A stretch of DNA of 64,000 nucleotides from Faecalibacillus sp. (GCA_963604635.1 CAVCRS010000001.1:9868-73867); one strand, 5' to 3'. Positions 1 to 64,000 are shown, numbered from the stretch's first letter. Numbers and translations: made by a program. Notes: generated by a model from the letters alone, not told the origin.

Positions 1-62
1 AAATCAGCGTCACGATGTGGGTGCTCGCGATTCTCTTCCTGCTCCGCTACATCCTGATGTAA
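1..62 (+). CDS. 3' end of a membrane protein, probably an NCS2/AzgA-family purine permease (truncated by window start)
   Basis: Frame 3 reads ISVTMWVLAILFLLRYILM*, a hydrophobic C-terminus resembling NCS2 permease ends; followed by a terminator hairpin. Confidence 0.5.
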   Translation, partial: ISVTMWVLAILFLLRYILM

Positions 63-90
63 GCGACATCTGAAGCCTATATATAGAAAT

Positions 91-126
91 AAGGGATTGG
101 CCGGAACGGCCGGTCCCTTTTTTCTT
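91..126 (+). terminator. Intrinsic terminator
   Basis: AAGGGATTGGCC-GGAAC-GGCCGGTCCCTT hairpin followed by a T run. Confidence 0.7.
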
Positions 127-198
127 GTGCGCGCAGGAATGTTCGAGCGGATTTTCATATGCGCGCGGGAATGTCTGAGCGGAGAGTGAATTTTTGCT

Positions 199-206
199 TA
201 TCTTTG
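199..206 (+). promoter_or_regulatory. Bacteroidetes sigma-A -7 box
   Basis: TATCTTTG matches TAnnTTTG about 40 nt upstream of the esterase ATG. Confidence 0.6.
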
Positions 207-248
207 CAGGCTGGACGTTCGCTCGCAACGTCCGCGAATGAAACGAAA

Positions 249-1409
249 ATGTACACGAAAATGAGGAGATTACTCAGCTGCATAGCCCTGGCTATGATAA
301 CGACTTTCGCAGTGCTCGCCCAGAGCGCCGCTTCCACCCGCAAGACAGCTTCACCGATAATTTCAGATGAGAGCGTAACATTCAGACTCGTAGCCGATTA
401 CGCAACCTCAGTGCGACTCGCAGGCTCCTGGCAGAAGGCCACCGTCGAGATGCGCCGCGCGGAAGATTTCGTCTGGACCGCGACCGTCCAGGGTCTGGTG
501 CCTGACCTCTACTCCTACTGTTTCATCGTCGATGGCGTGGAGGCCGTCGATCCGGCCAATCCTTCCGTCGTCCGTCTCCCCGAAGGCACCCGCAATCTCT
601 TCATCAAGCCGGGCAGCAAGTCCGAGGACTTCCAGGACATCTCCGCGGGCGGCAACATCTCAGCCGTCTGGTACGACAGCCCGACCCTGGGGATGAAACG
701 CAGAATGTGGGTATATACCCCGGCAGGCTACGGCCAGAACAAACGCACGAAATACCCTGTGCTCTACCTGCTGCACGAGCAGGGCGGAAATGAAGACTCG
801 TGGCTGAGCTTCGGGCGCGCCGCGCAGATCCTCGACAACCTCATCGCGAAAGGCAAGGCCAAGCCGATGATCGTCGTGATGCCGAACTGCGACGCCCGGC
901 AGGCCTCCGGCCAATCCCTTACCGGAGTCAGCACTTCCCGCAGCGGCCGCAACACCGGCCCGGGGCTCTTCGAAACGAGTATGATAAAGGACATAATCCC
1001 TTATGTCGAAAGCCATTACAATGTCCAGAAAGACAGGGCTTCACGCGCCATTTCCGGCGCCGGAACCGGCGGGGAATACGCCCTCAGACTGAGCTGTCAG
1101 TACCCTGATATGTTCTGCTATGTCTGCCCTCTCAGTATGGGATTCCAGGGGATGAACGCGAACGGAAGCCCCGTCTTTTTCGATGAAGGCAAGACCCTCG
1201 CCTATTTCGACAGGCTCGCCAAGTCCCGTCTGGCCCTCGTCTGGATGGCCTGCGGCAGCGAAGATCCGGTTTACGAAGATTCCCAGAGGCTCGACCGTGA
1301 ACTGACCCAGCACAATGTCTGGCATTCGTTCTTCGTCACGGGCGGAGGGCACAGCTGGAGCAACTGGAGACATTATCTTGATATGTTCTTACCTATATTG
1401 TTCAAATGA
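249..1409 (+). CDS. Secreted CE1/Fes-like alpha/beta-hydrolase with N-terminal CBM48/E-set domain; catalytic serine motif degenerate
   Basis: Signal peptide; VTFRL..A..V.LAG and YSYCFIVDG..VDP E-set motifs; RRMWVYTPAGY, YPVLYLLH, MIVVMPN, GGHSW motifs; nucleophile elbow reads GAGTGG. Start taken at ATG 249, downstream of the -7 box. Confidence 0.8.
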   Translation: MYTKMRRLLSCIALAMITTFAVLAQSAASTRKTASPIISDESVTFRLVADYATSVRLAGSWQKATVEMRRAEDFVWTATVQGLVPDLYSYCFIVDGVEAVDPANPSVVRLPEGTRNLFIKPGSKSEDFQDISAGGNISAVWYDSPTLGMKRRMWVYTPAGYGQNKRTKYPVLYLLHEQGGNEDSWLSFGRAAQILDNLIAKGKAKPMIVVMPNCDARQASGQSLTGVSTSRSGRNTGPGLFETSMIKDIIPYVESHYNVQKDRASRAISGAGTGGEYALRLSCQYPDMFCYVCPLSMGFQGMNANGSPVFFDEGKTLAYFDRLAKSRLALVWMACGSEDPVYEDSQRLDRELTQHNVWHSFFVTGGGHSWSNWRHYLDMFLPILFK

Positions 1410-2485
1410 TTATGAAACGCTTGATTCTTTCTTTCGGCCTTATAGCCACTCTCTTCTCCTGCTCCTGCTGCGGGGGAAAAGACAATCCCGATGACACCAA
1501 AACAAAGGAAGACGAAAAGGAACAGACCGAAGAGGTCGCCTTCGCCAAAGGCGCCGACATCTCCTGGTGCACGGAGATGGAGAGCAAGGGATATGAATTC
1601 TACGACAACAACGGAACTGAAACCGAGTGCACCGCCCTTATGAAAGCCCTGGGATTCAATGCCATACGCCTGCGCGTATGGGTAAATCCGACTGACGGCT
1701 GGTGCGGAAAGGAAGACGTGGTCGTGAAAGCGAAAAGAGCCCAGGCTCTGGGAATGAAGCTTATGATAGATTTCCACTACAGCGACAGCTGGGCCGACCC
1801 GGCCAAGCAGAATGTCCCTGCGGCCTGGTCAAAATATTCCACATCTGAAATGGCCAATGCCGTCGGAGCCCATACACGCGAAGTCCTCAACGCCCTGAAA
1901 AACGCCGGAGTGGATGTAGAGTGGGTCGCCGTGGGCAATGAAGTGGAGGGCGGAATGCTATGGCCGACCGGGAAGGTTTCCGGGAACAGCGTGGGCAGTT
2001 TCGTAACCTATCTGAACGCGGGCTATGCGGCCTCCAAAGAAGTCTACCCGAACGCTTCGGTGGTTCTGCACATCAGCAACGGCTGGAATTCAGACTCCAC
2101 CCTGTGGTTCTTCAATCTTATGAAAACCAACGGAGGCAAATACGACATCATCGGACTCTCCCTCTACCCTTCCTACTGGGATGACACCACCAAGTCATAC
2201 CCGAACTGGAACACGAAGGCCAAGCAGTTCGTGATGAACGTCAATACCCTCTACCAGACCTTCAAGCATCCTGTGATGCTCTGCGAGGTCGGAATGCCGG
2301 CAAGCGAGCCTGACAAGGCCAAAGCCATGCTCCAGTACATTTTCGACAACACCGAGTCATTCGACTGGTTCCAGGGCATCTTCTACTGGGAGCCGGAATC
2401 CGAGAACTCCAGAAACGGCTACGCCTACGGAGCTTTCGAGAACGGCCGTGCCACGGCCGCCCTCGAGCCCTTCAAAACGAACTAG
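1406..2485 (+). CDS. GH53 endo-beta-1,4-galactanase, lipoprotein
   Basis: FAKGADISW, AIRLRVWVNP, IDFHYSDSWADP, VGNE (acid/base), LCEVG (nucleophile), FYWEP; lipoprotein signal with Cys and acidic tether; ATGA overlap with the upstream stop. Confidence 0.92.
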   Translation: MIMKRLILSFGLIATLFSCSCCGGKDNPDDTKTKEDEKEQTEEVAFAKGADISWCTEMESKGYEFYDNNGTETECTALMKALGFNAIRLRVWVNPTDGWCGKEDVVVKAKRAQALGMKLMIDFHYSDSWADPAKQNVPAAWSKYSTSEMANAVGAHTREVLNALKNAGVDVEWVAVGNEVEGGMLWPTGKVSGNSVGSFVTYLNAGYAASKEVYPNASVVLHISNGWNSDSTLWFFNLMKTNGGKYDIIGLSLYPSYWDDTTKSYPNWNTKAKQFVMNVNTLYQTFKHPVMLCEVGMPASEPDKAKAMLQYIFDNTESFDWFQGIFYWEPESENSRNGYAYGAFENGRATAALEPFKTN

Positions 2486-2532
2486 GCCACACCGCTCACC
2501 TCGACAGGCTCGGTGGCCGCACTGTCCTTATT

Positions 2533-2594
2533 TCGAAGCTCCTAATGGAGCACCGCGACCCAGGGGGCCCGGGGGATACGTCCCCCGGTCAATA
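2533..2594 (-). repeat. REP-like dispersed repeat, copy A
   Basis: Minus strand TATTGACCGGGGGACGTATCCCCCGGGCCCCC...CCATTAGGAGCTTCGA; matches copies at 20986 and 61630. Confidence 0.8.
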
Positions 2595-4508
2595 GAGGTC
2601 TACGACCAGAGCCTGCAAAGGACCGACAGCAACCGGGGCGGAGAAATCCACTGTCTCACCTGTGATTACATTGCGTCCGGCGGTAACGTCGGATGCGATT
2701 TCGGCATAGCTGCTCCACGGAACGGTCTTGGTATCGTGTGAATTGTTCAGATAGACAAAAACCTTCTGCCCGGCGTCATTGTAGCGGAAATAGGCGTAGG
2801 TGTTGTCGCGTGTGAGGAAGTGCATAGTACGGCCGTTGTGAATCACTTCCGCTGTCTTTCTCCACTGGAAGAGAGTGCTCACATAGTCATACAGGTCAGC
2901 ATAGGTGCCCGCAGGAAGGCTCTCGCCGTTATTCCACACATTGGCCGCGACGCGGCCCTCGGCAGTGAAGAGATCGAACTCGTCGCCCTGCCAGCCGCCC
3001 GGAAAATCCACTCTCTTGCCGCCGTCGCCCTGGCGCACGTCGGAGGAGCAGAACATCATCTCGTCGCCGCTGAAAATCTGCGGAATGCCGCGGATTGTGG
3101 CAATGAGCGTCAGCACAAGTTTCTGACGTTCAGGACATTTTCTTATCGCATCGCCGAGGCGGCCCGTGTCGTGGTTAGATGACATCACGAGCATATGGCT
3201 CATATCCTGATAGGCGAAATCGTGCGAGATGCAGTCATAGATGCGCACCAGGCCTTCACTCCAGTTCACATTGTCCTCCGGGAAGGCGGTATAGATGGCC
3301 GCCTGGAGCGGGAAGTCCATAATGGACGGGAGATGGGAGTCGAAACCGTCCTTGTTCGGGTTTCCTGCCTGCCAATAAGCGAGCTGAGGCACGGAGTTGG
3401 TCCAGCACTCGCCCACTATGTTGAAGTTCGGATATTCGGCCAATACGGCCTTGCACCACTCGCTCATCGGGACTTTCTCGTTATACGGATAGGTATCGAC
3501 CCGGAAACCGTCCAGATCGGCCCATTCTATCCACCAGACGGCCCACTGCTTGAAGTACTGGAGAAGGTAAGGGTTGTCGAGGTTCATATCGACCATAGTC
3601 TCGGTGAACCAGCCCTTGTCCATACCCTTGCGGTCTATCTGCGCGGCGTTGTAGTCGATGGTGGTGGAGAAGCAGGCATTCGTATGGTAATACTCCGGCC
3701 ACTGGTTTATCCAGTCATCGAAAGGGAGGTCCTTCATCCACCAGTGATCGGCGGCGGCGTGGTTCGTGACGATGTCCATAATCATCTTTATGTCCTTTTC
3801 GTGGCATTTCCGAACCAGTTCACGGTACATTTCATTGCCGCCGAAACGCGGGTCTATCTGATAGTAGTCCGCACAGGAATAGCCGTGGTAGGAAACGCCC
3901 GCACTGTCGTTGTCCAGAAGCAGCGGAGTGTTCCAGATGGCTGTGATTCCCAGATCCGAAAGATAGTCCAGATGATCCATAATACCCTGGATATCACCGC
4001 CGTGACGTCCGAAAGGATTGCTTCGGTCAGCCTTTTCGCAGGTCAGCGGAGAGTCATCATTGGACGGGTCGCCGTTGGCGAACCTGTCCGGCATTATGAG
4101 ATAGATCATATCCGCGGCGGTGAAGCTCCCGCGCTGCGCGGAGCCTTCACGGCGCGAACTGAGGGTGTAGGCGCGCTTGAAGCTCCCGCCTTCACCGCTG
4201 AACACGAGGTAAATCTCGCCCTCCGGGGCGGAAGGCGGGACACTGAGGTCGAGGAAGAGGTAGTTCGGGCTCTGAGCCTTGTGTACCGCGGTGAGTTTCA
4301 CGCCTTTGCCCTCAACGGACACATCGTATGCGCCTATGCCCTCGCCGTAAACCATAAGCTGGAGCGGGGTTTTCATTCCGACCCACCAGCAAGGCGGTTC
4401 GACGCGGGATATCTGCTCCTGCGTGGCGTCCCGGACCGAAGCTGGGTCGAACGCCTGCGAGCAGGCAGCGACAGCAAGAGCTGCCAATATGATTGTTAAC
4501 TTTCTCAT
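2589..4508 (-). CDS. susA: GH13 neopullulanase/cyclomaltodextrinase (SusA-like), lipoprotein
   Basis: VEPPCWWVGMK N-terminal domain, IYLIMPDRFANGD, HGGDIQGI, DGFRVDT (nucleophile), VGECW, NHD; VAAC lipobox. Confidence 0.88.
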   Translation of the reverse strand: MRKLTIILAALAVAACSQAFDPASVRDATQEQISRVEPPCWWVGMKTPLQLMVYGEGIGAYDVSVEGKGVKLTAVHKAQSPNYLFLDLSVPPSAPEGEIYLVFSGEGGSFKRAYTLSSRREGSAQRGSFTAADMIYLIMPDRFANGDPSNDDSPLTCEKADRSNPFGRHGGDIQGIMDHLDYLSDLGITAIWNTPLLLDNDSAGVSYHGYSCADYYQIDPRFGGNEMYRELVRKCHEKDIKMIMDIVTNHAAADHWWMKDLPFDDWINQWPEYYHTNACFSTTIDYNAAQIDRKGMDKGWFTETMVDMNLDNPYLLQYFKQWAVWWIEWADLDGFRVDTYPYNEKVPMSEWCKAVLAEYPNFNIVGECWTNSVPQLAYWQAGNPNKDGFDSHLPSIMDFPLQAAIYTAFPEDNVNWSEGLVRIYDCISHDFAYQDMSHMLVMSSNHDTGRLGDAIRKCPERQKLVLTLIATIRGIPQIFSGDEMMFCSSDVRQGDGGKRVDFPGGWQGDEFDLFTAEGRVAANVWNNGESLPAGTYADLYDYVSTLFQWRKTAEVIHNGRTMHFLTRDNTYAYFRYNDAGQKVFVYLNNSHDTKTVPWSSYAEIASDVTAGRNVITGETVDFSAPVAVGPLQALVVDLY

Positions 4509-4566
4509 ACGGGTTGATTATTAGTTTGGTGTTGTTGTGTTTGGATTGGACGCGTCAGCGGCCGGA

Positions 4567-5931
4567 CTACTGGGCAGGAGCTGGAACAATCTCCAGATCC
4601 TCGGCGGAGACTGCGGTCGTGTCGGAAGAATTCTCCGGCAACGGAGTATAGACGTCGAAGTCCTTCTCCGTCATCGCGCCCAGGGAAATCTTGGTCTCGT
4701 ACGGAGCCGCGAGATGCACGAGGACGTTTATGGAATCATCCGGCAGGATGCGGTTATAGGAGATCCAGGTCTCGTCTGCGCAGCGCGGATCGCCCTCGAC
4801 AAGCTCGAAGCCGGCACCGCTCCAGCCCTGCACGCAAGGATGGTCGTGATAGAATTTGAGCAGCGTGAAGTAGAATCCGTAGATATTGCGGATGTTGTCG
4901 ACATTCGTCCAATGCTCGGCCGGAAGCGGGTCTTTCTCGAAGAACTCGAAGCGCTTCCGGTTTCCGAGCTCCTGTCCGGTGTAGATGAGCGGCTGGGCTC
5001 CAGGAAGAGTGCAGGAAAGTACCATACAGGCTCTCCAGGCCTCACCCATACGCTCGAACTCAGTGCCGTTCCAGGAATTCTCGTCGTGGTTCGTGATGAA
5101 TGCGAGACGGTATGCGTTCGACGGATAGTCTTTCAGGCTCTCGTTTACGACATCGAGAAGCTCTTTCTTGCCGGCCTTGCCCTGTGCTATGTCATTCATC
5201 ACGTGATGGAGCTTCCACCAGTATGTGGCGTCGAATCCGGCCGTATGGAGCCACGGCTCTTCGCCCTCGGCGAGGAAGTAAAGGTCAGGATTCTTGGCTT
5301 TCATCGCGGAGATGGCGTGCTTCCAGAAGTCCTCAGGAACCTGGTAGGCGACGTCGCAGCGGAAGCCGTCCACGCCCTTGTCCACCCAGAATTCCATACA
5401 CTTCTCCATCTCGGCGCGCATATCCTGATTCTCGTAATTGAGTTTGGCGATGTCTGTCCAGTCGTATTCGATGACGATATTGCCCTGCTCATCCCTTACA
5501 TACCAGTCCGCAGGCTTTTCGGTAACCCAGGCGTGGTCCGGGGCAGTGTGGTTCGCCACCCAGTCGAGGATCACCTTGAAACCCATATCGTGGGCGTCAG
5601 CAAGGAATTTGTCGAAGTCCTCCATCGTGCCGAACTCCGGATTCACCGCGCAATAGTCCTTTATGGCGTAGTAGGAACCGAGGGTACCCTTGCGGTTCAG
5701 CTCTCCGATAGGATAGATCGGCATCACCCAGAGGATGTCTATGCCCATATTCTTTATGATCGGGAGGTATTTCTCCGCGGCCTCGAATGTGCCTTCCGGA
5801 GTGAACTGACGGACGTTCAGTTCATAGACGGTGGAACCCTTGGTCCACGCCGCGTGCTGACATTTCTTCGGAGCGGAGGTGCAGGCCGCGAGAAGAATCG
5901 CGGCGGCGAGCAGGAGAATGATCTTTTTCAT
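4567..5931 (-). CDS. GH13 alpha-amylase, lipoprotein
   Basis: VYELNVRQFTPEGTF, DWVANHT, DGFRCDVA, LAEGE, TNHDEN; LAAC lipobox. Confidence 0.88.
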   Translation of the reverse strand: MKKIILLLAAAILLAACTSAPKKCQHAAWTKGSTVYELNVRQFTPEGTFEAAEKYLPIIKNMGIDILWVMPIYPIGELNRKGTLGSYYAIKDYCAVNPEFGTMEDFDKFLADAHDMGFKVILDWVANHTAPDHAWVTEKPADWYVRDEQGNIVIEYDWTDIAKLNYENQDMRAEMEKCMEFWVDKGVDGFRCDVAYQVPEDFWKHAISAMKAKNPDLYFLAEGEEPWLHTAGFDATYWWKLHHVMNDIAQGKAGKKELLDVVNESLKDYPSNAYRLAFITNHDENSWNGTEFERMGEAWRACMVLSCTLPGAQPLIYTGQELGNRKRFEFFEKDPLPAEHWTNVDNIRNIYGFYFTLLKFYHDHPCVQGWSGAGFELVEGDPRCADETWISYNRILPDDSINVLVHLAAPYETKISLGAMTEKDFDVYTPLPENSSDTTAVSAEDLEIVPAPAQ

Positions 5932-5949
5932 ATTCTTTGCATTTGTTTT

Positions 5950-7956
5950 TTACTGAAGGAAAACTGCCGAGGCATAAGTGCCCAGAGTGAGTTTCTGACC
6001 CTTTACGGTGACATTTCCGTTCGAGCCGATGAGACGGGTGAGGTCATCGTTAGGAAGGCTGAATGTAGCGGGAGCCGTGGCGAAATTGTGGAGTACCAGC
6101 ACCTTCTGGCCGTCATAGCTGCGGTACCAGGCGGAAACCGACTGGACGGACGATATGGAGGAGCAGGCGTCGAAACTGCCTTTCGCGAGAGCCTTGTAGC
6201 GGTCGCGGAGCTCTCCGAATTTAATGTATGTGCTCAATACCGAAGTGGAATCTGCCTTCTGGACCTCGACGCTGTAGGAGGAATTGCGCATTGCGGCGTC
6301 TGTCTTGCCTCCGAGCTTGGCGTCGGCGTAGGAGGAGCCGTCGGAATTCCACATTATCGGGGTGCGGACATACTCGTCGCCGTTGTTCTTGTTCCCCAGA
6401 TACCCGAGTTCCTCGCCCTGATAGATATACGGTTCACCCGGGGCTGTAAGGAGCACCGCTCCCGCGAGCTTCATCTTTTCGGTGTTCTTCTGAAGCTCCG
6501 TACCGGCACGGACTTCATCGTGGTTCGAGAGCTTCGTGGCCTCGATATAGTCGCTGCGATATTTGGCGTAGGTACTGCGGTAGCCCTGGACGGTGGCGAC
6601 AAAACTGTTCCCGGTGCCGCCGTTTATGGCATCGCGCAGAGTCCACCAGAAACTGAAGTCGAAGAGGGCCGGAAGCCCCTTGTAGTAAGGTGCAGCCTGA
6701 TCGTAGCTGCTGTACTGTTCTCCCACCATATAGAAGTCCCCTGTGCCGCCGTCAGCGTGATAACGCTCGTTGCAGCGGTCATAGAACTTCTTGAGGAAAG
6801 TCGGATTTTCATCTGAAGAGGCGTTGTGATAGATGTGCTTCACCGCATCGAGACGGAAACCGTCGACACCCATATCTATCCACTTGTCCGCCGCAGTGCA
6901 GACGGCTTTGAATGCTTCCGAGGTCTCGCAGGTCGAAGCCGGGCCGTAATTCAGGTCCGCAAACCAGGAGGTCCAGAAGTGGGAGTGGTACATCGTAGTG
7001 GACATACCGGGAAGGAGAATGTCCTGAGCGTCGGAGTTCGAGAGTTTGAGCGCCTGTCCCCAGGAGAGCCGGTTCTTTCCGGTCGGAGCGCCATATTTGT
7101 AGGAATCCCACTGCGTCGTGGAAGTGCGCACGAGGACTCCCCAGGAGCTTTCCAGCTCCAATGAAAGGGTGCAGCTCTTCCCTCCGGCGGTGTAGAACTG
7201 CTGCATAAGTCCGTCTCCGTAATAGAGATATACTCCGCTGGTCTGACTCCCGATGTTCTTTATTTCCTCAACCTTTTCCATCGTGAGGGTGGAAGGCTTT
7301 CCGGAAGCGTCCAGAGCGAGGGTGAATTTCACCTTGCCGGCCGACGAACCGCCGCTTACTGCAGGGAACCACTGGCCTGAATCATAGCCGGAGGCCCCTT
7401 CTGTGGCGATCATTGCTATCTTCCCCGCCTTGATGTCGGCCTGAGGGTTGTCGGAGAAGATGTAATAGTCTCTGTAAGGACTGTCCGGATTCGCCTTGGC
7501 TTCGAGGAACCACGGATTGTCTTTCGAGGAGTGGTTCAGGACGTAATCCAGATAGACCTTTATGCCCTTCGAATGTGCGGATTTGAGAAGGGACTTGAAA
7601 TCGGCTTCCGTGCCGTAGTCGGGATTCACGCCGGAGTAGTCGATGACGTCATACCCGTGGTAGGAAGAGGCCGGGTGGATAGGCGAAAGCCAGAGGGCCT
7701 GTACGCCCAGATCCTTGAGATAGTCCAGTCTCTGTTCTATGCCACTGAAGTCACCGCAGCCGTCTCCGTCGCTGTCCGCGAAGGAGTAAACCAGCAGCTG
7801 ATAGGTGATTCCGGATTCGCCGCTGCGCGCGGGAATCTGCTCTTCGGGGTTATCTTTGCCGGAATCCGGAGCGGGATCGTCGGTGCCGTGTTTGCCGCAG
7901 GAGAGGGCCAGGGCCCATACCAGCAGCGAAGAGAGAATAAGAGATCTGAACTTCAT
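5950..7956 (-). CDS. susG: Surface GH13 alpha-amylase with internal CBM-like insertion (SusG-like), lipoprotein
   Basis: YQLLVYSFADSDGDGCGDF, SYHGYDV, DYVLNH, ~120-aa insertion in the B domain, WFADLNYG, DGFRLDAVKH, VGE, SNHDE; ALSC lipobox. Confidence 0.88.
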   Translation of the reverse strand: MKFRSLILSSLLVWALALSCGKHGTDDPAPDSGKDNPEEQIPARSGESGITYQLLVYSFADSDGDGCGDFSGIEQRLDYLKDLGVQALWLSPIHPASSYHGYDVIDYSGVNPDYGTEADFKSLLKSAHSKGIKVYLDYVLNHSSKDNPWFLEAKANPDSPYRDYYIFSDNPQADIKAGKIAMIATEGASGYDSGQWFPAVSGGSSAGKVKFTLALDASGKPSTLTMEKVEEIKNIGSQTSGVYLYYGDGLMQQFYTAGGKSCTLSLELESSWGVLVRTSTTQWDSYKYGAPTGKNRLSWGQALKLSNSDAQDILLPGMSTTMYHSHFWTSWFADLNYGPASTCETSEAFKAVCTAADKWIDMGVDGFRLDAVKHIYHNASSDENPTFLKKFYDRCNERYHADGGTGDFYMVGEQYSSYDQAAPYYKGLPALFDFSFWWTLRDAINGGTGNSFVATVQGYRSTYAKYRSDYIEATKLSNHDEVRAGTELQKNTEKMKLAGAVLLTAPGEPYIYQGEELGYLGNKNNGDEYVRTPIMWNSDGSSYADAKLGGKTDAAMRNSSYSVEVQKADSTSVLSTYIKFGELRDRYKALAKGSFDACSSISSVQSVSAWYRSYDGQKVLVLHNFATAPATFSLPNDDLTRLIGSNGNVTVKGQKLTLGTYASAVFLQ

Positions 7957-7960
7957 AGCG

Positions 7961-7968
7961 CAAAGTTA
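7961..7968 (-). promoter_or_regulatory. -7 promoter box directly before susG
   Basis: Minus strand TAACTTTG-CGCT-ATG. Confidence 0.6.
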
Positions 7969-8014
7969 TAAGTAATCAGTAAAATAACGGATACTGAAAA
8001 TCTGTTTTGAAAAC

Positions 8015-8056
8015 AAAAAAACAAATGCGCTCGAGCGCATCCCGAGCGCATTTGTT
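8015..8056 (-). terminator. Intrinsic terminator between susEF and susG
   Basis: 14-bp stem AACAAATGCGCTCG/CGAGCGCATTTGTT followed on the minus strand by a T run. Confidence 0.8.
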
Positions 8057-8077
8057 CAGAAATTGACGGTGCAGGTT

Positions 8078-10429
8078 TTATTTGATGGTACCTGTTCCGG
8101 CATTGAAATCGAGTGTAACGGTCTGACCGGCAGTGCACTTGACTCTCGTCTGGTCATCACCTGTGCCTCTGTAGACAATCTTGCCGTCGAGAATGATGAA
8201 CTCGCGGGTCCACCAGTCTGTAGTGGCGATGGAAGAAGCTACATACATACGGACTTCACCGTCTGCAGGGAGCTTGATGCTTGCGGTCTTGTCACTGTCG
8301 GTAAAGAGGGCGCCCTCAATGCCTTCAGTCCAGCCGCCGAAGCACTCGCCGATACCGTAGATGCGGGCAGGCTCGACGTGCAGCTTCTCGTTCTTGAGGT
8401 CGATATGCACGAGGTAGAGACCTGACTTCTCCACAATGCAGTTACCGCCGCTCTCGATGAAGCCGTCATTGTTCGTCTGGCCGCAGAAATCGCCGCTCCA
8501 GGCTTTCTTCGCGCAGAACTTGAAGCCCTTCTCGGCAGTGAAGTAGCGTACTGTCCAGAACTGGCCTTCACCGCTGTGTACAGGAATCATATCCACGATG
8601 CCGTCTGAAGCCCAGTCCCAGCTTCCGAATTCCTCGCCGATCATATACATGGTCTCAGGGAATGCGACAGACTCGATTCTGATGGCCTTTGTCACGGCGT
8701 TGAAGATGACCTTGTAGTCGCCTGCTTCAGGGACGGTGATGTTGCTTCCCGGCTGTGCCGCGGTGAAGTCCTCTCCGATGACCGGAGTGAAGTCAGCAGG
8801 TGTGCCGTAGCAGTTCTCGTCTGCCCAGGAGTAGTCATAACGGATCTTGAAGCCGCCTGTGATGTTCACTACAGGGCTGGTCCAGATGTCACCGTTCTGA
8901 TTCATAATCACATCCGTGCTCCAGGAGTCGCCGTTGATTTCGCCGATGAGGGAATATGCGGCCTTGTGCTCCTCGATGAGGATGGTGCTTGCGGCATAAT
9001 CGAGGGTGATGTCATAAACACCCGCCACACCTACCTGAATGTTCTTGTCACCTGTAGCGAATGCCTTGCCGAGTTCCGGCTTATAGACATCGTAAGGGTT
9101 CGTAGCGTCGATGGTGCTCTTGGAATTGGCCTCTGGGCCACCGACACAAGTGGTCCAGGCGTGGTCTGCGCGGATCTTGAACTCATCGCTTGCGGTCAGA
9201 GTCACATTGCGAACCACCCAGATGTCACCGGTGGTGTTGGCAAGGTCGATATCGGTGTTCCAGTCGCCGCCGATTCCGACGAGGGACCAGGCTGCAGGCT
9301 TGTCAGACTCCGGTTCATCGCTGCTGCCGGAAGCGGTAGGCTCAGGCTGGCCGTACATCTTTTCATTGAGCTCGACGGTACCCTTGTTGAGGTCGAGATA
9401 TACGCGGTATTTACCGGTGCTTACTGCGATGTTGCCGCCATTGACGGCTGTCTCTGCACCCCAGTTCCAGGTCCAGTCCTCATCAGCGCGGAACTTGATT
9501 TCCTGGTCGCCCTCAACCTCGAGGTCAGCCCAGAAGCGTACATAATCGGCGTTGTAGTTCATCACTACATCCGGAGCGCTCCAGTTGTTGATGGTACCGA
9601 CGATACCGATCTGGTCTGCGCCCCACTCCTTGGTGAGGACGAGGGTTTCGGTGTTCAGCGAGAGCTTGTAGAAACGCTTGCTGTAGCACTTGATATCCTT
9701 GGAACCGCCGCCAGAAACGAGCTGGATGCTGCCGGCCTCTGACTCTTCGGCCTGAGCCTCGGAACCCCAGTTGCCGTGATCCCAGTCTGCGGCATCGGTG
9801 AACTTGATACCGTCAGCGGCCTTGTCGGCGAAGTCGATTACACCCGAGTAGTTCTTATTGTCCTTGCTGTAGTTATAGAGGAACTGGCACTTGGAGTGAT
9901 CCCATCCGCAGTAATTGCCCTGTACCCATACGGTCTGATAGGTGTCCTTGTCGAGAACAGTCTGATCATAAGGGATGAAGGTGGCGGAGACGATGTTAGA
10001 GTAGAGCAGAGATGACTCCACAGCGGTACCCTTGTCCGTCGCGAGCCAGGAACTCAGACGGAAGTACAATGTGAATTCTTTCTCCGGCTCACCGCCCAGA
10101 TTGAGGATGAGGGAGTTGATGTCGGACTGCTTTACAGATACGCTGCCGTCGGTGCCGATAGTTGCGGAAACCTTCTCAGGGCTTGTGAAAGTCTGGTCGG
10201 CGGCTGCATAGAGAGCATATGTCTTTCCGGACGAAAGCTTGTAGTCCGGCAGATTGAAGTTGAAGGTGATAGGGTCGCCGTCAGCGGCAAGTGTCGCACC
10301 CTGAACGGAGGCGATAGATGGAGCCGTGGCATCATTCGGATCGAAGACCACGCGGTCTTCTTCCACAGTACAGGATGCTGCGGACAATCCGGCTGCAGCA
10401 AGGAGACTGAAATATAATAACTTTCTCAT
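8078..10429 (-). CDS. SusE/SusF-family multi-domain starch-binding outer-membrane lipoprotein
   Basis: AASC lipobox; N-terminal SusE-like domain, then repeated Ig-like CBM units (xGxxxxW...FKIR...W...G.Y.V..D); position after susD. Confidence 0.85.
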   Translation of the reverse strand: MRKLLYFSLLAAAGLSAASCTVEEDRVVFDPNDATAPSIASVQGATLAADGDPITFNFNLPDYKLSSGKTYALYAAADQTFTSPEKVSATIGTDGSVSVKQSDINSLILNLGGEPEKEFTLYFRLSSWLATDKGTAVESSLLYSNIVSATFIPYDQTVLDKDTYQTVWVQGNYCGWDHSKCQFLYNYSKDNKNYSGVIDFADKAADGIKFTDAADWDHGNWGSEAQAEESEAGSIQLVSGGGSKDIKCYSKRFYKLSLNTETLVLTKEWGADQIGIVGTINNWSAPDVVMNYNADYVRFWADLEVEGDQEIKFRADEDWTWNWGAETAVNGGNIAVSTGKYRVYLDLNKGTVELNEKMYGQPEPTASGSSDEPESDKPAAWSLVGIGGDWNTDIDLANTTGDIWVVRNVTLTASDEFKIRADHAWTTCVGGPEANSKSTIDATNPYDVYKPELGKAFATGDKNIQVGVAGVYDITLDYAASTILIEEHKAAYSLIGEINGDSWSTDVIMNQNGDIWTSPVVNITGGFKIRYDYSWADENCYGTPADFTPVIGEDFTAAQPGSNITVPEAGDYKVIFNAVTKAIRIESVAFPETMYMIGEEFGSWDWASDGIVDMIPVHSGEGQFWTVRYFTAEKGFKFCAKKAWSGDFCGQTNNDGFIESGGNCIVEKSGLYLVHIDLKNEKLHVEPARIYGIGECFGGWTEGIEGALFTDSDKTASIKLPADGEVRMYVASSIATTDWWTREFIILDGKIVYRGTGDDQTRVKCTAGQTVTLDFNAGTGTIK

Positions 10430-10435
10430 AATCTA

Positions 10436-12040
10436 TTAATATCCAGGGTTCTGAGTAAGATTTCCATTGGCATTGAGGTCACCGGAAGTGATAGGGTAGA
10501 GATTGAAGTGGTCATCCACTGCACGGCCGGCCTGAACGCCGCCCTTGAACTCCCAGAGATACTTGTCTGTGGTGTACATACCGAAGCGGATGAGGTCCTG
10601 GCGGCGGAAGCACTCCATATAGAGCTCGCGGCCGCGCTCATCGATGATGTTGTCCAAAGTGAGGTCGATATTGCCCACGCCCGCTCTTGCGCGGACGGCG
10701 TTGAGGTAGTTCTGACCCTTGGTCTTGTCAGCCGCACCGCGTGCTGCGCACTCTGCGTACATAAGGTAAGCGTCAGCTACACGGAATACAGGGAAGTCCG
10801 TGTCGACGAAGCCCTGTGCAGAAGCTGCTGATCCGTCGTGGTTGATGTTGAGGAACTTCATTGATTTCCAGCCGTTCGACCAGGAGTCGGACTCGCGGCG
10901 GACTGCATCTACATACTGCTCGTAGTCAGCGCTCTTGTAGAAGACAGCGCGCAGGTCACCGTCCTCGAACTTGCTCGTGAAGGCTCCGGTCAGAGAAAGA
11001 CCGCCCCATCCTGAAGAAATGCCGATGTCATTGACAGAATCCATCGTGCCGCCTGTGCAGGCGAAGATGATGTAGTTCGTGGCGCCATAAGAATGGACAT
11101 CGATACCGTCCTGCTCCACTGCGAAGATGATTTCGTCACCGTTGTAGGTGGTATTCGCAGTCCAGAGGTTGTTGTCAGCGCAGAAGAGCTCGCGCCAAGC
11201 GCTGTAGACGCCTGTGGATTTGGTATGGAGCTTGTACTCACCGATGATCTGCTCGCATACTGTGGCAGCCTTGTCGTACATTGCGGTACCCTTCCAGATC
11301 TCGGCGTTGAGATAGAGCTTGGCGAGAATCATCTGGACCATACCCTTGTCGCAGCGGCCGTACTCGTTCTTGCCTGCGGCGGCGAGGTCACTTCCGTTGA
11401 TGAGGTCTTCGCACTCGCTTACCATCCAGTCGAAGAGGTCTGCGCGGGACTTCTGCTCAGGAGCGGTGGATCCTACGGACATTTCTTCAGTGGCGAAAGG
11501 CACGTTGCCGAAGAGGTCGATGGCGTGATAGTAGCTCAGAAGTCTGAGGGCGCGCGCCTCGGCGATATAGGCGTCCTTGTTGGAGTAGCCGCTGATGGAA
11601 GTTTCGTTCGAACGGCGGATGAACTCGTTGCAGAGGCCGATCTGGAAGTAGATACGGTAATACATCGCAGCGATGAATTCGTTTGACGATGTCCAGTTCA
11701 TATAGTGGATATCATAAAGGTTGCCGTCGTTCCAGCAGCAGGTGGCCACGTCGGTGGAGAGCTCCTCCAGATGGAAGAGTGCACGGATATACTGGCCGTA
11801 ACCGCCGTCGATGCCTTCGATGTCGGCATCACCGCTCTCGCCGTATGAAGATGAGCAGGCAAGGCCCTGATAGCACTTGGCAAGGAGCTGGGTGAAGGCC
11901 TCAGGAGAATCGAGAACCTCCTCAGGAGGTACGGTATTCTCGTCTATAGGTGTCACGTCGAGGTCGCCCACGCAGGAAGTGGCCACACCCGCGAACATCA
12001 GGGCTGCAATGGCCCAAGAAATATATTTGATCTTTTTCAT
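10436..12040 (-). CDS. susD: SusD glycan-binding lipoprotein
   Basis: ATSC lipobox, AEARALR..SY...IDLFGNVP, FRVADAYLMYAE, ERGRELYMECFRRQDLIRFG, C-terminal LTQNPGY. Confidence 0.95.
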   Translation of the reverse strand: MKKIKYISWAIAALMFAGVATSCVGDLDVTPIDENTVPPEEVLDSPEAFTQLLAKCYQGLACSSSYGESGDADIEGIDGGYGQYIRALFHLEELSTDVATCCWNDGNLYDIHYMNWTSSNEFIAAMYYRIYFQIGLCNEFIRRSNETSISGYSNKDAYIAEARALRLLSYYHAIDLFGNVPFATEEMSVGSTAPEQKSRADLFDWMVSECEDLINGSDLAAAGKNEYGRCDKGMVQMILAKLYLNAEIWKGTAMYDKAATVCEQIIGEYKLHTKSTGVYSAWRELFCADNNLWTANTTYNGDEIIFAVEQDGIDVHSYGATNYIIFACTGGTMDSVNDIGISSGWGGLSLTGAFTSKFEDGDLRAVFYKSADYEQYVDAVRRESDSWSNGWKSMKFLNINHDGSAASAQGFVDTDFPVFRVADAYLMYAECAARGAADKTKGQNYLNAVRARAGVGNIDLTLDNIIDERGRELYMECFRRQDLIRFGMYTTDKYLWEFKGGVQAGRAVDDHFNLYPITSGDLNANGNLTQNPGY

Positions 12041-12054
12041 ACCTGAGTCGTGTT

Positions 12055-15000
12055 TTAGAAGTTAAACTTGACACCAAGGACATAAGTACGAGGTCTCGGG
12101 TACATATTGTTGTCGATACCAGAGAAGATTTCAGGGTCGATACCGTCGTAATTCGTGAAGCAGGCGAGATTCTGAACTGTTGCGAAAACATTGAAAGTCA
12201 GGACCCTGCCGTAATCGAGACCGAGATTGAATGCGCGGCTCAGGGTCACGTTGTCGATCTTGAGGAAAGAAGCGTCCTGAACATACATATCTGAGAAATA
12301 CTGGGCGTATGTCCTGAAGTTGTGCTCCTTCGCAGTAGAATAACGGTTGCTTACGAAGTTATTTGCCCAAAGGTCGGTGAGAAGGTCTCCGTTCGAGGAG
12401 ATGTTGTTGTAAACATAGTTGCCGACATTGGCGTGAGCGCTCATTGCGAGAGTCCACTTCTTGTAGGCGAGCTGGGTGTTGAAACCGAAGGTCCAGTCCG
12501 GAGCTGCCTTGTGGAAGCAGTACTTGTCGTTGTCGGTGATCTTGCCGTCGCCGTTGCGGTCTACATAGAGGCCCTCGATAGGGGTGCCGTCCGTGTCGTA
12601 AACCTGCTGATATACGAAGAATGAGTTAGGAGCGTAGCCGGTCTGATGCACCTGGATGGTGTTGCCGGTACCGCCGGAGATGCCTCCTGTAGTGATTCCG
12701 TAGTAGTCCTCACGCTCGTCATCGGTGGTAAGCTTGGTGATCTTCGTCCTGTTATATGAAGCGTTGAAGCCGAGAGTCCATCTCCAGTCTGTAGTCTGGA
12801 CCGGAATGACGTTCAGGTCGAACTCGACACCCTTGTTCGTAAGGTTACCGATGTTGGCGTCCAGATAGTTGGAGAGGTTGGCACCTGCAGCCACAGGAGT
12901 GCGGTTCAGGAGGTCCTTGGTGTCACGCTGGTAAACATCGATGCTTGCGGTGATGCGGTCGCCGAGGAAGCCGAGATCGAGACCTGCGTTATAGGTGGTC
13001 GTGGTCTCCCACTTGAGGTCGGCATTGTAACCCTTCGCCGTGATAGGAACGACAGTCTTGTTGCCGAAAGTGTACATCGAAGCGTTGGTGTTGTAAACGT
13101 AGGTCGCGAGGGTAGGATAGTTGCCGGACTGGAGGTCCTGCTGACCTGTCTGACCCCAGCTGAGACGGAGTTTCAGGGCTGAAACGGTGTCATTGTTCTG
13201 GAAGAAGTTCAGCTTCGCGAAGTTGTAGCTGAGGGCTACTGAAGGGAAGAGACCCCATTTGTTGTTCGAGAAGCGGGATGTTCCGTCATTACGCAGGGTG
13301 GCGGTAAGGAGCAGGCGATCGTTGAAGCTGTAGTTCAGACGGCCGAAGAAGGATACCAGATAGTATTCTGTCTTGAAGGTGTAAGGGTCGCTGAGATAAT
13401 AGTCAGTATCGCTGGAGGATGTGCCGTCAGCCTTGTACGTCTCGCTGAAGGTCTCATTGTAGAAATGCTGCCAGGAGTAGCCGGCCATCAGGTTCAGATA
13501 GTGCTTTCCGAAGGTCTTGTCGAATTGGCCGTAGGCCTCGAGAGTGGTGTCCTGCTTGTTCTGGCTGTAGTTGGTGTGATAGCCGGAGCCGAGCTGTGCG
13601 GTGGTGTGCAGGGACTGCTCGGTGTTCTTGTCCACATCGACGGTGCCGTCGGAGCCGGAAATGTCGAGACCGAGGTTGAGGTTGAAGCTGAGAGCCTCGA
13701 AACCGTGAACCTTGTAGTTGAACTGGGCGTTGCCGATGAAACGCTTGGCGCTGGAGATGTCCCTCTTGTCATTCAGGAGAGCGAGAGGGTTCTGGCCCGC
13801 CATCGTGTTCACGTTGTCCTGAGGATCGGTTCCTCTGTCATAGTGCCACCACCAGTAGCCGTTCAGACCTTCTGAACTGCTGTCATAGACAGGCTGGGTA
13901 GGGTCCATTCTGACGGCTGCACCGATGGCGTCCTGGTTTGCGAAACGGGTGTCCATATTCATTCCCTTACCGTTCAGGTTTATCGTGAGGTGATCGTCGA
14001 GAAGGGTAGGAGTGAGGTTGACGGAGAGGGTCTCGCGGAGGAGACTGGATGTCTTGAGGGTACCTTCCTGGCTGTGGAAGCCGAGGGATACGCGGTAAGG
14101 CATATAGAATTTGTCATTCTTCGAGCTGACCTTTCCGGAGAGGGATACGTTCTCGTCATAGGTCTGGCCGAGCTGGTAGATCTGCTTCTGCCAGTCGGTG
14201 TTCTCGGAGCCGAGGGCTGCGTAAGCCGCGCCGTCGGTACCGATGTAGGATGCCATAAGGTCACGCATCTCATCGCCTGTGAGAACGTCCACGAACCTGG
14301 TGTTCTGGCTCAGGGAAGCGGTGAAGTCCGCATCCACGTGGATGCCCTGCTGGTACTTGGAGCCCTTCTTCGTGGTGATCATAATGACACCGTTCGAAGC
14401 GCGGCTACCGAAGATGGCGGTTGCGGAAGCGTCCTTGAGGACGGTGAAGCTCTCGATATCGTTAGGGTTGATGGATGACATCGCATCCGAAACGCCGCTG
14501 ATGGAAACTTCGGAGATAGGAAGTCCGTCGATTACGACGAGAGGGTTGTTGTTAGCCTTCAGTGAAGAGCCGCCGCGGATACGGATGGTGCTGGCTGAAC
14601 CCGGAGCACCGTCACCTGCAGTGACGACGACACCTGCGGACTTGCCCTGAAGCAGGTCGGTAGGGGATGTTACGACACCCTTGTTCAGCTGGTCAGCCTT
14701 TACGGCCGCCACTGAACCGGTCATATCGCTCTTCTTTACTGTACCGTAACCGATTACCACTACCTCATCGAGGAATTCGTTATCCTCTGCGAGAGTGATG
14801 ACAGCGGGCACCTGTGAAGCTTTGTAAGTCTGGGTGGTGTAGCCGACACAGCTGACTTCCACCATTGCTTCAGCGGATGAGACTTTGAGGACGAAGTTTC
14901 CGTCGAGATCGGTGGTCGTACCGTTCATCGTGCCGGCTTCCATTACGGAAGCTCCGATGACCGGACCTATCTGGTCCTGGACGGTGCCCTTCACCTCATA

Positions 15001-15069
15001 TCCGCTCTGCTGTGCGAATGCGTTCACTGCAAGTGCAATGAAGGCAAGGATTGAAAGGATTCTTTTCAT
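12055..15069 (-). CDS. susC: SusC TonB-dependent transporter
   Basis: LDEVVVIGYG TonB box, IRIRGGSSL, DIESFTVLKDASATAIFGSRASNGVIMITTKKG plug, LKWETT, C-terminal YPRPRTYVLGVKFNF. Confidence 0.96.
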   Translation of the reverse strand: MKRILSILAFIALAVNAFAQQSGYEVKGTVQDQIGPVIGASVMEAGTMNGTTTDLDGNFVLKVSSAEAMVEVSCVGYTTQTYKASQVPAVITLAEDNEFLDEVVVIGYGTVKKSDMTGSVAAVKADQLNKGVVTSPTDLLQGKSAGVVVTAGDGAPGSASTIRIRGGSSLKANNNPLVVIDGLPISEVSISGVSDAMSSINPNDIESFTVLKDASATAIFGSRASNGVIMITTKKGSKYQQGIHVDADFTASLSQNTRFVDVLTGDEMRDLMASYIGTDGAAYAALGSENTDWQKQIYQLGQTYDENVSLSGKVSSKNDKFYMPYRVSLGFHSQEGTLKTSSLLRETLSVNLTPTLLDDHLTINLNGKGMNMDTRFANQDAIGAAVRMDPTQPVYDSSSEGLNGYWWWHYDRGTDPQDNVNTMAGQNPLALLNDKRDISSAKRFIGNAQFNYKVHGFEALSFNLNLGLDISGSDGTVDVDKNTEQSLHTTAQLGSGYHTNYSQNKQDTTLEAYGQFDKTFGKHYLNLMAGYSWQHFYNETFSETYKADGTSSSDTDYYLSDPYTFKTEYYLVSFFGRLNYSFNDRLLLTATLRNDGTSRFSNNKWGLFPSVALSYNFAKLNFFQNNDTVSALKLRLSWGQTGQQDLQSGNYPTLATYVYNTNASMYTFGNKTVVPITAKGYNADLKWETTTTYNAGLDLGFLGDRITASIDVYQRDTKDLLNRTPVAAGANLSNYLDANIGNLTNKGVEFDLNVIPVQTTDWRWTLGFNASYNRTKITKLTTDDEREDYYGITTGGISGGTGNTIQVHQTGYAPNSFFVYQQVYDTDGTPIEGLYVDRNGDGKITDNDKYCFHKAAPDWTFGFNTQLAYKKWTLAMSAHANVGNYVYNNISSNGDLLTDLWANNFVSNRYSTAKEHNFRTYAQYFSDMYVQDASFLKIDNVTLSRAFNLGLDYGRVLTFNVFATVQNLACFTNYDGIDPEIFSGIDNNMYPRPRTYVLGVKFNF

Positions 15070-15098
15070 AAAGAATTTGGTTAGTTAATAATTTGGTA

Positions 15099-16409
15099 TT
15101 ATTTCTCTTTGACTAGGGAAGTACTTGCCGCAGCCAGTACGAGCAGAACGGCAGCCACGAGCATCATCGCGGCCTGGGAGCCTCCCAGACCCTTGAGGAT
15201 GACGCCGCCCGTAGCGGCCGCCACTATCTGCGGCAGACAGATGGCACAGTTGAAAAGACCCAGGTATGTACCGATATGGTCTTTCAACGCATTGGTGACG
15301 AAGGTGAAAGGCAGTGCGAGTATTGCCCCCCAGGCGACACCTATCAGAATGAATGACACGAACAGCATATACTGGTCGTGCAGGAAATATACGGAAGCGA
15401 AGCCGGCCGCACCCAACAGCAGGCTCACCCAGTAAGCTCTCTTGAGTGTGGAGAATCTCGGAATCACAAGGGCCCAGAGCATTGCGCCCACAGCCTCGAC
15501 GGCGAAGAGAACGCCCACCCAGTTGCCGGCGGCCTGATATTCGGCGGAAGCCGCGTCAACAGTGTTCCAGCAGGTGGATGCGATGGCGCCGTTGGTGTAG
15601 GTCCACAGCAGCAGGAAAGCCGCCCAGCAGAAGAACTGCACGAGGCTGACCGTCCAGAATGTGCGCGGAGCCTTGACAAGGCATTTCAGGAAGCCGGCCG
15701 GATCCTCGTCGCTCGGCTGAGCGTTGTGGAACTCGGCGTACTCCTTCGGAGGCATCTCCTTGACTCTGAGGAAAGTGTAAAGCACGCAGAGAATCAGGAC
15801 CGCGGCGCCGCAGTAGAAACTCCATTTCACCGAAGCGGGAATCTGACCGGCAGGGGCGGTATTGGCTATGCCAATCCAGGTGAAGAATATCGGGAAGAGA
15901 TAGCCCACGAGGGACCCTGCGTTGCAGAGGAAGCTCTGGATGGAGTAGGCGGTGCCTTTCTGCTCCTCGGAAACCATATCGCCGACCATCATCTTGAACG
16001 GCTGCATAGCCACGTTTATGGAGGTGTCCAGGAAAATGAGGGAGAAAAGACCGAACCACATCGCGGCGTTCAGGCCGAGGAAGACGTAAGCAGTGCTGAG
16101 GTTGAGGTTTCCGGCATTCGGAAGCAGAAGCATCACGAGCACCGCAACTATCGCTCCGATAATCAGATAAGGCTTTCTGCGGCCCATTCTGCACCAGGTG
16201 CGGTCAGACCATTTGCCGATGAGCGGCTGAACGATCATACCCATAAGCGGCGGCAGTATCCAGAAGAAGCTGAGCTGGTGCGGGTCTGCGCCCAATGTGG
16301 CAAATATGCGGCTGATGTTCGCGCTCTGAAGTGCGTATGCAATCTGGACTCCGAAAAATCCGAAGTTCAAGTCAAACATCTGAAGAAATGACAGTTTGCG
16401 TTGAGGCAT
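15099..16409 (-). CDS. malT: MFS (SLC45/GPH-like) maltose/maltooligosaccharide transporter
   Basis: FGFFGVQIAYALQ, GMIVQPLIG.WSDRTW..MGRRKPY, NVAMQPFK, YLGLFN.AICLPQI; many TM helices; first gene of the starch PUL. Confidence 0.85.
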   Translation of the reverse strand: MPQRKLSFLQMFDLNFGFFGVQIAYALQSANISRIFATLGADPHQLSFFWILPPLMGMIVQPLIGKWSDRTWCRMGRRKPYLIIGAIVAVLVMLLLPNAGNLNLSTAYVFLGLNAAMWFGLFSLIFLDTSINVAMQPFKMMVGDMVSEEQKGTAYSIQSFLCNAGSLVGYLFPIFFTWIGIANTAPAGQIPASVKWSFYCGAAVLILCVLYTFLRVKEMPPKEYAEFHNAQPSDEDPAGFLKCLVKAPRTFWTVSLVQFFCWAAFLLLWTYTNGAIASTCWNTVDAASAEYQAAGNWVGVLFAVEAVGAMLWALVIPRFSTLKRAYWVSLLLGAAGFASVYFLHDQYMLFVSFILIGVAWGAILALPFTFVTNALKDHIGTYLGLFNCAICLPQIVAAATGGVILKGLGGSQAAMMLVAAVLLVLAAASTSLVKEK

Positions 16410-16435
16410 CTTTATCGTTTTAGTGTATTAACGTA

Positions 16436-16443
16436 CAAAAATA
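16436..16443 (-). promoter_or_regulatory. -7 promoter box of the malT-susCDEF operon
   Basis: Minus strand TATTTTTG about 26 nt upstream of the malT ATG. Confidence 0.6.
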
Positions 16444-16476
16444 GCAATTTCTGTTTCCTTTATACACACGCGCGAA

Positions 16477-16524
16477 GATGAATTGCATCGTTTTTAGGAC
16501 AAACGGTTGTTTTTTCGGGATGAA
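16477..16524. promoter_or_regulatory. Putative LytTR operator: three direct repeats at 21-bp period
   Basis: GATGAA (16477), GACAAA (16498), GATGAA (16519), ending about 34 nt upstream of the malT -7 box. Confidence 0.6.
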
Positions 16525-16548
16525 ATACCTATTTTAGACCTCGCAATT

Positions 16549-17712
16549 ATGGAGAAACAGTATAGAACGGACATAGCCATCATCAACGGATTCGCGCTTC
16601 TGCACGCTCTGGTGGCCCTCGGCAGCCGTCTGATAGGTATTCAGGACGATCTGATGCTGACGATGCTGACGATGCTGCTTGTGGTCATCATCTGCCTGCG
16701 CAGAGGGGTGAGCGCCAAATTCATGGGCATCTGCATCATTGCGGTGAACATCTTCGGATTTCTGTTCGGAATGGGATGTGCGGCGCTTTTCCGCAGGTGG
16801 ACTGACTACACTCTGCTCGTCAATCCCCTCTCCACGTTCATCACCACCGAAATCATCGGCTGGGCTACCTACGGCTGCACTGTGGCCATCCGCCGCCGCC
16901 CGGGATTCAAGCCGAGCAACACGACCGGTTTCAAGTGGCTGCTGGTAGCCATCGTGGTGATACTCTGCGCACGCCTCGCCATCATCCTGATATTTTCCGA
17001 CGTTCTGAACAGCGAGAATATCGGGATAAATCTCATCATAGACTACGTATTCAGCTGCGCCGTGCTGGTATTCCTCTCGGCAAATGCCATCCATATCGAC
17101 GAGTCCGCCCGTTCGGACCGCGAGCGCACCCGCATGGCGCAGTACAGCTATATGAAGCTCAAGCAGCAGGTGAATCCGCATTTTCTGTTCAACAGCCTGA
17201 ACATTCTGGACTGCCTGGTAAAGGACGCTCCGCGCGAGACGGCCTCAAAATATATCCACAAGCTCGCCGGAATGTACCGTTATATGCTTAGAAATGAAGA
17301 TGAAAAGCTGGTGACGCTGCGCGATGAGATGGAGTTCGTGAACCAGTACATCGATATGATGAAGCTCCGTTTCCCGGAGGGGCTCAAGGTCGAAGAGGAC
17401 ATTCCCGAAAAGGCTCTCAGCCGCAGCGTGGTGCCCTGCTCCGTGCAGCTGCTGATAGAGAACGCGACAAAGCACAACCGCATCAGCGGGAATCAGCCGC
17501 TTCGCATCCGCATCTTCTGCGAGGACGGCTACATCGTCACAGACAATAATCTTCAGCCCAAGCCGAAGAGCGAGAATTCCTCCACTGGCCTGGGACTCAA
17601 GTATATACACGAACAATACCTGGATCTCGCCGACCGCAGCACGGTAGTCATTCCCGACGCCGCGGATGAAAGCGGGACACTGCATTACATCGTAAAACTT
17701 CCACTGCTATGA
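16549..17712 (+). CDS. LytS/YehU-type membrane sensor histidine kinase
   Basis: About 6 N-terminal TM helices; LKQQVNPHFLFNSLN H-box, QLLIENATKHN N-box, STGLGLKYI G-box; ATG at 16549 preferred over TTG 16507. Confidence 0.9.
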   Translation: MEKQYRTDIAIINGFALLHALVALGSRLIGIQDDLMLTMLTMLLVVIICLRRGVSAKFMGICIIAVNIFGFLFGMGCAALFRRWTDYTLLVNPLSTFITTEIIGWATYGCTVAIRRRPGFKPSNTTGFKWLLVAIVVILCARLAIILIFSDVLNSENIGINLIIDYVFSCAVLVFLSANAIHIDESARSDRERTRMAQYSYMKLKQQVNPHFLFNSLNILDCLVKDAPRETASKYIHKLAGMYRYMLRNEDEKLVTLRDEMEFVNQYIDMMKLRFPEGLKVEEDIPEKALSRSVVPCSVQLLIENATKHNRISGNQPLRIRIFCEDGYIVTDNNLQPKPKSENSSTGLGLKYIHEQYLDLADRSTVVIPDAADESGTLHYIVKLPLL

Positions 17713-18458
17713 AAGTTCTGATAGTCGAAGACGAAGTTATGGCCCGCGAGAGTCTGGCCAGAACCATAAGGGAACATTTCCCGGACCTGGAGGTCATCGG
17801 GATGACTTCATCCGTCCAGGAAACCCTGACGTTCCTGCAGAGCCACAGCCCGGAGCTCATCTTTATGGATGTGGAGCTCTCGGACGGCAGCTGCTTCGAG
17901 ATTTTCCGCCGCACGGCCGTTACGGCCAATATCGTAATGACCACGGCTTACGACAATTACGCCATCAAGGCGTTCGAGGCGGGAAGCATCGACTATCTGC
18001 TCAAGCCTGTGGAGCTCAGCGATCTGACGAGAGCCGTGGAGCGCTGCCGGCGGCGGACGGAAAAAGTCGACGTGTCCGCTCTGCTCTCCGCTCTCGGACA
18101 GAACCGGGAGGGCGGCAGACAATACCGTTCGCGTTTCATAGTGCATCTCGGTGAGAAGATCATCCCGCTTAATACCGGTGACATAGCCTATTTCTATTCC
18201 GAGAACAAGAGCAATTATCTCACTTCGACTTCCGGTGCGCGCTACATTCTCGACGCCTCGATGGATAGTCTCGAGGAGGAACTCGACCCGTGCGTATTCT
18301 TCAGAATATCACGCAGTTGCATAATCTCGATGGGAGCCATCCGCAGCATCACCCGACAGAGCGGGGGGCGCCTCCAGATCAGCGCCGAGCCAGCCCCGAG
18401 CTTCGAAATGACCGTCTCCCGCGCCCGCGTCGACGAATTTCTCAAGTGGATAGAATAG
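17709..18458 (+). CDS. LytTR-family response regulator
   Basis: LIVEDE, IFMDVELSDG, TTAYDNYAIKAF, DYLLKP receiver; FFRISRSCII LytTR domain; ATGA overlap with the kinase. Confidence 0.93.
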   Translation: MKVLIVEDEVMARESLARTIREHFPDLEVIGMTSSVQETLTFLQSHSPELIFMDVELSDGSCFEIFRRTAVTANIVMTTAYDNYAIKAFEAGSIDYLLKPVELSDLTRAVERCRRRTEKVDVSALLSALGQNREGGRQYRSRFIVHLGEKIIPLNTGDIAYFYSENKSNYLTSTSGARYILDASMDSLEEELDPCVFFRISRSCIISMGAIRSITRQSGGRLQISAEPAPSFEMTVSRARVDEFLKWIE

Positions 18459-18622
18459 CCGGCCGGCGCAGCCGTCCAATACGGTCTTGTAGAGTCTGCC
18501 GGCGGGTCTGCTCCGCGATGAACAATCCATCTTTTCAAACCGACGTCGATGGGATGTACCTCTCATAGATCTGCAACGGGCCAAAACTCGCGTTACACCC
18601 CGTAAGCGTCTCCGCAATTGCG

Positions 18623-18772
18623 TCCAGGTACCAGCATTTTTCGCTGAAAACCCTTGTACCTGGATTGGCCGCAGGCCGTAGAATGGCGTCTGTGGCACCC
18701 GCGTCCTCCAGGTCCGAGCAAAAACGACCGAAAACCCTCAGACCTGGACTGGCCGCAGACAGTAGAATGCCG
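18623..18772. repeat. Two direct repeats (84-bp period), each containing a 42-nt palindromic hairpin
   Basis: TCCAGGTAC..GTACCTGGA-TTGGCCGCAGGCCGTAGAATGGCG at 18623 and TCCAGGTC..GACCTGGA-CTGGCCGCAGACAGTAGAATGCCG at 18707. Confidence 0.8.
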
Positions 18773-18813
18773 ATTTCAAGACAGACTCGCCTACATCTCG
18801 TTGAGCTTGAAGA

Positions 18814-18948
18814 TTTGGTTCAAAAATCGCCGGTATTTTTAACCAAATCAAGAAATGGAGCCATCTGGTTAAAAAAAGCCCCGTATTTTCAACAAAATTC
18901 AGGAATAGGTTCGTTTGGTTAAAAAAGCCCCGTATTTTTCAACCAAAA
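18814..18948. repeat. Three palindromic units at 50-bp period
   Basis: TGGTT(C/A)AAAAA..GCC..GTATTTT..AAC(C/A)AAA units with TGGTT at 18816, 18866 and 18916. Confidence 0.8.
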
Positions 18949-18971
18949 GGCATCGCTTGATTTCGGATGTA

Positions 18972-19988
18972 TTACTCTTCCGGATTCGGCCAGCCGGGGG
19001 CGCGCAGAGGGAACTCTACGCCGTCGGGGGTCACGAGGGTTGTACCGGCCTCTGCCTGAGCGAGATGGCCGATGATGTCGAAGTCCTGGAAATCGTGGCG
19101 AAACTTCTCCAGATGCAGAATCGGGACGGTGAAAAGCAGACGGAAATCGTCCCCGCCGTTCATCGCCGCGGACATCGGATCGATGTCAAGTTCCTTGCCG
19201 GCCTTGAACGAATTGCCCTCGAATGGGATCTTGTCAGTGTAGATTTTCGCCCCCAGACCGGTTTCGCGGGCAATCCTCTTAACGGCATCCGACAGCCCGG
19301 CTGTCACGAAGCACGCGGCCGTAGGGTAGATCTCCGCCTCCTCGAGCCTGTCAATGGTGTCCGGGCTCAATTCCGGCTTCAGATAGGCTGCAACAAGCAT
19401 TTTATACGGTCCGAGAGTCTTTTCGCTGTCCTCCCTTTCGCCCTTGTCGAAGCGGCGCCTTTCCCTTTCCAGCAGCCTCTGCCCGAGATATGCCGCACCG
19501 AGACTTCCGCTCACGCAAAGCAAGTCCTTGCTTTTCGCCGCGCCCCTGCGCTTTTCGCTCAGAAGAGAAGTCTCTCCCACGGCGGAAAGGCTGATAACCA
19601 GCCCGTTGCGGGACGGAATCAGGTTCAGGCAGACTTTCCCGTACTTCTGCTCTTTCGCGGCGGTAACGATGCCTTCCCAGATCTCTGAGACCTGCGGAAA
19701 GTCCAGTTTTGCGGAAACGCCCAGCACGACCGAGAGGGTGCGGGGACGGGCCATCCCGGCGTACAGTTCTCCGGTTACGGAGACTACAGCCTTGTAGCCC
19801 AGATGTTTAAGCGGGAAGTAAACCAGATCGAAGTCGGTTCCTTCCAGCAGCACGCGGCTGCTCTCGCGGATGAATTCCCGCGAAGGGGCCTCGACGGAAG
19901 GTTTCTCGAAAGCCTTGAATGGGGTATTCTCATAAAGACGGGAAATGGCTTCAATTTTCCCTATTTCTGCAAAACTTGTCTTATCCAT
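18972..19988 (-). CDS. thiL: ThiL (thiamine-monophosphate kinase)-like PurM/AIRS-fold protein with degenerate active site
   Basis: LLEG.DFDLVYFPLKHLGYKAV, AK..DLLCVSG.LGAAYLG, LKPE, NGGDD..LLFTVP, IIGHL and C-terminal GW match Bacteroidetes ThiL; Mg-binding Asp motifs absent. Confidence 0.7.
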   Translation of the reverse strand: MDKTSFAEIGKIEAISRLYENTPFKAFEKPSVEAPSREFIRESSRVLLEGTDFDLVYFPLKHLGYKAVVSVTGELYAGMARPRTLSVVLGVSAKLDFPQVSEIWEGIVTAAKEQKYGKVCLNLIPSRNGLVISLSAVGETSLLSEKRRGAAKSKDLLCVSGSLGAAYLGQRLLERERRRFDKGEREDSEKTLGPYKMLVAAYLKPELSPDTIDRLEEAEIYPTAACFVTAGLSDAVKRIARETGLGAKIYTDKIPFEGNSFKAGKELDIDPMSAAMNGGDDFRLLFTVPILHLEKFRHDFQDFDIIGHLAQAEAGTTLVTPDGVEFPLRAPGWPNPEE

Positions 19989-20109
19989 ATTCTGCGAAGT
20001 TAGGTATTTTGTGCGATAAATTTACTATTTTTGTGAGCGCGGGGCGCATCGTTCCGTCCACATTGAAATTCAAGGCACGAAGTGCCGACAGATAATTAAA
20101 TAACATCTT

Positions 20110-20955
20110 ATGAAACTACGTTCAATTTTCATTCTTGCGGCCGCGCTGTGTGTTCTCTCACCGTTCGGCCTGTCGGCTCAGAAAGCACCTGCCGGCATCA
20201 CTGTAATGTCCTTTAACATCCGCCAGAGCGTGGCCAAAGACGGTACCAATTCCTGGGAATACCGCTATCCGGCTTCCGCTATGATGATCGATGACCAGAA
20301 GCCGGACATCGTCGGCGTTCAGGAGGCGATGCTCGACCAGGTTTCGTATCTGAAGAATATCCTTCTGCCTGATTACAAGGCTATAGGCGTGGGCCGTGAA
20401 GATGGCAAACAGAAAGGCGAACATATGGAGATATTCTATAACAAGAAGAATATAAAGGTGCTCAAATGGGGTACCTACTGGCTTTCAGAGACGCCTGACA
20501 AGCCGTCTAAGGGCTGGGATGCGGCCTGCTACAGGACTGCCACCTGGGCTCTGATGAAGGACAGGCAGAGCGGAAAGAAATTCTATATGGTGAACACGCA
20601 TCTGGACCACATCGGAGTCGTGGCCCGCGAGAAAGGCCTGCAGCTCATCTGCGACCGCATCGCAGAAATGAACAAGCGGGGACTCCCGATGGTTCTGACG
20701 GGGGATTTCAATATGGACATCTCCGATCCGTCGATGGCTCCGGTGAAGAAGGTTCTCAACAATGCCCGCACCACCGCAGTCAAGACCGATGACCACGATT
20801 CATTCAACGGCTGGGGCAAGGGTTCCGGCGTCATCGATTACGTCTGGTACACCGGATTCTCCTCCTGCACCGAGTTCGAGACCGTCACCAAGCCGTATAT
20901 GGACCGCGCCTACGTCTCCGACCACTACCCGATCAAGGCCCACCTGATTTTCTAG
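20110..20955 (+). CDS. Secreted endonuclease/exonuclease/phosphatase (EEP) family protein
   Basis: Signal peptide; VMSFNIR, DIVGVQE, NTHLDH, LTGDFN, IDYVW, SDHYP. Confidence 0.9.
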   Translation: MKLRSIFILAAALCVLSPFGLSAQKAPAGITVMSFNIRQSVAKDGTNSWEYRYPASAMMIDDQKPDIVGVQEAMLDQVSYLKNILLPDYKAIGVGREDGKQKGEHMEIFYNKKNIKVLKWGTYWLSETPDKPSKGWDAACYRTATWALMKDRQSGKKFYMVNTHLDHIGVVAREKGLQLICDRIAEMNKRGLPMVLTGDFNMDISDPSMAPVKKVLNNARTTAVKTDDHDSFNGWGKGSGVIDYVWYTGFSSCTEFETVTKPYMDRAYVSDHYPIKAHLIF

Positions 20956-20985
20956 CACTTTGCGCTGCAAAGCGATAGAAAATTC

Positions 20986-21038
20986 TATTCACCGGGGAGC
21001 GGACTCCCCAGACCCCTTGATGCCATTAAGAGCTTCGA
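20986..21038 (+). repeat. REP-like dispersed repeat, copy C
   Basis: TATTCACCGGGGAGCGGACTCCCCAGACCCCTTGATGCCATTAAGAGCTTCGA; a second GAGCTTCGA at 21064. Confidence 0.78.
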
Positions 21039-21083
21039 GCCAGCAGCGAAGACGCACTGTCAGGAGCTTCGATACAGAATGAT

Positions 21084-21109
21084 ATTGGCCGCCTCACGAG
21101 GCGGCCAAT
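21084..21109. terminator. Strong hairpin between convergent EEP and dnaE genes (possible bidirectional terminator)
   Basis: ATTGGCCGCCTC-AC-GAGGCGGCCAAT perfect inverted repeat; no long T run. Confidence 0.55.
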
Positions 21110-21117
21110 TACGTATT

Positions 21118-24100
21118 CTACACGGCTTTGCCGTTTACGGTGAAGGCGAGGTCGTGCTCACGCAAGGCGCAGAGGAGTTCGTTGCTGACGTCGATGCGCA
21201 GCTTCTGGGAGACGAGCTCGACTTTGTAGCCTTTGGCGCTGTCGCAGAGCAGGATATCGACCGGGTAAGTTCCCTTGTGGGCCTTGAGCAGCTTAAGGAA
21301 GTCGCGGCGGAATTCCGGGTTCAGGCGGGAGGTGTCGAGAATGATCTGGAAAGACTTCAGCAGGTCCTGACGGACATTGCCCAGAAGGGCTATCTTCTTG
21401 ACTTTGAACTGGTACGGCACCTGTTTGGCTTCCTTGCCCTCATCCTGGCGGCTCCAGTAGCGCTCCTTGATGTCGCCCTCGATATAAAGCTCCTTGTGCA
21501 GGGCCAGATAAGGCTGCCATGCCTCATAGTCCTTGCCGAAGAAAGCGAACTCGAAGCTGCCGCTCAGATCCTCGAGCGTTATGCTCATCGCAGGATTTTT
21601 CGAATTTATCGGTCTCGCGTCCACCACCATTCCGGCCACGGCCGCGGATGACGGGCTGCGACGGGCTTCGCACTCATCGATGCGGGCCTTCAGCTGGGCC
21701 AGAGGGCAGTTCGTAAAGTATTTAATCTCAAAGCCGTAGCGGTCCAGCGGATTAGCCGAAATGTACATTCCGAGCAGTTCCTTCTCCTTCTGGAGCAGGG
21801 CGAAAAGATCCTCTTCCTCCTTCAGGGCAGGCACTTCAGGACGCACCGGCTTGAGCTCCTCGCTGTCCCCGAAAAGGGATGCGGATGAATCAACGGTATC
21901 GTTGCTGAAAAGATTCGCGTAGCGGGCAAACTCCTCCACGAACGGGACTCCGGTGCTGCCGACAGTGAAATACTGGCCTCTGCGGTAGCCGAAAGAATCC
22001 AGAGCCCCGCAATGAATCAGGAGTTCCAGGGCCCTCTGGCTCAGATTAGGGGCCAGACGCTCCACGAAATCCATCAGGTCAGAGTAATTGCCGTTCTCCT
22101 CGCGCTCGTTTATTATGGCCTCCGCAAGGCTGGTGCTGAAATTTTTCACGCCTCCCAGACCGAAACGGATGCTGCCCTCGGAATTCACGGTGAAAGTCTT
22201 GAGGCTCTCATTCACATCAGGGCTGAGAACCTTTATGCCGTGATCCTTGCAGTCCGCCATAATCTTCTGGATTTCATCCATTTTCGACAGATTGCAGGAA
22301 AGGTTCGCCGCCATGAATTCCGCCGTGTAATGGCACTTCAGCCATCCGGTCTGATAGCTCACCCAGGCATAGCAGGTGGCGTGGGACTTGTTGAAGGCAT
22401 AGGCCGCGAATTTCTCCCAGTCCTTCCAGATCTTGTCCAGGGTCTTCTTCGGATGACCATTGGCCTCGCCGCCCTTCATAAACTTGTCTTTCAGCGAGTT
22501 CAGAATGTCGATCTGCTTCTTTCCCATCGCCTTGCGCAGCTTGTCGGCCTCACCTTTGGTAAATCCGGCGAGCTTGCGGCTCAAAAGCATCACCTGCTCC
22601 TGATATACGGTGACTCCGTAGGTTTCCTTCAGAAACTCCTCCATCTCCGGCAGGTCGTACTCGATAGGCTTCTTCCCCAGCTTTCTGTCCACGAAATCAG
22701 GGATATAGTCCATAGGACCCGGACGGTAGAGGGCGTTCATCGCAATGAGGTCCTCGAAACGGTCAGGCTGCAGGTTCTGGAGCCATTTGCGCATACCCGG
22801 AGATTCAAACTGGAACACGCTGGTGGTGTCTCCGCGGCCATAGAGCCGGTATGTAGGGGCGTCATCTATCGGGATGGCCTCGATGTCGATGGTCTCGCCC
22901 GTGCGGGCCTTTATGGTGTCCAGACATTCGTGAATGATGGTCAGGGTGTTGAGTCCGAGGAAGTCCATCTTGAGCATTCCGACATCCTCGATATAGTGGC
23001 CGTCATACTGCGAAGTCCAGACCTCGCGGCCGGTATCCTTATCCTTGGAAAGGCAGATCGGCAGGAAATCCGTAAGATTGCCGCGGCCGATGATGGTCGC
23101 GCAGGCGTGCATTCCCACCTGACGGATGCTGCCCTCGAGCTGCTGGGCATAATTCAGGACTTCCTTAGTCAGTTCGGAGCCGTTTTTCAGCTCCTCCTGG
23201 AACTCGGGAACCAGCCGGTAATAGTCCTTAAGGGTAGGATTCTTGACATCCTTGTCCTCCATTCCCACCTGATACAGGACTTTGGACTGAATCTTCTCCC
23301 CCGGATGCTCCGGATCATCCTTCTCCTCCATCCTCTCCTCCACCTTGAATCCCGGCTTCAGGTCATCCAGTTCGGGATTATATCTGTATTCGGTCTTTTT
23401 CTTTTCGCTCAGATGGTCCGGAATCATCTTCACCAGACGGTTCGACTCTTCGATGCTCAGATGGCTGATGCGGGCGATGTCCTTTATGGCGCTCTTCGAG
23501 GCCATAGTGCCGAAGGTGATGACGCGGGCGGTATGGTCCGGATGGTACTTCTCGTCCACATAGGCGTGGGCCTTCACCAGATCCTCGAAATCCACGTCGA
23601 TATCAGGCATACTGATTCGGTCAGGGTTCAGGAACCTTTCGAACAGGAGCTGGTAGCGGATAGGGTCCAGATTGGTGATTTTCAGGCAGTAAGCCACTAC
23701 TGAGCCGGCAGCGGAGCCACGCCCCGGGCCCACCATCGAACCGGCAGCGCGGGAAGCGGCGATATAGTCCTGCACGATGAGGAAGTAGTCAGGGAAGCCC
23801 ATCTTGCAGATGGTCTTGAGTTCGAAATCTATTCGTTCCGCCTGCTCGTCGGTCAGGGTTTCGCCGTAGCGCCAGTGGGCGCCCTTATAGGTCAGTTCGC
23901 ACAGATAGGCTACAGATATGCAGAACTCCCGTCCGCGGTCGTTCCCGTCCTTGTCGGTGCGGCCCTGATCTATGATGTCCTTGTATTTCTCGAGATTCGC
24001 ATCAATGTCGGCAAGGAAGGCCGGATCGATGTCATATTTAGGGAGGATAGGGCTGTGGTCGATAGAGTACTTCTCTATCTTTTCAGCAACCTCCAGGGTG

Positions 24101-24927
24101 TTCGAAATGACTTCAGGATGGTCAGGGAAGAGACTTGCCATCTCCTCCTCGCTCTTGAGGTACTCCTGCCGGGTGTAGCGGAGACGGTCCGGATCATCCA
24201 CGAAAGCATTGGTCGTAAGACAGATGAGACGGTCGTGCGCCGGTCCGTCCTCCTTGCAGACGAAATGCACGTCATTGGTCGCTACGACCTTCGTACCGGT
24301 CTGCGCCGCAAGGCGGAAGATGGCTTCGTTCACCACCTCCTGCTGCTGTCCCACCTCAATCATCTTTTCCGTAGCTCCAGAGACCTCCGTGACGTGGTGC
24401 TGGACTTCCAGGTAATAATCCTCGCCGAAGACTCTCTTGTGCCATTCTATGGCCTTCAGAGCCTCTTCTTCGGTGCTTTCGATGATGTCCTTCGGAATTT
24501 CTCCTGCGAGACACGCCGAGCAGCAGATGAGATTGTCGTGGTACTGCTCTATTATCTCGTGGGTCACGCGGGGCTTGTCATAGTATTTGCCCTCGATATG
24601 GCCCAGGGAGACTATCTTTATGAGATTCTTGTAGCCCGCATAGTTCTTCGCGAGAAGTATGAGATGGTAGTATTTGCGGTGTGCGTTGTCCTTCAGGCGA
24701 TGGTCGTAATGACGGGTCACATAGACCTCGCAGCCTATGATGGGCTTGACGTTCGGATGCTTGCCCGCCATCTTCAGGAACTCCTTCACACCGTACATAT
24801 TGCCGTGGTCGGTTATGGCAAGCGCCGGCATGCCGAGCTCGTCGGCCCTGTCGAAAAGCTTCTTGCAGGAGGAGAATCCATCGAGGATGGAGTACTGGGT
24901 ATGAACGTGCAGGTGAACGAAGGACAT
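21118..24927 (-). CDS. dnaE: DNA polymerase III alpha subunit
   Basis: FVHLHVHTQYSILDG and ITDHGN PHP domain, GPGRGSAAGS, PDIDVDF catalytic motif, KMDFLGL, YAFNKSH; start at MSFVHL. Confidence 0.97.
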   Translation of the reverse strand: MSFVHLHVHTQYSILDGFSSCKKLFDRADELGMPALAITDHGNMYGVKEFLKMAGKHPNVKPIIGCEVYVTRHYDHRLKDNAHRKYYHLILLAKNYAGYKNLIKIVSLGHIEGKYYDKPRVTHEIIEQYHDNLICCSACLAGEIPKDIIESTEEEALKAIEWHKRVFGEDYYLEVQHHVTEVSGATEKMIEVGQQQEVVNEAIFRLAAQTGTKVVATNDVHFVCKEDGPAHDRLICLTTNAFVDDPDRLRYTRQEYLKSEEEMASLFPDHPEVISNTLEVAEKIEKYSIDHSPILPKYDIDPAFLADIDANLEKYKDIIDQGRTDKDGNDRGREFCISVAYLCELTYKGAHWRYGETLTDEQAERIDFELKTICKMGFPDYFLIVQDYIAASRAAGSMVGPGRGSAAGSVVAYCLKITNLDPIRYQLLFERFLNPDRISMPDIDVDFEDLVKAHAYVDEKYHPDHTARVITFGTMASKSAIKDIARISHLSIEESNRLVKMIPDHLSEKKKTEYRYNPELDDLKPGFKVEERMEEKDDPEHPGEKIQSKVLYQVGMEDKDVKNPTLKDYYRLVPEFQEELKNGSELTKEVLNYAQQLEGSIRQVGMHACATIIGRGNLTDFLPICLSKDKDTGREVWTSQYDGHYIEDVGMLKMDFLGLNTLTIIHECLDTIKARTGETIDIEAIPIDDAPTYRLYGRGDTTSVFQFESPGMRKWLQNLQPDRFEDLIAMNALYRPGPMDYIPDFVDRKLGKKPIEYDLPEMEEFLKETYGVTVYQEQVMLLSRKLAGFTKGEADKLRKAMGKKQIDILNSLKDKFMKGGEANGHPKKTLDKIWKDWEKFAAYAFNKSHATCYAWVSYQTGWLKCHYTAEFMAANLSCNLSKMDEIQKIMADCKDHGIKVLSPDVNESLKTFTVNSEGSIRFGLGGVKNFSTSLAEAIINEREENGNYSDLMDFVERLAPNLSQRALELLIHCGALDSFGYRRGQYFTVGSTGVPFVEEFARYANLFSNDTVDSSASLFGDSEELKPVRPEVPALKEEEDLFALLQKEKELLGMYISANPLDRYGFEIKYFTNCPLAQLKARIDECEARRSPSSAAVAGMVVDARPINSKNPAMSITLEDLSGSFEFAFFGKDYEAWQPYLALHKELYIEGDIKERYWSRQDEGKEAKQVPYQFKVKKIALLGNVRQDLLKSFQIILDTSRLNPEFRRDFLKLLKAHKGTYPVDILLCDSAKGYKVELVSQKLRIDVSNELLCALREHDLAFTVNGKAV

Positions 24928-24956
24928 AGTTGAGAATCTTACGGGAACACAAAGAT

Positions 24957-24990
24957 AAAAAAAACAGCCGTCCTCCGAAAGGGCGGCTGT
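24957..24990 (-). terminator. Intrinsic terminator after secDF, abutting the dnaE -7 box (TATCTTTG, minus strand)
   Basis: ACAGCCGTCCT-CCGAA-AGGGCGGCTGT hairpin with minus-strand T run. Confidence 0.75.
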
Positions 24991-25013
24991 CAAAAATATG
25001 ATAAGAAATCTGA

Positions 25014-28000
25014 TTACTTCTTAGCTGCAGCTTTCTTCTTCTTGCTCATCGTAGCATCGAACATGATAGGAGCACCGATCATAATGGAAGCGTAAGTTCC
25101 GATGATGATACCGATTACGAGAGCGACAGAAAGACCTCTGATGGACTCACCTCCGAAGAATGCGATGGCAAGCATAGGAAGGAGGGTGGATACTGAGGTG
25201 TTAACCGTACGGGTGAGGGTCGCGTTCAGGGACTTGTTAACGGTCTCCTTGAAGTCATCGTTAGGATGCAGGCCGAGGTTCTCACGGATACGGTCGAAGA
25301 TAACCACGTTATCGTTGATGGCGTAACCGATGATGGTCAGTACCGCAGCGATAAATGTCTGGTCGACGTCAAGGTTGAACGGCAGGATACCCGAGAAGAG
25401 GGAGAAGAATCCGATTACGATGATTGTCGTATGTGCCAGTGAAACCACACCGCCCAGACCCCAGGTCCAGCCGCGGAAACGGAAAGCGATGTATGCGAAG
25501 ATTACGAGCAGTGAGAGGAGAACCGAGAATATGGCGGCTCTCTTGATGTCGCTCGCGATGGATGCACCCACCTTGTCGGAACTGATGATACCGTTAGGGT
25601 TCTCGAGAGTGGATGTGAACTCATCCAGGGTAAGATCCTCGAAGAAGAACGGTTTGAGGGCGTTGAAGAGTTTGCCCTCGATCTCGGTATCCACAGCTGT
25701 GGACTCGTCCTCAACCTTGTAGGCTGTAGTGATCTTCATCTGGGACTCGCCGCCGAACTGCTTGACCTCGACAGCACCGTCGAACTCATTGACGCAGGCC
25801 TCGCGGATACCTTCAGCCGTGACAGGCTGGTCGAAGCGTACCACATAGGTGCGGCCGCCGGTGAAGTCGACACCGTAGGTGAAGCCCTTGATGCACATCG
25901 AGCCGATGCAGATGAGAATGATGATACCGGAGATGGTGTAAGAGTACTTGCGGCCGTCAAGGAAGTTGACGTGAGTATTCTTGAGGAAGTTCTTGGTACG
26001 GTTGTTCTCGAAAGTGATGTTCTTGCCCTTGTTCACGCGGGTGTCGAATACGAGTCTCGTGATGAAGATGGCGGTGAGCATCGAAGTGATGATACCGATT
26101 ACGAGAGTTGTAGCGAATCCCTTGACAGGACCTGAACCGAAGAAGAACAGTACGAGACCGGTAAGCAGGGTAGTTACCTGACCGTCGATGATTGCCGAAT
26201 ATGCATTCGAGAAACCGTCGTGGATGGCCTTGCCCAGACCCTTTCCTGCCTTGAGCTCTTCCTTGATACGCTCATAGATAATAACGTTCGCATCCACGGC
26301 CATACCCATAGTCAGGACGAGACCGGCGATACCGGGCAGCGTCAGGACTGCTCCGAACGAAGCGAGGGTTCCCATAAGCAGGAGCACGTTCGTGAGAAGA
26401 GCGAAGTCAGCCACGAGACCTGCACCCTGGTAGAAGAATACCATATAGATGAGGACGAGGATGAACGCGATCACGAAGGAGATGATACCCTTGCGGATGG
26501 ACTCTGCACCGAGTGAAGGGCCGACTACCTGCTCCTGAACGATGGTGGCAGGTGCAGGGAGCTTACCGGACTTGAGGACGTTAGTAAGGTCAGTTGCCTC
26601 CTCCACGTCGAAGTGGCCGGTGATGGATGAGCTTCCTCCGGTGATTTCACCCTGAACTGTAGGGTAAGAATATACGGTACCGTCGAGAACGATGGCGATC
26701 TGCTTGCCGATGTTCTCTTTGGTCAGACGTGCCCAGGTATTTGCACCTTCAGCGTTCATGGTCATGGAAACGCTCGGCTCACCGCCGCGTGCGTTCTCAT
26801 ACTGAACACGTGCATCTGTAACGACTCCGCCGTCGAGAGGGGCCTTTCCGTCACGGGAAGAAGCCTTGATGGCAACGAGCTCGAAGATATTGTCGGTGTT
26901 GAAATACTCAGAAGGCTTTACAGACCACATCGCCTTGAACTCTGCAGGAAGGATATCCTTGACCTGAGGCATAGCCAGGAGTTTGTTGATTCTTGCGGTA
27001 TCTGTAGCCGCAGCATAACCGATGCAGGCGTTGCCGCGGGCCTGAGAAGGCTGGAGAAGGGAGAAGAGAGGGTTATCCTTAGACGAAGGTCCGGCAGTCT
27101 CCTCGTTCTGAGCTGCGAGCTCCTCGGCGACTACATCACCTTCCGCGCTTTCCTCCGCTGCTGGAGTTTCCTTAGCGACAGGAGCCTCCTCCTCCACGAG
27201 AATCTCGGAAAGGAGAGAGTTGACCTCCACGAGGTAAGGATAGATCTCTGCATTGTCATATGTGGTCCAGAACTCGAGGGATGCGGTTCCCTGAAGCAGC
27301 TTGCGGACACGCTCAGGCTCCTTTACGCCAGGGAGCTCGACGAGGATACGTCCTGTGTTTCCGAGCTTCTGGATGGACGGCTGGGTAACGCCGAAGCGGT
27401 CGATACGGTTACGCAGAACGTTGAATGAGTTGGCGACTGCGCTCTCGGCCTCTGCCTTGATGACGGTAAGAACCTCTTCATCAGAGGATTCAGGCTTGAT
27501 CTGGTCCCTCATTTCATAGGTACCGAAGATCTGGGCGAGTCTCTGACCGCTGCCGACTTCCTTCCAGGCCTCACCGAAGAGGGTGATGTAGTCGGACTGG
27601 GAATTCACGCTGCGCTCCTTGGCAAGGTTCAGGGCATTGAGGAACTCAGGTGTGACATTGTCACCTGCGAGGGCTCTTACGAGGTCCTGGAGCTGCACCT
27701 GCAGCATTACGTTCATACCGCCCTTGAGGTCCAGACCGAGGTTGATCTCCTTGGCCTTGACTTCCTTGAAGGTGTAACCGAAATATACTTTCTGCGAAGA
27801 GATGGAATCAGTGAACCATCTGTTCTGCTCTTTGCGGATGGAATCCAGGTAGTATGCCTGCTCCCCTTCCGGAACATTGCTGAATGCGGCTGAGTTCTGT
27901 GCGGCGACAGCTGCCTTCTCGGCAAACTTCTCGGCCTTCTTCTCCTGAATATCTGTCACGAGAGTGAAGGACAACTGCCAGAGGCAGGCAATAGCCAGCA

Positions 28001-28037
28001 GAATAGCCACAAGCCTAATAGCGCCTTTACTTTGCAT
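25014..28037 (-). CDS. secDF: Fused protein translocase subunit SecDF
   Basis: NLGLDLKGG, RIDRFGVTQP, VGPSLG, GMAVDANVIIYERI, GVDFTGG, GYAINDNVVIFDRIRE. Confidence 0.96.
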   Translation of the reverse strand: MQSKGAIRLVAILLAIACLWQLSFTLVTDIQEKKAEKFAEKAAVAAQNSAAFSNVPEGEQAYYLDSIRKEQNRWFTDSISSQKVYFGYTFKEVKAKEINLGLDLKGGMNVMLQVQLQDLVRALAGDNVTPEFLNALNLAKERSVNSQSDYITLFGEAWKEVGSGQRLAQIFGTYEMRDQIKPESSDEEVLTVIKAEAESAVANSFNVLRNRIDRFGVTQPSIQKLGNTGRILVELPGVKEPERVRKLLQGTASLEFWTTYDNAEIYPYLVEVNSLLSEILVEEEAPVAKETPAAEESAEGDVVAEELAAQNEETAGPSSKDNPLFSLLQPSQARGNACIGYAAATDTARINKLLAMPQVKDILPAEFKAMWSVKPSEYFNTDNIFELVAIKASSRDGKAPLDGGVVTDARVQYENARGGEPSVSMTMNAEGANTWARLTKENIGKQIAIVLDGTVYSYPTVQGEITGGSSSITGHFDVEEATDLTNVLKSGKLPAPATIVQEQVVGPSLGAESIRKGIISFVIAFILVLIYMVFFYQGAGLVADFALLTNVLLLMGTLASFGAVLTLPGIAGLVLTMGMAVDANVIIYERIKEELKAGKGLGKAIHDGFSNAYSAIIDGQVTTLLTGLVLFFFGSGPVKGFATTLVIGIITSMLTAIFITRLVFDTRVNKGKNITFENNRTKNFLKNTHVNFLDGRKYSYTISGIIILICIGSMCIKGFTYGVDFTGGRTYVVRFDQPVTAEGIREACVNEFDGAVEVKQFGGESQMKITTAYKVEDESTAVDTEIEGKLFNALKPFFFEDLTLDEFTSTLENPNGIISSDKVGASIASDIKRAAIFSVLLSLLVIFAYIAFRFRGWTWGLGGVVSLAHTTIIVIGFFSLFSGILPFNLDVDQTFIAAVLTIIGYAINDNVVIFDRIRENLGLHPNDDFKETVNKSLNATLTRTVNTSVSTLLPMLAIAFFGGESIRGLSVALVIGIIIGTYASIMIGAPIMFDATMSKKKKAAAKK

Positions 28038-28154
28038 TTTTTATTATTTTTTAATTAATATATCGGCAAAATAGGGTGCAAATTTACGATTTTTTTCCAA
28101 GCAAAGAAATTTTATTCCATCCTTTTCGTACTTTTGCATTCCAAATCCGTCCAT

Positions 28155-29888
28155 ATGAGAGTGCGTGACCTCGTATTTATGCTGATTTCCGCAGTTTTAT
28201 GCTGCGCGAGCCACACCGCCGGAGCGCAAGTTCCCGCGGACTCCACGGACTTTGCCGCGCGCGAAAACCTTCTCAAATCGAAGGTCGATTCCCTGCGCGA
28301 GAGCATGAGCCGCCGCCGTCCGGGGAATCTTTCAGTCGCAGAGCTCCGCAGCGTGGGGGACTCCCTGCGCCTGCGCTACGAGTTCGCAGCTTCGGTCAAG
28401 GCTCTGGAGGACGCGCTGGACGCTTCGACGGATTCTCTCGAGCGCCTCGACATCGAAGACAGACTGCTGCTCTCGCGTAACGGCCTGAGTATGACGGACT
28501 ACTGCAGCAAGCCGACCGTCGTAGCACGCAAACGCCTGTCCATCAAGGACTTTTTCCTCTATTACCCGATGCGCGACAGCAGCTGGCGGACACTTCCGAA
28601 CTGTCTCGACTCCCTGACCACGCACCCGCTGGTGCACGCGAGCTATGTTCCGGACGACGCGGAGCGGCTCTACTTCAGCACCGCTGATGAAGGCGGTGTG
28701 CGGAACGTCTATTATACTGAGCATCAAGACTCAGTGTGGTCCGTTCCAAGCCTTGTGAACGAGGGGATGACCACCGCGAGCGATGAGATTTTCCCGGTCC
28801 TGAGCGATGACGGCAAGTCGCTGTACTTCGCATCCGCCGGCCTCTTCGGAATGGGCGGCTATGACCTCTACGTCTCGCACTGGAACGAGCGCACGCGCGA
28901 CTGGGACACTCCGATGAACCTCGGATTCCCGTACAGCTCGCCGTATGACGATTTTCTCTACTGCAATTCCGAGGACGGACGATACACCGTCTTCGCTTCG
29001 AACAGAGCCTGCTCCCGCGACAGTGTAGATATCTATGTGCTTGAGTATGACTCGCTTCCGCTGCACTCCGCAGTCACGGACCCTGGCGAACTCCGCCGTC
29101 TTGCCGCGCTCGACCCTACTGTCAGCCGGCCGGCTCCGCCGTCCAATCCCGCCCCGGCGGCTTCTGTTCCGCAGCAGCCAATGGGGGAAGATATGGCTTC
29201 CTACCTCGAGCAGATGAATACCGTGCGCAGCCTGCGCGATTCCCTGAACACGTTCTCCGCAGAGCTGGATGCCCTGCGCGCCTCCCTCGCCTCCGTATCC
29301 GAAGATGAGCGCAAGGACCTTTCCGCACAGATTCTTCAGAAGGAGATGGACCTCATCCCGCTTCAGAAAGCCCTCGGCGAAGCAAGCAAAGCCCTGCAGG
29401 CCACGGAAATGGCCTTTTTGGAAAAGGGTGTGGTCATAGATCCGGAAAGCCTGATGTCCCCTTCGCGGAAGCCTTCGGAAACTCCGGAGGACAGTGCCCC
29501 TGAAGAATTCAGATTTATCCGCCATTCCTGGGGCAAACCTTTGGGAATGAACATCCTGAAGCCGGAACCGAAGTTCGATCTGACCTTCCGCATCGACTCG
29601 GAGAGCCAGGTTCTGGACGCCGCCACCGCGCTTCCTGACGGAATCATCTATCAGATACAGATTCTCTCCTCCGCCCGTCCGGCCGAAATCAGGGAGTTGC
29701 GCGGCCTGAATCCGGTCTTCCTCAAGTCCGGCGACCGCTACGTATATTCCGTCGGAGCCTTCCGGAGCTACTCCGAAGCCCTCTCCCACCTGAACAGGGT
29801 CCGCACCCTCGGCTTCCGTTCCGCCTTCATCACCGCCCTCCGCGACGGCTCCTCCATCTCCGTCCTCCAGGCCCGCAGCCTGGAATAA
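28155..29888 (+). CDS. Exported protein with PD40 (WD40-like) repeats, coiled coil and C-terminal SPOR-like domain
   Basis: Signal peptide; EIFPVLSDDGKSLYFAS.G..GMGGYDLYVS and PMNLGFPYSSPYDD..FASNR PD40 repeats; C-terminal YQIQI...YSVGAF.SY.EA.....RVR..GF..AFI; -7 box TACTTTTG at 28129 favours ATG 28155. Confidence 0.7.
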   Translation: MRVRDLVFMLISAVLCCASHTAGAQVPADSTDFAARENLLKSKVDSLRESMSRRRPGNLSVAELRSVGDSLRLRYEFAASVKALEDALDASTDSLERLDIEDRLLLSRNGLSMTDYCSKPTVVARKRLSIKDFFLYYPMRDSSWRTLPNCLDSLTTHPLVHASYVPDDAERLYFSTADEGGVRNVYYTEHQDSVWSVPSLVNEGMTTASDEIFPVLSDDGKSLYFASAGLFGMGGYDLYVSHWNERTRDWDTPMNLGFPYSSPYDDFLYCNSEDGRYTVFASNRACSRDSVDIYVLEYDSLPLHSAVTDPGELRRLAALDPTVSRPAPPSNPAPAASVPQQPMGEDMASYLEQMNTVRSLRDSLNTFSAELDALRASLASVSEDERKDLSAQILQKEMDLIPLQKALGEASKALQATEMAFLEKGVVIDPESLMSPSRKPSETPEDSAPEEFRFIRHSWGKPLGMNILKPEPKFDLTFRIDSESQVLDAATALPDGIIYQIQILSSARPAEIRELRGLNPVFLKSGDRYVYSVGAFRSYSEALSHLNRVRTLGFRSAFITALRDGSSISVLQARSLE

Positions 29889-30081
29889 CCTCCGGCTCCG
29901 GTACCCGCCCCGCTAATCCGGAGTGAAATAAGCCGCTTGTTTCACACCGAATCGATATGCTTCGAGCTGATGGGAGAAAAAGGAATAAGCAACGTGTCGC
30001 GACAATTCAATGTCCAGGGCCATCGAACAGGCCCTATACAACCGTTGCTTACTTCTTTATCTCTTTCAAGATTTATCTCTT

Positions 30082-31620
30082 TTACAGATTCCTGAGGAGG
30101 TTGTTCATATTCACCCTCTCATCGATAAGCTTGCGGAGCTCAGTGACAGGAACCCTCTCCTGGGTCATCGTGTCGCGGTCACGGACGGTCACGCAGTTGT
30201 CCACGAGAGAATCGTGATCCACGGTGATGCAGAACGGAGTTCCGATGGCATCCTGACGGCGATAGCGCTTCCCGATGGAATCCTTCTCCTCGTACTGGCA
30301 GTTGAAATCGTATTTCAGGTCATCCATAATCTTCTGGGCGAACTCAGGAAGGCCGTCCTTCTTCACGAGAGGAAGCACTGCAGCCTTAACCGGTGCCAGA
30401 GGGGCCGGGATGCTGAGCACGGTACGGGTCTCGCCGTTTTCGAGAGTCTCCTCCTTGAGGGAATGGCTCAGAACCGCCAGAACCATACGGTCCACACCGA
30501 TGGAAGTCTCGACCACATACGGAGTATAGCTCTCGCCTGTCTCAGGATCGTAATACTGAATCTTCTTGCCGGAGAACTTCTGATGGTTTCCGAGGTCGAA
30601 ATTGGTACGGCTGTGCACACCCTCAAGCTCCTTGAAACCGAACGGGAAGTTGAACTCGATGTCGGTGGCGGCGTTGGCGTAGTGAGCGAGCTTCTCGTGG
30701 TCGTGGAAGCGGTAGTTCTCCGCACCCATTCCGAGATTCACGTGCCACTTCATTCTCTTCTCCTTCCAGGTCTTGAACCAGTCCAGTTCGGTGCCCGGCT
30801 TGATGAAGAACTGCATCTCCATCTGCTCGAACTCCCTCATTCTGAAGATGAACTGACGGGCCACAATCTCATTTCTGAAAGCCTTGCCGATCTGGGCGAT
30901 ACCGAAAGGAATCTTCATACGGCCGGTCTTCTGCACGTTCAGATAGTTCACAAAGATGCCCTGAGCCGTCTCAGGACGCAGATAGATGGTGTTCGCGCCG
31001 TCAGCGGTGCTGCCCATCGAAGTGCTGAACATAAGGTTGAACTGACGGACCTCCGTCCAGTTGCAGGTGCCGCTGATAGGGCAGACAATGCCGCAGTCGA
31101 TGATGATCTGACGGTACTCGGCAAGGTCATTGGCCTGCTCCGCCTTCACGTAACGGTTGTGGACCTCATCGTAGCGGGCCTTCTCGCGGAGGATATTCGG
31201 ATTCGTCTCGCGGAACTTGGCTTCGTCGAAAGCCTCGCCGAACTTCTTGCGTCCCTTCTCCACATCCTTGTTCATCTTCTCCTCGATCTTGCCGAGATAA
31301 TCCTCGATGAGCACATCCGCGCGGTAACGCTTCTTGGAGTCCTTGTTGTCGATAAGCGGGTCATTGAAAGCGCCCACGTGGCCTGAAGCCTCCCAGATCT
31401 TAGGGTGCATGAAGATGCAGGAATCGATGCCGACGATGTTCTCGTTCAGGCGTGTCATCGCATTCCACCAATACTGTTTTATGTTGTTTTTAAGCTCCAC
31501 GCCCATCTGACCGTAGTCATAGACGGCAGCAAGTCCATCGTAGATTTCACTGGAGGGGAAAATGAATCCGTACTCCTTGCAATGTGCTACCAGCACTTTG
31601 AACAGTTCGTCCTGTGTCAT
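30082..31620 (-). CDS. glyQS: Glycine--tRNA ligase (alpha2 type)
   Basis: SSEIYDG, YLRPETAQGIF, GKAFRNE, FRMREFEQMEMQFF, SIGKRYRRQDAIGTP; start MTQDELFK. Confidence 0.96.
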   Translation of the reverse strand: MTQDELFKVLVAHCKEYGFIFPSSEIYDGLAAVYDYGQMGVELKNNIKQYWWNAMTRLNENIVGIDSCIFMHPKIWEASGHVGAFNDPLIDNKDSKKRYRADVLIEDYLGKIEEKMNKDVEKGRKKFGEAFDEAKFRETNPNILREKARYDEVHNRYVKAEQANDLAEYRQIIIDCGIVCPISGTCNWTEVRQFNLMFSTSMGSTADGANTIYLRPETAQGIFVNYLNVQKTGRMKIPFGIAQIGKAFRNEIVARQFIFRMREFEQMEMQFFIKPGTELDWFKTWKEKRMKWHVNLGMGAENYRFHDHEKLAHYANAATDIEFNFPFGFKELEGVHSRTNFDLGNHQKFSGKKIQYYDPETGESYTPYVVETSIGVDRMVLAVLSHSLKEETLENGETRTVLSIPAPLAPVKAAVLPLVKKDGLPEFAQKIMDDLKYDFNCQYEEKDSIGKRYRRQDAIGTPFCITVDHDSLVDNCVTVRDRDTMTQERVPVTELRKLIDERVNMNNLLRNL

Positions 31621-31731
31621 TTTAATAGTATTTTGAACAATTCGTAATATTTCCGAATAACCTGCAAATTTATAAAGACTTTCGCTATTTGACAAACTCC
31701 CGGCCCGCGAGCGCAGCGGAAAAACGGAGCG

Positions 31732-33117
31732 CTAATAGGTGTGCAGACTGAAGCCGCGTGCCGCAGGAAGCAGATTGACCCCCCACCAGCACATCTGCAG
31801 CAGCAGGAAGCAGAAAATCAGAAGATACATAGGAGCGCGCATTGACCGGCCGGCTTCGCCGTCCAATCCCGTACCTCTCATCCTCCTCAGATGCAGGTAG
31901 AGCAGGTAACCCAGCCAGGTGGCGGCGGCCCAGGTCTCCTTCGGATCCCAGGTCCAATAGTCCCCCCACGCCTGCTTCGCCCAGAGCGCTCCCATCGCCA
32001 TTCCCATCGTCAGGAATGCCCAGCCGATGCGAACCAGAGTGTCGCAGAGCCTGAGTTCTGTCCGGATTGGACGCCGCGGGGCGGCGGCCCCGGAAACCGG
32101 ATTGCCGGAAGGTTGCGACTGTGCGGCTTCCGCCTTTTTTCCGCGCGTCAGAATCAGGATGCGGATGGCGAGAACGGTCACGACACCCATCAGCGTGTAT
32201 GCGAAGATGTAGGCCGCGATGTGCGGAACGAGCCACGGACTGCGCAGCGCGGGTATCAGATCCTGCGTATGGACCCCGGGTCTGAAGATGCTTATGCAGA
32301 TGAAAATGACGGACACCGCGATGCTGGCAAGGAACCTGTGCCGCTCCCCCGGTTTTCTGGCTCCGCCGAAGAACGCCATCGCCGCCGCCGAGAAGAGAAT
32401 CAGATAGAGAATGACCTTGTATATTCCTGACAACGGGCAATATACGCATTTCAGCACGCTCGTGAATTCTCCTGTCCCGACGTTCATTCTATAATCCGTC
32501 TGATAGAGCCGCCAGGAGCCGACCTTCGCGGGATGGTTCACACAGACGGCGGTCTCGTAAAAACTCCCGTCGGGGAGCGTAACGGCGACTCCCGAGGTGT
32601 ATGACTCCGCATCGAAACTCTTGAGGGTCAGTTCGAAAGGAAGTTTTCTCGCAGCCCCGGTCCTTTCATCGGACGCCGTATGTACGGGGGTTCCCATAGC
32701 CGCCTCGATTTTCGCCCTTTCCGTCGTCCCTCCGCCGAAAAGGCCGGTAATGAGGATAACGGCCAGGCCCAGATGCGCGCAGGTAGCGCCCAGATGATGG
32801 CGAGGGAAATGGCGGATATCATCTGTCGCGCTCAGCGTCACGCCCGTAGAGAGAAACAGGATGGCCAGCAGGAATACCGGCGAACGCTTCATGGCTCTGA
32901 AACCCAGCGCCCCGAAAAAACCGTTCCCGCCCCCGTCTTGCGGAACGAGTCCGAAGATCAGAAGCAGGAACAGAAGTATAGATATCGAATATATGCAGGC
33001 TTTCCGGCCCGCAAGGATTCTGTACAGGGGCCAGCGCCCACGCCGGGCATAGATGACTGCCAGAAAGCAGACATAGACTATGGCCGCGACGGCGGCTGCC
33101 TGACCGGAGAGAGCCAT
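31732..33117 (-). CDS. ccsA: Fused ResB/CcsB-CcsA cytochrome c synthase (System II heme lyase)
   Basis: ResB-like N-half (AHLGLAVIL, LPFELTLKSF, VNHP....WRLYQ); PALRSPWLVPH; WWD domain GALWAKQAWGDYWTWDPKETW; C-terminal LHTY His; start overlaps the upstream stop (TGATG). Confidence 0.88.
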   Translation of the reverse strand: MALSGQAAAVAAIVYVCFLAVIYARRGRWPLYRILAGRKACIYSISILLFLLLIFGLVPQDGGGNGFFGALGFRAMKRSPVFLLAILFLSTGVTLSATDDIRHFPRHHLGATCAHLGLAVILITGLFGGGTTERAKIEAAMGTPVHTASDERTGAARKLPFELTLKSFDAESYTSGVAVTLPDGSFYETAVCVNHPAKVGSWRLYQTDYRMNVGTGEFTSVLKCVYCPLSGIYKVILYLILFSAAAMAFFGGARKPGERHRFLASIAVSVIFICISIFRPGVHTQDLIPALRSPWLVPHIAAYIFAYTLMGVVTVLAIRILILTRGKKAEAAQSQPSGNPVSGAAAPRRPIRTELRLCDTLVRIGWAFLTMGMAMGALWAKQAWGDYWTWDPKETWAAATWLGYLLYLHLRRMRGTGLDGEAGRSMRAPMYLLIFCFLLLQMCWWGVNLLPAARGFSLHTY

Positions 33118-34019
33118 CAGGCCTGAGCCCACTGCTCGCGCAGGAGTTCGACGGCTTTGGCGACGGTCTCGGCGCGGTCACCTGCGGTGCCGCACTCGAA
33201 GCTGACATACTTGTCGTACCCGATCTCCTTGAGAGCCTTGAACCCGGCGAGATAGTTATCCTTCTCTCCGTCCTCACCAGGCATCAGACGACGTCCGCGG
33301 CTGGCCATATGCACGTGCTGGAGGTATTCCTTGCCGGCTGACATAAACGCGCCGTAGTCTGACGTCTCCTCGGACATATGCCAGAAGTCTCCGAGCACCT
33401 TGACACCCTTGCTGCCGCAGTCGCGGGCTATGGCGGCGGCATCTGCGACCAGACGCAGGTAGAATGCCTCTTTTCTGTTCAGAGGCTCAAGAATCACGTG
33501 TGTACCGCACTCGAGGGCATACTCGCCAAGCTTGTAGAGTTCCTCACAAAGGAAATCGCGGGTCTCCTGAGTATGGGGACGGCAAGGTTTCTGGCTGACA
33601 AAAGCCGGAACCATTATCACTCCGGTGGAGCCGAGTTCTCCCGCGGCGGCGAGAATCTCACGGTAAGTCGTGTCAAAGGCTTCCTTCACTGCAGGGTCTT
33701 CGGCGAGAATGAAGCCGTCGAAACCGGCACAGATGGCGGAAACCTTGATATTCCTGCCGCTGAGAGCCTCCTGAATTTCCTTCACGCGCCCTGAAAGCCC
33801 CCTTCCGCCCGGTTCGAAACCGGTGATGCCGTGGCTCTCCATATAGTCAAGCCTGTCGGAGAGAGTCTCTCCCGGAGCTGTCCATTCCTGAAAAGAAAGG
33901 TTCAGAGGGACCTCGGGCTTTTTCTTGTCAGACGCGGCGGTGCAGCCAGGAAGAATGGAAGCGGCCGCTACGGCAGCACCGCCCATTGCGGTGGCTGTCA
34001 AAAACTGTCTTCTGTCCAT
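33117..34019 (-). CDS. AP-endonuclease-2/xylose-isomerase-like TIM-barrel protein (sugar-phosphate isomerase/epimerase family), Tat lipoprotein
   Basis: MDRRQFL twin-arginine signal plus LPGC lipobox; ILEPLNRKE, GDFWHM, HVHMAS..R..PG, VSFEC metal-binding motifs. Confidence 0.88.
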   Translation of the reverse strand: MDRRQFLTATAMGGAAVAAASILPGCTAASDKKKPEVPLNLSFQEWTAPGETLSDRLDYMESHGITGFEPGGRGLSGRVKEIQEALSGRNIKVSAICAGFDGFILAEDPAVKEAFDTTYREILAAAGELGSTGVIMVPAFVSQKPCRPHTQETRDFLCEELYKLGEYALECGTHVILEPLNRKEAFYLRLVADAAAIARDCGSKGVKVLGDFWHMSEETSDYGAFMSAGKEYLQHVHMASRGRRLMPGEDGEKDNYLAGFKALKEIGYDKYVSFECGTAGDRAETVAKAVELLREQWAQA

Positions 34020-34023
34020 ACTG

Positions 34024-35379
34024 CTATTTGCCTGTTCCCGGAACCGGAACGGTGTATTTGCTCATATCCATCTTGCCGAGCTCGAGTTTCTCAGGCATAT
34101 AATCCAGCTCTGCGGCACTGATTTCATCCCACTTTACGGTCTGGCCGGTATAAGCGGCCTCACGGCCCATCACACCGCACAGAGAAGAGATTCCGCACTC
34201 CCCTGCCTCGACGTGCGCTTCACCCTTGCGGATATGGTTGACCCAGTCCACGTGCTCCAGGACGTAAGGATTAGTCTGCTGATACTGAGCCTTTTCTGCC
34301 TCTGCGTCGAACTGCCAGATGATATTGTTCTGATAGTCGCGGATAGCGAAGTCGCTCGAACTCCACCAGCCTTTGGTACCGCGTACGACCTCGCCGACAT
34401 TGCTGGAACAGCCGTCTATCTGGCGGCACATACTGTGCAGATGCACACCGTTCTCATACTCGAAGTCTATGCTGAAGTTATCGTACTGGTCACCGGTGAT
34501 GCGTCTCTGGCGGCTGCCGAAGCCGGTCGCCGCTACAGGGTGCTTGCCTATCATCCAGTTGAATACGTCGATATTGTGAACGTGCTGCTCCACGATATGG
34601 TCACCCGAAAGCCACTTCCAGTTCACCCAGTCGCGGATCATCCATTCCATATCGCTCCAGCCCCTCTGGCGCTCGCGATACCAGAGCATTCCCTGGTTCC
34701 AGTAAACGTTGCCGCCGGTAATCTCACCGATCAGACCTTCCTGAATCTTCTTGAAAGACTCCACATAAGGTCTCTGGTGATGGCGCTGGGTTCCGGTAAC
34801 CACGCTGAGCCCCTTGGTCTCGGCCTGCTTGGCGGTAGCCATAATCAGACGGTAACCCTTTGCATCCACTGCGATAGGTTTCTCGAGGAAGGAGTGGACT
34901 CCCTTCTCGGTCGCATACTGGAAATGTGAAGGACGGAAAACGGGAGGAGTGGCCACGATGACCATATCCACGCCGGAATCGATGACCTGCTTGTAAGCAT
35001 CGAAGCCCACAAAGCAGTGGTCTTCAGGAACTTCCTGAGACCTTTCATTCTTCAGTTTCTCACGGAGGTCATTCAGACGGTCTGCAAAGACATCGCCGAG
35101 TGCGGTCACCTTGATGCCGTCGGCGGCATCCAGCAGGTTTCCGATGGCACCGCTTCCGCGGCCGCCGCAGCCGATGACTCCGACCTTCAGCTCCTTTCCG
35201 TCGATCGCCTTGTCAGCAAGCTCCGGTACATAGTACTCGCCTGCCTGGCGCAAAGGAGTCACTTTTTCTGATTTCTTACCATTACCGCAGGCTGACAGCA
35301 ATACACTGCCGCCTACAAGGCCCACGCCGATTTTGGCGCTGCGTCCGAGAAAATCTCTTCTGTCCATTTTATTACCCAT
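34024..35379 (-). CDS. Gfo/Idh/MocA NAD(P)-dependent oxidoreductase, Tat lipoprotein
   Basis: MDRRDFL twin-arginine signal plus LSAC lipobox; VGVIGCGGRG Rossmann motif, VATPP, FLEKP, GTQRHH, GDHIVEQHVHNID. Confidence 0.93.
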   Translation of the reverse strand: MGNKMDRRDFLGRSAKIGVGLVGGSVLLSACGNGKKSEKVTPLRQAGEYYVPELADKAIDGKELKVGVIGCGGRGSGAIGNLLDAADGIKVTALGDVFADRLNDLREKLKNERSQEVPEDHCFVGFDAYKQVIDSGVDMVIVATPPVFRPSHFQYATEKGVHSFLEKPIAVDAKGYRLIMATAKQAETKGLSVVTGTQRHHQRPYVESFKKIQEGLIGEITGGNVYWNQGMLWYRERQRGWSDMEWMIRDWVNWKWLSGDHIVEQHVHNIDVFNWMIGKHPVAATGFGSRQRRITGDQYDNFSIDFEYENGVHLHSMCRQIDGCSSNVGEVVRGTKGWWSSSDFAIRDYQNNIIWQFDAEAEKAQYQQTNPYVLEHVDWVNHIRKGEAHVEAGECGISSLCGVMGREAAYTGQTVKWDEISAAELDYMPEKLELGKMDMSKYTVPVPGTGK

Positions 35380-35383
35380 ATTA

Positions 35384-36919
35384 TTAATTATGAATTATTT
35401 CTTCAGGAACATCGCACACTACTCTGAAGCCGATGCCTTTTATGTCTGAATACCACCAGATGCTCTTCGGGTTCTGAGGGTCGGTACGAAGCCAGTCATC
35501 GTGGTGAGTATGGCTTCTGGCCGCACAGCGTACCTTCGATGCGTCATCCGAGTACGAACCTCCGCGCACCACGAATTCATCCCCGCTTTCCGGTCCCTTC
35601 GGGTCCAGAGCCCCGTCGGAAATCCCAGAATACGCATTCTCCGCATAGCGGTCGGCGCAGTATTCCATTACGTTACCCAGCATATTCTTGAGTCCGAACG
35701 GATTAGGCTTCACGTCCGAAGGCTCCTGGGTCTTTCCGAAACTGTCCTGTGCATAGACCACATAGCGTGTGATGAAAGTCGTGTCAGCACCGAAAACCTT
35801 GCTTCTGAAAGTCTCGGCGGACAGTCTGCGGGGATCGCCCTCGAAAAAGTATGGAGTCTGGGTTCCGCCGCGGGCGGCATACTCCCACTCAGCCTCCGTA
35901 GGGAGGCGATAGTTTCGTCCTGTCTTGAGCGACAGCCACTGGCAGAAAGTTTCAGCCGCATAATGTGTCATCGTTATGGCCGGGCGGTCGCCCATTCCCC
36001 AACCCTGGTCAGGGAAACCGAACGGCGGCGTAGGACCGCTGACGGCGTCCACGTCGGGACGGGAATTGTTCGCATAGATTTTTTCCGGCGGAGTGCGGCC
36101 CTCGGACATAGTCTCGTTATAGAAGGCCCAGAACTGGCTCCAGGTCACCTCCACCTCAGCCATAAAGAACGGGGAGATCCTGACTCTGCGCGCAGGCCCC
36201 TCATCGGCATTGCGGAAAGGCTCGTCCTCGGGACTGCCGAGAGTGAATTCGCCGCCCGGAATAGCCACCATTCTGATCGCGGCCGATGTCCCCGGCACGG
36301 TCTCGGTGAAGTTTTCGAAAGATGTAACCTGTGCCGCAGAGTCGTATTTCACGCTGCTGCCGGTATCCATCACCTTGCCTTCCAGACGCTTGTGCTGATA
36401 GCCAGGCATCTCGTGTCCGGTGTTCAGATGGCAGCTGATGCACTGCAGGTCGAGTTTTTCGGAATTTTCATCGTAATACAGGTGGGCGACGATGCCGTCA
36501 TCGGAAATTCCCGAAGGGAAAAGATTCTTGTGACATTTCTCACAGGACTCGTTATAGACTATCCGTGTGCCGTTTTCGAGCGTGCGTTTCGCATTCCAGT
36601 CTATCTCGTCAGGATTCTTTGTCATCTTGGCCCACAGATCTTTCGCCCCGATTCTGGCCTTTGTCATATAATAGCGCAGATAGCCGTTCTCTTTCGGGGG
36701 AAGATGACAGGCGGCGCAGTCGGTAACGACTCCGCTTTTACTGTTGTAATGTTCAGCCTTTTTCCAGTCCGCATCAGCCTGCTCGTGGTAGTGGCAGCTC
36801 ATGCAGTAATCATTCGTGGAAGTGCGGTTCAGAGCACCTCCAGCCGCGATTACAGCGCACACTCCGACCGCCAGCCCTCCGAGACCGGCCCACAAGACCC
36901 ATTTACCTTTTCCTTTCAT
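35384..36919 (-). CDS. Membrane-anchored NapC/NirT/NrfH tetraheme cytochrome c fused to an FGE-sulfatase (SUMF1-fold) domain
   Basis: N-terminal TM helix; four CxxCH motifs (CMSCH, CAACH, CEKCH, CISCH); KARIGAKD quinol-site-like motif; C-half MVAIPGGEFTLGS, EVTWSQF, YRLPTEAEWEYAARGG, PNPFGLKNMLGNVMEY, VRGGSY, IGFRVV. Confidence 0.9.
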   Translation of the reverse strand: MKGKGKWVLWAGLGGLAVGVCAVIAAGGALNRTSTNDYCMSCHYHEQADADWKKAEHYNSKSGVVTDCAACHLPPKENGYLRYYMTKARIGAKDLWAKMTKNPDEIDWNAKRTLENGTRIVYNESCEKCHKNLFPSGISDDGIVAHLYYDENSEKLDLQCISCHLNTGHEMPGYQHKRLEGKVMDTGSSVKYDSAAQVTSFENFTETVPGTSAAIRMVAIPGGEFTLGSPEDEPFRNADEGPARRVRISPFFMAEVEVTWSQFWAFYNETMSEGRTPPEKIYANNSRPDVDAVSGPTPPFGFPDQGWGMGDRPAITMTHYAAETFCQWLSLKTGRNYRLPTEAEWEYAARGGTQTPYFFEGDPRRLSAETFRSKVFGADTTFITRYVVYAQDSFGKTQEPSDVKPNPFGLKNMLGNVMEYCADRYAENAYSGISDGALDPKGPESGDEFVVRGGSYSDDASKVRCAARSHTHHDDWLRTDPQNPKSIWWYSDIKGIGFRVVCDVPEEIIHN

Positions 36920-36947
36920 CCCGAAAACCGTTTCAGCAAAAATCCCT

Positions 36948-36955
36948 CAAAGTTA
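36948..36955 (-). promoter_or_regulatory. -7 promoter box of the cytochrome/oxidoreductase operon
   Basis: Minus strand TAACTTTG about 28 nt upstream of ATG 36919. Confidence 0.6.
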
Positions 36956-36991
36956 AGCAAAAGGTCTAAGAGAACAAGCATTGTAAGTCCC

Positions 36992-37030
36992 AAAAACGGC
37001 GGAATTTTTGTAAAATAATTCCGCCGTTTT
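36992..37030 (-). terminator. Intrinsic terminator after the DUF1080 gene
   Basis: AAAACGGCGGAATT/AATTCCGCCGTTTT 14-bp inverted repeat with A/T tails. Confidence 0.7.
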
Positions 37031-37067
37031 CACTTAGCCCTCACTCGTGAGGTTCGTTGACAAATTT

Positions 37068-38366
37068 CTAAAGGGTAGTCAGAACGAAATTTCTCCAGAG
37101 CAGCTTGATATTGTTGCCGTCGTGGATCTGAAGCATGATACGGCCGTCTTTCGAGCCGATAAGTTCATCGTTGATGTCGATCATCGCCTCACCGTTCAGC
37201 CAGGTCTTTACGTTGTCACCTTCCACTCTGAGTCTGAGAGTGTTCCATTCTCCCTCGCGAAGGATTTCCTCCTTCTCGTCAGGAATCTGGACCAGCCAGC
37301 CGCGGCCGTAGGACTCATAAATTCCACCTGTATCGCTGCCTTTCGGAGCCACTTCGCACTGCCATCCGTTGACGATATTGTTCTGGTAACCGCCTTCCAC
37401 GAAAGAGTGGAAGAACAGACCGGAATTGCCGTTGGAACACTGCTTGAACTCGACTGTCAGGTCAAAGTTCTTGTAATATTCCCTGGTTCCGAGATAGCCA
37501 TAGCGCAGGTCCTCTCCGTTTTCGGTGACGAGATTACCCTCCTCATCGACTCCGGTGCGCATACTTCCGAACAGCTCCCATCCGTGAAGGTCCTTGCCGT
37601 TGAACAGACTGATCTGCCTGCCTGCACTCTTGTCAGGAAGTTCCTTGATCTTGATGTTGCGGAACGATGCCGGATCACCGTGGTCCTGAAGGCAGATTAC
37701 ACCCTCGTGAGCCAGGCCGTATTCTGTGGCGTTGCCCCATTTGCCGCTTGCCTTTCTGGCGAACCAGTCATCGGTCCAGGCTTCGAATTCGAGTATCTTT
37801 TCACCGTTGAGCCAATGCTCGACGTGGCCATTGTCAAAGACAATCTTCGAGTTGTTCCATTCTCCCTGCGGATTGACGTGCATTTTGCTTTCATCCGGCA
37901 GATGCATAGCGTAGTCCACTCCCAGTTTCTGCCATTCCTGAAGCTTTTCAGGAGCGTTCACTTCCTCCCAACCCTCGTTGTCGATAAGCTGATATTCAGG
38001 GCCCGTTACATACGGAACGGAGAATTTCGGGCTTTCGACCACGTGGTAGAGCATTCCGCTGTTGCCGCCGTGAGTGAGTTTCCAGTCCCAGGAAAGCTCG
38101 AAGTTGCCGTATTTTTTATCAGTCACGATGTAGCCGGAACCGTCGGCACCGGTGCCTGAAGCCTGGATGCAACCATCGACAACTTTCCAGCCGTTGGTCA
38201 GCGAATCGCCGTTGTAGTCGCGCCAGCCGTCCAGATTTTCTCCGTTGAACAGGAGCACCCATCCGTCCGCCTTTTCAGCCGACGTGAGCGTGTTCGGTTT
38301 CTGTGCGCACGAAACTAAAGCCGCAGCAGTAAGCGCTGCAATAACAAAAAATGAATTCTTTCTCAT
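37068..38366 (-). CDS. Tandem DUF1080 (3-keto-disaccharide hydrolase family) lipoprotein
   Basis: LVSC lipobox; two domains, each with LFNG..L.GW, NF.L..E/DWK/FK..GNSG, (EYQ/QCE), GEWN, G.I.LQ.H. Confidence 0.92.
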   Translation of the reverse strand: MRKNSFFVIAALTAAALVSCAQKPNTLTSAEKADGWVLLFNGENLDGWRDYNGDSLTNGWKVVDGCIQASGTGADGSGYIVTDKKYGNFELSWDWKLTHGGNSGMLYHVVESPKFSVPYVTGPEYQLIDNEGWEEVNAPEKLQEWQKLGVDYAMHLPDESKMHVNPQGEWNNSKIVFDNGHVEHWLNGEKILEFEAWTDDWFARKASGKWGNATEYGLAHEGVICLQDHGDPASFRNIKIKELPDKSAGRQISLFNGKDLHGWELFGSMRTGVDEEGNLVTENGEDLRYGYLGTREYYKNFDLTVEFKQCSNGNSGLFFHSFVEGGYQNNIVNGWQCEVAPKGSDTGGIYESYGRGWLVQIPDEKEEILREGEWNTLRLRVEGDNVKTWLNGEAMIDINDELIGSKDGRIMLQIHDGNNIKLLWRNFVLTTL

Positions 38367-38376
38367 ATCAGTGATA

Positions 38377-38913
38377 TTAATTATGTGTTTCCAAACCGAA
38401 TATTTCCGGAAATGCTGCTGTCAGCTCCGCCGGGACGATTTCGCGCAGTGGCTTCATAACGAACTCTCTTTCTGCCATCAGCGGATGCGGCACCGTCAGG
38501 CGCGGCAGCGAAAAGCGCTGAGTCCCGATGAACAGGACATCTATATCGATGATTCTGGAGTGATAGACCCTGCGTCCGTTCACATCGTACTGCACATTCT
38601 GCACGCGGCCCATCTCCGTCTCTATTCCCTTAACCGTGTCCAGAAGCGCCAGAGCCTGCCGCTCGGAGAATTCAGAAGTTTGCATTGGACGCGACAGCGG
38701 CCGCGGAAAAAGTTCGCACGACAGGTCATAGCGGAGCACGCAGTTGAGGAAATCTTCGCCGTCGAAGCCCCACGCGGGCGTTTCGATTACGCTCGACTTT
38801 GCCCGGACGCAAGCGTCCAATGCAGCATCGAGCCTCCGCTCGGCTTCGGCGAGGTTTGCGCTGCGGTCTCCGAGATTGGTTCCGAGTGCGAAATATACCG
38901 GAACACTATGCAT
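38377..38913 (-). CDS. folK: 2-amino-4-hydroxy-6-hydroxymethyldihydropteridine diphosphokinase
   Basis: YFALGTNLGD, ETPAWG, FLN, IETEMGR, RIIDIDVL, LTVPHP.MAEREFV..PL.EI. Confidence 0.92.
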   Translation of the reverse strand: MHSVPVYFALGTNLGDRSANLAEAERRLDAALDACVRAKSSVIETPAWGFDGEDFLNCVLRYDLSCELFPRPLSRPMQTSEFSERQALALLDTVKGIETEMGRVQNVQYDVNGRRVYHSRIIDIDVLFIGTQRFSLPRLTVPHPLMAEREFVMKPLREIVPAELTAAFPEIFGLETHN

Positions 38914-39323
38914 CAGGCACTTGGAGTCTCTTCCGGCTGCGCCGCGTCATCGAAATCGACGTCGAAGCCCAGAGTTACTTTAGCCTCATCCGACATCATA
39001 CTCTGGTCCCAGACCGGCTCGAAAACCAGGTCGATGCTGCAGCCTTTCACATTCGGGACATCCTCGACATTCCGCTTCACCTCCGCCATCACCTCATCGG
39101 CCATAGGGCAGTTCGGAGCGGTGAACGTCATCTTGATATAGACTTCCCTCGATTTTCGGATGTTCAGTTCGTAAATCAGTCCGAGGTCATAGATGTTCAC
39201 CGGAATCTCCGGGTCATAGACCTGCTTGAGGGCGAGAATCACGTTCTCATAGAGAGGGGTAAGTTCCTTGACATCCTCTGCCGTAAGCACTTCCCCGTTA
39301 TTCTTTACTTCGTTTTCCTCCAT
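38913..39323 (-). CDS. sufT: DUF59/SufT Fe-S cluster assembly protein
   Basis: LKQVYDPEIPVNIYDLGLIY, MTFTAPNCP, LVFEPVW..MMSDEAK. Confidence 0.9.
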   Translation of the reverse strand: MEENEVKNNGEVLTAEDVKELTPLYENVILALKQVYDPEIPVNIYDLGLIYELNIRKSREVYIKMTFTAPNCPMADEVMAEVKRNVEDVPNVKGCSIDLVFEPVWDQSMMSDEAKVTLGFDVDFDDAAQPEETPSA

Positions 39324-39382
39324 TTTATCGTATGCTGCCAGGCTCGGTCGCGAGCCGTTTTCTTTAATTTTTTATACAAATC

Positions 39383-39802
39383 TTAAATCAGCGATGCCGC
39401 CGCGCTGCGGATCGTGGCTATCATCGAAACGAGTCCGTTGGCTCTGGTCGGAGAGAGATTCTCCTTCAGTCCGATCCTGTCCAGGAACGAGAAATCATCT
39501 GCTGCGATTTCAGCCGGAGTGCGGCCGGAATATACGCTCACGAGCAGAGAGATTATGCCTTTGGTGATGATGGCGTCGCTGTCCGCGCTGAAATAGAGTT
39601 TCCCGTTCTCGCATTTCCAGTCCAGCCAGACTCGGGACTGACATCCCTTGATGAGCCTGTCATCCGTCTTTTTGCTTTCATCTAAAGGCTGGAGATTCTT
39701 TCCCAGATCGATGAGATATTCATATTTGTCGAGCCATTCGTCATAGAGGGAAAAATCCTCCACGACCTGCTCCTGTACTTCTTTCAGTGATTTATCTTCC
39801 AT
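39383..39802 (-). CDS. sufE: SufE cysteine desulfuration protein
   Basis: W.DKYEYLIDLG, IKGCQSRVW, ADSDAIITKG, LSPTRANG. Confidence 0.95.
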   Translation of the reverse strand: MEDKSLKEVQEQVVEDFSLYDEWLDKYEYLIDLGKNLQPLDESKKTDDRLIKGCQSRVWLDWKCENGKLYFSADSDAIITKGIISLLVSVYSGRTPAEIAADDFSFLDRIGLKENLSPTRANGLVSMIATIRSAAASLI

Positions 39803-39805
39803 ATT

Positions 39806-41032
39806 CTATTTCAGCATTTCGATGGCCCGGTTCAGGCTCCTGATGAAATATTCGGCCTCTTCGAGAGTGTTGTACGGCAGGAAGGAAGCCCTTACCATTC
39901 CTGTCACACCATAGCGGTCCATTAGCGGCTCCGCGCACATCTGGCCGGATCTGACAGCCACTCCCATCTTGTCCAGAATCAGCGCAAGGTCCTCGTGGTG
40001 AGCGCATTCCACTGTAAAGGAGAAGAGAGCGACCTTGTCAGATGTTCCACGGGGAACACCGAAAAGGCGTATCCTGCTGTCGGAAGTCAACGCATCCAGA
40101 ACGTAGTCGCGAACAGCCCCGTATTCTTTCTGTATCTCGCTGTCATTCATTGCTTTGAGCATCTCGATAGCCTGCACGAGCGTCGGAGTTCCGGCTATGT
40201 TCTGAGTTCCGGCTTCGAATTTCTGGGGAAGCGGCGCGAAGGTCGTGCGCGCGAAGCTGACATTGCCTATCATCTCGCCGCCGCCGAGGAAAGGAGGCAT
40301 ATTTTCCAGAAGTTCGCGTCTGCCGTAAAGCACTCCCGTGCCCGGCGCCGCGAACAATTTGTGCCCTGAGAAGGCGTAGAAGTCGCAGCCTGTTTTCTGT
40401 ACGTCGATCCCGCCGTGCAGAACTCCCTGCGCTCCATCGATCAGCACCTTACAACCCCTTGAATGACAAAGAGTTACTATCTTCTCTACAGGATTTGTAA
40501 GTCCCAGTACATTCGATATCTGGGCGATGCAGAGTATTCTGGTTCTGTCCGTAAGCAGGCTCTCCAGAATGTCAAGTCTCGGATAACCGTCCTCATCCAC
40601 AGGCAGGACTTTCAGTATGGCTCCCTTTCTGTCACAGGCGAACTGCCAGGGAACTATATCGGAGTGATGTTCGCTTTCGCAGACTATGACTTCATCTCCC
40701 TCGTGGATATAAGCTTCTGAGAATGAGTATGCTACAAGATTGAGCGACTGTGTCGCTCCGGAAGTGAAGATGATTTCGGCCGTGCTGTCCGCATTCAGGA
40801 ACTTTCGCACCGCTTCGCGTGCGGCCTCATACTGCTCCGTTGCGTCCGCGGCGATTTTGTGGACTGCGCGGTGGAGGTTTGCGCTGCAGCTGGAGCTGAG
40901 TTCGTTCCACCTGCCGATGACGCTGCGGGGACGCAGGGACGTGGCGGCGTTGTCCAGATAGACAAGCGGCTTGCCATATACCCGGACGTCCAGCTGAGGA
41001 AAACAGCTTCTGAGTTCTTCGATTTTCGACAT
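39806..41032 (-). CDS. sufS: SufS cysteine desulfurase
   Basis: LVYLDNAATS, EHHSDIVPWQ, DGAQ, FSGHK (PLP Lys), KFEAGT, RSGQMCA (catalytic Cys), RASF..YNT; start MSKIEEL. Confidence 0.94.
   Translation of the reverse strand: MSKIEELRSCFPQLDVRVYGKPLVYLDNAATSLRPRSVIGRWNELSSSCSANLHRAVHKIAADATEQYEAAREAVRKFLNADSTAEIIFTSGATQSLNLVAYSFSEAYIHEGDEVIVCESEHHSDIVPWQFACDRKGAILKVLPVDEDGYPRLDILESLLTDRTRILCIAQISNVLGLTNPVEKIVTLCHSRGCKVLIDGAQGVLHGGIDVQKTGCDFYAFSGHKLFAAPGTGVLYGRRELLENMPPFLGGGEMIGNVSFARTTFAPLPQKFEAGTQNIAGTPTLVQAIEMLKAMNDSEIQKEYGAVRDYVLDALTSDSRIRLFGVPRGTSDKVALFSFTVECAHHEDLALILDKMGVAVRSGQMCAEPLMDRYGVTGMVRASFLPYNTLEEAEYFIRSLNRAIEMLK
40043..40058. promoter_or_regulatory. parS-like site (1 mismatch) inside sufS
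   Basis: TGTTCCACGGGGAACA versus consensus TGTTNCACGTGNAACA. Confidence 0.65.
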
Positions 41033-41123
41033 AAATTTCGACTTGTATATAGTCTTTGCAAACTGCAAAATTACAAAAGATTGAGTAAATTTGTGGACTT
41101 GAAAAGGAATAAATGTTCTCGTT

Positions 41124-41717
41124 ATGATAGATTACATCAATGGTAAAATTGCAGAGCTCACCCCTACTTTTATGGTAGTGGATAATTCAGGTATCGGTTA
41201 CGGTGTGGAGATTTCACTTCTGACCTATCAGGCTCTGGATGGTAAGGAAAGTGCAAAAGTATTTATCTATCAATCCGTTAACCAGCGTGATTCGACGGAA
41301 GTGATGTATGGTTTCGCTTCGAAGGATGAGCGCGAGCTTTTCAAGCTTATCATAGGGGTTTCCGGTATCGGTGCGGCTTCGGCGAGGATCATTCTCTCGT
41401 CGCTCACTCCTGACGAGCTGCGCGATGCGATTCTTTCGGAGAACATCACCCGGCTGAAGAGCATAAAGGGTATCGGTCTGAAGAGCGCGCAGAGGATGGT
41501 TCTGGAGCTCAAGGATAAGATCGTGAAGGGTGAAGGCGCGGATGTGCAGCTGCCGGTCAAGGTCGATAACAACGCGGATATTGAGGAGGCGACAAGCGCT
41601 CTGCAGATGCTGGGGTTCTCGCGTCCGAACATTCAGAAAGCCGTTCAGGCGGTTCTCAAGGAAGAGCCCGACGCCAAAGTCGAAAAGATTATCAAAGAAG
41701 CCCTCAAGCGGCTTTAA
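41124..41717 (+). CDS. ruvA: Holliday junction branch migration protein RuvA
   Basis: MIDYING, GIGY, YGF...ERELF.LI.VSGIG, IKGIGLKSAQRMVLELKDK, EEA.SAL..LGF. Confidence 0.96.
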   Translation: MIDYINGKIAELTPTFMVVDNSGIGYGVEISLLTYQALDGKESAKVFIYQSVNQRDSTEVMYGFASKDERELFKLIIGVSGIGAASARIILSSLTPDELRDAILSENITRLKSIKGIGLKSAQRMVLELKDKIVKGEGADVQLPVKVDNNADIEEATSALQMLGFSRPNIQKAVQAVLKEEPDAKVEKIIKEALKRL

Positions 41718-41741
41718 AGAATCAAGATTCAAAATTATTTG

Positions 41742-41981
41742 CGCTCTCAGCGGCTGCCACAACAGTCTCCGAGAGCGTAATCATTTTCCTCGGCCGCTTC
41801 GCGTCCAATGCTGATTTCAGCGGTCGGCAGCTCTGCGCCTGCGGGACTCCGCTCACTTCATTCGCTCCGGTCCTCCCACTGTATCCTGCGTCCCGCTTCG
41901 CGGAACTGGTCTCCAGCGGGTCCCTCCCGCTATACTTGTCCGCGGATGGACAAGCCCGCAGGCGCAGACTACTGACCACTG
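41742..41981. repeat. Multi-stem structured intergenic element (REP/MITE-like or ncRNA)
   Basis: Perfect 14-bp stem TCTGCGCCTGCGGG/CCCGCAGGCGCAGA extended by an imperfect stem, enclosing several small hairpins; two GCTTCGC motifs. Confidence 0.6.
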
Positions 41982-42006
41982 CCGTGAATATTACAATAAA
42001 ATGTAA

Positions 42007-44061
42007 CTATCTGCCGAAATAGACGAGGAGGACAGAGATGTCGGCGGGGGATACGCCGGAGATGCGGGAGGCCTGGGCGATGGTCGTCGGGCGATACTTC
42101 TTCATCTTCTGACGGCACTCGATGGTCATACCGGTGACCTTGTCGAAATCGAAATTCTCCGGGATTTTCAGATCCTCCAGACGATGCAGCTTCTCGGCCA
42201 AAAGCCTCTCGCGCTCGATATAACCGCTATACTTCAGCGAAATTTCCACAGACTCCACAACCTCTTTTCTGAGCATTTCGCTGAAGCCCTCGGCAGCCTC
42301 GGCGAGAACTCCCCTATCCTCACGATAACCGCAATTCGACTTCAGAACCTCAACGGCGTCAGCATAGGAAGAGCCCTCGAGTTCTGAAGGAAGCTGTTTC
42401 GAATCGAGAATATAATCAGCATAATCTTCAAGAACAGGCTCCTGAAAATCGAGTAAATTTTTAGAAGATGTTCCACGTGGAACACTTTCCAAAAGAGAGA
42501 CAAGAGAAACTTCAGGACGGGCGGCAATCTCAGAAATCTTTTTAGAATCCGTAAGAGGAGATGAACCTATCGACTCGAGGAACGGATTTGCCTGTCGTGC
42601 CGTAAGATTTTTAGACTCGACATAATCCGTGAGAGAGCGGACTCTCCCGTACTTTCGCATAGTGAAATCATAACGGAAATCATCGGCAAGTCCTATCTCG
42701 TGAGAACGGGAAGTCAGACGCTCATCGGCATTGTCCTGCCTCAGAAGAATACGATACTCAGCGCGGGAAGTGAACATCCTGTAAGGCTCATCGACTCCCT
42801 TAGTGATAAGATCATCTATCAGAACCCCGATATAGGACTCATCACGGGAAAGAATAAAAGGATCACGCTCAGAGAGTTTCAAATGAACATTAATTCCAGC
42901 CATAAGTCCTTGAGCAGCAGCCTCTTCGTAGCCTGTAGTACCGTTTACCTGACCCGCAAGGAACAGATTCTCAATACATTTCGATTCCAGAGAAGCCTTA
43001 AGCTGGGTCGGATCGAAATAATCATACTCGACAGCATAGGCAGGACGGAACACTTTCACATTTTCGAGGCCGGCGATGGAATGAAGAGCATCCATCTGCA
43101 CGCGCAGAGGCAGAGAGGAAGAAAAGCCCTGAAGGTAGTACTCCCCCGTATGGCGGCCTTCCGGCTCGAGGAAAAGCTGATGACTGTCCTTGTCAGGAAA
43201 GACGCGGAGCTTGTCCTCGATGCTCGGACAGTAACGCGGACCTTTGCCGTGAATCATACCTGTGAAAAGCGGAGACTCATCGAAGCCTCTGCGAAGGATT
43301 TCGTGAGTGTGTTCGTTGGTATGAAGGATGAAGCAAGGCATTTGGGGAGTTCCGTTCTGGACGGTGGAAAGATACGGAAGAAAAGAAAACTTTTCCGGCC
43401 GGTCATCTCCGACCTGTCGGAGAAGCGAAGATGTATCGACAGAGCGGATATCGATCCGGGGAGGGGTACCTGTTTTCATTCTCGAAGATTCGATCCCCAT
43501 CGAAACGAGCTGCTCGGTCAATCCGTGAGAAGCGGACTCCCCTATCCTGCCGCCCTCGAAACTGTGACGTCCGATAAAAAGACTGCCGCTGAGGAAAGTC
43601 CCGGCGGTCAGAACAACGGCGCGAGATTTAAAAATTGCGCCTGTGGTCGTACAAACTCCCGTAATTTTTCGATTCTCAAAGAGAAAAGAAATGGCGGAAT
43701 CAGCGTAAATATCTAATTTATAATTACTTTCGAGAATTTTCCGCCAGTTTCTGGAAAACTCGATTTTATCGCATTGCGCGCGCGGACTCCACATCGCCGG
43801 ACCCTTCGAGCGATTCAGCATTCTGAACTGGAGAGTCGAAGCATCAGTCACAATACCGGTATATCCGCCGAGTGCGTCGATCTCACGCACAATCTGTCCT
43901 TTGGCGATTCCGCCAATGGCAGGGTTGCAGGACATCTTGGCAAAGCCGAGCATATCCATCGAAATCAGAAGAACTGAAGATCCGAGACGTGAAGCAGCCA
44001 TCGCGGCCTCGCATCCGGCGTGTCCTCCCCCGACTACAATGACATCATAGGAAGTGTTCAT
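42007..44061 (-). CDS. mnmG: tRNA uridine-5-carboxymethylaminomethyl(34) synthesis enzyme MnmG (GidA)
   Basis: VVGGGHAGCEAA, MSCNPAIGG, GPRYCPSIEDK, AGQVNGTTGYEEAAAQG, EPYRMFTSRAEYR, RISGVSPADI. Confidence 0.97.
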   Translation of the reverse strand: MNTSYDVIVVGGGHAGCEAAMAASRLGSSVLLISMDMLGFAKMSCNPAIGGIAKGQIVREIDALGGYTGIVTDASTLQFRMLNRSKGPAMWSPRAQCDKIEFSRNWRKILESNYKLDIYADSAISFLFENRKITGVCTTTGAIFKSRAVVLTAGTFLSGSLFIGRHSFEGGRIGESASHGLTEQLVSMGIESSRMKTGTPPRIDIRSVDTSSLLRQVGDDRPEKFSFLPYLSTVQNGTPQMPCFILHTNEHTHEILRRGFDESPLFTGMIHGKGPRYCPSIEDKLRVFPDKDSHQLFLEPEGRHTGEYYLQGFSSSLPLRVQMDALHSIAGLENVKVFRPAYAVEYDYFDPTQLKASLESKCIENLFLAGQVNGTTGYEEAAAQGLMAGINVHLKLSERDPFILSRDESYIGVLIDDLITKGVDEPYRMFTSRAEYRILLRQDNADERLTSRSHEIGLADDFRYDFTMRKYGRVRSLTDYVESKNLTARQANPFLESIGSSPLTDSKKISEIAARPEVSLVSLLESVPRGTSSKNLLDFQEPVLEDYADYILDSKQLPSELEGSSYADAVEVLKSNCGYREDRGVLAEAAEGFSEMLRKEVVESVEISLKYSGYIERERLLAEKLHRLEDLKIPENFDFDKVTGMTIECRQKMKKYRPTTIAQASRISGVSPADISVLLVYFGR
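42469..42484. promoter_or_regulatory. parS centromere site inside mnmG
   Basis: Perfect palindrome TGTTCCACGTGGAACA. Confidence 0.85.
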
Positions 44062-44483
44062 TTCAGGAGGTATTTTCTCATCTCGAGATAGTAATTTTCT
44101 TTCTCACGCATCACGCGTTTCTCCTCGTCCGTATGGTCATCGTAACCGATGAGATGAAGAAGCCCGTGGACAATCACGCGGTTCAGCTCATCAGGAAACT
44201 CAGTTCCATAGAAAGAAGCATTCTCACGGACGGAATCCACGCTGATGAACAGGTCACCTGAAAGTTTGTTACCCTCGCAGTAGTCGAAAGTGATGATGTC
44301 GGTGAAATAATCGTGCTGGAGGTATTTGATGTTCACGTCCAGAATGTAAGGGTCGGAACAGAAGATGATGGAGATGTCACCCAGACGTTTGATCTCGCTC
44401 TCGGCGACCATTTTCAGCCAACGGTTGTTCAGCAGCTTGTTCTTGAATGTGAAGTCGGTGTCTTGAAGGTAATAAGTAACCAT
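44058..44483 (-). CDS. ybeY: rRNA maturation RNase YbeY
   Basis: HDYFTDIITF, GDLFIS, RVIVHGLLHLIGYDD. Confidence 0.95.
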   Translation of the reverse strand: MVTYYLQDTDFTFKNKLLNNRWLKMVAESEIKRLGDISIIFCSDPYILDVNIKYLQHDYFTDIITFDYCEGNKLSGDLFISVDSVRENASFYGTEFPDELNRVIVHGLLHLIGYDDHTDEEKRVMREKENYYLEMRKYLLK

Positions 44484-44700
44484 AATCTTAAGAAGCTAAT
44501 TTGAACGGTGTCGGAAATCATCCTGTCCGGCAACGCTGCAAAGGTAGGGATTTTTATCAGAAAAGGACCTTATGAAGCCTTTAAGGGGGTCAAAAAGAGG
44601 GAAAAAGGGCAAAGAAAGTTGAAGAGTTTGTTAAAAAATTGTTTTTGAAAAGAATTATTTCTACCTTTGGGAGTCTAATGGGATATTAAAAGAAAAAGAT

Positions 44701-45393
44701 ATGGAAGTTAAGAAAACAAGTAAAGCTAGTCTTGAGAACAAGAGACTGCTGTTTGTTGAAATCGGCTTCGTGGTTTCGCTTCTGGTAGTATGGGGAGCAT
44801 TCTCCTACAGTACAAGTGAGAAGGCAGAGGCGGTACTTCAGGCTGACACAGTTGTTGTAGAGGAAGAGGAAATGATTCCTATCACTCAGGAGACCCCTCC
44901 ACCACCTCCAGAAATCGCCAAGATTCCTGTACTCTCCGACCAGATCGATATCGTGGACGATGAAATCGAGGTAGATGACGACCTTTTCATGAACCTTGAG
45001 GACGACGCCAATATGGGTGTGGAAATCATGGACTATGTAGAGGAAGTTGAAGAGGAAGTAGTAGAAGAGGAAGCCATTCCGTTCCAGCTCATCGAGGACA
45101 AGCCTATGTTCCAGGGCAAGGATGCGAACTACTTCACCAAGTGGGTTAACCAGCAGCTTGTTTATCCTGAAATCGCCAAAGAGAACGGTGTACAGGGTCG
45201 TGTAACTCTCCAGTTCACCATTAATCCTGACGGATCGGTAAGCAACATCAAGGTTCTCCGCGGTGTCGATCCTTCACTTGACAAGGAAGCCGTACGCGTG
45301 GTTTCGATGTCACCGAAGTGGACTCCAGGAAAGCAGAGAGACCGTGCGGTCAAGGTTACATACACCTTCCCGGTTATCTTCAAGCTCCAGTAA
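44701..45393 (+). CDS. tonB: Energy transducer TonB
   Basis: N-terminal TM, PPPPP linker, YPEIAKENGVQGRV..F.I..DG, LDKEAVRVV, WTPGKQ. Confidence 0.93.
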   Translation: MEVKKTSKASLENKRLLFVEIGFVVSLLVVWGAFSYSTSEKAEAVLQADTVVVEEEEMIPITQETPPPPPEIAKIPVLSDQIDIVDDEIEVDDDLFMNLEDDANMGVEIMDYVEEVEEEVVEEEAIPFQLIEDKPMFQGKDANYFTKWVNQQLVYPEIAKENGVQGRVTLQFTINPDGSVSNIKVLRGVDPSLDKEAVRVVSMSPKWTPGKQRDRAVKVTYTFPVIFKLQ

Positions 45394-45410
45394 GGAAAAT
45401 GAAACTCATA

Positions 45411-45441
45411 AAGAAGGCTGTCCAAAAGGATGGCCTTTTTT
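45411..45441 (+). terminator. Intrinsic terminator after tonB
   Basis: AAGGCTGTCC-AAAA-GGATGGCCTT followed by a T run. Confidence 0.7.
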
Positions 45442-45469
45442 AGTGTAAAAACTTGACTATATTATAATT

Positions 45470-46654
45470 ATGGCGGAAGAAAGAGTGGAAAAGGCAGTTT
45501 TCGTCGGTGTGATAACACAGAGCGACGACGAGAGGAAAATCAAGGACTACCTGGATGAACTGGAGTTTCTGGCAGAGACTGCCGGAGCTGTGGGTGACCG
45601 CAAATTCATACAGAGGCTGGACAAGCCGGAGAAAGCTACCTATATAAGAAGCGGAAAACTTCAGGAGATAGCCGAATACTGCGAGGAGAATGAAATCGAA
45701 TATGTGATATTCGATGACGAACTCACAGGAATGCAGCAGAGAAACATAGAAAAGGTAATAAAGACCGCTCACGTCATAGACAGAACGAGCCTGATTCTGG
45801 AGATTTTCGCCCAGAGGGCGCAGACTTCATATGCCAAGATGCAGGTGGAACTGGCCAGATATAACTATATGCTGCCGAGGCTTGCAGGTATGTGGACCCA
45901 TCTTGAAAGACAGAGAGGCGGCGTGGGAACCAGAGGCGGTATGGGAGAGACCCAGATAGAGGTCGACAGACGTATCGTAAAAGAGCGTATAAACCGCCTT
46001 AAAGAGCAGCTTAAGAAGGTGGACAGGCAGATGGCCACCCAGAGGGGAAACCGCGGTCAAATGGTACGTCTGGCGCTTGTAGGCTATACTAACGTAGGAA
46101 AGAGCACGCTGATGAATGTGCTCGCCAAATCGGACGTAATGGCGGAAAACAAGCTCTTTGCCACTCTGGATACCACAGTGAGAAAGGTAGTTATAGAGAA
46201 TGTGCCGTTTCTTCTGAGCGACACGGTGGGATTCATACGGAAACTCCCTACGCAGCTTATCGAAGCCTTCAAGAGTACATTGGACGAAGTCCGGGAAGCG
46301 GATATTCTTGTCCACGTAGTGGACATCTCACACCCTTATTTCGAAGAGCAGATGCAGGTGGTGGAGAAGACACTCCGTGAGATCGGAGCGGGCGACAAAC
46401 CCGTCTATGTCGTTTTCAACAAGACAGATCTTTATAAATCAGAGGAATACGATATGTATTCGCTGGAGCCGAAGGGAAAGGAGCATCTTACTCTCGAAGA
46501 GCTCAAGAACAGCTGGATAGCAGATGAGAAGAGTCCCTGCATCTTCATTTCCGCGACTCAGAAAAAGGGCATAGAAAAACTCCGCAACGACCTTTACAAG
46601 ATGGTTGCGGAGATTCATGCGGGACGTTACCCCTTCAATAATTTCCTCTGGTAA
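45470..46654 (+). CDS. hflX: GTPase HflX
   Basis: IDRT.LILEIF, QVELA.Y.Y.LPRL, GETQIEVDRR, GYTNVGKS, LFATLDTT, DTVGF, NKTD. Confidence 0.96.
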   Translation: MAEERVEKAVFVGVITQSDDERKIKDYLDELEFLAETAGAVGDRKFIQRLDKPEKATYIRSGKLQEIAEYCEENEIEYVIFDDELTGMQQRNIEKVIKTAHVIDRTSLILEIFAQRAQTSYAKMQVELARYNYMLPRLAGMWTHLERQRGGVGTRGGMGETQIEVDRRIVKERINRLKEQLKKVDRQMATQRGNRGQMVRLALVGYTNVGKSTLMNVLAKSDVMAENKLFATLDTTVRKVVIENVPFLLSDTVGFIRKLPTQLIEAFKSTLDEVREADILVHVVDISHPYFEEQMQVVEKTLREIGAGDKPVYVVFNKTDLYKSEEYDMYSLEPKGKEHLTLEELKNSWIADEKSPCIFISATQKKGIEKLRNDLYKMVAEIHAGRYPFNNFLW

Positions 46655-46758
46655 ATTTGCATTCTTTTCGGCACAGATTCATTTTCTCATCAGTCATTCA
46701 GTTCGCCAAACTCCTTCTTCGAAAATAAATCTCTGCTCGAAAATCTCTGCAAATCAAA

Positions 46759-47538
46759 CTAGTCAGAGAACTTTGCCTTAAGGAACTCACGGTTCAGGCG
46801 TGCGATGTGAGATACGGAGATTCCCTTAGGGCACTCCATCTCGCAGGCGCGAGTGTTCGTACAGTTACCGAAGCCGAGTTCATCCATCTTGGCCACCATA
46901 GCCTTGGCTCTGCGCTTGGCCTCAGGACGACCCTGAGGGAGAAGTGCGAGCGAGCTGACGCGGGCGGCTACGAAGAGCATTGCAGAACCGTTCTTGCAGG
47001 TGGCGACACAGGCGCCGCAACCTACGCAGGCAGCTGCATCCATACTTTCCTCAGCACGGTCGTGAGGAATGAGTATATTGTTGCCGTCCTGGGCTGAACC
47101 GGTACGTACGGAGATGAAACCGCCGGCCTGAAGGATCTTGTCGAACGCTCCCCTGTCGACAACGAGGTCCTTGATTACAGGGAAAGCGGCGCTTCTCCAC
47201 GGCTCCACAGTGATGGTGGCACCGTCCTTGAAATGACGCATAAAGAGCTGACAGGTAGTAACGTGGCTGTCAGGACCGTGTGCGCGGCCGTCAATGAACA
47301 GCGAGCAGGCACCGCAGATACCCTCGCGGCAGTCGTGGTCGAATGAGACAGGACCGCTGCTCTGGCAACCTCTTTCGACTGCTACAGGATCACAGCCTTC
47401 ACGAATAAGCTGCTCATTCAGAATATCAAGCATTTCGAGGAAAGAAGCGTCTTCCTCAATGCCCGCGATATGATAAGTCTCGAAATGTCCCTTATCCTTG
47501 GCGTTTTTCTGACGCCATATCTTCAAATTGAATTCCAT
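46759..47538 (-). CDS. sdhB: Fumarate reductase/succinate dehydrogenase iron-sulfur subunit
   Basis: [13 protein letters not shown]...TTCQ (2Fe-2S), [23 protein letters not shown]; start [10 protein letters not shown]. Confidence 0.94.
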
Positions 47539-47545
47539 CTCTGTA

Positions 47546-49492
47546 TTAGTCTTTGTAGTTTCTAGTCTTAACCTCAATAAATTCGTAGTTCAGAGGCTCC
47601 TTGTGGAGTTCAGGCTCGGCATTCTCACCCTTGTACTCCCAAGCCGCTACATACATATATTCGGCATCGTTTCTCTTGGCCTCGCCGTCCTCGGTCTGGC
47701 TTTCGATACGGAAGTGACCTCCGCAGGACTCGTTTCTGTTAAGAGCGTCACGGGCCATAAGTTCACCGATTTCAAAGAAATCCTCGAGACGCAGTGCCTT
47801 TTCGAGCTCCTGGTTGAACTCGAACTGAGTTCCCGGAACCTTTACATTCTGATAGAATTCCTTCTTCAGGTCCTTGATCTTCTGGATGGCAGTCTTGAGG
47901 CCTTCAGCGTCGCGGGCCATTCCGACATACTCCCACATAATGTTTCCGAGTCTCTTGTGAATAGAATCCACAGTCTCTTTGCCGTTGATGGAGAAGAGTT
48001 TGTCGATACGTGCCTGTACGGCCTTCTCGGCATCGTCGAACTCCTTGACGTCAGTCTTCTGCTTAGGCTCGGCGAACTTGTGCGAGAGATAGTCGTTTAT
48101 TGTGACAGGAACTACGAAATATCCGTCTGCAAGACCCTGCATAAGGGCTGATGCACCGAGACGGTTTCCGCCGTGGTCGGAGAAATTGGCCTCACCGATG
48201 GCGTAAAGTCCAGGGATGGTGGTCTGGAGATCATAGTCAACCCAGATACCGCCCATAGTGTAGTGGATGGCAGGATAGATCATCATAGGCTCCTCCCACG
48301 GGGAAGAAGCGGTGATCTTCTCGTACATATCGAAGAGGTTTCCGTAACGCTCGGCAACTCTCTTCCTGCCCAGGCGGGCGATAGCCTCCGAGAAGTCGAG
48401 GAACACGGCCTTTCCGGTCTCGTTAACGCCGTAACCTGCGTCACATCTCTCCTTTGCGGCACGTGAAGCCACGTCGCGAGGCACGAGGTTACCGAATGCA
48501 GGATATCTGCGCTCGAGATAGTAATCGCGGTCCTCTTCAGGAATCTGTGAAGGCTTGATGGTATGTGCGCGGAGCTTCTTTACATCCTCCATCTTCTTAG
48601 GAACCCAGATGCGGCCGTCATTGCGCAGGGACTCGGACATAAGGGTGAGCTTGCACTGCTGGTCACCGTGTACAGGGATACAGGTAGGATGGATCTGAGC
48701 GAAGCAAGGATTTGCGAAATATGCGCCCTTCTTGTAGCACTGCCAGGCTGCTGAACCGTTGCTGTTCATTGCGTTGGTGGAAAGGAAATAGGTATTTCCG
48801 TAACCGCCGGTGGCAATGATGACTGCGTGGGCACCGAATCTTTCGAGCTTTCCGGTTACGAGATTGCGGGCGATGATACCCTTAGCCTCACCGTTGACTA
48901 CCACGAGGTCAAGCATTTCGTGACGTGGATAGCTGGTGACGGTACCTGCTGCAATCTGACGGTTCAGGGCAGCGTAAGCTCCGAGGAGAAGCTGCTGACC
49001 GGTTTGTCCGCGGGCGTAGAATGTACGGCTTACCTGTACACCTCCGAATGAACGGTTTGCGAGGTAACCGCCGTATTCACGGGCGAAAGGAATACCCTGT
49101 GCAACGCACTGGTCAATAATCTGGGCACTTACTTCAGCCAGACGGTAAACGTTAGCCTCGCGTGCACGGTAGTCGCCTCCCTTGATGGTATCATAGAAAA
49201 GACGGTAAACTGAATCATTGTCGTTCTGATAGTTCTTCGCAGCATTGATACCGCCCTGTGCGGCGATGGAGTGCGCACGGCGAGGTGTATCACTGATACA
49301 GAAGACTTTAACATTGTATCCGAGCTCTCCGAGAGTTGCAGCTGCGGATGCACCGCCAAGTCCGGTACCTACTACGATGATCTCGAGTTTCCTCTTATTG
49401 TTAGGACTGACAAGATGAATTTCTGACTTGCGCTTGGTCCATTTTTCGGCAAGCGGTCCGGCAGGAATTTTGGAATTTAATTTATCGGCCAT
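47546..49492 (-). CDS. sdhA: Fumarate reductase/succinate dehydrogenase flavoprotein subunit
   Basis: [18 protein letters not shown] (FAD His), [34 protein letters not shown]; start [10 protein letters not shown]. Confidence 0.95.
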
Positions 49493-49515
49493 TTTATAGT
49501 TGTTATGATTGAATT

Positions 49516-49523
49516 CAAAATTA
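49516..49523 (-). promoter_or_regulatory. -7 promoter box directly upstream of sdhA/frdA
   Basis: Minus strand TAATTTTG about 23 nt before the ATG. Confidence 0.55.
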
Positions 49524-49572
49524 TCCGCAATTTTAGTCATTTTTAATGAAACGACCAATTCAAACTGCTGAA

Positions 49573-50817
49573 TTATAACAGAAATGCGCTGAAACAGCTC
49601 TTATAGACATCAAAGTAAGTCTCTGTGAGAGCAGCATATCCGTCATAAAATTCAGAATCCGAAATTTCAGAGTTCAGCCAGCGGCGGTACAGGGCATAGA
49701 AAGAGGAATCTATTTTCTTTTCAGCGGCATTGCAGCAGGAAAGCAGAGACGGCTTCTCCCCCACCCCTTTCAGAATGTTGTCCAGACGCAGATACTTCTC
49801 GCCGCTGCTAACCTTGAATGTGAACACATAATCAGATTTAATCTTCAGTGCGAGGCTGCAGAGATCGGAGTTAACGCTTGATTCTGACTTCTTTATGCAG
49901 GAAGGAAGCCTGTCGGAGTCCGTAACCATCACAGGAAGCGCGACGCTGCAGGCCGGGTAGCCCAGAACAGTCCACATAACGGCGTGCGCAGGATTCTCTC
50001 CGGACGCGACACCCTCGAACACGATGGCTGCCGAAGTCGAGATGCGCGGAATGAAATCCTGGTCGATTCCCACACCGGTGAAGGAAGTCTTGCGTTTGAG
50101 CGTTTTCCAGTCCTTAGCGAAATCAAAACCTGTCAGAGAATGACGGTAGGAGCGCGAAAGGGAGTTAAACAAATCATTATGATTCAAGCCGTTCCACTCT
50201 TTTCCCGAAGAGCGCAGCTCCGACATCACATCGCTCGCGGTCAGATAGCGCTCGTAACCTCTCACATCCTCCTGACGCCCGCGCGTCGAGAAGTTCGTCA
50301 CGACCCGATAGCCCGTCTCCGATTCATTTACGTCGTACTTGACCCAGGAAGTGTTGTCCACTTCATAGTATGCAGCTCCGCCGAAAGCGTCGATGACTCC
50401 GAAGTTAGTCTGAACTCCCATTGGACGCGCCAGCGCGTCCAATAGCAACTCAAAGTCTTTCAGCGTCTTGCACTCCCCCAGCGCGCGGTACATCACCTGC
50501 CCCTCGCGGCTCATTTGGGAACGTGGAACGTCATCGTACTTCATATTGTACGAAGCTGTATTGATGATCGCGAAGCCGGCTTCGTTCAGTCCGCTCCAGA
50601 CCTCTCCCCCTTCGGACGGAGAATCCACGAGGCCCGTGAATGCGTAGAGGGGACCGCGGAAATACTCGACCCTGTTATTCATCTCATCGGTGTCACGATT
50701 TTTAATCATCAGCGGACGGCCGTCGGAAGTGGCTCTTCCTGAAATAATTACTGATGTGCAGCAGAACGATGGAACTGCGCACAGCAGAAGCAGAATGGTA
50801 AAAAACAATTTCTTCAT
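49573..50817 (-). CDS. Secreted Ntn-hydrolase (C45/C69-like; carcinine hydrolase/isopenicillin-N acyltransferase family)
   Basis: Signal peptide exposing N-terminal [43 protein letters not shown]. Confidence 0.8.
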
Positions 50818-50818
50818 A

Positions 50819-51856
50819 TTAACCGAATAATGTATCTTCCTTGCCGCGGCGGTTTTCCTCCAGATACTGGTCGAGACCCAGATGCCTGTAGGCGAGTTCT
50901 GTAGCTATGCGCCCCCTCTGGGTGCGGACGATGAAACCTTCCTTTATGAGATACGGCTCATATACTTCCTCGAAGGTCCCCTGGTCCTCGCTGATGGATG
51001 TCGCGATGGTGCTCGCGCCCACCGGGCCGCCCTTGAAATTGGTGATGATGGTGCGCAGGATCTTATTGTCTATGGAATCGAGTCCGCGGGTGTCGATTTT
51101 GAGCTTGTCGAGAGCGTATTTGGTGATTTCCAGATTGATATGACCGTCTCCCATCACCTGGGCGAAGTCACGGACGCGCTTGAGGAGAGCGTTCGCGATA
51201 CGCGGCGTGCCACGGCTTCGCATCGCTATCTCCTTTGCTGCCTCGCTGTCGACGGTTACCTTAAGTATATATGCGCTTCTGCGGACTATCTTCACGAGCT
51301 CGGCGGTATCGTAGTATTCCAGCGCGCAGGTGATGCCGAAACGCTCCCGAAGCGGAGCTGTGAGAAGTCCGCTTCTGGTGGTCGCGCCCACGAGAGTGAA
51401 CGGATTCAGGCTGATGCGGACCGACCTGGCTCCCGGACCCTTGTCTATCATTATATCTATTACATAATCCTCCATAGCCGAGTAGAGATACTCCTCGACT
51501 TCCGGCGAGAGGCGGTGGATTTCATCGATGAAGAGCACATCCCCCTTCTCCAGGGAGGTCAGAAGTCCGGCCAGATCGCCCGGCTTGTCTAGAACCGGTC
51601 CCGAAGTGATTTTCATATTCACCCCCATCTCATTCGCGATGATATGCGCCAGGGTGGTCTTTCCCAGACCCGGAGGGCCGTGGAAGAGAGTGTGGTCGAG
51701 AGCTTCGCCGCGGAGTTTCGCCGCTTTTATGTAAACGCTCAGATTTGAGACGATTTCCTTCTGGCCCGTGAAATCTTCGAGTTCCTGCGGCCTGATTATT
51801 CCGTCTAATTCCTTATCTTTGCTTCCGCTTGTACTGCGGGGATCGAATTCGGTCAT
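50819..51856 (-). CDS. ruvB: Holliday junction branch migration helicase RuvB
   Basis: [51 protein letters not shown]...RT.RGR. Confidence 0.97.
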
Positions 51857-51859
51857 AAC

Positions 51860-52125
51860 GCTGTCGTGTATTTCGAATACAAATATAAGTTTTTTATTTT
51901 TAAAGTCTGTTTATAGTTATTCGGCTGTTAAATTGTTAATAACTCACTGAACATTCTGATTAAGAGAGATTTAAGAATTAATAAAAATGTTGAAAACCCT
52001 GTTGACGGACTTTTGATGAACTGTGGAAAAGTTCCGCTCCGATTTTTTTAACAATCCGGCGGCGGGTTATCAACAGGTTTATGAACAGTTTTTCACATAT
52101 TTTTCAGACAAAATGTTGATAAGTT
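51860..52125. other. Probable chromosomal replication origin (oriC)
   Basis: AT-rich gap with DnaA-box-like 9-mers at 51934, 51988, 52000, 52022, 52045, 52067, 52079, 52089 and 52114; nearby parS sites and mnmG; gene orientation diverges here. Confidence 0.75.
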
Positions 52126-55100
52126 CGTTATCCTGCGAAAATCTCAAGACAAAATTAAGGGAACATTCTGACATATACTGTACCGGGCTGTATCTGTCCG
52201 CCCGGTGGATGGTGCTGTCACAGGCCGTCTCGAAAGGGGTCCAGTTCATAGTTCTTCCCGACAAGGATAACGCAGAGTACTGTGCGGCAGACCTTTACAA
52301 TCTTCTGGAAGGGGATGTGGTGTTCTATCTGCCTTCCTCGGGGAAGGGGATAGAGAGGAGCAACTACAAATCGACCCTCGGAGTCCAGAGAACTGCCGCC
52401 ATAGAGAAAATCATCTCCCACGACCCGTCTTCGCTCCTTGTGATAGTGACTTATCCCGAAGCTGTGGAGGAGGGGATACCTTCCAGGGAGAATATAGCCT
52501 CATCCATTCTCACTCTGAAAAAAGGAGATGAAATATCTTATGACGATATTCTCAACACCCTGGGTTCCAGGGGGTTCGAGAAAGTGGATTTCGTCTCGGC
52601 GCCGGGACAGTTCGCTCTGAGGGGATCGGTTGTCGATATATTCTCATACTCTTCCAGCGACCCTTACCGTTTCTCTCTCTGGGGCAACGAGATAGAGGAA
52701 ATCCACATTTTCGACTGCAATACACAGCTGTCCAAAGACACTCTCGAAAAGGCCGAAATCGTATCTTCTGTCGTGTCGGAAGGGGAGTCCGAGATGTCCG
52801 TCGCGGGAATACTCCCGGCGGATACCGACATTTGGCTCGATTCCTCGGATATGTATTCCCACAGGGATTTCTTCGGTGAATATTCATCCTTCCGCAGGAT
52901 TTTCCTCGAGATGCCGATTTCCTCCCCGGTGGAGGATCCCGTAAGATTCAGCATCGCCCCGCAGCCGGTTTTCAACAAGAACTTCGACCTGCTCTCCACG
53001 GACATCCGCGCCAAGATCGAGCAGGGCTTCCGAGTCCTTATCTACGGCGAGAAGGAATCCCAGCTGGAAAGGCTCAAAAGCATTTTGTATCAGAGCGGTT
53101 CGCTGATGCCTGAGTTTGTCGTGGGCAAGAACCTGCACAGCGGATTCATAGACAGCGAGAACAAGGTCTGCTGCTACACCGACCACGAAATATTCAACCG
53201 CTACCATCGCGTCAGCATAAGGCGGAGCGTCGACAAGAGCGAGCAGTTGACATTGAACGAGCTCAGCTCGTTCAATATAGGAGATTACGTCGTGCATATC
53301 GACCACGGTGTGGGAGTGTTCGGCGGGCTTGTGCGTATGCGTGACGAGCACGACCGCGTGCGCGAAGTGGTCAAACTTGTCTATAAGGACAATGATGTCG
53401 TGTTCGTGAGCGTGCATTCGCTGAACAAGATCTCCCGCTATCGCTCTAAGGATGGCGAGGTTCCGAAGATAAACAAACTGGGCTCGAAGGCCTGGTCGAA
53501 TCTGAAGAGCAGCGCCAAGTCGAAGGTGAAGGATATCGCGAAGGACCTTATCCAGCTCTATGCCAAGCGGAAAGCCTCGAAGGGTTTCGCCTTTTCTGCC
53601 GACACTTATATGCAGGAGGAACTCGAATCGTCATTTATGTACGAGGATACTCCGGATCAGGAAGCCGCTACGCGCGCGGTTAAGATGGATATGGAGGACA
53701 ACTGCCCGATGGACCGCCTTGTCTGCGGTGACGTGGGCTTCGGCAAGACGGAAATTGCTATCCGTGCGGCATTCAAGGCTGTCGCCGACGGCAAGCAGGT
53801 GGCCGTGCTGGTGCCTACTACGATCCTCGCACTGCAGCATTACAACACCTTCACCGCCCGGCTCAAAGATTTCCCCTGCACTATAGATTATGTCAGCCGC
53901 CTGAGAACCGCAAAGGAGATAAAACAGATTCAGGAAGATCTGGCTTCCGGCAGGACGGAAATAGTCATAGGTACGCACAAGATACTCGGAAATGGCTTTA
54001 ATTTCAAGGACTTGGGCCTGCTTATCATAGACGAGGAGCAGAAGTTCGGAGTGGCGGCAAAGGAGAAGCTGCGCCAGATGAAGATGTCTGTCGATACCCT
54101 TACCCTGACGGCTACGCCGATTCCGCGAACCCTGCAGTTCTCGCTTCTCGGAGCGCGCGACCTTTCCATAATCAGCACCCCTCCGCCGAACAGGATTCCG
54201 GTGCAGACTGAAATCGTCCTTTTCGATGAAAAGGAAGTCAAAGGCATCATAAACTACGAGCTTAACAGGGGAGGGCAGGTCTTTTTCCTGCATAACCGCG
54301 TGGAGGAACTGCAGTCCATATACGATATCCTGCACCGCCTGGTGCCGGACGCCAGGATCTGCATCACCCACGGAAGGATGGAAGCGGGGATTCTGGAGAA
54401 GAGAATGCTCGAATTCATACGTGGGGATTATGACATATTGCTGAGTACCACCATCATAGAGAATGGTCTGGACATCCCGAATGCGAACACGATAATCATT
54501 AATCAGGCGCAGAACATAGGTCTGAGCGACCTTCATCAGCTGCGCGGAAGAGTGGGGCGCTCGAACAGGAAAGCCTTCTGCTACCTTATCGTGCCGCCGT
54601 TGGTTTCCATTTCCGACGATGCCCGCCGCAGGCTCAAGGCCATAGAGGAGTTTTCAGACCTGGGCAGCGGCTTCAACATAGCCATGCAGGATCTGGACAT
54701 CCGCGGAGCGGGCAATCTGCTGGGAGCGGAGCAGAGCGGTTTCATTATGGATATGGGCTATGAAACTTATCAGAAGGTCATCTCGGAAGCTCTTGAGGAA
54801 CTGGGAGTTGAGGCCGGTCTGAGCAATGTGGCCACCAGGAATTCCCTTGTGGATGAATGTACCATAGAGACTGACCGGCCTGCGATGATTCCGGATGACT
54901 ACATCGATGTGCAGGCTGAAAAGATACGTATCTACAAGCAGCTGGATTCTATGGTAAGCGACAAGGAGATCGACCGCTTCTACAAACAGATAGAAGACCG
55001 TTTCGGAAGGATTCCTCAGGAACTGAAGAATCTGTTCTGCGTGGTCCGGCTCCGCAATCTCGGAGGTTCGCTGGGCTTCGAGAAGATTATATTCAAGAAC

Positions 55101-55292
55101 TCCCTGTTTATACTGTTCTTTATAAATAATTCTCAGTCAAATTATTATAAATCCGATACATTCAGCAGGATACTCTCGCGGCTTGCCGATGTGCCGAAGT
55201 TTGAAATGAAGCAGACGGACAAACTGAAACTGGTCGCCAGAGGAGTGGAAAGTCTCGATAATGCCCTCGAATTGTTGAGAAAATTGAGATAA
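52113..55292 (+). CDS. mfd: Transcription-repair coupling factor
   Basis: GDYVVHIDHGVG, MDRLVCGDVGFGKTE, IIDEEQKFG, TATPIPRTL, QLRGRVGRS, DLDIRGAGNLLG; ATG 52113 preferred because GTG 52023 lies within the DnaA-box cluster. Confidence 0.96.
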   Translation: MLISSLSCENLKTKLREHSDIYCTGLYLSARWMVLSQAVSKGVQFIVLPDKDNAEYCAADLYNLLEGDVVFYLPSSGKGIERSNYKSTLGVQRTAAIEKIISHDPSSLLVIVTYPEAVEEGIPSRENIASSILTLKKGDEISYDDILNTLGSRGFEKVDFVSAPGQFALRGSVVDIFSYSSSDPYRFSLWGNEIEEIHIFDCNTQLSKDTLEKAEIVSSVVSEGESEMSVAGILPADTDIWLDSSDMYSHRDFFGEYSSFRRIFLEMPISSPVEDPVRFSIAPQPVFNKNFDLLSTDIRAKIEQGFRVLIYGEKESQLERLKSILYQSGSLMPEFVVGKNLHSGFIDSENKVCCYTDHEIFNRYHRVSIRRSVDKSEQLTLNELSSFNIGDYVVHIDHGVGVFGGLVRMRDEHDRVREVVKLVYKDNDVVFVSVHSLNKISRYRSKDGEVPKINKLGSKAWSNLKSSAKSKVKDIAKDLIQLYAKRKASKGFAFSADTYMQEELESSFMYEDTPDQEAATRAVKMDMEDNCPMDRLVCGDVGFGKTEIAIRAAFKAVADGKQVAVLVPTTILALQHYNTFTARLKDFPCTIDYVSRLRTAKEIKQIQEDLASGRTEIVIGTHKILGNGFNFKDLGLLIIDEEQKFGVAAKEKLRQMKMSVDTLTLTATPIPRTLQFSLLGARDLSIISTPPPNRIPVQTEIVLFDEKEVKGIINYELNRGGQVFFLHNRVEELQSIYDILHRLVPDARICITHGRMEAGILEKRMLEFIRGDYDILLSTTIIENGLDIPNANTIIINQAQNIGLSDLHQLRGRVGRSNRKAFCYLIVPPLVSISDDARRRLKAIEEFSDLGSGFNIAMQDLDIRGAGNLLGAEQSGFIMDMGYETYQKVISEALEELGVEAGLSNVATRNSLVDECTIETDRPAMIPDDYIDVQAEKIRIYKQLDSMVSDKEIDRFYKQIEDRFGRIPQELKNLFCVVRLRNLGGSLGFEKIIFKNSLFILFFINNSQSNYYKSDTFSRILSRLADVPKFEMKQTDKLKLVARGVESLDNALELLRKLR

Positions 55293-55330
55293 TTTCATAT
55301 ATTTGCCACCCTTTGTGTTTTTTTGGACAA

Positions 55331-56062
55331 ATGGCGAATCTGCTTATAGAAATAGGCAATACGGCTCTGAAGGCGGCCTGGGCTGACGGACAGACACTGG
55401 GCAGGACTTTCCGCTATCAGGGCGAGAAGAAAATCGAGTTCATCCTTTCCCTTATGGAAAAGGAGAAGCCCGGCGTCCTCTGCATATCTTCGGTTTATGA
55501 CATTTCCGGTTATGAAGAGTCGCTTCTGAAGCAGGCTTGTCCGCAGTTCATCCTGCTGGATCCGTCGCATTCGGGAAGTTTCCTTTCGGAGCACGCTCTT
55601 CCTGACTATCTCACCTGCGACCGTGCCGCCGGGATACTGGCCGTAAAACATCTTTTTCCGGGGAAGGGATGCACCCTTATGGATTTCGGAACTACTCTGA
55701 CGGTCGATTTCATCTCTGCATCCGGAGAATATCTGGGCGGCAACGTCTCGCTCGGATGCCGGACCAGATTCAAGGCGCTCAACAGATATTCCAAAGCTCT
55801 TCCGCTGGTGGACACCCCGTCTGAAATTTCTTCCAGGGGACACTCCACGGTCTCGTCCATCGAGAGCGGAATTATTTCAGGCATAATGTTTGAAATACAG
55901 GGCTACATCGATTCAAACACAGAGAATGTTACCATATTTACGGGTGGTGACGCTATTTATTTTGCAAAGAGAATGAAAAATCCCATCTTTGTGGTTTGTA
56001 ATCTTGTAATGATGGGATTAGCGATTTTAACGGACGATTATGTCAGGAAGAACATTCAGTAG
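55331..56062 (+). CDS. coaX: Type III pantothenate kinase
   Basis: LIEIGNT.LK, CDR, MDFGT.LT.D, YLGG, IFTGGDA, LVM.GL; -7 box TATATTTG at ~55298. Confidence 0.85.
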   Translation: MANLLIEIGNTALKAAWADGQTLGRTFRYQGEKKIEFILSLMEKEKPGVLCISSVYDISGYEESLLKQACPQFILLDPSHSGSFLSEHALPDYLTCDRAAGILAVKHLFPGKGCTLMDFGTTLTVDFISASGEYLGGNVSLGCRTRFKALNRYSKALPLVDTPSEISSRGHSTVSSIESGIISGIMFEIQGYIDSNTENVTIFTGGDAIYFAKRMKNPIFVVCNLVMMGLAILTDDYVRKNIQ

Positions 56063-57365
56063 GTTTTTATTGTTGGTGACAACAATCTTCTTCGCGGAAA
56101 TTGCTGTATATGCACAGTCGGGCGCATACAGCAGTTACACTCCTTATTCCATCTTCGGCATAGGTGAACTGAACAATCAGGGCTCCGCATACAACAAGAG
56201 TATGGGTGGAGTCGGCATCGCCGGAAGAAACAGACGTTATCTTAACTACCTCAATCCTGCAGCCGTTACGGCCCGCGACACCCTGTCTTTTATGGCCGAT
56301 ATGTCCCTGCAGCAGAACAACAAGATTTTCAAGCAGGACGGAGTCCGTTCTGTAAACAATACTTTCAATGTCAATGACCTTGCGCTGTCATTCCCAGTTT
56401 ACAAGACTATGGCAATGATGGTGGGTCTGGCGCCTTACAGTTCCACGGGCTATGCCTATACTTCCGAAGTGGAATCGACGGATGTTCTGAGCCAGGCCGG
56501 AAGCACACAGTATGTGGCTCAGGGACAGGGAAGTATGTACAAGCTTTTCATCTCCGCTGGCGTGATGTTCTGGAACCGTCTCAGTCTCGGTGTGGAGGGA
56601 ATCCAGTATTTCGGAAACATTGACAAGGCCAATTCCCTCACTTTCGGGAATTCCGCATACAGCAACATATCGAGTGGCAGCAAGCTTATCCTGCGTTCCA
56701 CTTCAGCCAAGTTCGGTATTCAGTACGAGCAGCCTGTGGGTACAGGGTCTTCGGTTGTGGTGGGTGCCACCTATTCGCTCGGCGCCAAGATCAGGGGATT
56801 CGCCACGAACTACGAAATCTCCGCCGGTGCCTCACAGAATGATACGCTCCGCTATGTTACCGATACGCTGAAATTTGCCTCTCAGAGAGTCAGCATCCCG
56901 ACAGAGTGGGGGGCAGGTATCTCCTATAACCACAAGAACAGGTGGAGGGCAGAGGTGAACTACACCCGTTCGGACTGGACAGATTCGGGAATGTCCACTG
57001 CAGAGGGTTTCGCAGTTTCCGGAACTTCCAGAATCACAGCCACAAACACCGAATCCATCCGTGCAGGTTTCGAGATTGTTCCGAACCGCAATGACGTGCG
57101 TTATTTCTACAAGCGCTGTGCGTACAGAGTCGGAGCCTACTATGACAAGTCCTATTACCTGATGGACGGAAACCAGGTGAGGGCATACGGAATCACGCTC
57201 GGAGGCACCATCCCGGTATTCAGATACTATAACGGGATCAATTTCGCCGTCGATTTCGGACAGAGGGCTTCCACGGCCGGGAATATGATACGCGAGCGCT
57301 TCATCAACTTCTCGGTAGGCTTCAACATCTTCGATTACTGGTTCCAGAAGACCAGATACAATTAG
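56040..57365 (+). CDS. Outer-membrane beta-barrel protein (FadL/OmpP1-like, conserved downstream of coaX)
   Basis: Signal peptide; TPYSIFGIG, SMGGVG, LNPAA; amphipathic beta-strands; C-terminal WFQK. Confidence 0.7.
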   Translation: MSGRTFSRFLLLVTTIFFAEIAVYAQSGAYSSYTPYSIFGIGELNNQGSAYNKSMGGVGIAGRNRRYLNYLNPAAVTARDTLSFMADMSLQQNNKIFKQDGVRSVNNTFNVNDLALSFPVYKTMAMMVGLAPYSSTGYAYTSEVESTDVLSQAGSTQYVAQGQGSMYKLFISAGVMFWNRLSLGVEGIQYFGNIDKANSLTFGNSAYSNISSGSKLILRSTSAKFGIQYEQPVGTGSSVVVGATYSLGAKIRGFATNYEISAGASQNDTLRYVTDTLKFASQRVSIPTEWGAGISYNHKNRWRAEVNYTRSDWTDSGMSTAEGFAVSGTSRITATNTESIRAGFEIVPNRNDVRYFYKRCAYRVGAYYDKSYYLMDGNQVRAYGITLGGTIPVFRYYNGINFAVDFGQRASTAGNMIRERFINFSVGFNIFDYWFQKTRYN

Positions 57366-57408
57366 GATTTCAGACAGAGTTTAAGAAATAATAAAATTAA
57401 CAACCATA

Positions 57409-58731
57409 ATGAAAAAATTAAGTTTAGTAATTGCCGCAGTTGCAATTTTGTTGGGTACCAATGCTTTCGCCCAGGGAAAATACGGTGCAGACAGTGCCGA
57501 ATGTATAAAGTATCTCTCCTACTACAAGGAGTATTTCAAACAGAAGAGTTATGATGAGGCTGTTCCGAGCTGGAGAAAGGCCTATAAGCTCTGCCCTCCC
57601 ACAGCGAGCCAGAACCTTCTTATCGACGGTACGACCCTTCTCAGAAGACTCGTGAACAAGAATGCGAAGAATGAAGAGTACAAGGCTGCCCTTCTGGACT
57701 CCCTGCTCACCATTCACGATGTAAGAGCGCAGTACTATCCTAAGTACAAGGTTACTTCCCTGAACAACAAGGCAGTGGATGTTTCCAACTATCTCAAGAA
57801 TGATTCACAGCGCGCCTATGACATCTATACGTCGGTAATCGAGGCCAACCAGACTCAGACCAAACCTACGGTCTATATCTTCGCCTTCGACTCCGCCCTC
57901 GAGCTCTACAACCAGGGCAAGATGGACGCAGCCCATCTGATCGGTCTCTATCAGAGCTATATGGATCTGATCGACAAGGCCAATCCTGCAAAGGAAAGCG
58001 ACAAGGAGCAGCTTGCAAGCGTAAAGACCGACCTCGAGAGTCTCTTCATCTCCAGCAAGGTGGCTTCCTGCGATGACCTCATCGCCCTGTTCACCCCGAG
58101 ATACGAGGCCAACCCTACAGACAACGATCTCGTAAGCAACATCGTGAAGATTATGAGCATCACCGAGGACTGTACAGACAACGACCTCTATCTCAAGGCC
58201 GTAACCTCAATGCACAAGAACAATCCTACCTATACTTCAGCATACTTCCTCTACAGGGTTAACTCCGCTCACGGAAACAAGGAAGACGCTGTCAAGTATC
58301 TCGAAGAGGCTATTTCCTATCCTGACTGCGAAGAGGCTCAGAAGGGTGAGTACAACTATGAACTTGCCACATTCTGCTTCAAGAACGGTATGTCCGCAAA
58401 GGCATTCGCCGCCGCTCAGCAGGCAGCGACCCAGAATCCTGAATATACCGGCAAGGCTTACTTCCTTATCGCAAACATCTGGGGCTCTACAGTCTGCGGC
58501 GGTGACGAGGTTGCAAAGCGTTCCCCTTACTGGGTGGCTGTGGATTACCTCCAGAAGGCAAAGAATGCAGATCCTTCCCTCGCTGAGGAGGCAAACAAGC
58601 TCATCAGCTCATATGCTGCATACTATCCTCAGACTGCTGAGGCCTTTATGTACGACATCACTGACGGTCAGTCATACACCGTATCCTGCGGCGGTATGAG
58701 GGCTACCACAATCGTAAGAACTCAGAAATAA
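57409..58731 (+). CDS. Exported tetratricopeptide-repeat protein
   Basis: Signal peptide, KYGADSAEC, helical TPR-like repeats, YWVAVD. Confidence 0.7.
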   Translation: MKKLSLVIAAVAILLGTNAFAQGKYGADSAECIKYLSYYKEYFKQKSYDEAVPSWRKAYKLCPPTASQNLLIDGTTLLRRLVNKNAKNEEYKAALLDSLLTIHDVRAQYYPKYKVTSLNNKAVDVSNYLKNDSQRAYDIYTSVIEANQTQTKPTVYIFAFDSALELYNQGKMDAAHLIGLYQSYMDLIDKANPAKESDKEQLASVKTDLESLFISSKVASCDDLIALFTPRYEANPTDNDLVSNIVKIMSITEDCTDNDLYLKAVTSMHKNNPTYTSAYFLYRVNSAHGNKEDAVKYLEEAISYPDCEEAQKGEYNYELATFCFKNGMSAKAFAAAQQAATQNPEYTGKAYFLIANIWGSTVCGGDEVAKRSPYWVAVDYLQKAKNADPSLAEEANKLISSYAAYYPQTAEAFMYDITDGQSYTVSCGGMRATTIVRTQK

Positions 58732-58736
58732 AGGCT

Positions 58737-59366
58737 TTGTCTGGAATACGACATACGGCTAGGATGATGGCAACCACCCTCGTGGTTGCTATCATCGTAT
58801 TTTCGTGTCGGGACAAATTGGGCGAAGCCCAGAGACTGGATCTGGAGATGACGCCCGTGCAGGTGGTGGACAGCATGTTCGCCATCCAGAGCACGAACGG
58901 CGTGGTGCAGATGCGTATGGAGGCTCCCAGGATGGAGCGTTACGATACGGATTCCACGACCTACGAGTCCTTTCCTGACGGTCTTTCAGTCTATGCCTAT
59001 ACCTCCGACGGACTGCTGGAGACCACGATTTTCTCCGACAACGCGATGCACATAAAGTACAAGAATCGCGACTCTGAGACTTGGGAAGCCTTCGGCAATG
59101 TGGTCATACAGAACGTCATCAAGCAGCAGACAATGGAGACGGACACCCTGTACTGGGACCGTGCGAACCAGGAAATATACACGGACTGCTATGTCAGGAT
59201 GTATTCTGCGGACGGCTTCAGCCAGGGTTTCGGAATGCGCTCGGATGAGCGTGCAAGCAACGCGATTCTGCATCGTCCGTTCAATAATTTCATGGTTGTA
59301 GTGCACGATTCGACGGCCGTTGTGGTTGATTCAGTTAATTTTATAGGGCCATTTCCGAAAAAATAG
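58737..59366 (+). CDS. lptC: LPS export periplasmic protein LptC
   Basis: FSC lipobox; FPDGL, WEAFGNVVI.N, METDTLYWD...IYTD, GFGM.SD; start may instead be ATG 58764. Confidence 0.8.
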   Translation: MSGIRHTARMMATTLVVAIIVFSCRDKLGEAQRLDLEMTPVQVVDSMFAIQSTNGVVQMRMEAPRMERYDTDSTTYESFPDGLSVYAYTSDGLLETTIFSDNAMHIKYKNRDSETWEAFGNVVIQNVIKQQTMETDTLYWDRANQEIYTDCYVRMYSADGFSQGFGMRSDERASNAILHRPFNNFMVVVHDSTAVVVDSVNFIGPFPKK

Positions 59367-59469
59367 TTTCGCATTTGTCAGAAAATCACTATCTTCGCAG
59401 CCCTATTGGAATGTTTTGTACCGCATAGGCGGCTAAAACTTGATAAGTAATTAAAAATTAGATAATAAA

Positions 59470-61569
59470 ATGGCGGTTCTTCAAAAAATGCGCACGAAGT
59501 TCGGTCTGGCGATTTCCATTCTTGTCGCCCTGGGACTTCTTTCGTTCATTATTGATCCGACCCAGGTGGAGTCGGCTCTCAATTCGATGTCTGCAAAGTA
59601 CGATGTAGGCAATATCAACGGTAAATCCATCTCCTACACTGACTTTCAGGACGATGTGGAAAATTATACAACCATAAGCGAGATGCTTACCGGTTCCTCC
59701 GCAAGTTCGACGGCTCAGCAGCAGCAGATCAGAGACGCTGCATGGCAGGGTCTTGTGGACAAATATCTCTTCGTGAAGAACGCCAAGGCTGCCGGCCTCA
59801 GAGTGGGCGAGGCTGAGATGGTGGATATGACCACAGGTGACAACATCTCCCCTGTAATCCTCCAGAGCGGTGTTTTCTCCGACCAGAACGGCAACTTCAA
59901 CGCTGAAAATGTAGTCAACTTCGTTCAGAACATCTCCAGCGATGAGACAGGCCGTCTCAAGAAGTATTGGGATTATCTCCAGAACTCCGTTTACAACCAG
60001 AAGTTCTACCAGAAGTACGGCGCTCTCTTCACATACAGCAACGCCGAGAACGCCCTCACTCTCGCAAAGGCGGTGGAGGAGAACAACAATACCACCAACG
60101 TGGACTTCGTGATGGTTCCGAACACCTATGCCACCGACTCCACCATCGTGGTTTCCGACAGCGAAATCAAGAACTATTACAATTCCCACAAGAAGTTCTT
60201 CAAGCAGGATGCAAGCCGTGACATCGAGTACGTGGTATTCGAGGTCGTTCCTTCACAGGATGACATCAACGAGACCAGCAACAAGGTTACCGACGTTTAT
60301 GACGAGTTCTGCACCACAGACAATATGAAGGCTTTCCTTCTGAAGAATTCTGACCGCTCCCTTTCCACCTACTGGTACAAGGCAGGCGAGCTGACCGGCA
60401 TCTCCAGGGATGTGAATGACTACGCTTTCAGCGCAGACACAAAGAACGCTTCCCCTATCTTCAAGTCTGGCAATTCTTTCTATGCTGCCAGAGTTATGGA
60501 CAGCGCAATGAAGTCGGACTCTGTATATGTCAAGCATATTCTCCTTCAGGGTGACAATTCCGACCATCTTGCAGACAGCCTCTGCACCGTGGCTTCCCAG
60601 AAGGGCGCAAATTTCTCCAACCTCGTGGCTCTCTATTCAGCAGACCAGAGTTCTTCCGCAAACGGTGAGCTCGGAAACATCGGCTGGATGACCCAGACCT
60701 ATATGATCCCCGGTTTCGAGTCCGTCATTGACGCCGAGGTCGGCAAGCCGTTCGTTCTCAAGACCCAGTACGGCACACACGTCGTTCTCGTAAGCGATAA
60801 GACCAAGCCTGTCCTCAAGAAGCAGGTGGCTATCCTCGAGAAGACCACTCTCGCCAGCAACCAGACTTTCAACGAATACTACGCAAAGGCTAACAAGTTC
60901 GCGACCATCGCCAACGGCAATTATGACAATTACCGCGCAGCTGTGGATTCCCTGGGTGTTTACTCTCATCCTATGAACCGTGTCACCGAGGCTACTGAGG
61001 CTTACGGTGCCATCGACAACGCCAAGGAGGTTACCCGCTGGATCTTCGACAACAAGAAAGGCAAGGTTTCTAACATCATCACCGTTAACCAGAACTACTT
61101 CTTCATCACAGTCGTAAAGGACATCCACGAGGAAGGTTATGCAAAGGTTGCCGAGGTGGCTTCCACCATCCGTCAGCAGCTCTATGCAGAGAAGCTTTCT
61201 GAGAAGAAGGCAGCTGAGGTCGCCGAGCAGATCAAAGGTCTCAGCACTCTCGACGAGATTGCCGAGAAGCTTGGCACAAGCGTCAGCAGCGAGAGCGGAG
61301 TGGCATTCTCTTCACTTTCCGCACGCTCTCTGGATCCTAAGTTCATCGGTGCGCTGAGCGTAGCTCCGGAAGGCCAGATCTGCGGTCCGGTAGCCGGCAC
61401 CATCGGAACCTATGTATTCAAGGTAACCGGTCGTGACGTGGCTTCCTTCTACACAGAGGAAGATGCCAAGACTTTCCAGAACCAGAAGAATCAGTATAAC
61501 AGCCAGATGATCGTTCCGGTTATGAGTGCTGACGCCGAGGTCGTTGACCATAGGGCACGTTTCTTCTAG
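59470..61569 (+). CDS. ppiD: SurA-N/parvulin membrane-anchored chaperone (PpiD-like)
   Basis: MAVLQKMR N-terminal TM, VGNING, VKHILL, YSAD.SS..NG, T.YGTHV, C-terminal DHRARFF. Confidence 0.85.
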   Translation: MAVLQKMRTKFGLAISILVALGLLSFIIDPTQVESALNSMSAKYDVGNINGKSISYTDFQDDVENYTTISEMLTGSSASSTAQQQQIRDAAWQGLVDKYLFVKNAKAAGLRVGEAEMVDMTTGDNISPVILQSGVFSDQNGNFNAENVVNFVQNISSDETGRLKKYWDYLQNSVYNQKFYQKYGALFTYSNAENALTLAKAVEENNNTTNVDFVMVPNTYATDSTIVVSDSEIKNYYNSHKKFFKQDASRDIEYVVFEVVPSQDDINETSNKVTDVYDEFCTTDNMKAFLLKNSDRSLSTYWYKAGELTGISRDVNDYAFSADTKNASPIFKSGNSFYAARVMDSAMKSDSVYVKHILLQGDNSDHLADSLCTVASQKGANFSNLVALYSADQSSSANGELGNIGWMTQTYMIPGFESVIDAEVGKPFVLKTQYGTHVVLVSDKTKPVLKKQVAILEKTTLASNQTFNEYYAKANKFATIANGNYDNYRAAVDSLGVYSHPMNRVTEATEAYGAIDNAKEVTRWIFDNKKGKVSNIITVNQNYFFITVVKDIHEEGYAKVAEVASTIRQQLYAEKLSEKKAAEVAEQIKGLSTLDEIAEKLGTSVSSESGVAFSSLSARSLDPKFIGALSVAPEGQICGPVAGTIGTYVFKVTGRDVASFYTEEDAKTFQNQKNQYNSQMIVPVMSADAEVVDHRARFF

Positions 61570-61593
61570 AATCATACTGAGACACATATATGT

Positions 61594-61630
61594 GAAAGGT
61601 GGTCCCGCATTGCGCGGGACCGCTTTTTTT
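61594..61630 (+). terminator. Intrinsic terminator after ppiD
   Basis: GGTGGTCCCGC-ATTGC-GCGGGACCGCT followed by a T run. Confidence 0.78.
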
Positions 61631-62726
61631 ATTCACTGGGGGACGTATCCCCCAGACCCCATGACACCATTGGGAGCTTCGAAACGTCGCACGGTGCGAC
61701 GGTCAGCAGTACGGGCAGATGGTCGGAGAAGCCGCCTTTCCAGCGGGGGCCGGAGTAGGTGCGAAGCGGCCGCAGGCCAGAGTGCGTCGAGTCCTTTTCG
61801 AGCAGGAAAGGCAGGGGACACACGAAGAAGCGCGAGCGCTGCACCAGCGGCTGCGAAACGAAAGCCAGGTCGATGAACTGCCATTCTCCGTTGAATCTGA
61901 TGCTTCCGGGAAACGGACCCTTCTGCGGCGGAACGTGTATCAGAGACGGAGGCAGCAGTCCGAAGAGAGGGTGGGAGGGCTGCTCGTTGAAGTCACCCAC
62001 CGCCACGCGGCTTCCCCATCCCTCGTTTTCCAGAGAATCGCTCAGAAAGCGCAATCGATTCATAGCCAGAGTTCTGAGACCCTCGGAAGAATCTCCGCCG
62101 TATTTCGATGGATGGTGATTCACGAGAATGGCAATAGAGTCGCCTGAGGCGGTGAGAAACTGCGCGAGCAGAATGTCGCGAGTCGCAAGGGTATCTATAT
62201 GGCAGGGTTTCGAGGCGAGGGGAGTGAGGCGCGAAATGCGGTAGAGCAGCGCACAGTCTATCCCGCGATGGTCCGGCGAATCATAATGTATGAAGCGGTA
62301 GTCGAGTTTTCGCAGCAGAGTCGAGCTGAGAAGGCGCCTCAGAACCCCCGCATTCTCGATTTCCGCAAGTCCCACCGCGTCCGGCAGCCGTCCCTGCACC
62401 TGAGCGATGTACAGCAGCGATTTCGCGAACATATTGCACTTGGCATAGAAGCGTTTCGACGTCCAATGCCTGCTTCCTCCGCCCGAAAATTCCCAGTCCG
62501 ACACTCCAGTGCCCGAGTCGGTGTAATCGAAGAAATTCTCGCAGTTCCAAAACATCAGCAGGAGCGAATCCCCGCGGGGAGAGGCTGCGGCGGCATCACC
62601 GGATTGGACGTCGCAGACGGCCGGTAAAAGCCTGCCTGGACCTGTTTCCGCGGCCGCTGTCGCGTCCAATGCCGCCCCGGCCGCGAGCAGCGGTGCAAGT
62701 ATCATTTTCCACAGTTTTTCTTTCAT
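61629..62726 (-). CDS. Secreted EEP-family endonuclease
   Basis: Signal peptide; MFWNCENFFD, GLAEIEN, DSPDHRGID.ALLY, VNHHPS, GDFNE, YSG..W.GGFSDHLPV; start MKEKLWK. Confidence 0.85.
   Translation of the reverse strand: MKEKLWKMILAPLLAAGAALDATAAAETGPGRLLPAVCDVQSGDAAAASPRGDSLLLMFWNCENFFDYTDSGTGVSDWEFSGGGSRHWTSKRFYAKCNMFAKSLLYIAQVQGRLPDAVGLAEIENAGVLRRLLSSTLLRKLDYRFIHYDSPDHRGIDCALLYRISRLTPLASKPCHIDTLATRDILLAQFLTASGDSIAILVNHHPSKYGGDSSEGLRTLAMNRLRFLSDSLENEGWGSRVAVGDFNEQPSHPLFGLLPPSLIHVPPQKGPFPGSIRFNGEWQFIDLAFVSQPLVQRSRFFVCPLPFLLEKDSTHSGLRPLRTYSGPRWKGGFSDHLPVLLTVAPCDVSKLPMVSWGLGDTSPSE
61630..61682 (+). repeat. REP-like dispersed repeat, copy B
   Basis: TATTCACTGGGGGACGTATCCCCCAGACCCCATGACACCATTGGGAGCTTCGA. 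Confidence 0.8.
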
Positions 62727-62947
62727 AGTCTGTCCGTGTCCGCGCGGCTTCGGTTTTCCGCGTTGCTGCCGCAATATCGGAGTTTATCCCGCACACTCCG
62801 CAAAAATGTGGCGAAATTCTTCGGCCTCCTGATACGAATCTTAAATTCCGGATATGTTTCTTTAATGCCGGCAGAAAAAAAACACGCGGCAGAGTGTCGG
62901 GTTATATGGTGAGAATGACTATATTTGCTATTCAAACCATTAACGAA

Positions 62948-64000
62948 ATGTCATTAAAATGTGGAATAGTCGGATTGCCGAATGTCGGCAAATCCACACT
63001 CTTTAACTGTATAAGTTCAGGAAAGGCGCAGAGCGCCAATTTTCCATTCTGTACCATAGAGCCGAATCTCGGGTCCACCAACGTCCCTGACCGCCGTCTG
63101 GACGCCCTTTCCGAGCTCTGCAAGCCCAAAAGAACCATCCCTGCCACGGTGGATATCGTAGATATCGCCGGTCTGGTGAAGGGCGCGAGCCACGGTGAAG
63201 GCCTCGGAAACCAGTTCCTTGCGAACATCCGCGAGACCGACGCCATCCTGCACGTGCTCCGTTGCTTCGATGACGGAAACATCGTTCACGTCGATGGCAG
63301 CGTGGATCCTGTAAGGGACAAGGAAGTGGTCGATGCCGAGCTTCAGATAAAGGACCTCGAAACGGTGGAGGCGCGCCTCGCCAAAGTTCAGAAACAGGCC
63401 AAAATCGGTGCGGACAAGGAGGCGAAAAAGCTTGCCGACCTGCTCGAAAGATACCGTGCAGCCCTTCTGGAAGGCAAGTCCTGCCGCACCGTGGAGCCTG
63501 CGAACGAGGAAGAGGAGGCTATGTCAAAGGAACTCTATCTCCTTACAAACAAGCCTGTTATGTATATCTGCAATGTCGATGAGGCTTCCGCCGCCACAGG
63601 CAATGCCTATGTCGATGCAGTGCGTGAGGCCGTGAAGGATGAGAATGCCGAAATCCTTGTGATCGCCGCCAAAACCGAAGCGGAAATCGCTGAAATAGAG
63701 GATTATGATGACAGGAAGATGTTCCTTGAGGAGCTCGGTCTCGAAGAATCCGGCGTGGTGCGTCTGATTCAGAGCGCATACAAGCTGCTCGGGCTTCAGA
63801 CCTTCTTCACCGCAGGTGCCGACGAATGCCGCGCCTGGACCATCCGCAAGGGCGACAAGGCCCCGAAGGCGGCAGGCGTCATCCATTCCGATTTCGAGAG
63901 AGGATTCATCCGTGCGGAAGTCATCAAATACGATGACTATATGTCCTACAAGTCAGAAGCCGCCATCCGTGCCGCCGGAAAGATGGGCATCGAGGGCAAG
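62948..64000 (+). CDS. ychF: Redox-regulated ATPase YchF (truncated by window end; absent from the ORF track)
   Basis: MSLKCGIVGLPNVGKSTLFN, ANFPFCTIEPN, DIAGLVKGASHGEGLGNQFLANIRE, AAGVIHSDFERGFIRAE; -7 box TATATTTG at 62920. Confidence 0.96.
   Translation, partial: MSLKCGIVGLPNVGKSTLFNCISSGKAQSANFPFCTIEPNLGSTNVPDRRLDALSELCKPKRTIPATVDIVDIAGLVKGASHGEGLGNQFLANIRETDAILHVLRCFDDGNIVHVDGSVDPVRDKEVVDAELQIKDLETVEARLAKVQKQAKIGADKEAKKLADLLERYRAALLEGKSCRTVEPANEEEEAMSKELYLLTNKPVMYICNVDEASAATGNAYVDAVREAVKDENAEILVIAAKTEAEIAEIEDYDDRKMFLEELGLEESGVVRLIQSAYKLLGLQTFFTAGADECRAWTIRKGDKAPKAAGVIHSDFERGFIRAEVIKYDDYMSYKSEAAIRAAGKMGIEGK

Follow-up and report, generated by a model that had tools for sequence, protein, structure and literature searches.

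Here we report that five minus-strand genes forming a 6.6-kb block (31732-38366) in a gut Bacteroidales genome make up a real, self-contained cassette, the core of which is a tetrahaem-FGE fusion protein and a Tat-exported Gfo/Idh/MocA dehydrogenase. With a confidence only a little above even, we read the cassette as a periplasmic sugar/polyol dehydrogenase whose bound NAD(P)H would give up its electrons to a loop of the FGE-fold domain that is probably flavinylated, and from there to the haems and, as we infer, menaquinone. Literature searches found no description of such a haem-wired sugar dehydrogenase system or of its link to the quinone pool, in keeping with the original prediction, which knew of no characterised example of this coupling and was made from the window (the whole 64,000-nucleotide stretch analysed).

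From 5' to 3', the genes encode a tandem DUF1080 lipoprotein, the NapC/NirT-FGE fusion, the Gfo enzyme, an AP2 TIM barrel and a CcsBA protein (Table 1), and ORF calls, Pfam matches and translations bear out the ORFs, domains and export signals first described. Gaps of 4 nt separate the fusion from the Gfo gene and the Gfo gene from the TIM gene, and the TIM and CcsBA genes overlap by 16 nt with GTG 33132 as the start or by 1 nt with ATG 33117; the predicted tight operon stands for four genes, its -1 junction only with the ATG start. The terminator-like hairpin (z -6.63; 0/200 shuffles fold equally well) and the U's after it lie between the DUF1080 and cytochrome genes, and the operon proper therefore comprises four genes, with the DUF1080 gene either its own transcription unit or transcribed from upstream genes. 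The -7 box assigned to the operon does precede the cytochrome gene, but this pattern shows just a mild enrichment across the window (26 occurrences vs 17.6 expected), so that alone it is weak evidence. In a same-genus genome that is 100% complete (G409), HPPK directly adjoins ProRS and all five genes are missing; the whole block, DUF1080 included, is one indel between sister genomes. The upstream DUF1080 gene, counted with the system in the original prediction, thus shares the indel, but it does not count as a conserved part of the operon: it lies behind the terminator and is present in only 19/80 close and 0/20 order-level loci. ORF and domain calls give the block no transporter or kinase of its own.

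Table 1. Features of the cassette, in window coordinates.
Feature	Position	Strand	Basis
Fused CcsBA (system II cytochrome c synthase)	31732-33132	-	ResB PF05140 9.5e-11; Cytochrom_C_asm PF01578 6.3e-34
AP_endonuc_2 (xylose-isomerase-like) TIM barrel, Tat-exported lipoprotein	33117-34019	-	PF01261 3.2e-28; RRQFL; lipobox ILPGC
Gfo/Idh/MocA Tat-exported lipoprotein	34024-35379	-	PF01408, PF22725, PF02894; RRDFL; lipobox LLSAC
NapC/NirT tetrahaem-FGE fusion	35384-36919	-	PF03264 92.9 bits; PF03781 FGE-sulfatase 136 bits
D291-A-V-S-G-P-T297, candidate ApbE flavinylation site	36029-36049	-	near-match to ApbE motif; FGE-fold loop
Bacteroidetes-type -7 box TAACTTTG	36955-36948	-	consensus match only; 29 nt before ATG at 36919
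Terminator-like hairpin, DUF1080/cytochrome gene gap	~37031-36993	-	15 bp, dG (MFE) -26.8 kcal/mol, then U's
Tandem DUF1080 (3keto-disac_hyd) lipoprotein	37068-38366	-	two PF06439 domains, 276 bits, 1.8e-82; Sec lipobox LVSC

The fusion protein (AF2 pLDDT 85.4) consists of a membrane-anchored cytochrome (aa 1-175), a low-confidence linker and an FGE-fold domain (aa ~205-505). Like the NapC/NirT family (NrfH, CymA, NapC and the N-terminal part of TorC; PF03264), it has one N-terminal membrane helix (residues 4-32) and four CXXCH motifs (CMSCH, CAACH, CEKCH and CISCH in the translation); its PF03264 match runs from position 9 to 172 of a 174-position profile, it resembles NrfH (2j7a) weakly when compared directly, and no other ORF in the assembly has at least three CXXCH motifs. 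Unlike that family, it carries an FGE-fold domain, is partnered by a dehydrogenase and not a reductase, falls far under every NCBIfam equivalog cut-off (NrfH, 59.6 bits vs 134; NapC/NirT, 54.5 vs 311) and is proposed to reduce quinone. Members of the NapC/NirT family are known chiefly for oxidising quinol.

Alignment to human FGE shows that both catalytic cysteines are missing from the FGE-fold domain, and its best Foldseek match is PvdO (5hha; E 5.6e-19, TMt 0.80), followed by FGEs; with a cysteine-less periplasmic redox protein as the top fold match, the domain was rejected as a working FGE. PvdO (dihydropyoverdine dehydrogenase in NCBIfam) likewise joins an FGE fold without catalytic cysteines to a periplasmic redox context. 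The domain scores 100 bits, far under the PvdO cut-off of 500, and is therefore not a PvdO member; to our knowledge PvdO has no cytochrome fusion, Gfo partner or ApbE-like loop. The source records name the fusion 'formylglycine-generating enzyme' or 'SUMF1/EgtB/PvdO family'.

This arrangement is found far beyond chance: relatives of the fusion turn up in 583 stretches of the genome collection, with conserved gene order, related genomes in these counts not being independent samples. Among fused loci, a Gfo gene is adjacent in all 69 close ones that leave 1.4 kb or more of room, in 20/20 at order level (immediately downstream of the fusion in 19, nearby in 1) and in 2/2 at phylum level, and a survey of gene neighbourhoods thus upheld the co-occurrence of NapC-FGE and Gfo. 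In other Bacteroidota a Gfo orthologue (35-70% identity) adjoins 28/31 standalone FGE-like genes, and cytochrome-less relatives in aerobes retain the FGE-Gfo pair without the quinol module; adjacency in fused and standalone loci alike agrees with the partnership first suggested between the FGE-fold domain and the Gfo enzyme. An AP2 TIM barrel is adjacent in 61/62 close loci, in 14/19 at order level and in 16/31 of the standalone loci. Neighbours of related loci include GH2, GH36, GH29, GH95 and GH78 genes, ThuA with a second Gfo in four loci (L137, L145, L147, L148) and, in L114, a DUF1080 gene directly upstream.

The Gfo enzyme is predicted to be an NAD(P)-bound sugar/polyol dehydrogenase. 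Its Rossmann loop (G70/G72/G77) and E166-K167 are invariant in 57 rows, and the folds nearest to its AF2 model (pLDDT 91.1) are inositol dehydrogenases, YjhC/NanOx and aldose-aldose oxidoreductase; the substrate is most likely a secondary hydroxyl of a glycoside or free sugar. The TIM barrel is predicted to be a keto-sugar epimerase/isomerase. Its PDB matches are led by its true orthologue, the uncharacterised structural genomics entry 3kws (1.4e-115), followed by its closest characterised relative, the E. coli 3-keto-D-glucoside 4-epimerase YcjR (6wn6; E 1.9e-22, residues 50-284), and its best NCBIfam match, IolO 5-keto-L-gluconate epimerase, is at 72.5 bits, under the cut-off of 300. E. coli YcjR works with Gfo-family glucoside 3-dehydrogenases; it is cytoplasmic, unlike the exported cassette protein, and the similarity is moderate only. 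The DUF1080 protein matches 3u1x (1.5e-67), the tandem 4jqt (5e-58) and the BT2157-type 8tda (7.5e-35).

These families had led to a label of 3-keto glycoside cleavage. In the available parts of the accounts of the BT2156-BT2159/AL1-AL4 pathway (PMC8121099; 10.1101/2024.03.25.586180), that pathway likewise has a periplasmic Gfo (Tat-exported, presumably with trapped NAD(P)), an AP2 TIM and a DUF1080 protein, and the cassette faces the same open problem of cofactor re-oxidation; the BT2156-BT2159/AL1-AL4 pathway has no cytochrome, FGE-fold protein or CcsBA. The three superfamilies named earlier are thus the right ones, but neither the Gfo enzyme nor the TIM barrel of the cassette is an orthologue of the pathway enzymes: the former, at 25.1 bits against the NF058561 (BT_2158_fam) cut-off of 750, was rejected as a member, the TIM barrel is nearest an epimerase, and the DUF1080 protein belongs to a different, tandem subfamily. 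The cleavage label is therefore unsupported.

CcsBA scores 135 bits against TIGR03144 (cut-off 187.6), its heme-handling sequence WGDYWTWD is visible in the translation, and the assembly holds no other full-length member of the family, although contig C89 ends in a 59-aa fragment (24.8 bits). A heme lyase gene is thus present in this operon, as first described, but CcsBA accompanies it only in the closest clade (29/53 close loci with room; 0/18 order-level loci). Two carriers of in-operon CcsBA (G000, G403) have no NrfA match; four without it have NrfA (G031, G385, G401, G402), two of which (G031, G402) have a Ccs gene adjoining nrfA.

The likely two-electron/one-electron converter, a point missing from the original prediction, is to judge from sequence an ApbE-type flavin site on a loop of the FGE-fold domain (residues 271-310; pLDDT 54-67, flexible in the AF2 model). 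The ApbE motif is D-x-x-[S/T]-G-A-[S/T], and G-to-A and A-to-V changes lower flavinylation (PMC12052999). The window motif has Pro in place of the Ala of ApbE substrates. All 46 fused rows fit D-[AGV]-[VI]-x-G-[PA]-T, with the Gly in 46/46 and an exact DAISGAT in L142, L148 and L150, and the final S/T is kept in 57/57 aligned rows. Among the standalone FGE-like loci of other Bacteroidota, 13/31 have ApbE within ~9 kb, mostly in-operon (FGE-Gfo-ApbE-TIM in L123, L127, L161, L162 and L166; ApbE-FGE-Gfo in L159), and seven of these ApbE genes were confirmed as PF02424. Five such genomes have only 1-3 ApbE genes in 4-6 Mb, the sole ApbE of G227 being the copy in its FGE-Gfo operon, and five ApbE-bearing operons contain no ApbE-like motif other than the conserved loop in their FGE-like protein. 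The position of the motif Gly is R, T or L in these ApbE-linked relatives; either ApbE tolerates the change, or it has another target in those operons. None of the 102 fused loci yielded an ApbE, and the single ApbE of the host genome lies on another contig. ApbE is needed anyway for Rnf/Nqr-type complexes.

The candidate carrier is comparable to the ApbE-flavinylated NqrC, RnfG, NosR, PplA, DUF2271 and DUF3570 proteins (PMC8238504, PMC12052999) in its extracytosolic position, its D-x-x-[S/T]-G-x-[S/T] loop, the ApbE genes in its relatives' operons and its link to a membrane electron module; it differs in being FGE-like and in its non-canonical motif, where Pro replaces Ala in the window protein and Arg replaces Gly in standalone forms. 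The main text of these two flavinylation surveys makes no mention of an FGE-like carrier fold.

A flavin or quinone is normally required between a hydride donor and one-electron haems, which counts against the earlier version of the wiring, where a cofactor-less FGE-fold docking or lectin-like adaptor would let the Gfo nicotinamide, or a keto/enediol sugar, reach the nearest haem directly. We regard it as doubtful: the conserved FGE-fold/Gfo pairing, the scaffold role of FGE-fold proteins elsewhere (e.g. PorK/GldK), the non-canonical Pro and the lack of ApbE in the fused loci would all suit it, but not ApbE beside the 13 cytochrome-less pairs, G227's only copy among them, or a fully conserved S/T on a flexible loop. 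A somewhat better but still unlikely alternative keeps the wiring and changes its purpose, the cytochrome-flavin arm priming or rescuing a stalled redox-neutral cycle of oxidation, elimination, hydration and reduction, without net sugar oxidation or energy gain. In the accessible portion of the Nasseri 2024 preprint, AL3/BT3 stays reduced unless a re-oxidant is present, and cytochromes are suggested for that role; the DUF1080 and AP2 TIM families accompany the block, and it lacks a transporter or kinase. Against this, neither the Gfo nor the TIM protein is orthologous to AL3/BT2158 or the lyase, the core pair occurs without DUF1080 in most loci, and occasional priming would hardly repay the cost of a four-haem quinone module with its own CcsBA.

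Electrons might also run the other way, from menaquinol through the haems to a Gfo enzyme that reduces a periplasmic keto-sugar or other carbonyl as terminal acceptor. Gfo-family enzymes are reversible, and NapC/NirT proteins are typically quinol dehydrogenases in the portions consulted of the CymA and NrfH literature, but the aerobes with cytochrome-less relatives have the pair and no quinol module, and passage from menaquinol to bound NAD(P)+ would be strongly uphill, which makes this direction very improbable. NAD(P)+ lies near -320 mV and menaquinol near -74 mV. Lastly, the resemblance to NrfH, NapC and TorC in Pfam and NCBIfam, and the names in the source records, could mark the fusion as a quinol dehydrogenase for a distant NrfA, NapA or TorA, or as an FGE maturing sulfatases, with an incidental Gfo neighbourhood. 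This is already largely refuted, and we give it almost no weight. The missing cysteines and the adjacency of Gfo in every fused locus with room oppose it; neither NrfA nor a NapA/TorA/DmsA-type molybdopterin oxidoreductase was found in the host assembly, an absence that is unproven because the assembly is only 71.6% complete; and NrfA is missing from 10/20 fusion-bearing Bacteroidales genomes, 8 of them at least 94% complete. The independence from NrfA/NapA suggested at the outset accords with these counts.

Based on these observations, we favour the flavin-linked sugar dehydrogenase. The FGE-fold domain would dock the Gfo enzyme, which would oxidise a sugar outside the cytoplasm and pass hydride from its bound NAD(P)H to FMN carried by T297, where it would be turned into one-electron steps; electrons may then flow through the four haems and menaquinone to fumarate reductase, while the TIM barrel may epimerise or isomerise the keto-sugar product and CcsBA probably matures the cytochrome. 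FrdA and FrdB are encoded in the same window (46759-49558, minus strand), and MenA was found only below cut-off (46 bits vs 102) in the 71.6%-complete assembly. We know of no Gfo/Idh/MocA enzyme that passes electrons to flavin or haem.

The LacABC glycoside 3-dehydrogenase and ThuAB, as cited in the part of PMC8121099 available, similarly oxidise sugar hydroxyls in the periplasm and feed the respiratory chain through haem c. They are flavin- or PQQ-type dehydrogenases, whereas the cassette has a nicotinamide-dependent Gfo-family enzyme as its catalytic subunit and, as haem carrier, a NapC/NirT quinone module in an anaerobe. Within that same portion, Liu 2021 reasoned that the chain of Bacteroides 'probably precludes' dehydrogenases that depend on cytochrome c, and left open how NAD(P) trapped in exported Gfo enzymes is re-oxidised; the accessible text of the Nasseri 2024 preprint (10.1101/2024.03.25.586180) likewise leaves this open and names cytochromes as a possibility. 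If the proposed mechanism is true, electrons of extracytoplasmic sugar oxidation would enter the respiratory quinone pool.

Here we report that the block at 31732-38366 holds five ORFs (see the table), and that their domains and order are as originally predicted, with export signals and haem motifs in place. Spacing between the genes for the cytochrome fusion, the Gfo/Idh/MocA oxidoreductase (Gfo), the AP2-type TIM barrel and CcsBA is 4 nt, 4 nt and then an overlap, and a TAACTTTG box lies 29 nt 5' of the fusion start codon. Because a very stable hairpin (dG -26.8 kcal/mol, z -6.6) separates the DUF1080 and cytochrome genes, the operon proper consists of four genes, with DUF1080 forming a unit of its own. 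This long hairpin was missed by the terminator scan because of its 10-nt loop; the scan was uninformative, giving 5 promoter-like (sigma-70) sites where 3.5 were expected and 9 terminator-like sites where 6.1 were expected. Housekeeping genes flank the block, with ProRS on one side, and HPPK, an Fe-S assembly protein, SufE, SufS and MnmG on the other. Two further long ORFs are probably not genes: both lack a Pfam match, and they run antisense to ProRS (30010-31386(+) over 30082-31695) and to a PD40-repeat ORF (28731-29789(-) over 28134-29888).

Features of the gene block and of the fumarate reductase region in the window
Feature	Position	Strand	Evidence
Tandem DUF1080 lipoprotein	37068-38366	-	PF06439 276 bits, two domains
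NapC/NirT-FGE fusion, 511 aa	35384-36919	-	N-terminal membrane helix, four CXXCH; PF03264 92.9 bits; C-terminal PF03781 136 bits
Gfo/Idh/MocA oxidoreductase	34024-35379	-	twin-arginine signal + lipobox
AP_endonuc_2 TIM barrel	33117-34019	-	twin-arginine signal + lipobox
Fused ResB-CcsA haem lyase (CcsBA)	31732-33132	-	PF05140 + PF01578
Fumarate reductase/succinate dehydrogenase, iron-sulfur subunit	46759-47577	-	
Fumarate reductase/succinate dehydrogenase, flavoprotein subunit	47546-49558	-	TIGR01811 973 bits
414-aa ORF upstream of the flavoprotein	49573-50817	-	no Pfam match

The fusion belongs to the NapC/NirT family: its PF03264 score is well over the gathering cut-off of 24.1 and spans profile positions 9-172 of 174, and the protein carries four haem c sites (CMSCH, CAACH, CEKCH and CISCH) and one N-terminal helix, predicted at residues 4-32 in the structure model. 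Equivalog assignments as NrfH (59.6 against 134.2 bits), NapC/NirT (54.5 against 310.6) or TorC (61.4 against 478.2) were rejected, all falling below the NCBIfam cut-offs. The FGE fold of the C-terminal part is supported by Pfam, by PDB FGEs at about 1e-23 and by Foldseek matches. Alignment to human FGE, in which the segment GGSYMCHRSYCYRYRC corresponds to GGSYSDDAS---KVRC, revealed that the two catalytic copper-binding cysteines are absent from the window domain, and identity as a functional FGE was rejected. The best structural match of the domain is PvdO, itself a cysteine-less periplasmic protein. Relatives of the fusion (5,476 protein database clusters at E <= 1e-40 among 8,000 candidates scored) are named only “formylglycine-generating enzyme” or “SUMF1/EgtB/PvdO family nonheme iron enzyme”; if our reading is true, these misleading annotations of the fusion would be corrected.

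The original prediction treated the cytochrome as independent of NrfA and NapA, and this stood: neither NrfA nor a molybdopterin oxidoreductase was found in the window's 71.6%-complete assembly, and NrfA is absent from 10 of the 20 fusion-bearing Bacteroidales genomes (8 of those 10 at least 94% complete), which leads us to reject a role for the fusion as NrfH to NrfA. In the window's assembly the fusion is the sole NapC/NirT protein and the sole ORF with at least three CXXCH motifs. In-operon CcsBA occurs without an NrfA match in the window's genome and in G403 (Alistipes sp. CAG:514), while four other genomes (G031, G385, G401 and G402) have the fusion without in-operon CcsBA and have NrfA, with a Ccs gene adjoining nrfA in G031 and G402. 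The block's haem lyase joins a ResB-like part to a CcsA (Cytochrom_C_asm) part in a single chain and shows the WWD-type motif WGDYWTWD in its translation, which makes it a predicted System II cytochrome c synthase CcsBA; it scores 135 bits against TIGR03144, under the cut-off of 187.6. The proposal that this CcsBA is the genome's only haem lyase was rejected as stated, owing in part to the remains of a second family gene at a contig edge: a 59-aa Cytochrom_C_asm-family piece (24.8 bits) at positions 3-167 of contig C89 of the window's genome (G000), cut by the contig end. The same-genus genome G409 also speaks against it, encoding two family members (706 and 259 aa) though it has neither the cassette nor NrfA, and some other haem-lyase client may therefore exist in the genus.

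Relatives of the fusion are encoded in 583 stretches of the genome collection, the best 80 of which (60-90% identity) come from Bacteroidales contigs of gut and rumen, together with Phocaeicola abscessus and P. oris. Eight loci (L006, L011, L012, L014, L015, L028, L030 and L054) carry a Bacteroidales-type operon at 80-90% identity under non-Bacteroidales labels (Methanomethylophilaceae archaeon, Anaerotignum, Lachnospiraceae, Oscillibacter, Eggerthellaceae, Eubacteriales, Kurthia and Bulleidia), and the labels of these MAG contigs are probably binning or labelling errors.

The neighbourhood survey suggested with the original prediction bore out the co-occurrence of the fusion with Gfo. Among the 80 close loci, Gfo is the next gene in all 69 with at least 1.4 kb of downstream room and shares the strand of the fusion, downstream of it, in 74 of 80; in our sample of 151 Bacteroidales genomes, roughly one per genus, the fusion is present in 20, and the 20 order-level loci fetched (17 fusion genomes, three of which gave two loci each) all have Gfo beside it. 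The TIM barrel also held up, being present in 61 of 62 close loci with room and within 6 kb in 15/20 at order level, but CcsBA did not beyond the close set, where it accompanies the fusion in 29 of 53 loci with room. A DUF1080 gene occurs anywhere in the locus in 19/80 close loci, and CcsBA, DUF1080 and ApbE were each found in none of the 20 order-level Bacteroidales loci. Three genomes, G467 (L143/L145), G477 (L141/L147) and G524 (L142/L148), encode two full-length fusion paralogues each, every copy with its own Gfo neighbour, which suggests several substrate specificities per genome.

Across the phylum the full fusion is rare, occurring in only 3 of the 401 genomes of a phylum-wide sample. 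Many of the 401 encode a standalone FGE-like protein of 314-368 aa with a signal peptide and 35-47% identity to the FGE part of the fusion. A Gfo orthologue is adjacent in 28 of the 31 standalone loci fetched, which marks the FGE-fold protein and its Gfo subfamily as a conserved pair, one older than the fusion, to which Bacteroidales added the tetrahaem quinone module. An AP2 TIM barrel is present in 16/31 of these loci and a YceI-like gene in 3/31. In the latter (L118, L116 and L119) the YceI-like gene directly adjoins the FGE-like gene and genes for PSCyt1/PSCyt2/PSD1 (planctomycete-type cytochrome c) and DUF1501 lie a few kb off; these YceI-like and PSCyt genes might be an electron outlet in aerobes.

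The same-genus genome G409, which is 100% complete, does not have the fusion, and all five block genes, DUF1080 included, are missing from it. Its gene order runs MnmG-SufS-SufE-FeS-HPPK and then directly to ProRS, about 160 nt apart (L175, G409:C2:86000-105999). Since HPPK and ProRS are direct neighbours there, the five genes are gained or lost as one 6.6-kb unit, the ends of which match 31732-38366.

The Gfo has PF01408 (49.3 bits), PF22725 and PF02894 domains and fits the Gfo/Idh/MocA family, with a Rossmann N-domain, a C-terminal alpha/beta domain and a confidently predicted fold. Its glycine-rich loop (G70, G72, G77) and E166 and K167, the EKP lysine, are invariant in 57 aligned rows; the twin-arginine motif is RRDFL (R7 and R8 nearly invariant in the alignment), and that of the TIM barrel is RRQFL, with a weak PF10518 match. 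The best PDB matches of Gfo, inositol dehydrogenase and the P2B11 glucuronide 3-dehydrogenase, reach only about 1e-8, and the protein is distant from all solved and all curated subfamilies. Inositol, sugar (aldose) and anhydro-sugar dehydrogenases match the model about equally, and the attempt to read a substrate from the fold was set aside. The TIM barrel (PF01261, 99.5 bits) matches 3kws at 1.4e-115 and is a predicted orthologue of this uncharacterised structural-genomics protein; among characterised proteins it is closest to the 3-keto-D-glucoside 4-epimerase 6wn6 (1.9e-22), and its IolO score of 72.5 bits is below the cut-off of 300.

These comparisons reduce the glycoside-cleavage link of the original prediction to superfamily-level resemblance. 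Identity as a BT_2158 family glycoside 3-dehydrogenase (NF058561) was rejected, with Gfo scoring 25.1 bits against a cut-off of 750; no AL3/BT3 chain is among its 15 PDB matches at E <= 1e-5, and the closest characterised relative of the TIM barrel is an epimerase. The DUF1080 protein matches BT2157 (8tda/8tde) at 7.5e-35 and is closer to the uncharacterised 3u1x and 4jqt. Sugar-type neighbours in other loci include ThuA with a second Gfo, DUF1080, a nucleoside/sugar-type MFS transporter and GH2, GH29, GH36, GH78 and GH95 genes. In light of the enzyme relatives and these neighbours, the substrate is likely to be a sugar or glycoside hydroxyl and the product a keto-sugar. In L137, L145, L147 and L148 a ThuA-family gene and a second Gfo/Idh/MocA gene (C2-type C-terminal domain), which resemble the ThuAB disaccharide 3-dehydrogenases, adjoin the fusion-Gfo pair, followed in L145, L147 and L148 by GT2 glycosyltransferases.

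An insertion loop of the FGE domain reads D291-A-V-S-G-P-T297 and is predicted to be flexible, with a pLDDT of 54-67 inside an otherwise confident domain. The flavin transferase motif described in the available text of a 2025 review (PMC12052999) is D-x-x-[S/T]-G-A-[S/T] for ApbE, its terminal S/T being the attachment site; the window loop has Pro for Ala. The last residue of the loop is S/T in all 57 aligned proteins, in the 46 fused proteins position 5 is always Gly and position 6 always Pro or Ala, and the exact DAISGAT is found in 3 of the 46. Where the motif calls for Gly, the standalone proteins linked to ApbE carry Arg, Thr or Leu. ApbE genes are present in 13/31 standalone loci, typically in-operon as FGE-Gfo-ApbE-TIM, and seven were confirmed by Pfam. 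Five ApbE-linked standalone genomes have only 1-3 ApbE genes in 4-6 Mb, the operon ApbE being the sole one in G227, and five ApbE-bearing standalone operons contain no motif-like site other than the FGE-like loop. No ApbE was found in the 102 fused loci; the window's genome has one on another contig (C18). The loop and its genomic associations point to a covalent flavin as the likely missing link between Gfo and the haems. FGE, sulfatase, NapC and Gfo are not mentioned in the main text of two flavinylation surveys.

Tat export of Gfo with bound NAD(P) is established, as cited by Liu 2021 (PMC8121099), and in the scheme we propose the Tat system would deliver this Gfo in the same form. A periplasmic sugar would then be oxidised by Gfo, hydride would pass to FMN carried by the FGE-fold domain on its swinging loop, the flavin would reduce the four haems in one-electron steps, and the NapC/NirT module would reduce menaquinone; we infer all of these electron-transfer steps. 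The order NAD(P)H, flavin, low-potential haems, menaquinone is downhill by standard potentials. Fumarate reductase subunits are encoded 9 kb from the cassette in the same window, where the 414-aa ORF upstream of the flavoprotein gene may be the cytochrome b subunit. MenA, taken as a marker of menaquinone synthesis, gave only a match below threshold in the 71.6%-complete assembly, 46 bits against a cut-off of 102.

We tentatively suggest, at somewhat less than even odds, that gut Bacteroidales have here a so far undescribed respiratory entry in which electrons pass from Gfo with trapped NAD(P) to ApbE-attached FMN on an FGE fold, four haems, menaquinone and fumarate, encoded by a cassette with its own haem lyase that is gained or lost as a unit, and that the cytochrome-less FGE-like-Gfo-ApbE-TIM set is an ancient, phylum-wide flavin-linked dehydrogenase system. 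The wiring first predicted for the block is strengthened and sharpened, with a proposed flavin arm, an ancient FGE-Gfo pair and cassette behaviour, while its glycoside-cleavage side is weakened.

The available text of Liu 2021 (PMC8121099) proposes another sugar as the re-oxidant of the BT2158 cofactor and argues that cytochrome-c-dependent sugar dehydrogenases are probably incompatible with the electron chain of Bacteroides. That of the Nasseri 2024 preprint (10.1101/2024.03.25.586180) describes an oxidoreductase that stalls in the reduced form and mentions cytochromes as possible re-oxidants; as far as these texts go, both leave open how exported enzymes of the Gfo family get their trapped NAD(P) re-oxidised. 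Among the papers listed by full-text literature searches, none joins a NapC-type cytochrome or ApbE to an FGE-fold protein or Gfo, in keeping with the initial remark that no characterised example of the coupling is known. The cassette is a concrete and widespread candidate for re-oxidising trapped NAD(P) in a compartment that lacks a nicotinamide pool. If the proposal is true, the FGE fold would join the substrates of ApbE as a new class, and gut anaerobes would have an additional way to feed respiration with electrons from sugars oxidised in the periplasm.
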